Below, piece by piece: positions 1 through 64,000 of a stretch of DNA of 64,000 nt. Each line of letters starts with the position of its first letter. Within the stretch, counting starts at the first letter, position 1. A program made the position numbers and the translations under genes. Source of the DNA: Mizuhopecten yessoensis (Eukaryota); the NCBI RefSeq assembly GCF_002113885.1, contig NW_018407245.1, positions 64,775 through 128,774 of the forward strand, in the 5' to 3' direction. Below the pieces are notes generated by a model. It had not been told where the DNA came from. It made no database searches and worked only from the letters and a program-made list of their open reading frames with translations.

Positions 1-330
1 CTCTAGTAATGTCTGTTATAACCTGTAATTCTAGTAATGACTGCTTCTTATGTCTGCTGTAACGCAAGTTACATGTATGTACGCTGTTTACTTCTGGTGT
101 AAGGCTGGTAATGACTGCTCGGTATGTACTGCTGTAACGCTATTTATGTATACTGTAACCTGTTACTCTAGTATTGGCTGATAGTTATGCCTGCTGTAAC
201 GCTATTTATGTACACTGTAACTCTAGTAATGACTGTTGGTTATACCTGCTGTAACGCTATTTATGTATACTGTAACCTGTAACGCTAGTATTGACTGCTT
301 GGTTCGTCTGCTGTAACGCAGATTAATTAG
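1..330. repeat. Composite minisatellite (ctgctgtaacgcta / ctagtaatgactg subunits), truncated at window start
   Basis: Repeated subunits; a block of about 120 bp near 20-140 recurs almost exactly near 1450-1570. Confidence 0.85.
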
Positions 331-1070
331 TAATATCTGCTGTGTATATCTGGTAAACGCTATTAATATCTGCTGTGTATGTCTGGTAAACGCTAGTAAT
401 GTCTGTTGTGTATATCTGGTAAACGCTAGTAATATCTGCTGGGTATGTCTGGTAAACGCTATTAATGTCTGCTGTGTATATCTGGTAAACGCTAGTAATG
501 TCTGCTGGTTATGTATGGGAAACGCTAGTTATGTCTGTTGTGTGTGTCTGGTAAACGCTAGTAATATCTGCTGTGTATGTCTGGTAAACGCTAGTAATAT
601 CTGCTGTGTATGTCTGGTAAACGCTAGTAACGTCTGCTGTGTATGTCTGGTAAACGCTAGTAATGTCTGCTGGTTATATCTGGTAAACGCTAGTAATGTC
701 TGCTGGTTATGTATGGTAAACGCTAGTTATGTCTGTTGTGTGTGTCTGGTAAACGCTAGTAATATCTGCTGGGTATATCTGGTAGACGCTAGTAATGTCT
801 GTTGGGTATATCTGGTAAACGCTAGTAATGTCTGCTGGTTATATCTGGTAAACGCTAGTAATGTCTGCTGGTTATATATGGTAAACGCTAGTTATGTCTG
901 TTGTGTGTGTCTGGTAAACGCTAGTAATATCTGTTGTGTATGTCTGGTAAACGCTAGTAATGTCTGCTGTGACTGTTTGGTAAACGCTAGTAATGTCTGT
1001 TGGGTTTATCTGGTAAACGCTAGTAATGTCTGCTGTATATGTCTGGTAAATGCTAGAAATGGCTGCTGTC
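331..1070. repeat. 30-bp minisatellite (ctggtaaacgctagtaatgtctgctgtgta-like)
   Basis: About 24 tandem copies; generates the spurious CLVNASNVCC ORF 515-1090. Confidence 0.95.
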
Positions 1071-1394
1071 GTGTAAGTGATTTTCTTTAGATTTTCTTTG
1101 CTAACATCCTCTTTTCTCAACTCCTCCTCTCGTCTGTTATTTTGAACTGGTTATAAGACAAGGAAGCCTCTATCCTGATAATTCACATCTCAAAACAAAC
1201 AGGGAATTTATAAGCTTTTGCTTCGTGTGTTTGTTAAAAGTGCCAAACCGATAATGAACGTTTATTTGTATCTGACGAACTGAACACCAGTATTGACAAC
1301 AGTAGGTTTGGACATTTATACGTTCTCATTATCATCTGACGTAAATGTATGATAGGAAGAACTCAGTGCATGTTTTCTAGTTTGTGTGACAACA

Positions 1395-2300
1395 GGAATG
1401 TCTGCTGGTTATGTCTGCTGTAACCTGTAACTCTAGTAATGTCTGCTGTAACATGTAATTCTAGTAATGACTGCTTCTTATGTCTGCTGTAACGCAAGTT
1501 ACATGTATGTACGCTGTTTATTTCTGGTGTAAGGCTAGTAATGACTGCTCGGTATGAACTGCTGTAACGCTATTTATGTATACTGTAACCTGTAACTCTA
1601 GTAATGACTGCTGATTTGTCTACTGTAACGCAAGTTACATGTATGTACGCTGTTTATTTCTGGTGTAAGGCTAGTAATGACTGCTCGGTATACCTGTTAC
1701 TCTATAATTGATTGCATGGTATGTCTGCTGTAACGCTAGTTATGTACACTGTAACCTGTAACTCTAGTAATTACTGCTGATTATGCTTGCTGTAACGCTA
1801 TTTATGTACACTGTAACTCTAGTAATGAATGTTGATTATACCTGCTGTAACGCTAATTATGTATACTGTAACCTGTAACTCTAGTAATGACTGCTGATTT
1901 GTCTGCTGTAACGCTAGTTATGTATACTGTAACCTGTTACTCTAGTAATGACTGCTGGTTTGTCTGCTGTAACGCTAGTAACGTATACTGTAACCTGTAA
2001 CGCTAGTATTGACTGCTTGGTTTGTCTGCTGTAACGCTAGTTTTGTATACTGTAACCTGTAACGCTAGTATTGACTGCTTGGTTCGTCTGCTGTAACGCT
2101 AGTTATGTATACCGTAACCTGTAATGCTAGTATTGACTGCTCGGTATGTCTGCTGTAATGCTAGATATGTATTCTGTAACCTGTAACTCTAGTAATAACT
2201 GTTGGTTATACCTGCTGTAACGCTAGTTACGTATACTGTAACCTGTAACGCTAGTATTGACTGCTTGGTTTGTCTGCTGTAACGCTAGTTACGTATACTT
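1395..2300. repeat. Composite ~55-60 bp minisatellite, same family as 1-330
   Basis: Tandem tgtctgctgtaacgctagttatgtatactgtaacctgtaac(g/t)ctagta units. Confidence 0.9.
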
Positions 2301-4491
2301 TATAAAGAGGTATGGCGGAAAACTGCCCGTATTTCCCTAAGTCGGCATTTATGAAAACGGGGAACAAAATTAAGGAGTAAAACATTTCGTGTAGCAAAAA
2401 TGCATACAAAAGATACCAAACCAATTGAATATGAATTTTTAAACTACTGAGAAATAAGGTATTGCTAATATGATACTGCAAATATACCCATATACACTAT
2501 ATCTATGAAAATGATGAGGTTTCCCGGAGTTAAAAAAAATACTTTCAACACTTTCCTATCCGAGGACCAACTTTTGAATATGCAAAAACAAAGCGTATTA
2601 CGGAAAAGTGGTCCTCCTTTGGGAAAGTGCTCAATATAATGAAAAACAGGGGTGATCAAGTTTCTCTAAACTGCGACCGGTGTTTCTCGGGTCAAATAAG
2701 TTCGTAATTGCCAATGTGTAACGCAGTTTACTTGCGACTAGAAAGTAAACGGTGCAGGTTCGAATCCTCCTGAAAGTTTTTTTTTTTTTTTTTTTTTTTT
2801 AAATATTTAGGCATTTGATCATTTTCCTTAAAAAGGCAATGTTTTTTGGTTTTTTTAAATCGATGGAAGATTTTGTTTACATTTTAATAACATACCTAAT
2901 GATTTATCAGTTTTGTTTGTAATAATTTCTTAACTATTTAGTGCGACATACTTCTATCGAAGCATGTCAACAAATCCCTGTACACGTGTACAGTACATGC
3001 AGCTACGCTTTGTAGGTAAGACACTATTTTTGATGAAATTTATGAATTGTTTTACCCTCCAACTGGCAATAGTAATTATATCAAGTGCTTAAAAACCAAC
3101 AAATAATGCCGAAATACCAAATATGTGGTCTGTTTACAATAATCTATTCTTAGACACGGGCTTCCGATATTGCTACCTGTATAAAAATACCCGAGGACGC
3201 GTCATAACAGTGCACGGTTGGATGCGCGCACTGGCATAGCAACCCGCCATAATCTCTTTCTTTACTAATTCCCTCTTTTTCTGAACTCCCCTCTCTTCTG
3301 TTTATTTGTAATGGTTATATGACAATGACGTATCTTACCTGATGTAGACTTGCTTCGTGTGTTTCGTCAATAGTGCCAAACCGATAATGAATTTTTAATT
3401 GTATCGGACGAAATTAACACATGTATGTAGTGACAACAGGATAATTTGACAGTAACTTTCTCATTATCATCTGACGTAAATATGTGATTGGCAAAACTAG
3501 GCGCATGTTTATTCGTTTAGCCACTTATTTGTATTAAATGGTGTATAAAGAATGTACCAGTATTGTAATGACGTAAAATGTTATGGTGTCGTAGCGATAT
3601 TGATTCTGATTTTTAATTATCCCCACAAGACAGGCCATACAAACACACCTGTAACAAACGGGCAAGAGACTGAGATGTTAGCGGTCTTTATTCTAACATT
3701 GACGCCCGCTAAATCTCTAATCTAACACCTCGCCCCTGGCATTGTTCGCGTCCGTGGAGTCATAAAATCGTAGATCTCGACATTCAAATGCCTTTCAAAG
3801 GCCCGTAAACAGCCATTTGTGTTAAAAGCTTTACAAATGTATCTATCTTACTAAATGAAACGGGTGGGATTCTACCCCGCTTTGTCGTCATTGAATGTGC
3901 GGTATCGGTGTGTATCTTGTGTTTATCCCCGTCTACGTATACGGTTCCCCTTAGATACAGTTCGATCTGATCGACTGTAACGATACACACTCGTAAATAG
4001 GCACTATTTGTGTCTGGGTCCATTTTTTTTGTTCTGTACCAAATTCATTTGTATGGTAAATCTGTTAAATATATGCTAGACACGTGTGACTCTAAGTCAC
4101 AAATCATCGAGGCAATATAAAGCTAGTACTTCGACGTCGTTGGTAAGTTAAACATGTTGAAACAGTCATGGTGCCGCAATCATAATTAACTAAACGGCAT
4201 ATCCAACTATATTAACTTTTTCAGCAGACTTTTAACATACAAACTATTCCTTTTGAGTGTCAGTGTAAACAATCGGCGAGACAAATCAACAGTACTGCTT
4301 TGCTTAATTGGAATTATGTCCAGTGTGTTTTTGTTCTTGGGATGATTTACAGGAGAAATTCAATTTGTTTTAAAAGGAAATCTTTCCAAAGCGAATTGTG
4401 ACCTGTGCTCCTAGTTGGATGCTAATCGTCGTATTGTGTTCACAGTGAGGTTATCACATTATTCTTGTGGAAATAACAGTGAATATCGAAA

Positions 4492-5211
4492 ATGAGTAAA
4501 GTTGTCAAGAAGACAGACCGTAAGAAGTCGATGACGCGTGGTGATGGTGCCAAATCAGCCCGAAAACCAAGTCTGAACGTGGACAGAAAACAAAGCATAA
4601 AAACAGAAAGAAAATCCAGTGTTGATCCTGAAAGAAAACAAAGTTTGATGGTGGCAGATAGAAAATTAAGCATCAACTCTGAAGAGAGAAATATGTCGAT
4701 GGAAACTGCAGGAACACAACGAAAAGCGTCGACGTTTGCCGAAAGACGATCGTCAATTATCGGCGATACTCGGAGAGGGTCGATCTTAGAACCAATGATT
4801 GGGCGTTCGGCGCTTATAACGACGTCGGCACAAGGACAACGCCCCGTCAATATAATATTAGAAAACACATACAAAAATTGTCCTGACAAAGTAGTCCGGA
4901 ATGACGATATCAGAAGATGTATACAGGAAGTGTTCGAACAGGAGCTACCCGAAACAACTTACAGCGAGGAAGAGTGCTGCATTTTGTCCAAAAGATTGGC
5001 CGAAATGATCAAACAAAGCGTGAAATCGTTGGTACAGCGGCACAAAATCATTACTGTAGTGGCCCTTGGTCAGCGCCAGGACTACTCGCCATCGGTCGCC
5101 TTCACCAGTCGCTGCGTGTGGAACGCTAACTTCGACACGTTCTCAGAATATACGTACAAGAACACGTCGTTATACGCTGTAGGGCTGGTATATGTGTTGT
5201 ACGCTGAGTGA
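4492..5211 (+). CDS. Tctex1 domain-containing dynein light chain (TCTEX1D1/DYNLT5-like), paralogue A, single coding exon
   Basis: 239-aa ORF; C-terminal Tctex-1 domain (ENTY..P, HKIITVVALGQ, SRCVWNANFDTF, YKNTSLYAVGLVYVLYAE*); basic Ser-rich N-terminal extension. Confidence 0.9.
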   Translation: MSKVVKKTDRKKSMTRGDGAKSARKPSLNVDRKQSIKTERKSSVDPERKQSLMVADRKLSINSEERNMSMETAGTQRKASTFAERRSSIIGDTRRGSILEPMIGRSALITTSAQGQRPVNIILENTYKNCPDKVVRNDDIRRCIQEVFEQELPETTYSEEECCILSKRLAEMIKQSVKSLVQRHKIITVVALGQRQDYSPSVAFTSRCVWNANFDTFSEYTYKNTSLYAVGLVYVLYAE

Positions 5212-5949
5212 CAATGGCGGTAATTATAACATCAGGGTATTGGCAAGTCGAGCAAAATCACGGATATGTCTTCTGAATCTGACGAGATGTTTTGTGAAAA
5301 ATAGGTAAAAATGGCTGAACGTGTAAAAAACAGTATTGTGATACATTTGGTGTTATATGTATGTTTAAAATGTGAATTTTCACCGTTAACAAAGCATGTG
5401 GAACAGCGATTACCTATCTACACGTTACATTTGCCAGGAATCTTCAAGGTAATATCGGAAGATGGCGATATTCGGACTTCTTGCTCTCTTTCACACAAAA
5501 ATGGAAGTATGTGTTTTAATAATATTTAAACAAAAACATCTGAACCAATGTATAATATCAATACTAATCGCTACTCACGAGTGAATAAAAACTATCCCTT
5601 ACAAATAAATGCAAACTTAACCCAATATCATTTGTTAAGCAACTTATTTGTGTATAATTTAAAATTGTTAATATTTACTCTTTCGTTTCGAGAAAACAGT
5701 CGGATTAGGGAATCATCTGGATAACCGGCACAGGAATTATAACCCATGTATTTCAGCTGTATATTCGGTTTAAACCAGCTTTACGGATTAGCGAGGTTCC
5801 GCTGTAACTACATATAGGGCACTGGGTGTATGATAACGGAGGTAAGGAACCCAGTATAAAACACTACCTGTTATGGTTTAACTTGTGTCGAAACAGCATA
5901 AAATATAGTAGCTGTACGTACATGTAATGTTGCCCTAGCAGCTATTGGT

Positions 5950-6180
5950 CACAGGGACCTGAGAATTTGTCGACCAAAACTAAGGTGTGCAGAGTATTTT
6001 TACAAGTTTTAGGGGTTTAAAACAACTTTCGGTAAAAAAAAAAAACACAACCTCATTGAGAGTGGCATTTTTACCGAATATTTACCTAAACCCTTTAAAC
6101 GTGTAAAACTATGATAACTCTGAACACCTTAAAATAGTTTAGGTCCAAATATAGCTGTAACAAATTCTCAAGTGCCTGTG
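5950..6180. mobile_element. MITE with ~21-bp terminal inverted repeats
   Basis: cacagggacctgagaatttgt ... acaaattctcaagtgcctgtg; imperfect flanking duplication ctattggt/ctattgt; second copy at 19159-19355. Confidence 0.75.
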
Positions 6181-7579
6181 CTATTGTCGATTCCTGGTAT
6201 ACTATTCGTACTACTAAAAACTTCGCCCTATGTGAGCTCGTGTGTAGAGTAGATCGTAGATAGTTGAGTTACGTAAAGATGGTACCCGGCACCTACTATA
6301 CAGATAGGACTTTGATTTGATCAAAACGTTGACGAAAACTTCCCGACGGCTAATCGGTATACCACCGAAAACAAGATATAACAAAAATATTAGAGGTCCT
6401 AATTTAAGTGTTGAAGTTTGCAGTGGGATCAAGTTTTTCCCTTTCTGTGTCCCCAGCTATAGCTAAAAGGGGCCCACTATGACATCTCCAATCACCGAAC
6501 CCGCGATCGAGGATTTTCAACGTCAGATTATGATGCTATGACGTCACTGGCCCACACTGTGACAGCTTGAAGGTGGGTTAGCGCTACAATCAGTGGACCT
6601 ATCAACATCCGTAACAGTCAAACAGGTTTCGGACTAGACAGTTACTTCAATTTCATTCTGTGTTTACAAACTGCTGTTTTGGTTCTAAGCACTAAAATCA
6701 TCGTTTTTCATCGATAATTCTTTTGAAATGAAAATAAGAGAAAACGTCTAAGTCTTTGTTAATGACGATTTTTTAGCACCTAACCAAGATAATTAGGTTC
6801 CTTGATGTTAAACAGTGAGAAATAATTTCATAATTATACACAGTCCCAACCCATGTACATCTGTGTTTATTTTCCTATAATTTGACTTAGGTTTGTGTTG
6901 TTCCCCACCCTGACTACCTGTGTGCTTAAAGACTGAAAACAAAGTTTTGAATTCAATTTCCGAAATCGTGATAACATATGAATAGACTAAATGTACTAAT
7001 TATGATTAAGAGTATCATAAATCAAAGTCTTCACATTTCACTTTATTTTAAGAGCACATTTGTGTTAACCCTTGCAAGCGAAATCTCATGGACTTTGGTC
7101 CCATTACGTATAATTACGTAACTCTGCCACCAGTTTCCAATGGAAACCTGATCTAAAGATATAGAGACAATGGTCCCTGTCACATTGAACAAGTTTTAAA
7201 GGAATAACGACGTCTCTGTTGGGGGTCTATCTGGTTTTCATTCGGGTCACATGATATATTGGGGAAAAAATATAATATTTTAATTACATATAATGTTACA
7301 ATTTATAACGCCATCAATCATAATTAGGTAAGTAGTATGTTGTAACCCCGGTGACATGTTAACCATTAGGAATGTATTGGGAGGGTACACAGGCCGTACC
7401 ATAGATCTCATCTGATCATTATACATAGGTAAAAGTAGCGTACCAATTATCAGGCACGTACCCAGTACAACTTATCGGTCACGCCTACTCGTATCAATTA
7501 CATACATGAATGACATATGACAAGGTCGTCATCAACTGCATCGCAAAGGCTTAACAAACATACCAGTCTGAAATATATC

Positions 7580-7602
7580 ATTATGCGTCGTCGTCGTCTT
7601 CG

Positions 7603-7646
<44 letters not shown>

Positions 7647-7810
7647 AGCAGCCTCTGTGTCATTGTCGTCGTCGTCGCATACTCATTCCTCGTTTTCGTC
7701 GGCGTCGCCGTATAAATTGACGACTCTAACATCCCTTGTTGTCGTCGTCGGCGTCGTCTGATAAATTAGCGAATCCCAATTTGCCACATCTATTGTCGTT
7801 GTCGGCGTTG
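7580..7810. repeat. Compound trinucleotide microsatellite (CGT)n(CAT)n(CAG)n
   Basis: Directly visible runs. Confidence 0.9.
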
Positions 7811-9341
7811 TCATTCCAATACCGCTCTTTATCCAATATTCTGTTCAGTAATATGCAGCCTGTATAATCTAGTGTGTGAGCAGTACATTACGTTATCATT
7901 AACCAGATGAATACCATTTCATTCCAATTGACAAAACATGAATGGCGATACCACCCTATGAAAAGTAAGCATACACACAGCCGATATTTAAGTATTTACA
8001 TAGATTTCATATGCAGCCATTGTACTTTTCTGTGTTAGGTACCGTATATCACGATGTTCGGATCCATATATACCTAATTTACACATTTACAACATAGCGA
8101 ATGCTTGCCTTCGCAGGGGCTTGATAGAAAATCTCAAACTGTAAACTCATATTTCTAGATAAACTATAAAATACCTTCATTCTAATCTATTTTGAATTTG
8201 GAGCGATTTTTTTTTATCATAAAATGGTGTAAAAAGGCTTAATGTAGGCGTTTGGCCGTATTTAATAGGATTTTAAAGCAAAGATGGATGGGCTAGTAAA
8301 GTCCTGTCAATTATATATATATATATATATCATGTATCGGCAAAGAAGTAAAAACGACAGTGCAGATAAAACATGTATTAATCCTTATCAGTGCAGCTTT
8401 TGCTTTTTATATGAACGAAAGTGCGTCCCTAGGTTTTATTTATTGATTTCTGAAATAAATATAATTTATGATGTGCGATTTTAATAAGCATTCACGCAGT
8501 TATTATAGATAACTCAATACGTAGTTCAATAGATAAATAACATGCAATAATTCTACTGTGTGATTTGATATACAATACATGTCACAACACACTGACCTGA
8601 AAGATATGCCATTACACGCAATACACATTACTTCGTATATAAGAGGGATATACTTTTTATATCCGAGCCCCTGTGATAACTAGCAGGGATTTAACTGGCA
8701 TTAAGTGGCTGGTGCTATCTGCGTCGAGTGTCGTCAATATTCTCTGCTGTGGGTATTTACGTATATATTAGGATAACTCAGCCAGATTTTTATACCGGAT
8801 TGTTGATCGGCGGCTTTGTGATCTAATGCACAACAGATCAGTATATAGGTGACTGCGTGTATCGTAACTCGGGGATACCCGGGGTACCGAGTCAGTCGAG
8901 TCCAACGAATCACAATAGGAATCACAATCGTGAGATCTTATTTAAATTATATAGCTACATATACAGACCCATCTAAGGGCTAGGTCGGAATGTTTAAACA
9001 CAGAGAAACAAAGGTCGTCACTAAGTGGCTTTGTATGGAAGGCGAGGGAAATACGTTAAAATTGTTTCAGTTTTAATTTCATTGCCCGGACTACATTTAG
9101 ACAAGAGACAGTGATTAGTGACATACCAGCTGATTGGCGAGTTCACATGTGAAAGGATCAAACCAGGGACGACGTTCTTATAAGTGGTAATATTAACATA
9201 AACGAACCGTATTAATTTTCAATCGTGTACCGGTGAAAATTGGATTTTAATTGCGAGTGCCAGGTATAAGTATTACACTAATCTTACCGGGACAAAGGGA
9301 CTTAATTTGATCTTTAGAAAGTAAGTCCCTATATAGCAAAC

Positions 9342-9941
9342 ATGAGTACGAGCACTAGTAGTAAGAAACAGGACAGGAAAGCGGACGGAGCAGGACGGAA
9401 GCTGAGCACACTTCCTCCATCAGATGCTGCCACCCGGAAGTCCTCTTTAGAACTCACAGCACCGGAAAGTTTGGCTGTTCGGAGACCTTCTATTGACAAT
9501 AGAAAAATGTCTATTGTAGATTCCATCCCAGGTCGTTCAACGTTAATTATAACGTCAGCACACACGCAGCGTCCGAACGTCAAGTATGAAAACACTTTTA
9601 AAACAGAGCCGGACAAAAAAGCCCGGAGTGACCACTTACGTGACTGTATCAAGGAACTGTTCGAAAAGGAACTGGACGAAAAGACATATAACAAAGAGGA
9701 ATGCAGCAGCATGTCAAAGAGTTTGGCGGACAGATTAAAACAGCGCGTGAAAATGTTAGGTTTTTCTCGTTATAAAATCATCACAGTCGTATGTATCGGC
9801 CAGCGCGAGGAATTCAACCCTTCCGTAGCTTTCACGAGCAGGTGCATGTGGAGCGCGCAGTTTGACACTTTCTCACAGCACGTTTATAAGAACACGTCGT
9901 TGTACGCACTCGGCTTGGTGTATGCCATGTACGCCGAATGA
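9342..9941 (+). CDS. Tctex1 domain-containing dynein light chain (TCTEX1D1/DYNLT5-like), paralogue B, single coding exon
   Basis: 199-aa ORF; KYENTFKTEPD, RYKIITVVCIGQ, SRCMW..FDTF, YKNTSLYALGLVYAMYAE*; clearly homologous to 4492-5211. Confidence 0.9.
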   Translation: MSTSTSSKKQDRKADGAGRKLSTLPPSDAATRKSSLELTAPESLAVRRPSIDNRKMSIVDSIPGRSTLIITSAHTQRPNVKYENTFKTEPDKKARSDHLRDCIKELFEKELDEKTYNKEECSSMSKSLADRLKQRVKMLGFSRYKIITVVCIGQREEFNPSVAFTSRCMWSAQFDTFSQHVYKNTSLYALGLVYAMYAE

Positions 9942-10761
9942 TGGAGACTCCATGTTTAATTTTAATGTGTGTTAAAATAAATTGTTGTGAAAAATGCAAG
10001 TGCCAATGTCGATGTCATTGCCTATTTATATTTTTTCGAAGAGACTTCCGTTTCCGTAAAGACTTGGCCGGAAGTCCACGACACCGGAGTACGCAGTCGT
10101 GTCTTGTGGCGCCTTTTTACTGTTACTGGAAGAGCTAACTTGTCTTCTTGTTTTCTCACTGATTCTCTCAATGGATGGTTTACCATGTTCTTGATTCGTA
10201 ATTACTTGAAATGGGATCTTGTCCTTCATATAATCTGTATACAAAGGACATGACAGTGCGATATCAAGATTTACTGTCTGGGAAACGCAGCTTTTTATTT
10301 CAAAATCGGAAATTTGTAAGTGTTAATTTGACATTATGAGAAGGCGCCTTGCCCTGCTTAGACTGTACTTATATAATAATGAGTGGAATCAACAGTAATC
10401 ATGTCATTTAATTTCTTACTTATTCTTACTATAAAAGCCATAAAACACTTATAATTGATGTAACAAGTATTGGTGTGTTTTTTTGTCAAGAGAAGGGATG
10501 CACTACAGTGTATATGATTGATCTTCGAACTCTCATGCAGGTCTCATTTCTAGTCTTATCTACCCCCTCCACGCACATTTAACGATTTTTATTACGACAT
10601 ATATTGAGATATGAATCGTCTATGTAATCCCTTGGTGTCTCTCATATCGGGGTCCAGTCTGTCATAAATCAACTTTGTACAACCTACATACCGAAATGAT
10701 AAGCACACGGGTCATGACATCTGTTGAATAATATGCTTAAATTTATTATAACACTGTTCAG

Positions 10762-10927
10762 GGCCCGTATTCATGAAACCATTATCATGTTCAAGCATTG
10801 ATTTTGTGCTCAAGCCTAATTTCTTGTTCCGGTTATAAATTGATAAAAAAAAGTTACAAGAAAGTTGGTTTGAGCACAGAATCCGTGCTTGATTATGAGA
10901 ATGAGAACGGTTTCGTGAATATGGACA
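10762..10927. mobile_element. MITE, PIF/Harbinger-like
   Basis: Inverted ends ggcccgtattcatgaaacc / ggtttcgtgaatatggac, with CAG on both flanks. Confidence 0.55.
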
Positions 10928-13899
10928 CAGGTCACAGGCCTCGACAGAAATAAGATTTAACATATTTTAACTGATCGAAATAGCTATCCCGTGTAAGTTG
11001 CACACATTCAAGCTAAACCTGCACCGCGTGTCAATTTAAAAGCCTATTGGATCGATTCTTCTGTAAAGACTCCGAGAATTAATCAATTTTGCTTTAAAAA
11101 AAAAAAAGGATATTTAAGGCTTGGACAAATATATAGCTGAATTTTTATACCTGTATTGCCTTAATTTATTAAATTGGCCACCACTTAAGGTAATTTGAGA
11201 AAGATGTGTGTATTCCATACTATGGAATATACGTCAATGTGATTTTCAGGGTGAATGGTTCCTACTAAATTTGTAAAAACCTAGTTGTGATTAACGAAGC
11301 AGTGCGTTGTGTGTGTGGATCACTGATACAGTCTTATGTATTAAAAGTGGTACATTTAAATCATCCGATATAGTACAGTAAAACTTCTATACCAACCGTG
11401 GTACGACTTACCAACCTTATTTTTTTTTTTTATTAAATGTTGATTCTGGAATTCATAAAATTATAAAGGACATCTTAAATTTACAACCCAGGTCCGGGTA
11501 TCCATTTGCCAAGCGTACACCCAATGTTTGTAACGGGTTGGACACAGGCTCCACTGTAACAGGAGAAAGAGAAATGCAACGGCCAGACAAAGGTTCGAAC
11601 CCGGGACCATGCGACGCATAAAATATATTTCTTTAAAAGAGAGATTTTATATGATAGGTGATATATGTTATATGTTATTGAAGGTATCTTATGCATTGTA
11701 TGAGACATATCGTATGCTATATTAGATATCATATTTAGTATATATTTTATATAATATTTAAAATACATAGCTTTTCATTCTTTATAAGTTGTCCCATAAA
11801 GAAATTAAACGAAATATTTAACTTTGTTACTTATTACATTTTATTTTACAAGATATCATAAAATACATGATATCATGTTTAGCTGAAATAATGTTACTTT
11901 TATGATCTCTCTTTTGTAGAACGATATTTCCTCGCTTATTTAATGTAAAGAGTATAATATTGTACGCAATATTAATGTTATATAGTATAGGACATACATA
12001 TTGTAAGAGTGTATACAGTGTATTTTAGAGTGCAGTATATGTGGTGCAGAAAATGTACAGTATGTATAGAAAAATTCATAGTATTGCTGACGTAAACAAT
12101 ATATCTATTGTATTACAGTATAGTGTATACAACTCACTGTAATACAATGTGTATTGTGTGTACACTATGTAGGGTAAACATTATATATGTAGTACGCTAT
12201 ATAATTTGTATACGACACTATACACAGTTTATACTTTTGTACAGTTTCTACAACATGTAGAGAACACACTTTATAATGTATAAAAGTGTAGAAAGAACAG
12301 CAGGTATTCTGCATACAATGTAAAGAGTATAGTTAGTGTATGCACTGTGTGTTTGATATACATTATACACACTGTATACATTGTGTGTAGTTGTATTTCC
12401 GTGTTTTCTATCCAGACTTTTGGTTGTATTAAAGACATCACTTCCCGAGGCACGTTTCAAGGTATTAGTTAGCTAGGCTAAGATTATAATTATTTCTACA
12501 TTACGTTAAGTATATACTGTGAGACATTTTCCAATAGTTTGTTTAGCCAACATAAATCTGGTATTATAAACGTCTTATAAAAGCGACCAAACGCCATATC
12601 AGTTGTCGGGTGGTTTAACCGCTCTACAAAGCGCCGTTAGGGAAGATCCCATATTTTTGTATAAATAATTTCTGATCTTGACAGTCTGATCCTGAATAAA
12701 AACGGTGTTATGATTTCATAATTACCGTGATCATATTTTAATCATATATAATCAGTTAATCACGATTGAAATATGTTTTAAACAGCAAAGAAAAATACTA
12801 TTTAGAAGTTTATTGACGTGACATCAAGCTAACAGTACTTTGTACAATTGTACCGGCGTACTGCCTCTTATTATGGATCAACTTACAAACACAATTAGCC
12901 AAGAACGGTTTGACTATTCAGACCACAAAGAAGGAATTGTTTTAAAGTTAGGTATATAGGTATTTCAGCGCTTTGTTAACTTGTCATTGTTAAGTGAGAA
13001 ATGGACTGGAAGCTAAATGACAAACGACCAATCAGTACCGGACATACAATGTATTACAGATTACACAGGGAGACAGTCCGTGGAATTGTATTTAAGTATG
13101 TGTTGAACAGTCGGAGTCATGTGCACTAAACAATATTAGGTTCTAATTTTTGTTTGTTACAAAAAGGTATTTTGGTAAAATGAGAGCATTGCATTGAGAT
13201 ACAAACCACACAGTTTGTGTAGATAGCAACGACACCATACGTATACTTGTGTAGGTAACCACCTAACACAGTTTGTATATTTCAACGACAAATTTCTGGA
13301 ACCAGATTCAAGAATGATATGTAAAGTAAAATTCATGGTAGCAACACGTCATTTTCATATATCTAAACAAATTTAAAATCATTGTATAGCAAATCAGAAA
13401 TTGTCCAGTGTTTATCTGAAACGACCTCAGATTCTTAACCGCTGTTCAACATCCAGCAGTAGTGTCAGGAAACCGGTAAAATATTCGTCATAAATCTAAG
13501 AATGAGTTTGTGGAGGTTTGTTATATCATATATCTATGCTGCCATCTGATTAAAATGAATATGGTATTCAGCAGGAAAATCTATAAATTTTCTATTTATT
13601 ACATATTAAAGCGAAGGAACATATGACAATGATTTTTTTACTGATTCTAAAAAGGAGAGTAGCGTAATCTTAAACGCCATATTATAATGACGTCACGTTT
13701 GACAATAAGACTGCGCTGTTTTGAAGAAACTACTCAACGAAATTTCACAGTTTTCTGCTATAATCTGGTCAGATTTGCTAACACATTGTTATGATTTGTG
13801 TTGTTTAGTATAAGTATCTTTTTTTATGTAGCAAAGATGTACCAAAACAACAAATTATTTATTAGTCGGTTCATTTGTTATTGAACAGAAAATCTGCGG

Positions 13900-16800
13900 T
13901 GTTACACTCTGTCCCCCTAGTCGGTCACATATATAAAGTTTCACCGTGCCCCCTTAATCGGTCACATCTATATACGTAACCAAGTGTTTCACCGTGCCCC
14001 CTTAATCGGTCACATCATTATACGTAACTAAGTGTTTCTCTGTGTCCCCTTAATCGGTCATATCTATATAGCTTATCAGGTGTTGCACTGTGTCCCCTAG
14101 TTAAGCACATCTATATAGCTAGCTAGGTGTTACACTGTGCCCCCTAGTTAATCACATCTATATAGCTTACCAGGTGTTACACTGTGTACCCCTAGTCGGT
14201 CACAACTATATAACTAACCAGGTGTTACACTGTGCCCCCTTAGTCAGGCACATCTATATAGCTAGCCAGGTGTTACACTGTGCCCCTTTGGTCAGGCACA
14301 TCTATATAACTAACCGGGTGTTACACTGTGCCCCTTTGGTCAGGCACATCTATATAACTAACCAGGTGTTACGCTGTGCCCCTTTGGTCAGGCACATCTA
14401 TATAACTAACCGGGTGTTACACTGTGCCCCTTTGGTCAGGCACATCTATATAACTAACCGGGTGTTACACTGTGCCCCTTTGGTCAGGCACATCTATATA
14501 GCTAGCCCGATGTTGCACTGTGCCCCTTTGGTCAGGCACATCTATATAGCTAGCCAGATGTTACACTGTGCCCCCTTAGTCAGGCACATCTATATAGCTA
14601 GCCAGATGTTACACTGAGCCCCTTTGGTCAGGCACATCTATATAACTAACCAGGTGTTACACTGTGCCCCCTAGTTAATCACATCTATATAGCTAACCAG
14701 GTGTTACACTGTGTCCCCTTAGTCAGGCACATCTACATAACTAACCAGGTGTTACACTGTGCCCCTTTGGTCAGGCACATCTATATAGTTAACATGATGT
14801 TACACTGTGTCCCTTTGGTCATACACATATATATAGCTAACCAGGTGTTACACTGTGCCCCCTTGATAATCACATCTATATAGCTAACCAGGTGTTACAC
14901 TGTGTCCCCTTAGTCAGGCACACCTACATAACTAACCAGGTGTTACACTGCGCCCCTTTGGTCATGCACATCTATATAACTAACCAGGGGTTACACTGTG
15001 CCCCTTTGGTAGGGAACATCTATATAGTTAACATGATGTTACACTGTGCCCCTTTGGCCAGGCACATCTATATAGTTAACATGATGTTACACGGTGCCCC
15101 TTTGGTCAGGCACATCTCTATAGTTAACATGATGTTACACTGTGTCCCTTTGGTCATACAGATATATATAGCTAACCAGGTGTTGCACTGTGCCCCCTTG
15201 ATAATCACATCTATATAGCTAACCAGGTGTCACATTGTGCCCTTTTGGTCAGGCACATATTTATAGCTAACCAGATGTTACACTGTGCCCCCTAGTTAAT
15301 CGCATCTATATAACTAACCAGGTGTTACACTGTGCCCCTTTGGTCAGGCACATATTTATAGCTAACCAGGTGTTACACTGTGCCCCTAGTTAATCACATC
15401 TATAAAGATAAACAGTTGCTACACTGTGTCCCCTTAGGCGGTCACATCTATAAAGCTAACCAGATGTTACACTGTGCCCCCTTAGTCGGTCACACCTATA
15501 TAAATAGCCAGGTGTTACACTGTGCCCCCTAGGCGGTCACATCTATATAGCTAGCCATGTGTTACACTGTGTCCCCTAGTTAATCACATCTATATCTATA
15601 TAGCTAACCAGGTGTCACATTGTTCCCTTTTGGTCAGTCACATATATATAGCTAACCCGGTGTTACACTGTGCCCCTTTGGTCGGGCACATCTATAAAGC
15701 TAACCAGATGTTACACTGTGCCCCTTTGTTCAGGAACATCTATATAGTTAACATGATGTTCCACTGTGCCCCTTTGGTCAGTCACATATATATAGCTAAC
15801 CACGTGTTACACTGTGCCCCTAGTTAATCACATCTTTACACTGTGCCCCCTAGGCGGTCACATCTATAAAGCTAACCAGATGTTACACTGTGCCCCTTTG
15901 GTCAGTCACATATATATAGCTAACCAGGTGTTACACTGTGCCCCCCTAGATAATCACATCTATATCCATATAGCTAACCAGGTGTCACATTGTGCCCTTT
16001 TGGTCAGTCACATATTTATAGCTAACCAGGTGTTACACTGTGCCCCCTAGTTAATCACATCTATATAACTAACCAGGTGTTACACTGTGCCCCTTTGGTC
16101 AGGAACATCTATATAGTTAACATGATGTTACACTGTGCCCCTTTGGTCAGTCACATATATATAGCTAACCAGGTGTTACACTGTGCCCCCCTAGATAATC
16201 ACATCTATATCCATATAGCTAACCAGGTGTCACATTGTGCCCTTTTGGTCAGTCACATATTTATAGCTAACCAGGTGTTACACTGTGCCCCCTAGTTAAT
16301 CACATCTATATAACTAACCAGGTGTTACACTGTGTCCCTTTGGTCGGGCACATCTATAAAGCTAACCAGGTGTTACACTGTGCCCCTAGTTAATCACATC
16401 TATATAGATAAACAGGTGCTACACTGTGTCCCCTTAGGCGGTCACACCTATATAAATAGCCAGGTGTAACACTGTCCCCCCTAGGCGGTCACATCTATAT
16501 AGTTTACCAGGTGTTACACTGTGTCCCCTAGGCGGTCACATATATATAGCTAACCAGGTGTAACACTGTGCCCCCTAGATAATCACATCTATATCTATAT
16601 AGCTAACCAGGTGTCACATTGTGCCCTTTTGGTCAGGCACATATTTATAGCTAACCAGGTGTAACACTGTGCCCCCTAGGCGGTCACATCTATAAAGCTA
16701 ACCAGGTGTTACACTGTGCCCCCTAGATAATCACATCTATAAAGCTAACCAGGTGTAACACTGTGCCCCCTAGGCGGTCACATCTATATAAATAGCCAGG

Positions 16801-17160
16801 TGTAACACTGTGCCCCCTAGTTAATCACACCAATATAGTTTACCAGGTGTTACACTGTGCCCCCTTAGTCGGTCATACCTATATAAATAGCCAGGTGTAA
16901 CACTGTGCCCCCTAGTTAATCACATCTATATAGTTTACCAGGTGTTACACTGTGCCCCCTAGGCGGTCATACCTATATAAATAGCCAGGTGTAACACTGT
17001 GCCCCCTAGTTAATCACATCTATATAGTTTACCAGGTGTTACACTGTGTCCCCTTACTCTGTATGTATATTGCGCGTGCATATGTCCTTGTTTTTACACT
17101 GTACCCTCTTATAAGTACATGATACGTACATCAGTCCAGGTGTTACACTTTGTGCCCCTG
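13900..17160. repeat. ~42-bp satellite array (ctatatagctaaccaggtgttacactgtgcccc...)
   Basis: About 3.2 kb of tandem units with degenerate edges; source of the LHCAPLVRHIYI ORFs. Confidence 0.97.
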
Positions 17161-18155
17161 TCCCTAAGTCAGTAAGTGTACAATGCCCCTCCCCACCCCC
17201 ACCCCCACCATGTACGGTGTTACACCGCTATCCCTAGTCAGTTAGTACATAGTCACACCTTGTCGTCTTCCGTAATGGAATTCCCAATCATACTAAAACG
17301 GTTTACGTTACATATAGATCGTGAAACATTTAAACAAGACTTCATGGTCTAAACCTCTGCTTAAGTTTGTTAAATAAAGCGGGCTGAAGTACAGTTCTTT
17401 CTTTGAACTGTCACAGAATATGTTACAAAACGTACCCTCAGATTGCCCGTAACAGTGTCATTACGGTAACCGAGGCTACAGGGTGTAGCCTGCCGTTTGA
17501 TGTGCAGTTTGAGTAGAGGTTCAAGACAATAGATGCGTACTCACAGACGACCTTCACGAGAAACAAAAGCGTATCATCATAAGTGCTCTTTTTACATTTT
17601 AATATATTTTTGTCTAAATAAAAGGAATATGATATTTTGGGGGACGAGATATGGTTCGCCTTTTCTTCCTGGCTGAAATGGTTATCACAGTTTGAATACG
17701 TCCCTGGTTACACTTGATACGCATGCCCCCCTAGTGTGGGTAGTTATCAACCAACCAATCACGCGTTTTCGTCTATTAGGTAACTGAATTCACTTTATAT
17801 CTATATAAAGCTGAGGTTAGTCATGGTTTTATTTGACCCCAGTATCTCAACATCGTGATTTAAAGTGAAAAATGTACGGTAAGAGAAAAGGGCAACCATT
17901 GGAACATTTAGTTAGAAAACAAAATCTGTCGTAAAAAGAATTAACATGAAATAAAATGGATCTCTATCAACAATTAAGATCTCTCATTAACGTTGAGATA
18001 TATAATATAATGTGTCAGATTAATAAATTAATTAATCGGTGATCTATACTTCATGACATAATTATAAATTATGTTGAGGTGAATATATGGTTATATAAAC
18101 CTGAAAGAGTTATATTAACCTGGACAAAGTCGATTAAAAGTTCGTAATTGTTATA

Positions 18156-18440
18156 TTATGTAAAATGTAAACAGACAGTCAGACAAAATTACGCATAGGA
18201 GATATCCTATGCGTAATTTTGTCTGACTGTCTGTTTACATTTTACATAAATATATACCACACGTCTGTCTGTCTGTCTGTCTGTTTGACTGTCTGTTTAC
18301 ATTTTACATAAATATCTACCACACGTCTGTCTGTCTGTCTGACTGTCTGTTTACATTTTACATAAATATATACCACACGTCTGTCTGTCTGTTTACATTT
18401 TACATAAATATCTAACACACGTCTGTCTGTCTGTCCGTTT
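18156..18440. repeat. Perfect ~45-bp-arm palindrome followed by a (GTCT)n-containing minisatellite
   Basis: ttatgtaaaatgtaaacagacagtcagacaaaattacgcatagga-gata-exact reverse complement; the right arm seeds the downstream repeats. Confidence 0.85.
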
Positions 18441-19158
18441 GTCCGTCTGAACCACGTGTTTACGTCGACTGTAAAGGAGATGCATGAACACAAGTTATTA
18501 GTACTTATGACATTATATTGAATTAAACTAAGAGTGGTAAATTAAACACGGAGAGTACGATAAGTAATACAATCATAATGTATTCTGAATACATCCCACC
18601 TCGATGGCTTGAAGGTTGTACCAGGGCCATGCCAGTGATTTAAACCATAAGTCGAATATGATCCACTTTCGTTATAATGTCTTCAGTACTGGTAGCTTCG
18701 GCCAAAACGTTTTATTGAACTACGAACTCGTCCTGTATACAATACTAGATATTTAATTTTATCAGCGAATGTTTGCTCAAACACATCATAAAGTGACAGA
18801 CTTAAATGATAAGTGTCTAAATATATATTAATCACTTTCATATTCTCCCTCAGTTCAAATAAATTTGTTTCTTCATAAAACAACACATAGTTGTGGCCTA
18901 TCACCCATTACACCCCACTCGTCTGACACCTACCTACTGTCCGTACCCACAACGGCAGGTNAGACGGTTGGTTCTATATAGTATAGATAGCGGGGTACTG
19001 AACCAATAAATCTACCACATTTGCAAGTTAAAACAGCGTTTGATATGCATAATACGTACATGTGTATATAATGGAAGTGTACTTTTATTCAAGATAAACT
19101 GATATATCATACATATACATGTATATCGGTACACTACGTTCTCAGCAGTGTACAAGAG

Positions 19159-19355
19159 CACAGGGGCATGGGAAGGTGTTACTGCTATATTTGGACCTAA
19201 ATGTTTTAGGGGTTTAGATCGACTTAGAATGACATTGGGGTGTCATTTTTTTTTACCGGAAGTTGGTCTAAACCCCTAAAACATGTAAGATTACTCGGAA
19301 CATCTTAGTTTAGGTCCAAATTAATATAGCTGTAACAATTTCTCAGGTCCCGGTG
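19159..19355. mobile_element. MITE, same family as 5950-6180
   Basis: Inverted ends cacaggg..gttactgctatatttggacctaaa / tttaggtccaaa..tatagctgtaacaatttctcaggtcccggtg; shared internal ttttaggggttt/aaacccctaaaa. Confidence 0.75.
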
Positions 19356-19789
19356 TACATATTTACATCTTTACTTAATCAATGTTCGGGTGTTTGAGGC
19401 ACTTTTGATTTACAAACCGTGCTTATCAAATCAATCGTATTACATGAAATTGTAGTACTGCCGTGATACCTTACGTCAATGCAAAATGTATGTTTTCAAA
19501 TCGCGAAGACCAGCATGAATTATTTATAATGTATACTCTCCTGTGGCGTTAGGCTACGACTTTCTCACGTATATGCTATATTTGGTGTCCGATCTTCAAT
19601 ATCAAGTCCACGTATGAACACCTCCAAATTATCGACTCGGCAAGATATGGCATCAATACAGTGATTAGCATATCTCGAAACGTTTCGATGTCATCCAGTG
19701 CTCAAAAAATAATCTGTATTTCGCTGTATTGTATTACAATCCTTCGCAGTATCCCCCACCCCATCCCCCGGCCTAAAGGCATACCGTTT

Positions 19790-20334
19790 CCAAGAGTGTC
19801 TAGTTAAGGAAAGGTGAAGAAGTCTAAAAGACTTGGATCTGTACAATGTTGCTTTTGTGAGATGAAGCATTGTCGTGAATTAGCTAGATGTCGTTCAACC
19901 CTTTACTTGCAGGCTTTCTCATGTAGAATCTTTTGACATGCCTCAGTACTTTGTCTCTTTAAAACCTGGCAGTGATAGTTTTCCCTTCCTTGCACGGTAT
20001 CTGAAACAAAGGCCGTGTGCTCTCTTTGTTGTCAACTTCACCATTCTTTAAGTTGTTCAACTACCTGAAAACAGTTCTCAATGTGACGGTAGAAGTGCCT
20101 TTTATGTCGTACAACTCTGCATGGATCTGTTTTGGTGGTATACCTGAAGCACACCGTGCTTTAACACAGGAGCGTATTTACCATTAGACACGAGTGCATA
20201 CCGGGGGGAACCATTCAACCATAAATAACTTGTTCAATTCTTGTCGGATGACGTAGACATTTTGCAAGTGCATTGTTTTTCAAGTGCTTTTGCAGTCTGC
20301 CAAGGCGCTAAACTATTGTATTGCCCTTTCATAC
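19790..20334 (-). mobile_element. Decayed mariner (Tc1/mariner) transposon with transposase pseudogene
   Basis: Minus-strand translation gives IRSCVKARCASGIPPKQIHAEL (HTH-like) and GKTITARF*RDKVL...DI*LIHDNASSHK (mariner HDNA motif) with stops; mariner-like end tatgaaagggcaatacaatagttt near 20334. Confidence 0.75.
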
Positions 20335-20548
20335 AATGAACTTAGTAACTGTATTACCCTGTGTATGTTGTTTTGAATTGTTAACCTCTTGTTACACACA
20401 CAAGTTTGTCAAGAGTGTAATAAAGAATCTGAATTTGAATCATACGGGAGTTGTGTGGTGACCGAAATTATTGATTAGCCTTACAGGCCATCTTCAAAAT
20501 CAAAGAGTACCACTCTCTGTGTATGAGAACGAAACAATCGAATTTCAA

Positions 20549-20659
20549 AGATACCCATAGACAATTTCCTACATAAAATGCGTCGAGTCCTTCAAGTGAT
20601 GGTCTGTTTCACTTGAAGGACTCGACGCCTTTTATGTAGGAAATCGTCTATGGGTATCT
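20549..20659. repeat. Near-perfect hairpin with ~51-bp arms (palindromic element)
   Basis: agatacccatagac..gagtccttcaagtga / tcacttgaaggactc..gtctatgggtatct. Confidence 0.85.
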
Positions 20660-22914
20660 CAGCAACAGTTTGTCCATTGGCATGATAGCCAATGTTGACT
20701 TTTGAACCAAACTACCACGGTTCAAGGTTGACCTTTGACCTCAATATGATATCTAGAAAAAAATTGCACTGCTAATCCACGTAACACACACAAACATCGT
20801 GCATGTATAATTTAATAGTCCTTTAACGACTTCAAAAAAGTATGACAGGTAAGTTAAAACAGTTTATTAAAGATCATTACCGAATGCAGACGAAAACACT
20901 AGATTCCCATGTTTTTTTTTTTTATATATACAGTAATTACCTCCCCTTAACTTCGTTTTGGAAATAACTAGCGCAATTTGACAAAGGCACCACGTTGATA
21001 GAGCTAATACATAACAATCTGTAAGGTCCAGGGTTCGAACCCTGGTCTGGCTACGCTTAACTTTTACACTTAGAACAGTCATTGATCATATTTTGTTCAT
21101 TTTCACAAAAGTCTTGTAGTAAATTATACTTTTTTCAGGAATGACTTATCAAAGCTATAATCATACCAGGAAAAACAGTCTCCGATTCATAGTTAGTTTA
21201 TATGACAGTGGTACGAGATCCTTTAATGTGAATATTTTATATCATATAACTTTTATTTTAGAGACTGAAATGTTCAGCCTTGTACCATGCAATCTTACAC
21301 ACTTCAAAAACAAATAACTTAACACACCGTATAGCTGCATATTTTTATTTCAATAATTCGTTCATACATTTATAGTTACATATTTTAAATATTTGTGACG
21401 AAGGAAGTTAATCAAATATGTACATTCTTGTTATTTTGAATTTCATTGCGTAATAAAACTATTTAAAATCTGATAAAAAGAATCAGTTAAAAGGGACATG
21501 AAGTGCTGCTATCAAGGAAGGGAGTCACTGTCTGTCAACGAAGAAAAGTGTAAAAGTCTGAAATTAAATTTCTTCAGTCATAAAACTAAAGAAATATCTA
21601 TATTAGAAATATGCTGACCCTTCAAAACAATTCCTTTGCACATTAACAAGTAGAAATTCACATTTTTGAATGAAATCAACGTCACAATTACTGACATTGG
21701 GCTCAAAGTACAGTAGGTCATTTGAGTGGATCAGAAAAAACAACTCCATTGCTAGTTACAAGTGGAGAAAACCCCCACCACACAATTCAGTGTTATGAAG
21801 TATTTTAAGTATCTATATTTCCCATACCAGTTCTATCAAAAAGGTTTTCCACTTGATCAGTAAAAACCTAACTTTGATAATGCAATGTACCTGGATTTTG
21901 GCTTGTACTTATGAATCATTTGAATGGCCCTGTTTGAGCAAACTAGAATTGCCACGTGGAAGCTTAAAGTAAGATGGTAAACTGTTACAATCTATACCGA
22001 TAATACGTGAAGGTTTGAAGGAAACGCCAATCTACAAACTAGAATCACAAAATGAAGACTTCCAGTGAAGACTAGCATTGTTTTTAGTACACTTTATGTG
22101 GTGTAAGTCTGCTATACAATAACAATCTCACAAGCCGATACAGTGACTGTGCCTTATTGACACACTGTAGAAATGACCTGCTGTTGTTAATTTTAATATA
22201 TTTCCCAAGTCTTCTTAGGGTTTGAATTGAATGTTGTTTTCTGTGTTGTTTTCAAAGACAAACACTGACATGACCCAGATTGTGGTCTATCAGGCGGCCA
22301 TAATGTCACTGGTTACCATGGCAAACCCTGTTGAGTTTAGGTTTCCGAATCTTTCTTCAAGAATGTTTTGTTATTGATTATCAAGTCAGACACAACTAAA
22401 GCGTTACTTTTGCAGCCTCTATAACAAAATAGCTGCTTCGCTGAGCCATGGATCTAATCTAATTCTGTGGTTGGGCACACTTTTTTCAACCCTGGCAACT
22501 ATTTGGCATATTATAACTGCAAATTCATCACTCTTACATAAAAGGTATGAAAGAAAAACAATGATATGTTTGGGGAACAATAGGTTTGTATGGGACACAT
22601 TGATATGTATGAGGAAAAAAAGGTTTATATGGGGAACAATAGGTTTACATGGAGAAATCTAGGTATACACAGGAATGGCCGACACAATTAGTATCGACAG
22701 TTTTCTATACAAATAACAATCAGCGTAACTACTTGACAAAAGTAACCAAAAACGCCTTTCCACAAGGCCATGAATCAATGAACTAGTACGAAAAATTGCA
22801 ATGAGACTGTGTGACAACCCAGAAATGTTATATCAGTACAAAAAACAAATTAGAGCTAGTGATTTTCTTCCTTCGTATAATTTTATTTGTTATTTTAGTG
22901 AACTGAGACGAGAT

Positions 22915-23460
22915 GTTATACTGAGTCTGAGACAAACACAGGATAACGAGGCTGAGACAAACACAGGATACTGAATCCGAGACAAACACAGGATGCTGAA
23001 TCTGAGACAAACACAGGAAGCTGAGTCCGAGACAAACCCAGGATGCTGAATCTGAGACAAACACAGGCTATCGAGGCTGAGACAAACACAGGAAGCTGAT
23101 TCCGAGACAAACACATGATGCTGAATCTGAGACAAACACAGGCTATCGTGGCTGAGACAAACACAGGAAGCTGAGTCTGAGACAAACACAGGATACTGAG
23201 TCTGAGACAAACACAGGAAGCTGAGTCTGAGACAAACACAGGCTTTCGTGGCTGACACAAACACAGGAAGCTGAGTCTGAGACAAACACATGTATGCTGA
23301 GTCTGAGACAAACAAATGTATGCTGAGTTTGAGACAAACACAGGATGCTGAGTTTGAGACAAACACAGGATGCTGAATCTGAGACAAACACAGGATACTG
23401 ACTCCGAGACAAATACAGGCTATCGTGGCTGAGACAAACACTGGATAGCAAGGCTGAGAC
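22915..23460. repeat. 24-bp minisatellite (gctgagtctgagacaaacacagga)
   Basis: About 22 tandem copies downstream of the TUT stop codon. Confidence 0.95.
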
Positions 23461-25292
23461 ATGGCTAGGAATTCTACAACACTAATCACTTCACACAACA
23501 TGTAAACCTACACACATATCATCTAAATGAAAAATGTATCCAAAGTACACAATGTCATACTGGCGTTTATCTTGAGAGATGATTCACTTAATCTTAATCA
23601 CAACATATCTGTAGCTTCAGTGAGAGAATCATGTCAATGGAAATTGTAATTTTGAGTGTTTTTCCTCTCCTAGGGTCAAAATTACTCCTTTTAATGAAAG
23701 CATAACTAATTCATTTATATCATACCCTGGTATTTCATTTGTATGGTAAAAAGTTATTTCTGAAACTTCTGATTTTTTTCTACATACATGTGTCCCTCAG
23801 TGAAAAATGTTACATGCACAAAACTAAACTTATATATACCGTTTGGAAGGCGATGAACGAATACACCAATTATGTTGTACATATGTGAAGTTAGACATGA
23901 CAAAAATGACTTTTTTGAGTTATGGTAAATAGAGATATTTCAAATTCAATTCGAGTTAATTATCCACACTTACATATGTGTACAATCTTAATCTGGGTGT
24001 CTGGAGTTTGCAAGCAGCATGCGTAAAACAATCTACAATTTTAACCTCCGGAGTTTGTAAACTGCATGAGTAATACTTTTGTCTATAATCTCAAATCATG
24101 GCCCAACACCTAAATACAAAAACCATAAACTAAGCATTTACGTGTTATAACAAGTACGGTAACAACAACAGCAAATATGACAGATTTTAATTTCACTGTT
24201 CGCCGAGGACTTTCCATTAGAATTTTTCTCAAAATATCTCAATTTTTTTTCGGTTCTTATTTCTCAAAAATAAAAAGATGACATAAAAAATGTAGCTACC
24301 ATGTTATAAATTTGGTAAAAAAAAAATCTTACAAAAATATTTGTTTCCTTTTCATGATTGTTATGTTGTAGTTTTTCACAAAGAATATTTGAACATATTG
24401 CTGTTCCTTTATTAACCCATTTTTTACCACTTGTAAAACAAGTGGAAGAGGATCTTATTATGAAAGATGGCATAACGGGGCAGTTTGATTTTTTTCCCAT
24501 AGCAACATTTTCCTCAACAGATCAAATACAATTTATTCTGAAAACAGCTTTCTGAATGATGTGAGAACAAGTTTCAACTCTATATCTTATTTACAGCTGC
24601 CGAATCTCAAGAAAAATTGGAACAGTTTGATATAACACCTGATCAAAATGAAAATCAACACAAAAATTTTCAATGACAAAAAAAATCAAATAATCATCAA
24701 CTTTTCTAATCTATATGACCGGGGGTATTTAGCTTAGAAATTGTAACCCTACAAAGCAGTTTATGAGATTGAGAAAAGCATTTCATACATTAAATACTCC
24801 AATTCCTGCTATAAATTGTCATTTTAGTTCCTAGTAACTTTTCACTACAATACAATCATTTCAAACTGCCCACCTCATCAATAGAATGTAGAATTAATTC
24901 ATTACATTCACAAAGATCAATATATAAAACAACATTTGATGAAATAATCAAAATTTGGTATTTATGATTTATCTGAAGAAAGAATCATTTGTTCAGCCTA
25001 ACAATATATGGCCAACTGAAGTCTAGACCTTTCACTTTTGTCATTCTGAATGACTTCAGCTGCCTTGTATAAGGAGAAAAAAGATTCCACATCCCTTAGT
25101 GTTACAAATCCTGGTACGAACAGGTGATAGGTAAAAAACAGTGTGACTACTTGTAAAAGCTAATTTCCTCCTTTGTCGATTCGCAGACAGTTTGTTAGAC
25201 TGTCTGTGATTGGTGGTTTGGCAGCTCCTTTTCTTCTCTGTTGATTGGTGAACTTTTTTTGTAAGATGGTCTCTGATTGGTAGTTACAAAGT

Positions 25293-25423
25293 CTACTTCC
25301 TTCTCTGTTGATTTACATACTGTTTGTTATAAGACTGTCTCTGATTGGTGCCACCTCTGGCCCCACCTCCCTGGTTGCCTGGGTGACTAGACTGACGGTA
25401 CTGGTCATTAGGTACTGATACAC
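25293..25423 (-). CDS. TUT7: TUT4/7 coding exon 26 (terminal, TAG stop)
   Basis: ctcttag|GTGTATCA...QQRRK*; phase matches exon 25. Confidence 0.7.
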
Positions 25424-28400
25424 CTAAGAGTAAAAATGTGTTAAATCAATTAAATAATAATAATAATTTGAGGTTCTTATACACCACTTTATCACAACCC
25501 AGTTTGTAGGTCGTCTCAAAGCGGTTCACAAATTATCATCCGTGGTTATAGGGCCTTAGCAACCAGCCAATATCTTTCTAAACTCCCTGGGGAGCATACA
25601 GCAGGTGCTGCCATTTCAGCGCTCACAGCTAGCATTCAACAATTCTAGTAATGCCAAACCACGTGCTCATTTAAAGCTGAGTAGACTGGAACAATCGGAG
25701 TAAAGTATCTTGCTCAAAGATACAACACAGTGTCGTTAGGCATGCCTCGAACCCGCAACCCTTCGGTCACGAGCCTGGGGTCCTACCACTAGACTACCGT
25801 GCCTCCAATTAATAACTAGGAAAGCAACTACAGTAAAAGCCCTTGAACTCTAATCCTCTGTCGCAAAACAACTTCATTGGATAAGGAAAAGAAATCATGG
25901 AAGGCAGCTTTCGGTGTCAAAATCATTATTCTCATTCCTGTACGAATGTGACTTTTACAAAATACATGTAACAGATGGACAAAGACCGATGACAGAGTGA
26001 AGCAGGGGAGACATGAATAACAGAAGTGAAGCTTAGTATTACAAAACCATTTTTTTCTTAATCCTGTTTATTTTCAACATCATTTCCATAGCAGCTTTAC
26101 TTCAATAAGACTACAACTGCTTGAATATAATGAGGATAGACCGTGCATAGCTCCGATAACGTTACGACAACTTACCAATGTTGGGGGGTCCCATGTTACC
26201 CTGATTGGCTGCCATAGTAGTATAATGAGAATAGACCATGCATAAAAAATGTAGCTCCGATAACGTTACAACAACTTACCAATGTTGGGGGGTCCCATGT
26301 TACCCTGATTGGCTGCCATAGTAACTTGCCTTGGTGATGACCCAGGAGGAATGTTCTGAATATAAAATGAGATTAACGGTAAAAGTCATGATAGAGGATA
26401 CAAGAACACTTTCCATCATTTTTTTTCATTCTAATCAAAATTTGATTGTTCTTCTTAATACAAGAAAATGAAGTTGGTCCTTCAAAATTTTTAATTAAGA
26501 ATAATTAATTACAAGCAAGGTTAGTGTTAACTGTGACCAAGGTTATCAGGAAACTGTGTTAACTGCAAACAAGGTTAGTGTTAACTGTGACCAATGTTAT
26601 CAGTAAACTGTGTTAACTACAAACAAGGTTAGTGAGAGTATCTAAAGTGCAAACAAAATAGGAAATTAAGCTGATAACGAAGTCATACTTGAATGAAATT
26701 ATCGTAGGAATGTCAAATAATCAAATATTGTAAACTTATTTTCAGATTACCCAGGGTTTGTAATAAACATGTTTTACAGTTCAAATATTTTGGGGTTCAT
26801 ATCAATAACAGATGATTTTATAACATAAATATTAGTTGTTTGAAAATGAAAATAAGATAAGATGGGTCTTACATAGCTGTATCCCCCCTCCCAAGTCAAA
26901 TGTAACCTTTGACCCCTAAACCTTGACTGAAGAAAACCAAAATCTGATCAGGTTTAGCATCTGATGATATCATACTATGGTGTGAAAATGTAAACTAAAA
27001 GAGTGGTCAAATGTGACTTTTCACCCTTCGACCTTGACCAATGACCACCAAAATCTACTCAGTTGTAGAAATCAATGTAATAACACTCAGCTATGAATGT
27101 CAACTAAATCTGTTACTGGGTTCACGAGAGATTTTGTACACAAGCTTAAGTGATAAACCAAATACCCACTTACTAAAGTGAGGAGGGTGTAACTACATTT
27201 CTTCCCCAACCACTATTACATAGGTTTCCTTACTCCTGACTCACTGGATAAACTTGCTAGGAGTCAGTAAACACTCTAGTTACCCACTAGTGTGTAATAC
27301 CCTGGACGTGATTTGATCAGTCAATCTTCTAAATTATAACATCAAGGATCAAAGCTTTGCGATATCATCTTCCATTGTGACGTCATAGTTTATGGCAATT
27401 GTTTCCCTGATCGGAAACAGGAACATATGGTTTTCTAGACATAATATCTGAACATTGTGGGAGAAAAAGGTCCCCAAACTCGTGATGGGTTAGGGTTATC
27501 ATCTTGTTTATCTAACTCTTAGTAGTTAATTTTTAAATTGTAAAAGATACTCAGTAAACCTTGTGTCCTTATACAATTTGAAAATTAACTAACTCGAGTT
27601 AGATAAACATGATAACCAGCCATCACTCGTTGGGGAACCTCTATGTAACTATTGATGAGAGTATACCTGAGCATCATGAGAAGACTGAGGAATGATAGGT
27701 TGCTGTACAGAAAAGGATACTAGATCATGTCTACCCCTTGTCACCGTGGTAACACTAGGCACAGAACCCTGTAGCTCCAGGTGACGTGGGGAGGAGTGTA
27801 GAGGATGGTTAATCATGGGAACGAGGTGTCCCACCACCGTGTTAGGAGAGGAAGCAAGAAAGTTAGTGGCGACATAGGCCGAGTTAGTCGCCAATGGCGA
27901 TGTTGATAGTGATGAAGATGGACATGCATGTGGCGAGTGAGATAATTGCCATACAGGGTATGCGTTTGGTGGTGTTCCCTGGTGGCGCTGTTGTTGCTGC
28001 TGTTGTTGCTGAGACAAACGCTGTTGCTGCGGCTGGTTTTGCATGAATTGATTCATCCAGGGATGGCCAGGCATCCCCTTACTGTGTGGACTAGTGGACA
28101 TGTACGGCTCCTGGTACTGAGGCCGGCCTATTTGTTTAGGAGAAGACATTGGCCGGGGGTCATGACCTTGCTTCATAGGTGATACAGTTTGTCTAGGAGG
28201 TGGGTAGGAGTCGGATAGGTTGACTTTGGACCGTGGGCTACCACTGTAATTGCCCTGAGGGCTGCCACTGTTGAACTGCCTCGGTCCTGTCGACCTCTGG
28301 TTACCAAACGGCATGGGGATATTCTGAAAGGTAAACACAGGATAGTAAATACTGACTTATCTCATTTTATATGTTGGATAAGAGAAGAATCTGCCGCCGA

Positions 28401-31400
28401 GAGTTAACAACTAAAGCATTGATCATTTGTACCCCCAATGGTTTTAGTTTCTTCCATGTGGTAACACAAATTACTTTTTCAATTCCTCAATGTTATGTTC
28501 ATATGAATATTAATCTTTATATTGTATGCACAAGAGGTTCCTATACCACAACCAGTGAAATGTTTACGTGTTTTGATGATCAGTGTGATATGTATGTACT
28601 CTTTCAGCTTCATCAGACAGATGAACAAACACTTTACTTACCTTCGCAAAGAGAATGTTCAGAAATGGATTTTCACATGTATGTATTAGCATTCATCTTT
28701 ACATGTTTATAATAACATCAACTCATTCACCCAAAAAGACACATTTGAACTCTTCCAACTCAAAGGTTGGAATAGTTCATTATGAGATTTCAGGGGTAAA
28801 TGAGTTAATCTTTACTTTTTTATATTGACTAGCACTATCCTTAAATGAATATTTTAAAATTTGTCTAAAATGTACATAGTAACATTCATATTTATATAAT
28901 TTTACTATCAATTATTCAAATATACAGGTCTTTGACCTCACATAGAAAATATGTAAAATTTGGCTACAGCAGCTGTTCAGATAACTGGTTTAGCTAGCTG
29001 ATCATATTGTCTGCGTCACTCTTTGGACTGACAAATTAGGTTTGGAGAGGATAAACAATTTGGTGTGACTATATTAAAGATTTGAGTATAACAGTTTAGA
29101 ACCTGATGGCGAATAGTAGAATATTACAGAAATAACTGCAGAAAGTCGCAGTATATATATTTCACAGATGTCATGGTTACTAACTTCCTACATTTTTAAC
29201 AGTCACAGTAAGTTAGTATTTAGGTGCATTCAGTTGGAAAACATTTTGGGTGGAATGTTTGAAACTTGTACAATACGAAAGTCAACCAGTAGATAACTTA
29301 ACAGTAAGGTATATGTAATAATTGAAAGTTTGCCAGTGTTATTTCTATTGACAAATTACGATTTTTAATATTTTTTAATATGATTAACAGTTAAAAAAAT
29401 ATGTAATTCTAACCAGAATTACAAATACATCTGTAGCACATGTACAAATGCTCTGTAATGTTCCAAAATAATTCACTACAAAAATAAGCAAAGCAGTAAA
29501 AATCGCCAATAAATTCCTCTTGTTATTTTGACACAGTGACTGTAAATATACTTAAAAATAAATCAGTCACCATTTCTTGGTACTACTTTTTGCTAATTCA
29601 TAAATGCAAAGTTGTGATATCTGCAAAAGAAAGCAAGCACATGAGTTTGCATGATACGCCCGTCAGCAGTCATAAGAATCACGCAAATCTACTGATATTA
29701 AGATAGCTATCACACTGAACGTAAAACAGATAAATGGACTAAAGCCATACCATAACATCACCTGTCAGTGGCAGACGTACATAAAATAGGTGATGGAGCC
29801 CCTGCATTCAAAAACAAAAGTAGGTCAAACTGAGGTCACAGTGACTTAATTTTATAATGTTATTAAGATAGAGTCCTACTCTGCAGGTTTTGCCTAACAG
29901 AGTCCTGGTACCAAGTAGTACATGGCCCCTTTCAGGTATCCGATTCAACCGTTTCAACCAGCTGAACCCGAAAAGAAAACGACAGGCTCAGATCTGAACT
30001 GAGGCTGCATGTGACCTCTGGAATATTCCGTGCATGCGTATTAAGGGGTCCAGACGTGCCTGACCGAAACTGAAATGCTGACTATTGCTTGTTTGCATTA
30101 TTTCTTTATCAAGCAAGGTCAATTCACCTAGGATACTTTAGACTATGTTATATTATTTAGTAAACACTCAAAATTGTTATTTATTTGTCATAAAACTCCG
30201 AAACTTTGCTTTTTTTTTTTTTAGCTCTGCCTACAGTTTGGTCTAAGTGCATTAATTTATTGCGGAATATTTCTGCACCACCTGAACCGTTTCACCGGGG
30301 ATATACGAATGCAACCTGTGAGATATGGTTATGAGAAGGGACATAACTCTCTTAAACTGGGCATAAATTCTTCTTATTGCTCATGGCCTCCATCTTCAAA
30401 ATTTATATCAGCCAGCCAAGATTCATCGAAATCCAATCAGATGACGGTAAGTCACATAATGCAGAGACCAATCAGGTTGTAGTATGCTAATAAGATAGTT
30501 TCATCATCATCTAACCTGGCCTCTGTCTTCCTATTGAGTATCTGCTGACCATGTTTCATTGAAACCCAATAAGCTATGATGTGAAATGCAGACCAATCAG
30601 TTTGCAGCATGCTGACTAAGATATGCATACATTTTGTACATACCTCATCCAACTTAGTTTCCATCTACCTAAAATGTTTCTTCCAACCATTTTTATTAAA
30701 TCTGATGATATAAGGAAAGTAATCGCGTGGAAATGAAATGTTTAATAAGTGAAAGGGAAGAGGTCATTCCATAGTACTACCAATTGGAGGCAGACATATA
30801 AAGACACTGTAATTCTGCATGTTTTAGATAGCTTAAGTGAGTTACCTGCTAGTAAGGTAGGAAGAAGAACACAAAGGTATCATATATGTCATGCAACTGA
30901 CACAAACTTCAATGATACTGCCATTATATTGGTGAACAATTAATTACAAACCCTTGGCTGGCTGACCATATGCCGTTGATGTTGTTGCTGCTGCTGTTGC
31001 TGCTGATATCTTTGTCCAGATTTAGAAACTGGGTGTTGCTGCGAGTTTCCAAGGGAACGCCAGTTCTGTTCAATATCTGGGTCATTGGGGTCAGGCTTTG
31101 ACCTTCTTGGCCCTGCAAGTAAAATTGTATCACCACTTTATATATGAAAATGACACAACACATTCTTTGGACTGACAAATTCAGTGGAAATACATTTGGA
31201 GCAGACACACTGTCAGGGTGAACAATCTACCTTTGGTGTGGACACACTGTTTGGGTGAACAATCTACCTTTGGAGTGGACACACTATTTGGGTGAATAAT
31301 TTACATTTGGTGTGAACACACTATTTGAGTGGATAATCTACCTTTGGAGTGGACACACTATTTGGGTGAACAATCTACCTTTGGTGTGGACACACTGTTT

Positions 31401-34400
31401 GGGTGAATAGTCTACCTTTGGAGTGGACACACTGTTTGGGTGAATAGTCTACCTTTGGAGTGGACACACTGTTTGGGTAGTTAATCATAAGGATGAACAG
31501 TCTACATTTGAAGCAGACACATTGTTATTAGAATGAACAGTAAACATACTGTCTGAGTTGACAGTATTAGCTGACATACTGTCTGAGTTGAAAGTCTTAG
31601 TTGACATACTGTCTGAGTTGACAGTATTAGTTGACATACTGTCTGAGTTGAAAGTCTAAGTTGACATACTGTCTGAGCTGACAGTATTTGTTGAAATACT
31701 GTCCCAGTTGGCAGTCCTAGCTGACATACTGTTTGGGTTGACAGTATACAATTGTTTCATTGGTACTGGGGGAACAGTCAAATCTTTGACCTGAGGTAGC
31801 AGGGAAGACCTAGGGAACTGTTCCCTAGGTCTTCCCTGCTACCGAGGGTCAAGGATTTGACTATTCCCCCAGTACCAATGAAACAAATGATTTATTACCT
31901 GACTCTCTATTTAAGTAACTTCCTGAATTATGCGAGTTAGGATAATTGACTGTATGGAAACATTCTCTAATCTGCCGTTATTCGCCATTTTCACCAGACG
32001 ACAACAAACAAATCTGTATCACAAAGACGGTTGAGTGGGGCCGCCGACGGGGAAATTGTCTGCGCATGATTGTCGCGCATGCAACAGTAATGGTGAAACA
32101 GTCGACTGTTGCACCCTGACATTATTTTACGTGTTTTCAGTATTTTCCAGGGATTTTTTTTATTAAAACAGTCAAAAATACTTCATATACACTTAAATAG
32201 AGAGTCGGGTAATAATAATAGTTGACATACTGTCTGAGTTGACAATCTTAGTTTAAATACTGTCTGAGTTGACAGTCTTAGTTGACATACTGTCTGAGTT
32301 GACAGTGTTAGCTGAAATACTGTCTGAGTTGACAGTGTTAGTTGACACATTGTCTGAGTTGACATACTAAGTTGACAAACTGTCTTAGTTGACAGTCTTA
32401 TAGTGGACATACTGTCTGAGTTGACAGTCTTATTTGACATACTGTCTCAGTTGACAGTCTTAGCTGACATACTGTCTGAGTTGACAGTGCTAGTTGACAT
32501 ACTGTCTGAGTAGACAGTATTAGTTGACAGCTGACATACTATCTAAGTTGACAAACTGTCTCAATTGACAGTCTTAGTTGACATACTGTCTCAGTTGACA
32601 GTCTTAGCTGACATACTTTCTGAGTTGACAGTGCTAGTTGACATACTGTCTGAGTAGACAGTATTAGTTGACAGCTGACATACTATCTAAGTTGACAAAC
32701 TGTCTGAGTTGACAGTCTTAGTTGACATACTGTCTGAGTTGAAAGTTGACATAATGTCTCAGTTGACTTTATTATTTGACATACTGTTAGAGATGACAGT
32801 ATTAGCTGACATACTGTCTGAGTTGACAGTTGACATACTGTCTGAGTTGACTTTATTATTTGACATGCTGTTCGAGTTGACAGTCTTAGTTGACATACTG
32901 CCTGAGTTGACAGTATTAGTTGACATACTGTTAGAGATGACCGTATTAGCTGACATACTGTTTGAGTTGACAGTCTTAGTTCTGTCTGAGTTGACAGCCT
33001 ACCTTTGGGCTGGTTGTACTGGCCTTGAGACATATTTCTGTCCAAATATCGACCCTGTTCCTCTGAGTTGTTTCTGTGACCATCCTCCCTCTGTTGTTTT
33101 TTATCCTTTGACCTGAAGTTTTTAAACTTTTCTTCTCTGGAAAATCAACAGAAAATGATATGAAAATTTCACAAGTTCTCAAAGCTGCAGAAGCTGTGCT
33201 CAATAACACATCACTCATTTCCTATTATTATTTAGTCTGATATCCATTTGAGCAATAGTAAGTAAGGTCAAACAGTCTTTACAGATAAAAACATCCGTCT
33301 TTGATACACATAACACATACGAGAATCTTTATACACTCATTCATCTACTGTATACCACAAAGTTTTCCCCTTCGATGGTAAAATGCGTTTTTGCCCAATA
33401 TTAAATATTTCCCTTCGCATTAAATTACAATGTTTTTATTGTTTACAAATGTTCGCTGTAATGATAAAATCGCCCTTATTATAACATAGCAGGCACAAAA
33501 GGCAAAAATTAAACCGAAGTGAAAATTTCCCAGTAAACAGTACTAGTTTACTTTTTCACATAAGTTTTGTCTACAATAAATCTAACATAGCAACTATCGG
33601 TCTTGATGTTCACCTGTTTATAGCAACCACCTCTACATAACAACCTATACACGACTTTCCAGAAATATAAATTGTTTAAAGACACAAAACGGACAAAAGG
33701 TGATTGCAATAGGCCACATAAGATGAAGACTTTGTCTTAGGTGACTTAAAAATGTATTGTTTGATGCTACCACTGCTGTTGGCCAACACCGGAAAATGAA
33801 CACATATGACCCGCCTCCACAGACGGGGTAATGACTGTTGTGGCATGTATAGTAACTGTTGAAAATACTCTGAATGTGTTACCTACATGTGGATAACAAG
33901 ATATGTGTAACACCTTGCCCTTTTATCTACTGCCTCAAGAGAGACAAAACATCTAGTTGTAATATAGGAGAACCCCAGGTTTACTCTTGTCACCCTTTCT
34001 CCTATATTAATGAAGCTATTAGTATTTTTAAGGAAACACTTCTAAAGCAATACACTTCCCAACCATACCCACTTCTAGGAACACCACATACCCACTTCTA
34101 GGAACACCAGAAATTCTACACTTGGAATACCAAGTATTTAATGTAACTAAATATCAGGGGTGGTCGGGTGGCGCAGTGGATAACCCACTTGCCTGTTACC
34201 AAGGCAGTCGGGGTTTGATTCCCTGATGAGACGTGAATAGGTATGGGGTCACCTGCCCCATCACATGGGTTTTCTCCGGGTACTCCAGTTTCCTCCCACA
34301 ATAAGACCCTGTGCTAATTTCTGGGCATACAAGAGTGATTAATATAAGTTGAAATAACTTGTTTCATGATTGTTGCAAAATAAATATTTTTGTTTAAAAA

Positions 34401-37400
34401 CTAAATATCCTCAACTATACATGACCGTTGGTGCTGATAATACAGAAGAAACAAAGCACCTCTCTTTCCTCTGCAGGACTCTGGGACACTCCTTGGCAAT
34501 GTGGCCGATCTTGTTACACACGCGACAACATCGGTCACTAGGTGGTGCCCCTTGAGACAACTGGCTCTTGTCAAAGAAATAATCCTGTCAAAAAAATAAA
34601 AAATCCAATGTTGATCCATACATCACATCATTGGAAACCCACGTTTGATTGTACTAGACTTTATCGCTAGTGCGATCGAACGTGGGTTTCCGACGATGCA
34701 TATATTGTATCAATAAATCTCTCTTTACAGCAGAATAATGGACACTACTATTTGTGAATGACTTTTAAGCAAATCTTCTTTTTCAATCACGAACAACTGA
34801 ATGATAAAGAGTTGCTTGGTAGAACTCATTGTAAATTAACTCACCCCAGGATTGGAGAGGGACTTTGGGATTTCTGCTGGCATACCGTACAGCTCTCGGC
34901 CTCGGATAAATGTCTTCATGATATACTGATTCACTATAAAACACAGGCAGTAAGTACATTAGCATCAAAAACTCCAGGTCGCAAGGAGCATGTTGGGGAA
35001 ATATCTTATACTTTTAACTAAATGGGTAACAGAAGAAGAAAGCACTGAAATACTGGAAACACTGAAATGTTAAATTTTCCATGAATATTTATTTATTTAT
35101 AATATAGCAAGATTTCAATAATATCTTCACCTGTAACTGAACTATGAATTTAAGTTAAGTTGATCTGCTTCACGGAACTCAAAATCATAGCATTGAAATA
35201 CTTATCAATAGATGAATGTGACGTTACTTGGATCATTAACGTATCTCAGATCTATAATTATACAGGCGTTCCTGGACTTTGATCATTAACGTATCTCAGA
35301 TCTATAATTATACAGGCGTTCCTGGCTCTCCCGATGCTTATCCAGTCTAGTTTTAAAAGTGGTAACAGTCGGTGTTAAAACCACATTTTTTCCGGAAGGT
35401 TGTTCCATATTCTTACAATTCGTACAGCACAAAAGTTCTTGCGGATATCTGATCTAGAATATTGTGGAAATACTTTCATTGGATGTTCTCTTATTGTTCC
35501 CGGTCTATGTGATTGATCTTTCCACATCTTAATAAAATCTGTTGCTCTATTATCTTTACTAGTGTTCGTTTTTTTAAACACCTCAATTCAAAATTGATTT
35601 AGATATTCAACCCAAACCAATTCAATACATAAGCAAAGCATGCTTTTTCTTCCAATATCATATTTTTTATGCATAAATAACTCAATTCTGTATGCTAACT
35701 TACCAGACAATGCCTCAGTGTATTAATTGCGATTTCTACAAGTTTTTCATTAACCCTTTCACCCCTATGTAACTTTAGTAGACTCTACCATGCATTGATA
35801 TGGATGAGTCCGTTATGGTCTACAGTGGTGAAAGGGTTACAAAATGTACAGTATAGAAAAAGCTAATCATAAAAGCTATCATCATCGGATACCCATGGCT
35901 GATTTCGCTTCGCTACTCATGATTAGTTATTACGTCGATTTTTTTCGGCAAGTTTGCCCACGGGTGATAATTGAGTAGCGAAGCAAAATCAGCCATGGAT
36001 ATCCGACGATGAAAACCTATATTTACAATTACTGTTCTATATTTTCTATATATCCTGAACACCAGTACTTACTTTTTCTTGACAGACCACCACCCAGGTT
36101 GTGTGATAAATCGAAAGGATCTGCAAAGTAAAAGAAGAGAACCCTGATAATTCTTCATTATGAGTCAATTTCTAGTAAGTTCGTGGAAATTGTGTTCCAT
36201 TGATTTTTTTAGGAACTGAATCAGACCTTCATGGGAATTGTGTGTTAAATTGATTTTTTTTAGGAACTGAATCAGACCTTCATGGGAATTGTGTGTTCCA
36301 TTGATTTTTTTTAGGAACTGAAAAAAGTCAGATCTTGTCACAAAGAGCTCTTACAGAAGCTAAATCTTGTCACAAAGAGTTACAGAAACTTAATCTTGTC
36401 ACAAAGAGTTACAGAAACTTAATCTTGTCACAAAGAGTTACAGAAACTACCTCTTGTTTGTCACAAAGAGTTAAAGAAACTAAATCTTGTCACAAAGAGT
36501 TACAGAAGCTAAATCTTGTTTGTCACAAAGAGTTACTGAAACTAAATCTTGTCACAAAGAGTTACAGAAGCTAAATCTTGTTTGTCACAAAGAGTTACTG
36601 AAACTAAATCTTGTCACAAAGAGTTACTGAAACTAACTCTTGTTTGTCACAAAGAGTTAAAGAAACTAAATCTTGTCACAAAGAGTTACAGAAGCTAAAT
36701 CTTGTTTGTCACAAAGAGTTACAGAAGCTAAATCTTGTTTGTCACAAAGAGTTACAGAAGCTAACTCTTGTTTGTCACAAAGAGTTACAGAAAATAACTC
36801 TTGTTTGTCACAAAGAGTTACAGACACTAAATCTTGTCACAAAGAGTTACAGAAGCTAAATCTTGTTTGTCACAAAGAGTTACTGAAACTAAATCTTGTC
36901 ACAAAGAGTTACAGAAACTAACTCTTATCACAAAGAGTTACAGAAACTAAATCTCGTCACAAAGAGTTACAGAAGCTAAATCTTGTCACAAAGAGTTACA
37001 GAAGCTAAATCTTGTCACAAAGAGTTACAGAAACTTACTCTTGTCACAAAGAGTTACAGAAACTAACTCTTGTCACAAAGAGTTACAGAAACTAAATATT
37101 GTCACAAAGAGTTACAGAAACTAACTCTTTGTTTGTCGAAAAGAGTTACAGAAACTAAATCTTGTCAAAAAGAGTTACAGAAACTAAATCTTGTCACAAA
37201 GAGTTACAGAAACTACCTCTTGTTTGTCACAAAGAGTTACAGACACTAAATCTTGTCACAAAGAGTTACAGAAACTTACTCTTGTCACAAAGAGTTACAG
37301 AAACTAAAACTTGTCACAAAGAGTTACATAAACTAACTCTTGTTTGTCACAAAGAGTTACAGACACTAAATCTTGTCACAAAGAGTTACAGAAACTTAAT

Positions 37401-40400
37401 CTTGTCACAAAGAGTTACAGAAACTTAATCTTGTCACAAAGAGTTACAGAAACTTAATCTTGTCACAAAGAGTTACAGAAACTAAATCTTGTTTGTCACA
37501 AAGAGTTACTGAAACTAAATCTTGTCACAAAGAGTTACTGAAACTAACTCTTGTTTGTCACAAAGAGTTAAAGAAACTAAATCTTGTCACAAAGAGTTAC
37601 AGAAACTAAATCTCGTCACAAAGAGTTACAGAAGCTAAATCTTGTTTGTCACAAAGAGTTACAGAAGCTAAATCTTGTCACAAAGAGTTACAGAAGCTAA
37701 ATCTTGTTTGTCACAAAGAGTTACAGAAGCTAAATCTTGTCACAAAGAGTTACAGAAACTAAATCTTGTCACAAAAAAAGTTCACAAGAATGTGAATTAC
37801 AATCCACACCTGTACAACTTACCCTCTATTGCTATGCACTTTCCGTTCCACAGTTTTTCGAATCGTGTCAGTGGCTCTGATAGTCTGATACACACCACAT
37901 TTTCCTTCATGCAGAACTCTTCAGTGTAAAAGACAAACATGCCCAACCACAACTCCCCGAAACTCTGCTGGTTCTTGCACTTCCAGATTTTGGGCTGAAA
38001 TGTTGAAATATTGAATCTGGAATCAACATCAAAACTAACCCTAAATTTTATTTATTAAAGCTGATGGGAATGATGTTGTGTCTGCTTTTCTATAGGAAGG
38101 GGGCCGGTTATAAGCATTCTTTACCTGTATATGACTATGTCAGTGGTGCCTTACATAGACTCCATAAGGACATCTGAAGCTAGACCCTAACTGTGTCCAT
38201 GATATATAGCTGTACCTCTGATATGAAACTGATTCAAGTCAATTCTCAATCTTTTTCCAAGTCTGAAAGGAATTCTTGATTTCTTTTTCAGTCATGAAAT
38301 CAATTCTAAAATGTCTTTTCCAGTTTGAAATCAGTTTTAAATTTCATTTCAAGTTTGAAATTCATGTTTTTACTCAAATTCATTTCTTTTTCAATCAGTT
38401 GACTAGAATGTAAATGGTACTTTTGTGACAATTCAGTATACATTACTGGTAAAACACAGGCTCATATATATCCAGTCCGGTAATAAGCCCACCCCCTACT
38501 TCTGACATGTTTTCATGCACAGGTCCCCTGGGCTTATCACCGGTGAAATAAGGTGTGGACATGGACACCATTTGAAGCAATGTCAATCTGAACTTGGTGA
38601 AGTGTGCACAGTTGTATCAACTCAAGAACATATTTTGAATGTATCATAGGTATAAACACTAAGTATAAACACTAAATGTGGTGCTACATTTAATACAATG
38701 TTGTTCTACACAGAGAAAATGTCCTTCAATGAAAGCCCTTACATTTCCATAATGTGATTTTCATAAACAGTGAGTCAAAAATACATTTCTTGCAAATTTC
38801 GATCACACACAATTCACCCTAAAACATGGTCTGCAATAATTACCAATTTCTCCGCGTCGTCAAAGTACCACGTGTTCCAGCCATCAATAACCCTTTCTGG
38901 TTTCTTGCCTGGATATAACTGTAACAGAGAAGTGTTCAACCTCTTACTAGAGCTACATTTATAGATCATGATTTAGTTTATTCTTACATCTTCAGATAAA
39001 ACATCAAGAATAAGATATTCATAAAATTATTTCCAATAAATTATTCCTCATTAATCCTTACAACTGATGTAGAGTTGATCAACACATCAAAAATAAGACC
39101 ACAGATATACAAATACCAGGTTTAAATTGATTATTTACACTGCTGGAGATAGTAAACATACTCACCTCCTGTAGGACTGGTAAGACTGAAGGTTTACACT
39201 GCTGGAGGTAGGTAAACACACTCACCTCCTGTAGGACGGGTAAGACTAAAGGTTTACACTGCTGGAGGTAGGTAAACATACTCACCTCCTGTAGGACTGG
39301 TAAGACTGAAGGGTTACACTGCTGGAGGTAGGTAAACACACTCTCCTCCTGTAGGACGGGTAAGACTAAAGGTTTACACTGCTGGAGGTAAGTAAACACA
39401 CTCACCTCCTGTAGGACTGGAAAGATTGAAGTTTACACTACTGGAGGGAGTAAACATACTCACCTCCTGTAGGACTGATAAGACTGAAGGTTTACACTGC
39501 TGGAGGTAGGTAAACATACTCACCTCCTGTAGGACTGGTAAGACTGAAGGTTTACACTGCTGGAGGTAGGTAAACACACTCACCTCCTGTAGGACTGGTA
39601 AGATTGAAGTTTACACTACTGGAGGTAGTAAACATACTCACCTCCTGTAGGACTGGTTAGACTGATGGTTTATACTGCTGGAGGTAGGTAAACATACTCA
39701 CCTCCTGTAGGACTGGTAAGACTGATGGTTTACACTGCTGGAGGTAGTAAACATACTCACCTCCTGAAGGACTGGTAAGACTGAAGGTTTACACTGCTGG
39801 AGGTAGGTAAACACGCTCACCTCCTGTAGGACTGGTAAGACTGAAGGTTTACACTGCTGGAGGTAGTAAACAGACTCACCTCCTGTAGGACCGGTAGGAC
39901 TGAAGGTTTGCACTGCTGGAGGTAGTAAACATACTCACCTCCTGAAGGACTGGAAAGACTGAAGGTTTACACTGCTGGAGGTAGGTAAACACGCTCACCT
40001 CCTGTAGGACTGGTAAGACTGAAGGTTTACACTACTGGATGTAGTAAACATAATCACCTCCTGTAGGACCGGTAGGACTGAAGGTTTGCACTGCTGGAGG
40101 TAGTAAACATACTCACCTCCTGAAGGACTGGTAAGACTGAAGGTTTACACTGCTGGAGGTAGTAAACAGACTCACCTCCTGTAGGACCGGTAGGACTGAA
40201 GGTTTGCACTGCTGGAGGTAGTAAACATACTCACCTCCTGTAGGACCGGCAAGACTGAAGGTTTACACTGCTGGAGGTAGTACACACACTCACCTCCTGT
40301 AGGACTGGTAAGACTGAAGGTTTACACTACTGGATGTAGTAAACATAATCACCTCCTGTAGGACCGGTAGGACTGAAGGTTTACACTACTGGAGGTAGTA

Positions 40401-43400
40401 AACATCCTCACCACCTGTAGGAGCGGTAGGACTGAAGGTTTACACTGCTGGAGGTAGTAAACAGACTCACCTCCTGTAGGACCGGTAGGACTGAAGGTTT
40501 ACACTACTGGAGGTAGTAAATATACTCACCTACTGTAGGACTGGTAAGACTGAAGGTTTACACTGCTGGAGGTAGTAAACATACTCACCTCCTGAAGGAC
40601 TGGTAAGACTGAAGGTTTACACTGCTGGAGGTAGTAAACATACTCACCTCCTGTAGGACCGGCAAGACTGAAGGTTTACACTGCTGGATGTAGTAAACAT
40701 AATCACCTCCTGTAGGACCGGTAGGACTGAAGGTTTACACTACTGGAGGTAGTAAACATACTCACCTCCTGTAGGACCGGTAAGACTGAAGGCTTACACT
40801 GCTGGAGGTAGTAAACATACTCACCTCCTGTAGGACCGGCAAGACTGAAGGTTCACACTGCTGGATGTAGTAAACATAATCACCTCCTGTAGGACCGGTA
40901 GGACTGAAGGTTTGCACTGCTGGAGGTAGTAAACATACTCACCTCCTGTAGGACCGGTAGGACTGAAGGTTTACACTGCTGGAGGTAGTAAATATACTCA
41001 CCTCCTGTAGGACCGGTAGGACTGATGGTTTACATTGCTGGAGGTAGTAGATGAGGAGGAGGATGTAGGCATAGGAGGACAGACTTCCCCTGGATGCGTC
41101 TCCAATCTCACAAACCTGTCAAGTTTATGAAATTGATATATCGTTACTTTCTATCTTAATAAGATCTGTATGGGAAAAAATGCTGTTTAATTTACACAAA
41201 ACATTTTTTTGTATCTTATTTTATGGCAAAATTGTTAACAATTTTTGTAGCTCAGTTTTATATATGATGTATGAATTATATATTTACACACCGTGACGTT
41301 ATAATACGCTATGCTGTATGGCTTGTCTATGTCCCGTTTCATAAATGCCTGTGGGTGTGTCTGTATTTGTTTGTGTACTTTACTGGACACTGGACGATTG
41401 ACCAATCGACAGGTGCCCTCACTGCAGGGACAGTTCACACGAATTTCCCGTCACCACTAGCACCGTATATAAGGTCCCGGGGCCCTAGGCAGCAGGTCTG
41501 CATTATTTACAGACGTCCTGCGATGCACTTCAGTATCTTTATATATATGTACATTGTATTCTATACAAAGCTGTGAAGCTGAGTGTACTTCTTACCTAAT
41601 TCTGGAGACAGCCGTTTCCGGTATGTATTGCTATATTTAATTACTGATAATTATATTTATATGTAAAACATATCGCTGTCAATATATTCTTTTCTATTTC
41701 GTTTATACGTTCCGTTTATATAATCCGGTTATACATTCCAATGTGAGTTTTATGAAAGGTAATTTTATATTATTTGAAGGTTTTCTTTGTATTTGTCATC
41801 ATCGTGAGTCCGCAAATTAAATGAAAGATCATCAAATTCATATGGAGTTTGACCTCTGTTTCCAACCCTGACCCAAGGTTAAATAGAAAAACATATAATT
41901 TTTTGCCTGAATCATAAATAAGTCATGTTGGGGTATGTGCATGTCACCCTGAATCAGGAATGGTGTGGAAAATATCAAATGATTCACATTTAACATCACT
42001 TGTAGTTGTCTTGGTTTCTTATTTCAAAACATCAGATGGGCCTTAATTTCCACAAAAGGAAAAGAAATTGAAAATCTTACCTTAGCAAATACTTTAAAGG
42101 CATAGCCAAGACACTTGACTCGGGGATCTAAGGAGGCATACAGTTGGATCATCTTCGTATTGTACAGTGCCTAAGGATGTATGACAAAAAATATATGAGA
42201 ACAAATCTTACCGACAGTTACACAAAATAGCATCTCCCTGTATCAAATCTTACCAACAGTTATCAAAATAGCATCTACCTGTATCAAATCTTACCAACAG
42301 TTATACAAAATAGCATCTTACTGCATCAAATCTTACCAACAGTTATACAAAATAGCATCTACTCGTATCAAATCGTACCAACAGTTATACAAAATAGCAT
42401 CAACCTGTATCAAATCTTACCAACAGCTATACAAAATAGCATCTGCCTGTATCAAATCTTACCAACAGTTATCAAAATAGCATCTACCAGTATCAAATCT
42501 TACCAACAGTTATACAAAATAGCATCTACCTGTATCAAATCTTACCAACAGTTATACAAAATAGCATCTAACTGCATCAAATCTTACCAACAGTTATACA
42601 AAATAGCATCTACCTGTATCAAATCTTACCAACAGCTATACAAAATAGCATCTAACTATCCAGTAAGTTATATTAACTAATGCCTACCTCTAATATATCT
42701 TACCAGTAAGTTAATCAAACTACTGTCTCCCTCAACTATGTCTTACCAGTAAGTTATACAAATTAATGTCTCCCTCTAAAATATCTTACCAGTAATTTAT
42801 ACAAACTAATGTTTCCCTCTTATATATCTTACCAGTAAGTTATAAAAACTAATGTCTCCCTCCAATTGGCTGCGTCTGTGTTTGAACTTGACGATTGGAA
42901 CCTTGGCTGTGGTGATAGGAAACACATTGTAAAGGCCACGGTGCTTCTTCAGCTTCTGTGTGATTTCCTCTATCAGCATCACAGGGTCCAGACCCTGTGT
43001 AAACCGACACCACAACGTAGGTTATATTTGGAAGAGATAAAATGTGCATTCCGACAAAAAAAAAGGTTTAAACAAACCCTGAATACATAAAAAAAACCAG
43101 GACAGTAACATTTTCATTTTCTGTTGCTAGTGACAAAAAAAGACAGAAATAGGTATGCTAGGACTCATTGATTCACCATGTGTGAAGTAAATATAATGAA
43201 ATATTCATTAAGGGAAATGTGTAATGAGCCAACAAGAAACCAGTATCTGATGATCAAGTAAAAATTTAAAAGATAATTACCTAGACCATGTCTATAAGCC
43301 CCAAAATAATATCCACTTTTCAAATTTCTTTAGAAAAGAACTTTCACCTGTTGCCTTTTTTAATCACAATGAAAAAGAATTCACTTCTTTGTTCTGGCAT

Positions 43401-46400
43401 TAATATTTTTACTGCATGAGTAAGATATACAATACAGTAACATCAAAATTATTGTATACGGGAATGGTGTGGGAGGTACTAACCTCACTTGTGGGCTTGC
43501 CCTGGAAGGTCACACAGAGGTCAAGGTCACTCAGTTTAAATCCAAATCCGTTATGGGATGACCCAAACAAGTGGAGCTCAGCATCTGTAGACATAGAGGT
43601 CTTTGTTTGTCACAATGTACAATAGAACGTACCTGGTAATTATGTTAACATCGTGTGGTGGCAGTAAGAAACACAGCATGTTTCCAATCCGCAAATTACC
43701 AGAGGACATGGAATTACACAAAACATATTGCATCTGATGCGTAGTAACCTCAAGATAATATTTGTTTTACTGTATAGGAACAACACAATGAGGAGTAGTC
43801 TCCTAAATTTGGTATGATGTGAGAGATACTCACTTGTGTATGATATGCGTGAAGCACCTGTGAAACATACTGTGTATGTGTTTCCGTGACATCTACATAT
43901 CTGGGTATGTTATATGTTTGTGTAACACCTACATAACCGGGTATGTCATGTGTTTGTGTAACACCTACATAACCGGGTATATCATGTGTTTGTGTAACAC
44001 CTACATAACCGGGTATATTATGTGTTTGTGTAACACCTACATAACCGGGTATATTATGTGTTTTTGTAACACCTACATACCCGGGTATATCATAAGTTTG
44101 TGTAACACCTACATAACCGGGTATGTCAAGTGTTTGTATAACACCTACATAACCGGGTATATTATGTGTTTGTATAACACCTACATAACCGGGTATGTCA
44201 TGTGTTTGTGTAACACCTACATAACCGGGTATGGCATGTGACAAGTGTTTGTGTAACCCCTACATAACCGGGTATATCATGTGTTTGTGTAACCCCTACA
44301 TAACCGGGTATATTATGTGTTTGTATAACACCTACATAACCGGGTATATTATGTGTTTGTATAACACCTACATAACCGGGTATGTCATGTGTTTGTATAA
44401 CACCTACATAACCGGGTATATTATGTGTTTTTATAACACCTACATAACCGGGTATATTATGTGTTTTTATAACACCTACATAACCGGGTATATTATGTGT
44501 TTTTGTAACACCTCCCTAACCGGGTATATCATGTGTTTGTGTAACTCCTAAATAACCGGGTATATCATGTGTTTGTGTAACACTTACATAACCGGGTATA
44601 TTATGTGTTTGTGTAACCCCTACATAACCGGGTATATCATGTGTTTGTGTAACGCCTACATAACCAGGTATGTCATGTGTTTGTGTAACACCTACATAAC
44701 CGGGTATATTATATGTTTGTGTAACACCTACATAACCGGGTATGTCAAGTGTTTGTATAACCCCTACATAACCGGGTATATTATGTGTTTGTATAACACC
44801 TACATAACCGGGTATATCATGTGTTTGTGTAACACCTACATAACCAGGTATGTCATGTGTTTGTGTAACACCTACCTAACCGGGTATATCATGTGTTTGT
44901 GTAACTCCTAAATAACCGGGTATATCATGTGTTTGTGTAACACTTACATAACCGGGTATATTATGTGTTTGTGTAACCCATACATAACCGGGTATATCAT
45001 GTGTTTGTGTAACACCTACATAACCGGGGATATCATGTGTTTGTGTAACACCTACATAACCAGGTATGTCATGTGTTTGTGTAACACCTACATAACCGGG
45101 TATATCATGTGTTTGTGTAACACCTACATACCTGGGTACAGCTCCTGAATGAACTCCTCTAGTTCCTGGCGGATATCCTCTCTTTCTTCATACTCCTCTT
45201 CCTTCACGCCAAAGTCTTCTACAAAAATTAACAATGACAAATACTGTAGATACAAAATAACCTTGACATCACATCCATTGAAACAACTTGAATATTCACA
45301 AAAGTTTGCTTCCAAGCCTACTGAGTTAAAAATTACATATTTCTACAGTAATTTCACACTTACTTGGAACTTTTTTGATTGTATTAGTTAGATTTCTCAG
45401 GAAATCTTTGGTCATTTTTGGCAGTGGTTTGAGATCAGGGAGGGCCTCTTCAGGACAAGAATTTTTTAGATGGCCTTCCTTCTCACAGATACTACAGATG
45501 ATCAAAGGGCCCTGTACACGAAACGTTTTACTGATCACAGCGATACAAATAATAATATTCAACATTTGATGTAGCATCCTATCTAGCTACAATTAGCTAC
45601 TCTAAAGTGTGTTACAGTACATCAATATACAACTCATATACAATCAACACAATGTAACCAACAAGTACAGTTTAAAGATTTCACAGGAGCTGCCTTATCC
45701 GGCTCTTACTACTAGCCCTACAAGTTGGATATGTACATATTTATTTTTTCGTGTATTTGAGAGGTTTTTACGTCCTCTTCACTACCGAGTAATTCAGTTA
45801 TCCGGCAGACGGATATTCATGCTTTAAACATGTTTACATAGTGCGCATGCCACCTCACTTGAATGCTACAGCACAAACACTGCAAGACCCACCCCAGACC
45901 ATTTTAAGTCAGTTCAAGTCTGCCTGATGGAACCTTAACACAGCCATACAGAGACCTAGAAGCTGTATTGAACGTTCAAATCTGCCCAAAATGCTATATG
46001 TACAGTAGCTCGCATTGGTTGGACAGCTCGAGATAGCTGTAAGAATGTCGTAGCCAATAATAGGCCAGCACATACAGCTATATAAACCATATTTAAAGTT
46101 TACCGAGACATACCAACGATTAGCTGAGACCTATTCCTGAAGTACATTTCCTCTGAGTTTTTATTTATAACTAAACTTGCCTTTGGTACAATTTAAGAAG
46201 GGGTTGAAATGCCTGATCAGATAATAAGAGACCAGGAGATATTTCATTTCAAACTGGGTTAAAAATGGAACAATACTGTTGTTGGTAAGGGCTATCACAG
46301 AAATATTTCAGCAAGACTTTTGCATATCTGTACATATATATAGAACTTCAGATGGTAAAATATGATAAAAGCCAACAAAACTGACACCAGAAGTCAACTG

Positions 46401-49400
46401 CGGTTACACTTTTAAAATGAGGCTGCAGCAATAATTATAGGTAATAAATAAGTTACCTTGGTCATGATAATTATATTCTGCTTTCGCAACATGATAAGGA
46501 AAAAAATTCATCAATGTTAACTGCTTACCTTACCATCAGTGAACTTTTTCTCCAAAAATTCAAAACCATACTCAAGATTGTTCAGTGTTGTTTTTGAGTC
46601 CTGACTGTTATTTTCAACAGCTGGAGTACTCTCCACCTCCTTTGAATCCACAGTTGCTTCCCTTGAATCTGACTCGTCTTCTGATTCAATCTCCTGATTG
46701 ACGTTTAAAGACTCATCTTTTGAATCAACCAACTCCTCCTTTGTATTTGCCATTGTCTCCTGTGAATTTTCTTTGGTTTCACAAACATTTTGACCATCAA
46801 GCACCAATTTTTTGCATTTTTCAGCTAAGATATCTTCTTCTGTAACAGCAGTGTCAGGTGGCCTGGCACTTTTGTCTTTTTCACCCTTCAGAGTCAATTC
46901 TGATAATGTTTCCACCAATGAGTCTTTGGCAAGTTGTTCTGAGGCGGCTTCAGAAGGAATGTCTGGGGATTTCTGATAAGACTGTCCGTTGTCACTACCA
47001 CATGTGTCACAGCTGTCGACTAATTCCACCTTTTCCGTTTGAGACATTTGTCCTGATATACCCGTGTCTGCCATCGACGGATCACAACTACAATGACTGT
47101 CTGGTTTAGAGTCTGTATCACTTCTCTCTGGTGACTCTTCTCGGTCATTTTTCACAGAATCCTGGGCAGGTTTTGAGAAATCCAGCTGTTTACAAGTACT
47201 GCTGGAGCTTTCCTTTTCCTCCTTATCTTCTGCCTTTCTACTGCTTCCTTCTTCTTCCAATTCCTCCTCCGAGGATCCTAATATCACAACGTCGGAGTTG
47301 TCTCCAGATTCCTCCTCAGCTTCATCAACAGCTGTTTTGTTTTCTTCATCACTTTTCTTTTTGTTTGCCTTCATTTGTTTTTCTTTTTGCTCCTTCAACT
47401 TTGCCTCTTTAGCCAGTCTTTCTTCTTCAGCCTTGACCTTGAGCCTGGTCTTCTCCAGAACATCTTTTTGCTTGGCTGTGAGCTTATCGTAGTTTGTGGG
47501 CAGGCTGAAGTAGAAGTAAGACTTTCTGAAGCAATCCCAGATATACTGGAATACCTCATAGTTTGTCACAGAACGAGCAGCATTTCTCTTGTGGGAAAAC
47601 GGATCTGAGGAAACAGAACATATTCTTTTTTCTTACACAAAACAGAATCTTTAAATATCACTTATTCATCAATTGTGATTCAAAATTTGTCATGAATTTA
47701 ACAGAAGTTACTGAACAAACCAATGCATGATCAATCCTTGATCATTGCGAAAAATTAAATACTATGATAAACAGGGCATCACAAATGATATGAAACCCTA
47801 TACATTGAGGTATGGCCACACTAAAAACTTGTAAGGACATCCAAAAATTTCTGTTGGAAAGAAAGGATGGTTATAACTAAAATTTCCTAAACATTAAAAA
47901 AAATGACCTTCACATTGCACTTTGAAATCTTTTTTGAGTTCTGTCATTAAATAAGTGGTACACAATTGTAATGGGATAATCAGTGATACACCGATGTAAT
48001 GGGATAATCGGTGATACACCGATGTAATGGGATAATCTGTGATACACCGATGTAGTGGGATAATCGGTGTAAAAGTAATGGGATAATCGGTGTATGTAAT
48101 GGGATAATCGGTGATACACCAATATAACGGGATAATCAGTGATACACCGATGTAGTGGGATAATCGGTGATACACCGATGTAACGGGATAATCAGTGTAT
48201 ATGTAATGGGATAATCAGTGATACACCAATGTAGTGGGATAATCAGTGTATATGTAATGGGATAATCGGTGTATTGTAACGGGATAATCGGTGGTATATG
48301 TAACGGGATAATTGGTGATACACCGATATAGTGGGTCAATCGGTAGTGGGATAATCGGTGATACACTGATGTAACGGGATAATCAGTGATACACCGATGC
48401 AACGGGATAATCGGTGATACACCGATGTAGTGGGATAATCGGTATTGGGATAATCAGTGATGCACCGATGTAGTGGGATAATAGGTGATACACCCATTTA
48501 ATGGGATAATCGGTGATACACCGATGTAACGGGATAATCAGTGAAACACCGATGTAACAGGATAATTGGTGATACACCGATGTAACGGGATAATCGGTGA
48601 TACACCGATGCAGTGGGATAATCGATGATACACCAATATAGTGGGATAATCGATGATACGCCGATGTAGTGGGATAATCGGTAGTGGGATAATCAGTGAT
48701 GCACCGATGAGGAGGGATAATAGGTGATACACCCATTTAATGGGATAATCGGGAATACACCGATGTAACGGGATAATCAGTGCAACACCGATGTAACAGG
48801 ATAATTGGTGATACCCCGATGTAACGGGATAATCGGGGATACACCGATGTAACGGGATAATCTGTGATACACCGATGTAACGGGATACTCGGCGATACAC
48901 CGATGTAGTGGGATATTCGGTGATACACCTATGTAACGGGATAATCAGTGAAAAACCGATGTAACAGGATAATTGGTGATACCCCGATGTAACGGGATAA
49001 TCAGTGAAACACCGATGTAGCAGGATAATTGGTGATACACCGATGTAGTGGGTTAATCGGTAGTGGGATAATCGGTGATACACCGATGTAACAGGATAAT
49101 CGGTGATACACCGATGTAGTGGGATAATCGATGATACACCGATGTAGTGGGATAATCGGTAAAACACCCATTTAATGGGATAATCGGTGATACACCGATG
49201 TAACGGGTGAATCGGTGATACACCGATGTAGTGGGATAATCGGTGTATATGTAATGGGATAATCGATGATACACCAATATAGTGGGATAATCGATGATAC
49301 ACCGATTTAGTGGGATAATCGGTGAAACACCCATTTAATGGGATAATCGGTGATACACCAATGTAACGGGATAATCGGTGATACACCGAGGTAACGGGAT

Positions 49401-52400
49401 AATCGGTGTATATGTAATGGGATAATCGATGATACACCAATAAAGGGGGATAATCGATGATACACCGATGTAGTGGGATAATCGGTGAAACACCCATTTA
49501 ATGGGATAATCGGTGATACACCGATGTAACGGGATAATCGGTGATACACCGATGTAACGGGATAATCGGTGTATATGTAATGGGATAATCGGTGAAACAC
49601 CAATGTAGTGGGATAATCGGTATGTAACGGGATAATCAGTGATACACCGATGTTACGGGATAATCAGTGATACACCGATGTTACGGGATAATCGATGATG
49701 CACTGATGTAATGGGATAATTGGTAGTGGGATAATCGGTGATACACCAATGTAGTGGGATAACCGATGTAATGGGATCATGATAGTCACCTTCAATAGCA
49801 ACTCTCTTTGTATTCCATTTCTTTTGAGACCTGGTGAGGAATTCCTCATGCCGTAAGGATACCACATACTGGCTGTTGTCAAACTCCAGGCAGTAGAATC
49901 GAAGCATGTCAAGCCACAGGGCCCCCACACTCTTAGTGTTGTCTGTATGCCATTTCCCAGCCTGCACATGGACAAAATAGGAACCAGTTTAGTTTAAGAC
50001 AATTGTTGTGGGTTTTAAACAACAGGAAAGAGGCAAATATATGTAAAGATTACTATTTATCACACCTAACAAGCTTGATATATGTCCCACTCTGACTGTA
50101 AATTAATTCTCCTTCATGTTATTTTGTGTCATAGAAAATCTACTCTCACAGCTGAGACACTGAGCCTTTAACAACTGCTCATAAAAGGATTTTATTTGTG
50201 AATTATTGATATGAATAATTGAGTTTACTCATAGTATAATTTGATTTTTAATATCATCAACAAAAGTGTGGATGATTAAATTAAGAGAAGTCAAAAATTG
50301 TTTATGGATTGACAACGAAGGACAAAAGACAAGTGGAATAGATAGATTTCATCTCAGGTGACCTAAAACACAAAGAAGTGGAATTTTTACTCGAATGTCC
50401 AGATAAATTACATATTAACCTCTTCTTTGATCCTGGTAAAGTTGGCTTCCTCTGGAGGAGGTGTCCTTTTCCTCTTGGTAGGCGACTTATTCTCATCATC
50501 ATCAAGGCCCTGATTTTACAAAAACACATTACATATATACATACATAATGTGATTTTTCAATACTGTCAGACAGAAAACACAAAAAACGAGAAAATATCA
50601 GGACAGTAATCACATGTTTTACCAGATATTACAGTGGACATACAAACAGGGGAAAATGACAAAATAATAATTACATGGTTTTTATCAGGCCTTACAGAAC
50701 ACACTCAAAAATATCTGATCATGTAAAGAACTCAAGATTATCCATTGTTATAAATCTCGTCATTTGCAAACAATAAAACAATAACTTGACTTCATTTAAC
50801 ATTATTATATACATATGATGTAGCATTCAAATAAAATGAATTGTTAGACTGTTAAAACTACCAGCCTAATCACTATTTAGAATCTGTTCTTGAATCAATA
50901 CAAGAAATATCGTTCAATAGCAGGCTTTGATTAATTGAAATGCAGGAAAATAATTCTATGAAATGTTCAGAAAATTCAACGATTTACCAAAGTCCTCCCT
51001 AAAGACAAAATGTTTAACATCTTGGTGTAGCTTATTACTAATGACAAATGACAAAGACTTACCAGATCAAGCACGGGAAGTACGGCTGGTTTACACTTCT
51101 GTAGATAATGCACAAGCAATAGGGAGAAACTGTAGGCTGGTAGTGTCCCCTCGTCTTGTCTGTCTATCTTACAGATCTGATAACAAAAACACAAAAATAC
51201 AGTAGGCAGGTAGAGTCTCCACTTCTAGTGTGTCTATCTTACAGATCTTATATACACAAAAAGGAAATTTTCTCACACAGTGGAGTACACAACCAGAGAA
51301 GGCTGATATCTCTCCTCAAACTACAAAATCATCTACAATGATACTTTTTGAAGGACAATACTTCTAGTCAAGCCATAAAACATTCCAGGAAATAGAAGTT
51401 GATTTAAAGTTTTCAAGTTTGCAGTGAATTTACACAAACGACATTTCCATTTTATGAGTCCTACCTTAGCAAAGTATCTGAACACGATTCCCAGCTTTCT
51501 GACCCTAGGGTCAATATCTGCAAAGATGGAAAGCAGAGTGGACGTTTGTGGGGCCTGGGATCCAGTTATGGTCAGCTGGCAAGACAATGACCCGGTCTGG
51601 TCAGAAAAGTAGATACAAGGAATTTTAGCTGCGAAATCACTCCTCACTTCTTTGTAGTTTTCTGTGAATGTAAAAAGTAGTACATTGTAATTAAACTATG
51701 TGTTTAATGATCTACTTTATCTGGTACATGTGCAATATTTGTTATTTAAGAAATATCTACGAAATTATTACGCAAACACAAAAGCATCTCCATAACAGTA
51801 TTCTAACTTTCAGAGAAGCAAGCAAACTTTTCTTACATGATAAATGAATTCAATTTTATTCGCCGTTTCTTCTTCTCAAAATGTCTGTTCGTGGTTAAAA
51901 CTCTGATGATACCCACTGTATTCACTAATCATCCAAATTATCTTGTAATGACAATATTATATTTCCAGTAATATTAAAAGTAAAATTCCAGCAAGCTTAA
52001 ACTGTAATTAATAGGTGAGCTACACTGCCAACCCTTGCTATTTAGGAGGGAGACTCCCAATCTTGGACCCTTAAATTCAGTATTACCAACCAGTGAATTT
52101 GCTAACCTATTTCTATGTTCTCAGATCTTATGATTTCAACTGAAAGGGCAACTCAAAATATGTCATTTTAAAGGATTATTCTGTCTGTAGGGTGGATAAA
52201 CACACATTTTATTTATGTTTTTTTTTTTAAATTTTGAGCCCATGGAATCACCCCAATGGAAAGCTCACAAGTATGCTAACATCTGAGTTACAATACAGAT
52301 ATATAAAGGTGAGTGATATATGGGATTCAAGTTACACGAAACACAGGCACAGATGAGTGCTGACCTGAATCTTTCATGTCTTTGAAAGCCTTAGTAAGGG

Positions 52401-55400
52401 ACTTTGCCTGACTTGTATCTCCCTTCACCAAAAGGTCCATGTTGACATCACAGTCCTTCAGTGCGATCCCAGTCTTTGACGATCCGTACAGCACAACACT
52501 GACCTCTGAAAATATCAAACGAGAAAAACTCTCAAATTCTATTTATCTATAGCTGCATCCATTTGTAAACGACTCTAATTTTAAACTCAATTCAAACCAT
52601 AGCAAAATATATTGATGTTATTTATTAACAAGTTAACAACCGAAATATTCTGACTAGCTTCGGTCATGATAATTACTTGTTATTTCAACTCTTTGTAACT
52701 GAAACCTTTTTGTTTTATTAATTTGGATATTAAATGAAATTATTTCTGTGTCCATTGATATATATTTCCTGTCCAAATGGACGATTTATCTTTAAATACT
52801 ACAACTGTTACCATGGTGACTGGATGTATACCTAGAACAGTAAATAGTTTTATAAATGATACCTTATGTGTTTCATTGATATCTCATTGACTGACTTACT
52901 AGTTAACAATCTTTTTCCAATCGAAATGGACGTACACTCATTTTGTAGCTATGATATCCATACCTGGTTGTGTTTTGCGGAGAAACTCCTCAAGTTCAAC
53001 GGTGACCTTGACCCTGTAGTCCTGATCCTCCTTTTGGAGGGCGTGTTGGAGGAGAATGTCGTCTGCCAGATGGTCGATGGCTTCCACCTGGTCTTCTCTC
53101 ACCGCTGGCATCCTCTCCAGACATGTTTCAATTCTGCTAATCTATCAAAATATAGCAATGTTTCTGTTAAAACTACAAGTGAATAAATATGTAGATGTCA
53201 TAAAAAAGAACCCAAACCTTCCTCTTTTCTCCAGCAACCACTATAGTTAAATTTTTTCTGACTCATTGGATAAACCTGCTAGGAGTTGGTTAGCATTAAT
53301 TATTGGTTACCCACTAGCGGGTAACACCCTGGAGGTGATTTCATTGGTCGATCTCTTTATCAACAATGCTTTGTTACATCATCTTCCAGGATCATGACAA
53401 GTAATTCCCTGATCGGAAACAAGAATAATGTATTCCTAGGAGGAACATTTATTTTCTAGATTTAACATCTGAACGTCTTTATACAATTTGAAAATGAACT
53501 AACTCAGTTACCAATTTTATCATCTCTAATGTAATTTTGAATATGAATGTAAATGTTGCAGAAATATATATGTTACCAATAGCAGCATTAAGATTTGTAA
53601 CACTCCAGCGCGGTATATACCTCTATTCTTCGTTTGTGTCGGCTGTCCTTCATGTGCCGGTCACAATCTGCCGGTGTGTCCATGTGATAATCACACAGGC
53701 GACAAAAGAATTTGGCTTGCACAAATCGTGTAGATTTCTAAAATAAAATTAAAAAAACAACAACATTATTTTCATTTTTATCTAGGATAATAATGAAATA
53801 ATAATCAAAAAAGACTACTAATATAAATTTATTTCTTGATATTACTTAATTTATGTTCCAAATGATTAAATTCACAATGATTTGAACAAGATCAGTTCCC
53901 TTTCTTATGTTTGTATATAAAATTATCTCCCATATTAGTTAGACAAGAATTATGCGTAATTATATGTGTCGCCTGTCCCGCTTTGTCAATATAATAAGCC
54001 TTTGACATAGTACATAAGGAAACGGACCTAAACGCAAAATCATAACATTGATTTTTTTTAAAGTCCAGAAATTTCAGGTTTTTATCCGAAAAAGTGCAGA
54101 AATCCATGAAATGTTTTCAGAGTAGTAGGCTCTACTACCCATGATACATGTATGATTGAGGTTTGGTTGGTCTAGCTCTTATACTTTGTCAGAAAGAGCC
54201 TAATATGCAAGAGCTAAACGCAAAACCTTAACGTTGAGTTTTTTTTTTTAAGTCCAGAAATTTGAGGTTTTTAGCAAAAAATACAGAAATCAATGAAATG
54301 TAGCTTGGTCAGAAACAGAGCTAAACGCAAAACCTTAACTTTGTTGACGCCACCGACGTCACCGTCGAAAAAGCAGCGCCTATGTGTCTTTCCGACATCC
54401 GTCGTAGGCGACACAAAAACCACCAGGCAGTGTTTAACATATGACTTAATCTAATGTATAATTCCTGTTACCAAAATAGATGCCACACAAACCTTTTTCA
54501 GGGGAAATATTCCGTCTTCTTCTAATCTCTTCAGTAATTCAGCCTGTGATTGTGCCTGTGTTGCCTCCAGCTTTACAACTAAAAACGCGAAAGAAAACAA
54601 TGAATGGTTTAAAAACGATCCATTTTAATCTGAACATAATGAGAGAGAATTTTAACATAAAATAAGTCAATATTTACCATGAAACAAGTAAATAGGTCCA
54701 GAAGTTAACCCTAAATCACATCAAATACCGGTATATAGTAAAGAACAATCAACTTAGAATATAATTACTGATATAGGCATCTGGGGATCCTCTATATATA
54801 GATCTGATCACTTATCAGAACACTGTACATACATGACAAGGTGTTATATCTGCTGGTATTATTTATGACACATAACACTTTGAGATGTCACCTATATGTA
54901 CATACATGACAAGGTGGTATATCTGCTGGTATTATGTATGACATATAATACTTTGAGATGTCACCTACATGTACATCCATGACAAGGTGTTATATCTACT
55001 GGTATTCTGTATGACATATAACACTTTGAGATGTCGCCTACATGTACATACATGACAAGGTGCTATATCTGCTGGTATTATGTATGACATATAATACTTT
55101 GAGATGTCACCTACATGTACCACCTACATGTACATACATGACAAGGTGTTATATCTACTGGTATTCTGTATGACATATAACACTTTGAGATGTCACCTAT
55201 ATGTACATCCATGACAAGGTGGTATATCTGCTGGTATTATATATGACATATACATCTATAACACTTGGGGATGTCACCTACATCAGACATGTACATGCAT
55301 GACAAGGTGTTATATCTGCTGGTAGTATCCATGACATATAACCCTTGGGGATGTCACATACATGTACATACATGACAAGGTGGTATATCTGCGGGTATTA

Positions 55401-57409
55401 TATATGACATATACATCTATAACACTTGGGGATGTCACCTACATGAACATACATGACAAGGTGTTATATCTGCTGATATTATGTATGACATATAACACTT
55501 TGAGATGTCTCCTATATGTACATACATGACAAGGTGTTATATCTGCTGGAATTATGTATGACATATAACACTTTGAGAAGTCACCTACATGTACATACAT
55601 GACCAGGTGTTATATCTGCTGATATTATGTATGACATATAACACTTGGGGATGTCGACTACATGTACATACATGACAAGGTGCTATATCTGCTGGTATTA
55701 TGTATGACATATAATACTTTGAGATGTCACCTACATGTACCACCTACATGTACATACATGACAAGATGTTATATCTGCTGGTATTATATATGACATATAC
55801 ATCTATAACACTTGGGGATGTCACCTACATCAGACATGTACATGCATGACAAGGTGTTATATCTGCTGGTATTATCTATGACATATAACCCTTGGGGATG
55901 TCACCTACATGTACAAACATGACAAGGTGTTATATCTGCTGGTATTATTTATGACATATAACACTTTGAGATGTCACCTATATGTACATACATGACAAGG
56001 TGGTATATCTGCTGGTATTATGTATGACATCTAACACTTGGGGATGTCACCTAAATGTACATACATGACAAGGAGGTATATCTGCTGGTATTATGTTTGA
56101 CATATAGCGCTTGGGGATGTCCCCTCCATGTACCTACATGACAAGGTGGTAGATCTGCTGGTATTATGTATGACATATACCACTTGGGGATGTCCCCTAC
56201 ATGTACATACATGACAAGGGGTGATATCTGCTGGTATTATGTATGACATATAACACTTGGGGATGTCACCTACATGACAAGGTGTTATATATGCTGGTAT
56301 TCTCCTGTAATTAAATCAGCACTGAAGATTTGCAGTATGAAAAGTGCTCAGAAAACGATGGCTAATGTTACTGCTAAAATCTGGTACATGTACAACACTC
56401 TTACAGTATATAGGGAAACCGAAAAAGCAATGTGACCAATACTTCTCATTTATTAGTTCCATTTTGATGTTGCATGCTCAGTAATGTACACTGTATATAT
56501 ATTTATGTACATGAACACAATTATGAGACCAAGCAAAACTGGATACTTTTTAAGTGTGTTTGGTGAGATATTTTAAAGTTGTAATTACATTAGTTTGAAT
56601 TGGCATGTCTCACTCAAATATTTGAAACTAAAAATAAGTTAAAATTTGTATTTACCTTTCTTGACCTCTGGTTCGGTACGTTCGTCCTTACTTGCACTGC
56701 TTTTGGACTTCTTTTCCGCCTCCTTTTTTTCCTTTGGCTTTGGTTGGCTTTCTGATGTATCATGATCATCTCCTTCTGATTTCATTTGTGCAGCTTTTAG
56801 TGCCTCAGCTTTTTTCTTTTTAATTTTCTTTTTCTTTTCTTTCTTAACAGGCAGGTCCCAAAACTTCTTGACTGCTTCCTCAACCGGTTTGTTTTCTACA
56901 TCTTCCTCATGCATGTTACCATCACGCTCCTGCTTTTGATCTGATGTCACGTCTTCGTCACCTTGCGATTTCCGTGTGTGTCTTTTAGCTTTCAAAATCT
57001 TCCTAACTTCACTTTCGCCCGCTGATACGTAACTCACTGAAGACTGCAGCTCGTGGTTACTGAGGGAAGCTTTAAGGTCCGACAAACTTTCAAAGCTTAC
57101 TTCAGATAATACTTTACTTTCACTCGCTTGGTTGTTGGAATCCATAACTTTGCTCCGTCTTTTTCTGGTCTTTTTGCTTCCATCTTCCTGGTTTTTCTCG
57201 TCTACTGGAGAATCCAGTGACGTTTCAGTGGCAGCCTCAGTTGGTGTCTCAGACTCTGTACCCTTGCCATCTATCTGTTGAGTTGGATTTTCACTACTTG
57301 GTGGTATGGCAATATTAGATGCAGAGTCAATATCTGGTTTCTTGAAGTTCAGTAGTGACTTAATTCCTAACTCAATTTCTTGAGTTGAGAGTTTGTTGAA
57401 ATCTGCCAT
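25293..57409 (-). CDS. TUT7: Terminal uridylyltransferase TUT4/TUT7 (ZCCHC11/ZCCHC6) orthologue; 26 coding exons, ~1764 aa
   Basis: Domain order: C2H2 zinc finger, inactive NTase + PAP-associated domain, acidic linker, CCHC knuckle, active NTase (GSSHNGFGFKLSDLD..EGDIS), NRM IEDPFDLSHNL, CCHC knuckle, Q/P-rich tail. GT-AG exons assembled by hand sum to 5295 nt with consistent phases. Confidence 0.93.
25455..25806 (-). mobile_element. tRNA-derived SINE (CORE-like central block, (ATT)n tail)
   Basis: Minus: A box ggtagtctagtgg, B box ggttcgagg, then ctttgagcaagatacttta and an L2-like tail. Confidence 0.75.
26280..26355 (-). CDS. TUT7: TUT4/7 coding exon 25
   Basis: ttcag|AACATT...AACATTG|gtaagt; NIPPGSSPRQ. 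Confidence 0.7.
27217..27647. mobile_element. Interspersed repeat, probable non-autonomous DNA transposon
   Basis: Short inverted ends tacatag(a)ggtt; homologous copy at ~53240-53510. Confidence 0.6.
27667..28323 (-). CDS. TUT7: TUT4/7 coding exon 24 (Q/P/S-rich low-complexity tail)
   Basis: tttcag|AATATC ... GCTCAG|gtatac; 657 nt open, phase 0-0. Confidence 0.75.
28720..28809. mobile_element. Small TTAA-type (piggyBac-like) MITE
   Basis: aactcattcaccc ... ggggtaaatgagttaa; similar element at 35750-35840. Confidence 0.55.
30952..31112 (-). CDS. TUT7: TUT4/7 coding exon 23
   Basis: ttgcag|GG ... CCAAGG|gtttgt; PRRSKPDPNDPDIEQNWRS plus polyQ. Confidence 0.7.
31200..33000. repeat. Intronic satellite: 37-bp units (31200-31490) and related 30-bp units (31540-33000), interrupted by an insertion
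   Basis: ctacctttggagtggacacactgtttgggtgaacaat and gttgacatactgtctgagttgacagtctta units. Confidence 0.93.
31748..32219. mobile_element. Palindromic non-autonomous element inserted in the satellite
   Basis: ~67-bp-arm hairpin 31752-31886, then an inverted pair 31892-31916 / 32191-32215; satellite resumes on both sides. Confidence 0.75.
33003..33136 (-). CDS. TUT7: TUT4/7 coding exon 22
   Basis: ttccag|AGAAG ... CCCAAAG|gtaggc; phases 2 and 1 match neighbours. Confidence 0.8.
34158..34390 (+). mobile_element. tRNA-derived V-domain SINE
   Basis: A box gtggcgcagtgg, B box ggtttgattcc, V-SINE signature gggttttctccgggtactccagtttcctcccaca. Confidence 0.85.
34460..34584 (-). CDS. TUT7: TUT4/7 coding exon 21 (CCHC zinc knuckle 2)
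   Basis: DYFFD...PPSDRCCRVCNKIGHIAKECP. Confidence 0.92.
34845..34933 (-). CDS. TUT7: TUT4/7 coding exon 20
   Basis: MNQYIMKTFIRGRELYGMP; donor GGG|gtgagt. Confidence 0.9.
35150..35585 (-). mobile_element. 5'-truncated CR1/L2-type LINE 3' end
   Basis: IREHPMK...IRKNFCAVRIVRIWNNLP then FKTRLD matches CR1 ORF2 C-terminal motifs; 50-bp duplication in the 3' UTR and a cttaa repeat tail. Confidence 0.75.
35880..36011. mobile_element. Hairpin MITE; shorter relative at 34627-34699
   Basis: Both begin catcat(c/t)gga.accca and end tgg.t.tccgacgatg. Confidence 0.7.
36073..36120 (-). CDS. TUT7: TUT4/7 coding exon 19 (nucleotide recognition motif)
   Basis: DPFDLSHNLGGGLSRK, with the UTP-selecting His. 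Confidence 0.93.
36330..37780. repeat. 26/30-bp satellite (tcttgt(ttgt)cacaaagagttacagaaactaaa)
   Basis: About 50 tandem units, starting about 45 nt inside the intron after exon 18. Confidence 0.96.
37823..37994 (-). CDS. TUT7: TUT4/7 coding exon 18 (PAP-associated domain)
   Basis: PKIWKCKNQQSFGELWLGMFVFYTEEF...KLWNGKCIAIE. Confidence 0.93.
38844..38918 (-). CDS. TUT7: TUT4/7 coding exon 17
   Basis: LYPGKKPERVIDGWNTWYFDD. Confidence 0.9.
39130..41049 (-). repeat. 59/60-bp tandem array made of the last 48 nt of TUT exon 16 plus its 5' splice site (~32 copies including the real one)
   Basis: Unit on minus: TACTACCTCCAGCAGTGTAAACCTTCAGTCCTACCGGTCCTACAGGAG|gtgagtatgtt. Confidence 0.97.
41002..41115 (-). 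CDS. TUT7: TUT4/7 coding exon 16
   Basis: VCEIGDASRGSLSSYAYILLLIYYLQQCKPSVLPVLQE; 114 nt. Confidence 0.93.
42081..42170 (-). CDS. TUT7: TUT4/7 coding exon 15
   Basis: ALYNTKMIQLYASLDPRVKCLGYALKVFAK. Confidence 0.93.
42205..42862 (-). repeat. 42/43-bp tandem array derived from the end of TUT exon 14 plus its donor
   Basis: GAGGGAGACATTAGTTTTTATAACTTACTG|gtaagatat repeated at 43-nt spacing, drifting into tgctattttgtataactgttg|gtaagatttg. Confidence 0.92.
42833..42994 (-). CDS. TUT7: TUT4/7 coding exon 14 (third catalytic Asp)
   Basis: TAKVPIVKF...LEGDISFYNLL. Confidence 0.94.
43484..43584 (-). CDS. TUT7: TUT4/7 coding exon 13 (GSS / DxD catalytic motif)
   Basis: LHLFGSSHNGFGFKLSDLDLC. Confidence 0.95.
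43885..45138 (-). repeat. 36-bp tandem array whose first unit overlaps the exon 12 donor
   Basis: TACCCAG|gtatgtaggtgttacacaaacacatgata followed by about 34 tacccggttatgtaggtgttacacaaacacatgata units. Confidence 0.95.
45132..45218 (-). CDS. TUT7: TUT4/7 coding exon 12
   Basis: DFGVKEEEYEEREDIRQELEEFIQELYP. Confidence 0.9.
45364..45511 (-). CDS. TUT7: TUT4/7 coding exon 11 (CCHC zinc knuckle 1)
   Basis: CSICEKEGHLKNSCPE. Confidence 0.92.
46529..47604 (-). CDS. TUT7: TUT4/7 coding exon 10 (end of N-terminal module plus acidic linker)
   Basis: DPFSHKRNAARSV...YFYF, E/D/S-rich linker, FLEKKFTDGK. Confidence 0.9.
47965..49780. repeat. ~28-bp satellite (gggataatcggtgatacaccgatgtaac)
   Basis: About 1.8 kb; begins about 12 nt after the exon 9 donor. 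Confidence 0.96.
49790..49961 (-). CDS. TUT7: TUT4/7 coding exon 9
   Basis: SVGALWLDMLRFYCLEFD...KKWNTKRVAIE. Confidence 0.92.
50420..50509 (-). CDS. TUT7: TUT4/7 coding exon 8
   Basis: aatcag|GGC..GAG|gttaat; 90 nt, phase 0-0, GLDDDENKSPTKRKR. Confidence 0.7.
51063..51176 (-). CDS. TUT7: TUT4/7 coding exon 7
   Basis: ICKIDRQDEGTLPAYSFSLLLVHYLQKCKPAVLPVLDL. Confidence 0.92.
51465..51661 (-). CDS. TUT7: TUT4/7 coding exon 6
   Basis: VRSDFAAKIPCI...DPRVRKLGIVFRYFAK. Confidence 0.92.
52365..52505 (-). CDS. TUT7: TUT4/7 coding exon 5 (degenerate NTase motif)
   Basis: LYGSSKTGIALKDCDVNMD (DxN in place of DxD). Confidence 0.92.
52964..53141 (-). CDS. TUT7: TUT4/7 coding exon 4
   Basis: 178 nt open, phase 0-1, ISRIETCLERMP...FLRKTQP. 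Confidence 0.85.
53621..53737 (-). CDS. TUT7: TUT4/7 coding exon 3 (matrin-type C2H2 zinc finger)
   Basis: FFCRLCDYHMD...RHMKDSRH. Confidence 0.9.
54493..54578 (-). CDS. TUT7: TUT4/7 coding exon 2
   Basis: QAELLKRLEEDGIFPLKK; phases fit. Confidence 0.85.
54820..56300. repeat. ~71-bp satellite
   Basis: atgtacatacatgacaaggtgttatatctgctggtattatgtatgacatataacactttgagatgtcacct, about 20 copies. Confidence 0.95.
56656..57409 (-). CDS. TUT7: TUT4/7 coding exon 1 (charged, disordered N-terminus)
   Basis: ATG at 57409 (MADFNKL), open to AAAG|gtaaat; phase fits exon 2. Confidence 0.8.
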
Positions 57410-59038
57410 CTCACATAGTATCACATCTCTCGGTAATCTTTACTTCCATCCATTTGGTTTCTATCCTTAGAAAAATAAAAAATAAACATATTTTTCATCA
57501 TTTCTCATTGAAATATAGGCTTATATAGAAGTATGATAAAGTGTCAACTTTACTAGTAATATTAATTGTATGATGTTATAGAGATGTATGGGATCTTCCA
57601 AAAGTAAAAAGGAACTGAGTAGTTATGAATGAAGAATACATGTCCATATTTGGCATCTTTTATATAAAATTAACTTGAACAAGAGATAAAAAAGAGATAT
57701 CAAGCTACCTTTTTATTTCTATCTCAAACCCTTTAACAGATCTTGTTTGTATTCTGAGACACATAGAGGGCCATATTATAACATTGATCTTGCAACCCTT
57801 TGATGTTATTGAAACACTCCAAAAACTGCCAAATTCACTATAAAAATTCTTGCAGTAATATGGTGCCAAATATGATGTGACGATAAATTAGTACAGATCA
57901 ATGTGTTTGATCTGTCAATGGAATCTTCCAGTCCAATTTATACATCATTTTTTTGGGCTGCAAATTTGAGAAAAGGAACATACTTTCCTCTCAAAGTGTA
58001 AAAAATGTATGCACCAAAATATGTATTTAGCATACACCAAAACATATGCATTATCACATTTCAATAGAGAATATTACTATATATATAAACTGCTTCAATT
58101 GATTTTAAATATTTTCCTTGAAGAAATGAAGCATCAATTTTACAGAATCTGGGATCTTTGCATATTTAATGCATCTTTTAACTATATATGGTCATGTCTA
58201 TTTGATCACGACCCTTCAGGTGATAACTGCAGGATATTGTAATAACTTATGATTAACGTAATGTCAGGCCAAAGGGTCATATTGATAAAGAAAACACTGT
58301 CAAACTATATAATTCCATTATTTGAGTGCCACAATCGCTAGCTCTCACACTCTCTCTAATGTGTTATTAATTATAAATATAAAGACATTGAGTTGACAAA
58401 GAGAACAACAGCTCAAAAGACTGAATAGGTTATATAAACCCCATTTCCCCAGTAGAACTCGTTCTGAGGGGCGTTTTTGCTTCTGAGTATACATATATGA
58501 AAGAAAGATCTACAAACAATGTTTCAGCCAATATAATTATGTAGCGGAACCCGAATGGGTCATTCTGAATTAATTGAGAACCAGGAATCTTGTTGCAATA
58601 TCTGGGTGAAGTCTTGGCAAGGGGATGTCTGGACCTACGTGCCGACGTACAGGTCCAGATCAATTGGTCAAGAGTCTCTACAGTTCGAAGTTCGAATCCC
58701 GGTTTTGCCGTGCATTTGTCCGCTCTCCTGTTAAAACGTTTTCTGTCATAGATGTAGGCCCTATTTTCAAGTTAAGTTAACCACATAGAAAAAAAACAGG
58801 TATGCCAAGAACTATCTACGATCTTTACAGTGCCTACTGTATCTGAAGAAGAAGAATGCTAGTGTCTAAATCGAAACCAAAAGTCGGCAATTACAAATTA
58901 CCGTATTGCAAATACAGGAAGATACAACCTTGACATCATAAAAACAAGAACTCTTCCTGACATACAATTAAAATGCAATGAACGAACAACACGCTTCCAA
59001 AAAACCCATAAGCACACAAAAGCAGTCTACGAGTCTAC

Positions 59039-59335
59039 CTGCTCAAATTCAAAACATGGACGCTGCCATTTTGAATGTTGCATTATGGAAATTATTTCAC
59101 TGTTTTATATTTTTTTCTTTATTAACTATTACAATTGTTATATCATATTTTTAGATTATTCAATTAATTATCCGGTGAAAATCTCTGTCATTAGACGAAA
59201 ATAAAATTATATGATTCCTGTTACCGAAGGAACGGGAGTTCAGAGTGACATTATGGCGGCTTTCATGAAAAGTTGACATAATAACACGAGAATGTAAACT
59301 TATGTAAAATCAAGTAACTGATAGCTACCCCGAGC
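59039..59335. promoter_or_regulatory. Bidirectional promoter with putative TUT non-coding first exon (donor at 59039) and divergent YY1-like motifs
   Basis: aaaATGGCAGC on minus (~59061-59073) and ttATGGCGGC on plus (59251-59260) flank an AT-rich core; GAGCAG|gtagac donor on minus. Confidence 0.65.
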
Positions 59336-59447
59336 ATGTTTCGCACTGCCGGTTACTATCGTGGTGTGAATTGTCCATACTTTGCCAGCGGACTTTGTGA
59401 ACGCCCGCATTGTCACTTCAGACACGTCAAACAAGATCAGAATGAAG
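59336..59447 (+). CDS. REXO1: RNA exonuclease 1 homolog, coding exon 1
   Basis: MFRTAGYYRGVNCPYFASGLCERPHCHFRH resembles the REXO1 N-terminal C-C-C-H motif; donor GAAG|gtagaa, phase 1. Confidence 0.85.
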
Positions 59448-61543
59448 GTAGAAAATTAAATGATAAACAAAAAAGTAGACCCGTTGTAATTAATCACGCC
59501 ACTCGTGTCTTCATTGCCAGGAAGTTTAAAGGCATAAGAGTGGCATTTATAAAAGCTTGATCATCTGAACAAATGATCTAGACAAATCGTAAGAGCCTAT
59601 GGTGATTATTAACAAGTCTTGCAAAAAGAAAAACAATCGTAAATAAGACGGGTAAATTGTTCACTTTCTCCAAAATAATGGCTTTTCCTACAGACTAAGA
59701 CGTTTTGGAAACTTTTGTCACGTGTTTCTTACTCAGATTGATGAGCAAGATAAGTGTAGGCTTCTTTTCACTCTCTTTAGGTATCACGGATACTGTTTTT
59801 AATTTATGTGTATAATATATTTATATATATATATAAGAGAAGGAGAAATGCACGGCTAGACCATGTGACCATGTTTCGAACCCGGGACCCTCCGAACTCT
59901 AACCAACTGATCTTTCTGGTCATCAGGATTGACATAGTACAGTTCTGCTTCTTTCCTCTCCCCTTTTTATAAATCTTCACCCCAAAAGACACAACTATTT
60001 ACCACCCAAATTTGATAATCCCCTTAATTGCCAAGCATTCAACCAGTGCTTGAAACAAGGGTTGGCAAGCTCAACAACTTTGTTGTAGGAGAACGAGAAA
60101 TGCATGGCCAGACCAGGTTCAAAACTGGGTGCTCCAACCCTATACAGAATTAAAAGCTCTTTTACCAATTGAGCTTCGATTCTTGTTTAGTTCTGCTACA
60201 GGTTAATTGAGATACTTGACAAGTAGTACACTTGTCCAGTTCACCATGAGCTATAGGTGAATTGGGTAGCTATTCGTGGCAGGTTTTAATTGTACATTGG
60301 ATTACAGTCACGTTCTTGCTTAAGCCTAGGCCTCGGCTCAGTAAGTTAGAGCAGCAGACTTGGAAGCGAAGGGTTGCTGGTGTGATCCCTGGTGGACATC
60401 CTATTATATAGTCTCTTTCCTGTTGCAAATGACACTTCCTTTTAGTTTGGTGACAGGCTATAGCTAGGGTCTGTTTTCTTTAATGCTGTTTCAAATAGTT
60501 CGACCGAAGTTGTTCTTTACGAAAAAAGTGATGGACCTAGTAATATAATATGATGGTGCTTTCTAGCAAGCCTTGGAAAAATCTTTCAAGGCCGCTGGTT
60601 CAATCCCCACTGGAAGTTCTATTAACTGATGCATACAGAAAAAGATACATCTGGGATGAATTCAAACCAGGAATCTTGACAACTGATCTACTGACAGTTG
60701 ATCTATCACCTGAGCTACTTTGTAATCATAAGATATCAGTGATTGAACCAGGCTGTATATGTCTGGTTCAATTTACCTCTGGTCTATATTTGAGGTCTTT
60801 GCCTCTGAACATGCATAGACAGATTTAGTGGGTTGCATGATGCCCTCCCTTAAATAGCATTGGTATTTTGGAGATTATTTACCTTAAAAATGACCTAACT
60901 ATGTACATGTATCCCCATCCTCTAATATAACATGTGGGACATACATGTACATTCTTGTTATAATATTGGAAGTGAGGGCCATCTGACCTCTGACAGAAAT
61001 GTGCTCTAATAGCTGAAAACATCAGTTGTTTTACTATTGACAGATTTTTTTGTAACACTGAAAATATCTATACATTTTGTAAGAATTAAAGCACACATGC
61101 ATGTAGAGGCATACATATAGAATGTTACAGGAAATACAGTCCCAAATAAATCAAGCCAACTTCTACACGATCATCATGATAATGTTCATTCCTGCAAATT
61201 TTTGGTCTCCTGCTTCCTTTAACTGATCAAGATTCCATGAAGTTGTAGTTTATACTTGTAATGATAATTTCTGATGTAAATGTGATGTTCCAATATATTA
61301 CAGAAATATATTCCACAAATCATTTTAATAACCCGAAGAAGCTCTAAAACAGTCAATTTCATTCAAAGACTTGGTCAGTCTGTAATATGGTTACATAGAA
61401 AATTACTGCTGTTGACATCACAATACCTCAGAGAGGCTTCTTTCTTATCCTAAAATATTTCTCCAGCTATTGTTAGAAATTCTTGAAATCTGGAACTATT
61501 GAAACAGTGCTGTTGTCAAAGTCGATCTCTGTATTGCTTTCAG

Positions 61544-63600
61544 ATCTGAATAGCAGGCCAAAGACTCCAACTCCCTCAAAAGATGCAAGCTCATATTTGG
61601 AGAAGCTCTCTGATGGACAATTCCCATTGACCAGTGAATCTATCAAGTCCTACTCCAAGGATAATGATGTGGACGTTGATGAAGAGAAATCTAACAATCA
61701 CCAAATTCTTAACAAATATACAGGTGAACCCATAATCAATGAGAAAAGTGAATGTTATGAGTTGGGACCAAATATAAATGAAGTCAATAAATACACGGGG
61801 AAACCTGTGGAGTACAACAAATACACTGGAGAACCTATTTATCATAAAGAGGATAGTTCATCGTCATCTCTGAACAAACGATGGACAGAGGCGGTGCTTG
61901 GGAGTGACACCCCAACCTATAATCCTACTCCATTAAGTGAATTACAGAAGAGAAACGCAAATCCAAATCTGAACAAATATTCATTGTTGGCAAGTACTAT
62001 CTCTTCCAGCCAAGAGTATGATCCCGAATCAAACTACTCCACCTCGACCAAAGTCCACCACGTGTCCGTTCCACAGGTTGGCCGTCCCTCCTACAGCAGT
62101 AAGAGGTCCTGTAGCTATGATCCTGCAAATGTCAAGTATAAAAAACCGGTTCTCAAAAGACAACGTGTGGCTTCATTCTTTGATGCAAAATTTAGTTCAG
62201 ACGAAGAAGAAGAAAATAAAAATGTTGAAAAAGATGGAAAAGATGAAAAAACAGTTTCAAGTGATAAGGAAGACAAATTTCATCTGAAGGATGTCAATTA
62301 CTTTGAGAAACTTTTAGATGGACCCAAGGATGTGGATGAAAAGAAAAGTCGTGTTAAGGTTGAAAGTGATGATTCCTTGGATTCTCTGGATGAAGATGTG
62401 GATGTCACACCGTTACTTGAAAAGTGTCGAAGACGTTCACAGTCTGGGGGAAACGAACAGGACAGTACAGAGGAGAAAACAGATGTTAAATCCAAAGTCT
62501 CCAATGTAGATACAGGGGACAGTTCCTCTTTACACTCTAAAACAGAAACCGTCTCTAAGAAAGGCAAAGAAAGCTCTGATTTAACTGATAAAAAGACAAA
62601 GAAAAAATCCACAGCTGAATCGGTCCCCAGTACTGGTGACAAAAATGACAAATCTACTGAAATTTGTGATAGAAATGACAAGAAAAATCATATTGCTTCG
62701 TCATCACATTCAAAATCTTCCCATCATGGATCAAATAAATCACAGAAGGAAACTTCATCATCAAAAATATCTCAGGGGAACGGGATTTCAACTCATAAAT
62801 CAACTAAGGAGTCATCGAAAAATTCCCAACCTGGGACTAGTAATTCATCTCACAAATCTTCAAAGGAGTCGTCATCGAAATCCTCACATCATCACAAAAC
62901 CGAATATAGCAAATCTTCACATAACAGTGATAAGAGCTCACACCACTCTTCATCGAAAAAGCCTCATTCAAGCACATCGTTATGTAAGGTCAAGGACAAA
63001 AGCAAATCCCGAGATTCACAAGACAGCAAATCGTCAGAAACTGAAAATCACCTTGTGTGTGATACTGACAAGTCAAACGATTTATCAAAATCATCATCAT
63101 CTTCATCATCATCAAATAATCATCGCAAACATTCACGACATTCAAATTCTGAATCATCGTCGTCATCTTCAGACAAACACCAGCATAATTCAGAAAGAGG
63201 TCACGATACAAATTCTGTTCACACTTCGTCACATAGCTCGGGGTCTAGTAAAGGTAGCAAGGACATGAAAAATAGAGCCAAACAAAAAGACGACAAGACT
63301 AGTAAAAACGATAAAAAGCGGACCAAGTCGGTGAGTTCTGAAAGGCGGAAGTCTTCAGAGACGATCAAGAAAAAGATTGTGGACATCAACATTGATCTTT
63401 TTGGTGCAAACAGTGAGGACGAGGAGGACGATGAGGATTTGGTGGAGGTGCCGATGGCGTCAGACGGACATATATCGGAGAGTGACATGGTGGCGTTTCT
63501 CAATGATAGTGATTACTCCGATGAAGACATTGACAGATATGATGAGTGTTTAAGAATCTTTCAGGAAAACAAAGGAGTAAAGAATAACACCAACAAAAAG
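61544..63600 (+). CDS. REXO1: RNA exonuclease 1 homolog, large coding exon 2; gene continues beyond the window
   Basis: ctttcag|AT phase matches exon 1; REXO1-like motifs YNPTP, EYDPESNYS, AKFSSDE, ECLRIF; donor AAG|gtatag. Confidence 0.82.
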
Positions 63601-63789
63601 GTATAGTACTAGCTAGTTCACACTTTTAAAAGTAAATGACATCTGGTAGAAAGCTTAAGGCTCATGCATCCTCAGGGTGATGATATTTTGCCTGCAGCAT
63701 GCATGGGCGAATCAAAAGCTATTAGTTTTGTTCTATCCTGATTAACAATTCACAAGGTCAGATGTACAAGTGCTGAAAATTTTGAACAA

Positions 63790-64000
63790 TTTCTTTTGAA
63801 TAGCCGAGAGGCCTAGCTAGCTAGGCTGATCTTTAATTGACTAGTAAAGCATGCTGGGAAGAATGGCTACCAAGTTTCTTTTGAATAGCCTGGAGGCCTA
63901 CATTGTAGCTAGCTAGGCTGATCTTTAATTGACTAGTAAAGCATGCTGGGAAGAATGGCTACCAAGTTTCTTTCGAATAGCCTCCAGGCCTACATTGTAG
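63790..64000. repeat. ~80-bp tandem repeat, truncated at window end
   Basis: tttcttttgaatagcc..ggcct..agctaggctgatctttaattgactagtaaagcatgctgggaagaatggctaccaag, more than 2 copies. Confidence 0.85.

Follow-up and report, generated by a model that had tools for sequence, protein, structure and literature searches.

A 'mirage'-type junction minisatellite carries 32 copies of a 5' splice site region in the TUT4/7 gene of the scallop Mizuhopecten yessoensis

In amphioxus, the Adh3 and globin genes contain so-called 'mirages', in which the exon-intron boundary at one or the other end of an exon is tandemly duplicated in the manner of a minisatellite. They occur in several genes per genome, leave normal splicing undisturbed and evolve in concert within arrays, although units at the edges are not homogenised (PMC3087553). 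A comparable structure is the 37-bp minisatellite in IVS7 of the human F7 gene, whose first unit lies across the exon-intron boundary; with 50 constructs it was demonstrated that position decides among the identical donors, the most upstream being chosen, and that the pseudo-sites do not compete with it (PMC1557585). Here we describe an array in the TUT4/7 gene of Mizuhopecten yessoensis, found in a 64-kb window (the whole stretch of DNA that was analyzed). It consists of head-to-tail units of minisatellite size, its unit spans an exon-intron boundary, and the same phenomenon recurs at three further junctions of the gene. It is thus a 'mirage'-type junction minisatellite, a known kind that is common in scallops. 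The amphioxus arrays share with it the boundary-spanning unit and the recurrence at several junctions, but have few copies (3-6 in a globin gene) and units of up to ~160 bp, whereas the molluscan array has tens of copies filling most of its intron. As in F7, identical pseudo-donors come after the authentic donor, and in F7 too some of them would give premature stops. However, the F7 array comprises 5-9 units of 37 bp compared with 32 units of 59 bp here, and the vertebrate gene offers direct minigene evidence, whereas scallop donor use is deduced from gene models. The 31-bp VNTR at the exon 13-intron 13 boundary of human CBS is also said to repeat across the junction and thereby to produce repeated donors, as in the scallop. 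In contrast to the scallop array, it is reported to be associated with reduced enzyme activity (Lievers et al. 2001).

The host gene was identified exon by exon with Pfam, which gave matches to MTPAP-like_central, TUTase, NTP_transf_2, PAP_assoc and zf-CCHC. It has the architecture of the TUT4/TUT7 (ZCCHC11/ZCCHC6) type, with two nucleotidyltransferase plus PAP-associated modules and CCHC zinc knuckles, and its best PDB matches are TUT4 and TUT7. The exons are 91-100% (mostly 100%) identical to XP_021359551.1, annotated as 'terminal uridylyltransferase 4-like'. The exon next to the array ('exon 16', 41002-41115, minus strand) belongs to the C-terminal catalytic module. Its 38-aa translation matches residues 1109-1145 of TUT4 (8ost_A, E 7e-19) and also TUT7. 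Across the exon end and the junction it agrees with XP_021359551.1 at every residue, with 95% identity over a tblastn segment that overruns the exon by one codon on each side.

Tandem Repeats Finder called a single array at 39134-41049 (minus strand), with a period of 59, 32.4 copies, 91% matches, 0 indels and a score of 3107. Alignment of its 59/60-bp units showed that each consists of 48 nt of the conserved coding exon end followed by GTGAGTATRTT (11-12 nt of intron). The true exon end (41002-41049, YYLQQCKPSVLPVLQE) followed by GTGAGTATATT makes up the first unit, and the last 48 nt of the exon are the founder of the repeat; that this exon copy is ancestral follows from its peptide, which can be aligned with human TUT4/TUT7 and with the N-terminal module. 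Identity of the units to the exon copy falls from 95% to 80% from the proximal to the distal end, and distinct variants follow each other in order, together with sub-blocks. The array is succeeded by a unique intron tail of ~215 nt (39133-38919, minus strand) ending in the acceptor AG at 38919-38920, and then by the next coding exon (38844-38918, minus strand; LYPGKKPERVIDGWNTWYFDDAEKL). Therefore, both the tandem satellite of exon end plus 5' splice site and the exon start at 38918 that had been proposed in a sequence-only reading of this DNA were recovered. No Ns lie within or next to the array (the sole N of the window is at 18961), and the unit does not occur again anywhere in the 988-Mb M. 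yessoensis assembly. A 108-aa open frame from the array, used as a protein-database query for the same array in other assemblies, gave no match.

A motif scan detected 32 donor contexts spaced 58-60 nt apart: the authentic GT of GAG|GTGAGT at 41000-41001 (minus strand) and 31 pseudo-donors after it. GT is retained in 31 of the 32 copies and the exact 9-mer GAG|GTGAGT in 23; the others comprise one TAG|GTGAGT, four GTGATT, two GTGAGC, one GTG|GTGAGG and one copy without GT (GAG|GAGAGT). The effects on the reading frame were determined from joined exons translated locally, and the database searches used single exons or database proteins. Use of donor 2 would add 59 nt and shift the frame, so that exon 17 is read without a stop and a stop is reached in exon 18. 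All donors from the third onward take in a TGA, codon 58 of the exon so extended, which arises at the second donor. Across the junction, both M. yessoensis protein models share the sequence ...PVLQE|LYPG... (PVLQE|LYPGKKPE) with the Pecten, Argopecten and oyster orthologues, which corresponds to use of the first donor. These models fit a gene in which the first donor is the one spliced and the conserved protein would come from it alone; low-level use of later donors would also be compatible with them. Thus, the earlier statements that most copies keep the consensus donor, and that donor 2 causes a frameshift and later donors an in-frame TGA, agree with the census and the translations, and the statement that only the first donor yields intact enzyme appears to hold for the conserved protein. 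When residues 1090-1340 of the M. yessoensis protein were used as the query, no transcript-derived fragment across the junction was found from a scallop, and the best match was 63% identical. When the exon end was folded as RNA together with two units, the z-score was unremarkable (-1.29), and the predicted hairpins did not set the first donor apart from later ones.

At least three further introns of the TUT4/7 gene start with copies of their own exon end and donor. The first (42202-42866, minus strand) has a 43-bp unit repeated 4.8 times and then a derived 42-bp unit repeated 10.8 times; the exon end EGDISFYNLL plus GTAAGA has been copied, the units keep GGTAAGA, and the exon was identified through PDB matches to TUT4/TUT7. 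The second (43876-45138, minus strand) is a 36-bp unit in 35 copies that begins within the exon, 7 nt from its end (ELYPG|GTATGTAGGTG), and whose copies have GGTTATGT in place of GGTATGT. The third is a 104-bp direct duplication (26115-26322, minus strand) of the last 44 nt of an exon, GTAAGT and ~55 nt of intron, with 49 nt identical between the copies, and it represents the two-copy stage of the same process. Two additional arrays begin 6-21 nt past a donor. The 5' edge lies within 25 nt of a donor in 6 of the 10 intronic arrays, compared with 1.45 expected under uniform placement (P ~6e-5), and none of the 10 lies within 25 nt of an acceptor. This preference for donors over acceptors is not explained by uniform neutral placement. 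A 48-bp array in 65 copies (13938-17055) was not counted as junction-seeded, as neither of its edges shows an exon end.

We also examined the gene in two other scallop genera. In Pecten maximus (isoform X1 protein; a 52.7-Mb record of a chromosome-scale assembly), the same junction carries 31 copies of a 27-bp unit, as against the 32 copies of 59 bp in Mizuhopecten. The Pecten array ends in the same partial long unit as the Mizuhopecten array, suggesting that both derive from a shared seed, and the intron tail behind it aligns with the unique tail of M. yessoensis. Elsewhere in the P. maximus gene, three junctions bear arrays seeded at the donor, and one array is seeded at an acceptor; at the junction equivalent to 43876-45138 there are 57 copies of a 28-bp unit in which CAG|GTATGT is intact. 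In Argopecten irradians, the array is absent from the orthologous intron, while the equivalent exon end in the N-terminal module carries 72 copies of a 58-bp unit; two further arrays seeded at a donor or exon end, and one seeded at an acceptor, were also found. The protein tree of the three genera is an unresolved trichotomy, with which both a loss in Argopecten and an array never gained there are compatible. In the whole M. yessoensis genome, periodic AGGTRAGT triples with a spacing of 15-45 nt number 8656, compared with 1930 for the reversed motif, a count that a few large arrays push up and that by itself does not place arrays at exon ends. The seeding of junction arrays, mostly at donors, is a recurrent process in scallop genomes, to which the array would belong, and it is probably no TUT-specific device.

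The most probable explanation, of which we are fairly confident, is that this 'mirage'-type array is a largely neutral by-product of recurrent seeding and that its pseudo-donors are passengers. A short tandem duplication across the TUT4/7 exon-intron boundary would have been tolerated because splicing stayed with the donor farthest upstream. Amplification within the intron, most likely by slippage or unequal exchange, may then have brought the unit to ~32 copies, and an intron that had measured a few hundred bases would in this way have reached 2.1 kb. The pseudo-donors probably see little or no use, because the choice among close identical 5' splice sites, positional in F7, would be positional here too. 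We assume here that a rule established in mammalian cells for 5-9 repeats also governs the 32 repeats of a mollusc. Boundary arrays are not always neutral, since the CBS VNTR has been reported with reduced activity.

By itself, the TUT4/7 array only adds another junction minisatellite to a genome that has a great many; what makes it valuable is that it constitutes a natural experiment. Near-identical strong donors number 32 in Mizuhopecten, 31 in Pecten (same junction) and 72 in Argopecten (paralogous exon end). These donor-rich arrays sit in the gene of an essential RNA-modifying enzyme, and the models splice correctly all the same. They could be used to test the positional 'first donor wins' rule of F7 across 2 kb of decoys in a mollusc. 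Moreover, the comparison of three genera provides a time series of array birth (two copies), amplification, re-cutting to a new unit length, and loss.

A bolder possibility, which we consider unlikely, is that particular scallop 5' splice sites are hot spots of array birth and rebirth through transcription- or splicing-coupled mutation, and that the number of live pseudo-donors might measurably lower TUT4/7 output. That the same TUT4/7 junctions are arrayed with different unit lengths in two to three genera, at donors far more than at acceptors, would point to such a mutational process rather than to random duplication plus tolerance.

It is somewhat more doubtful that the array is a regulatory device, as had been suggested from the sequence, in which ~30 decoy donors bind U1 or feed NMD so that copy number tunes TUT4/7 output. 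That 23 donors match the authentic 9-mer and any of donors 2-32 would yield a premature stop is in keeping with this idea, and the reported CBS association is a precedent of sorts. However, junction arrays are generic to the gene, its orthologues and the genome, and the orthologous A. irradians intron does without one. The 27-bp unit of P. maximus is in frame; its donors 2-3 would insert 9 and 18 residues, respectively, without a frameshift, and therefore would not set off decay. Selection on the donor bases also received no significant support, as donor positions vary in 3.5% of cases versus 6.25% elsewhere in the unit (Fisher p 0.07, with non-independent cells). In F7, moreover, pseudo-sites leave the first donor unchallenged (PMC1557585). 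A role as U1 decoy or NMD rheostat thus finds no support here.

Less probable still is the idea that the array is raw material for alternative splicing, with a unit included as an in-frame 12-aa cassette (QCKPSVLPVLQE). Most units do contain an acceptor-like CCTCCAG followed by an in-frame 36-nt segment up to GAG|GT, but only 23 nt separate a donor from the next CCTCCAG, so that at least one unit must be skipped for cassette use. A second PVLQE is absent from both M. yessoensis protein models, and TAG occurs in the cassette frame of several units (6, 10, 12, 13, 18, 25 and 28).

Finally, it is very improbable that misassembly accounts for the array or for its length: the M. yessoensis assembly is fragmented (82,659 contigs) and 59-bp repeats of 91% identity are hard to size with short reads, but the ordered distinct variants, the sub-blocks, the proximal-to-distal gradient and the lack of gaps argue against an artefact, and in P. 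maximus, which was assembled separately and at chromosome scale, this junction also carries a related array that closes with the same partial unit.

Tandem Repeats Finder resolved window positions 39134-41049 (minus strand) into one array with a period of 59, 32.4 copies, 91% matches and 0 indels, which bears out the tandem array of an exon end and its 5' splice site (donor) that a sequence-only reading had described in the TUT4/7 gene. The founder unit of this focal array consists of the coding exon end YYLQQCKPSVLPVLQE (41002-41049, minus strand) followed by GTGAGTATATT, and 31 further units succeed it at a spacing of 58-60 nt. A whole-assembly search found no other occurrence of the unit in the genome. 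The donor census covered 32 positions, comprising the authentic site (donor 1) and the copies downstream within the intron (donors 2-32). The exact 9-mer GAG|GTGAGT was present at 23 of the 32, as had been claimed for most copies; TAG|GTGAGT was found at one, GTGATT at four, GTGAGC at two and GTG|GTGAGG at one, and the GT was lost at one. Frames were read from local translation of the joined exons, and searches were run with single exons. Use of donor 2 would add 59 nt and shift the frame, with the next exon staying open and a stop in the following exon, and each extension from donors 3-32 takes in a TGA formed at the second donor. These frames, together with the position of the acceptor and the next exon, agree with the earlier reading.

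The single-exon searches gave family matches to MTPAP-like palm, TUTase, NTP_transf_2, PAP_assoc and a CCHC knuckle, and the closest solved structures to the window exons were human TUT4 and TUT7. For the repeated exon, the alignment falls on TUT4 residues 1109-1145 and, more weakly, on the equivalent place in the N-terminal module, so the exon copy is ancestral and the focal array derives from it. Scallop proteins were reached in two steps, first a representative search from one exon and then a second search from its best match. XP_021359551.1 ('terminal uridylyltransferase 4-like [Mizuhopecten yessoensis]') matched most window exons at 100%, with other tblastn segments at 91-99%. Both public M. 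yessoensis models, this RefSeq protein and OWF47382.1, contain a single PVLQE directly followed by LYPGKKPE, corresponding to donor 1, and the same junction is common to Pecten maximus, Argopecten irradians and two oysters. A search for transcript-derived fragments returned nothing above 63% identity. That donor 1 is the one used in M. yessoensis is well supported, if indirectly, by the public protein models and the orthologues.

Unit 2 is 95% identical to the exon copy, and identity drops to about 80-87% in the distal units. The exon's CCTACCGG is common to the proximal units, the distal units carry CTTACCAG and one extra base, and blocks of two units recur. Variable cells amounted to 3.5% at donor positions versus 6.25% at other unit positions, a difference that is not significant and involves non-independent cells. 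RNA folding did not distinguish donor 1 from the later donors of the array.

The focal array is genuine and was described well, and it adds a further case to an already known kind. A 31-bp VNTR at the exon 13-intron 13 boundary of CBS is reportedly linked to reduced enzyme activity. The name 'mirages' was coined in amphioxus for tandemly duplicated exon-intron boundaries, which there affect either exon end in several genes and leave splicing undisturbed (PMC3087553). In the human F7 IVS7 37-bp minisatellite, the exon-intron boundary lies inside the first unit, and 50 constructs demonstrated that the pseudo-donors are functional, yet position selects the most upstream one (PMC1557585). The most likely origin of the focal array is duplication, tolerance, amplification and drift: a duplication spanning the exon-intron boundary would have arisen, been tolerated, as we propose, because use of donor 1 continued, and been amplified inside the intron, and the array would at present be drifting. 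Nothing found here supports the less likely alternative that the array may tune TUT4/7 expression.

We extended the analysis to the orthologous locus in P. maximus (L007) and in A. irradians (L006). At the orthologous junction, P. maximus has a 27-bp x31 array (L007:16837-17678, plus strand), whose unit comprises the exon's last 20 nt plus GTGAGTG; 23 perfect GAG|GTGAGT are retained. Since 27 is divisible by 3, splicing from Pecten donor 2 or 3 would insert sequence without shifting the frame. This array ends in a partial copy of the longer unit (L007:17680-17699), truncated at exactly the base where the final, partial unit of the Mizuhopecten array stops. The array ends of the two species agree at 44 of 52 bases, and within the 31-kb P. 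maximus locus the exon-derived 20-mer is confined to the exon and the array end. Together, these features point to one founding duplication shared by both arrays, after which different sub-units would have been amplified in each lineage. The protein tree did not resolve the branching order of the three scallop genera. In A. irradians, the junction orthologous to the focal array has a plain 498-nt intron, and a 58-bp x72 array (96% matches; L006:1575-5748, plus strand) built from the exon end YYLQKCTPAVLPVLDL|GTAA lies at the matching exon end in the N-terminal module, a position paralogous to that of the focal array; the Mizuhopecten gene lacks an array at that paralogous position (window around 51063). 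In all three genera an array opens the intron that follows the exon ending ...QPKG (Mizuhopecten, 30-bp, window about 33003, minus strand; Pecten, 37-bp, L007:23113-23481; Argopecten, 37-bp, L006:16573-19330). The Pecten and Argopecten units look related, and many Pecten units retain AAAG|GTAGGC. P. maximus and A. irradians both have additional donor-seeded arrays, plus one acceptor-seeded array each, with 3 (L007:6899-7169) and 8.5 (L006:8698-8996) copies of an intron end and exon start. In these the real exon start is the last copy, mirroring the donor case.

Within the Mizuhopecten gene, copies of the exon end EGDISFYNLL with its GTAAGA form a 43-bp x4.8 array, which gives way to a derived 42-bp x10.8 array (42202-42866, minus strand), and a 36-bp x35 array starts from the exon end ELYPG plus GTATGTAGGTG (43876-45138, minus strand). 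A 104-bp two-copy duplication (26115-26322, minus strand), called exact and with 49 nt identical between its two copies, contains another exon's last 44 nt, GTAAGT and ~55 nt of intron, and has the look of a nascent donor array. Two additional TUT4/7 arrays start 6 and 21 nt past their donors. The 28-bp array of ~65 copies at 47950-49768 (minus strand) starts 21 nt past the donor AAG|GTGACT and occupies most of a 2.2-kb intron. Overall, for six of the gene's ten intronic arrays the distance from donor to 5' edge is at most 25 nt, versus 1.45 expected under uniform placement of each array within its own intron (P about 6e-5), and none of the ten lies within 25 nt of an acceptor. Junction seeding is not universal among the window's arrays: a 48-bp x65 array (13938-17055) is bordered on neither side by a recognisable exon.

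In the assembly as a whole, AGGTRAGT formed 8656 periodic triples at 15-45 nt spacing versus 1930 for the reversed motif, a rough count that is inflated by big arrays and does not show position at exon ends. Many of these genome-wide matches belong to a 50-bp unit with AGAG|GTGAGT that forms very large arrays in the assembly (G000 C42:245877-290935). The plus-strand neighbour gene (window 59336-63606) opens with a CCCH-type zinc-finger-like stretch and includes a Ser/Lys-rich open frame of 707 aa at 61483-63606.
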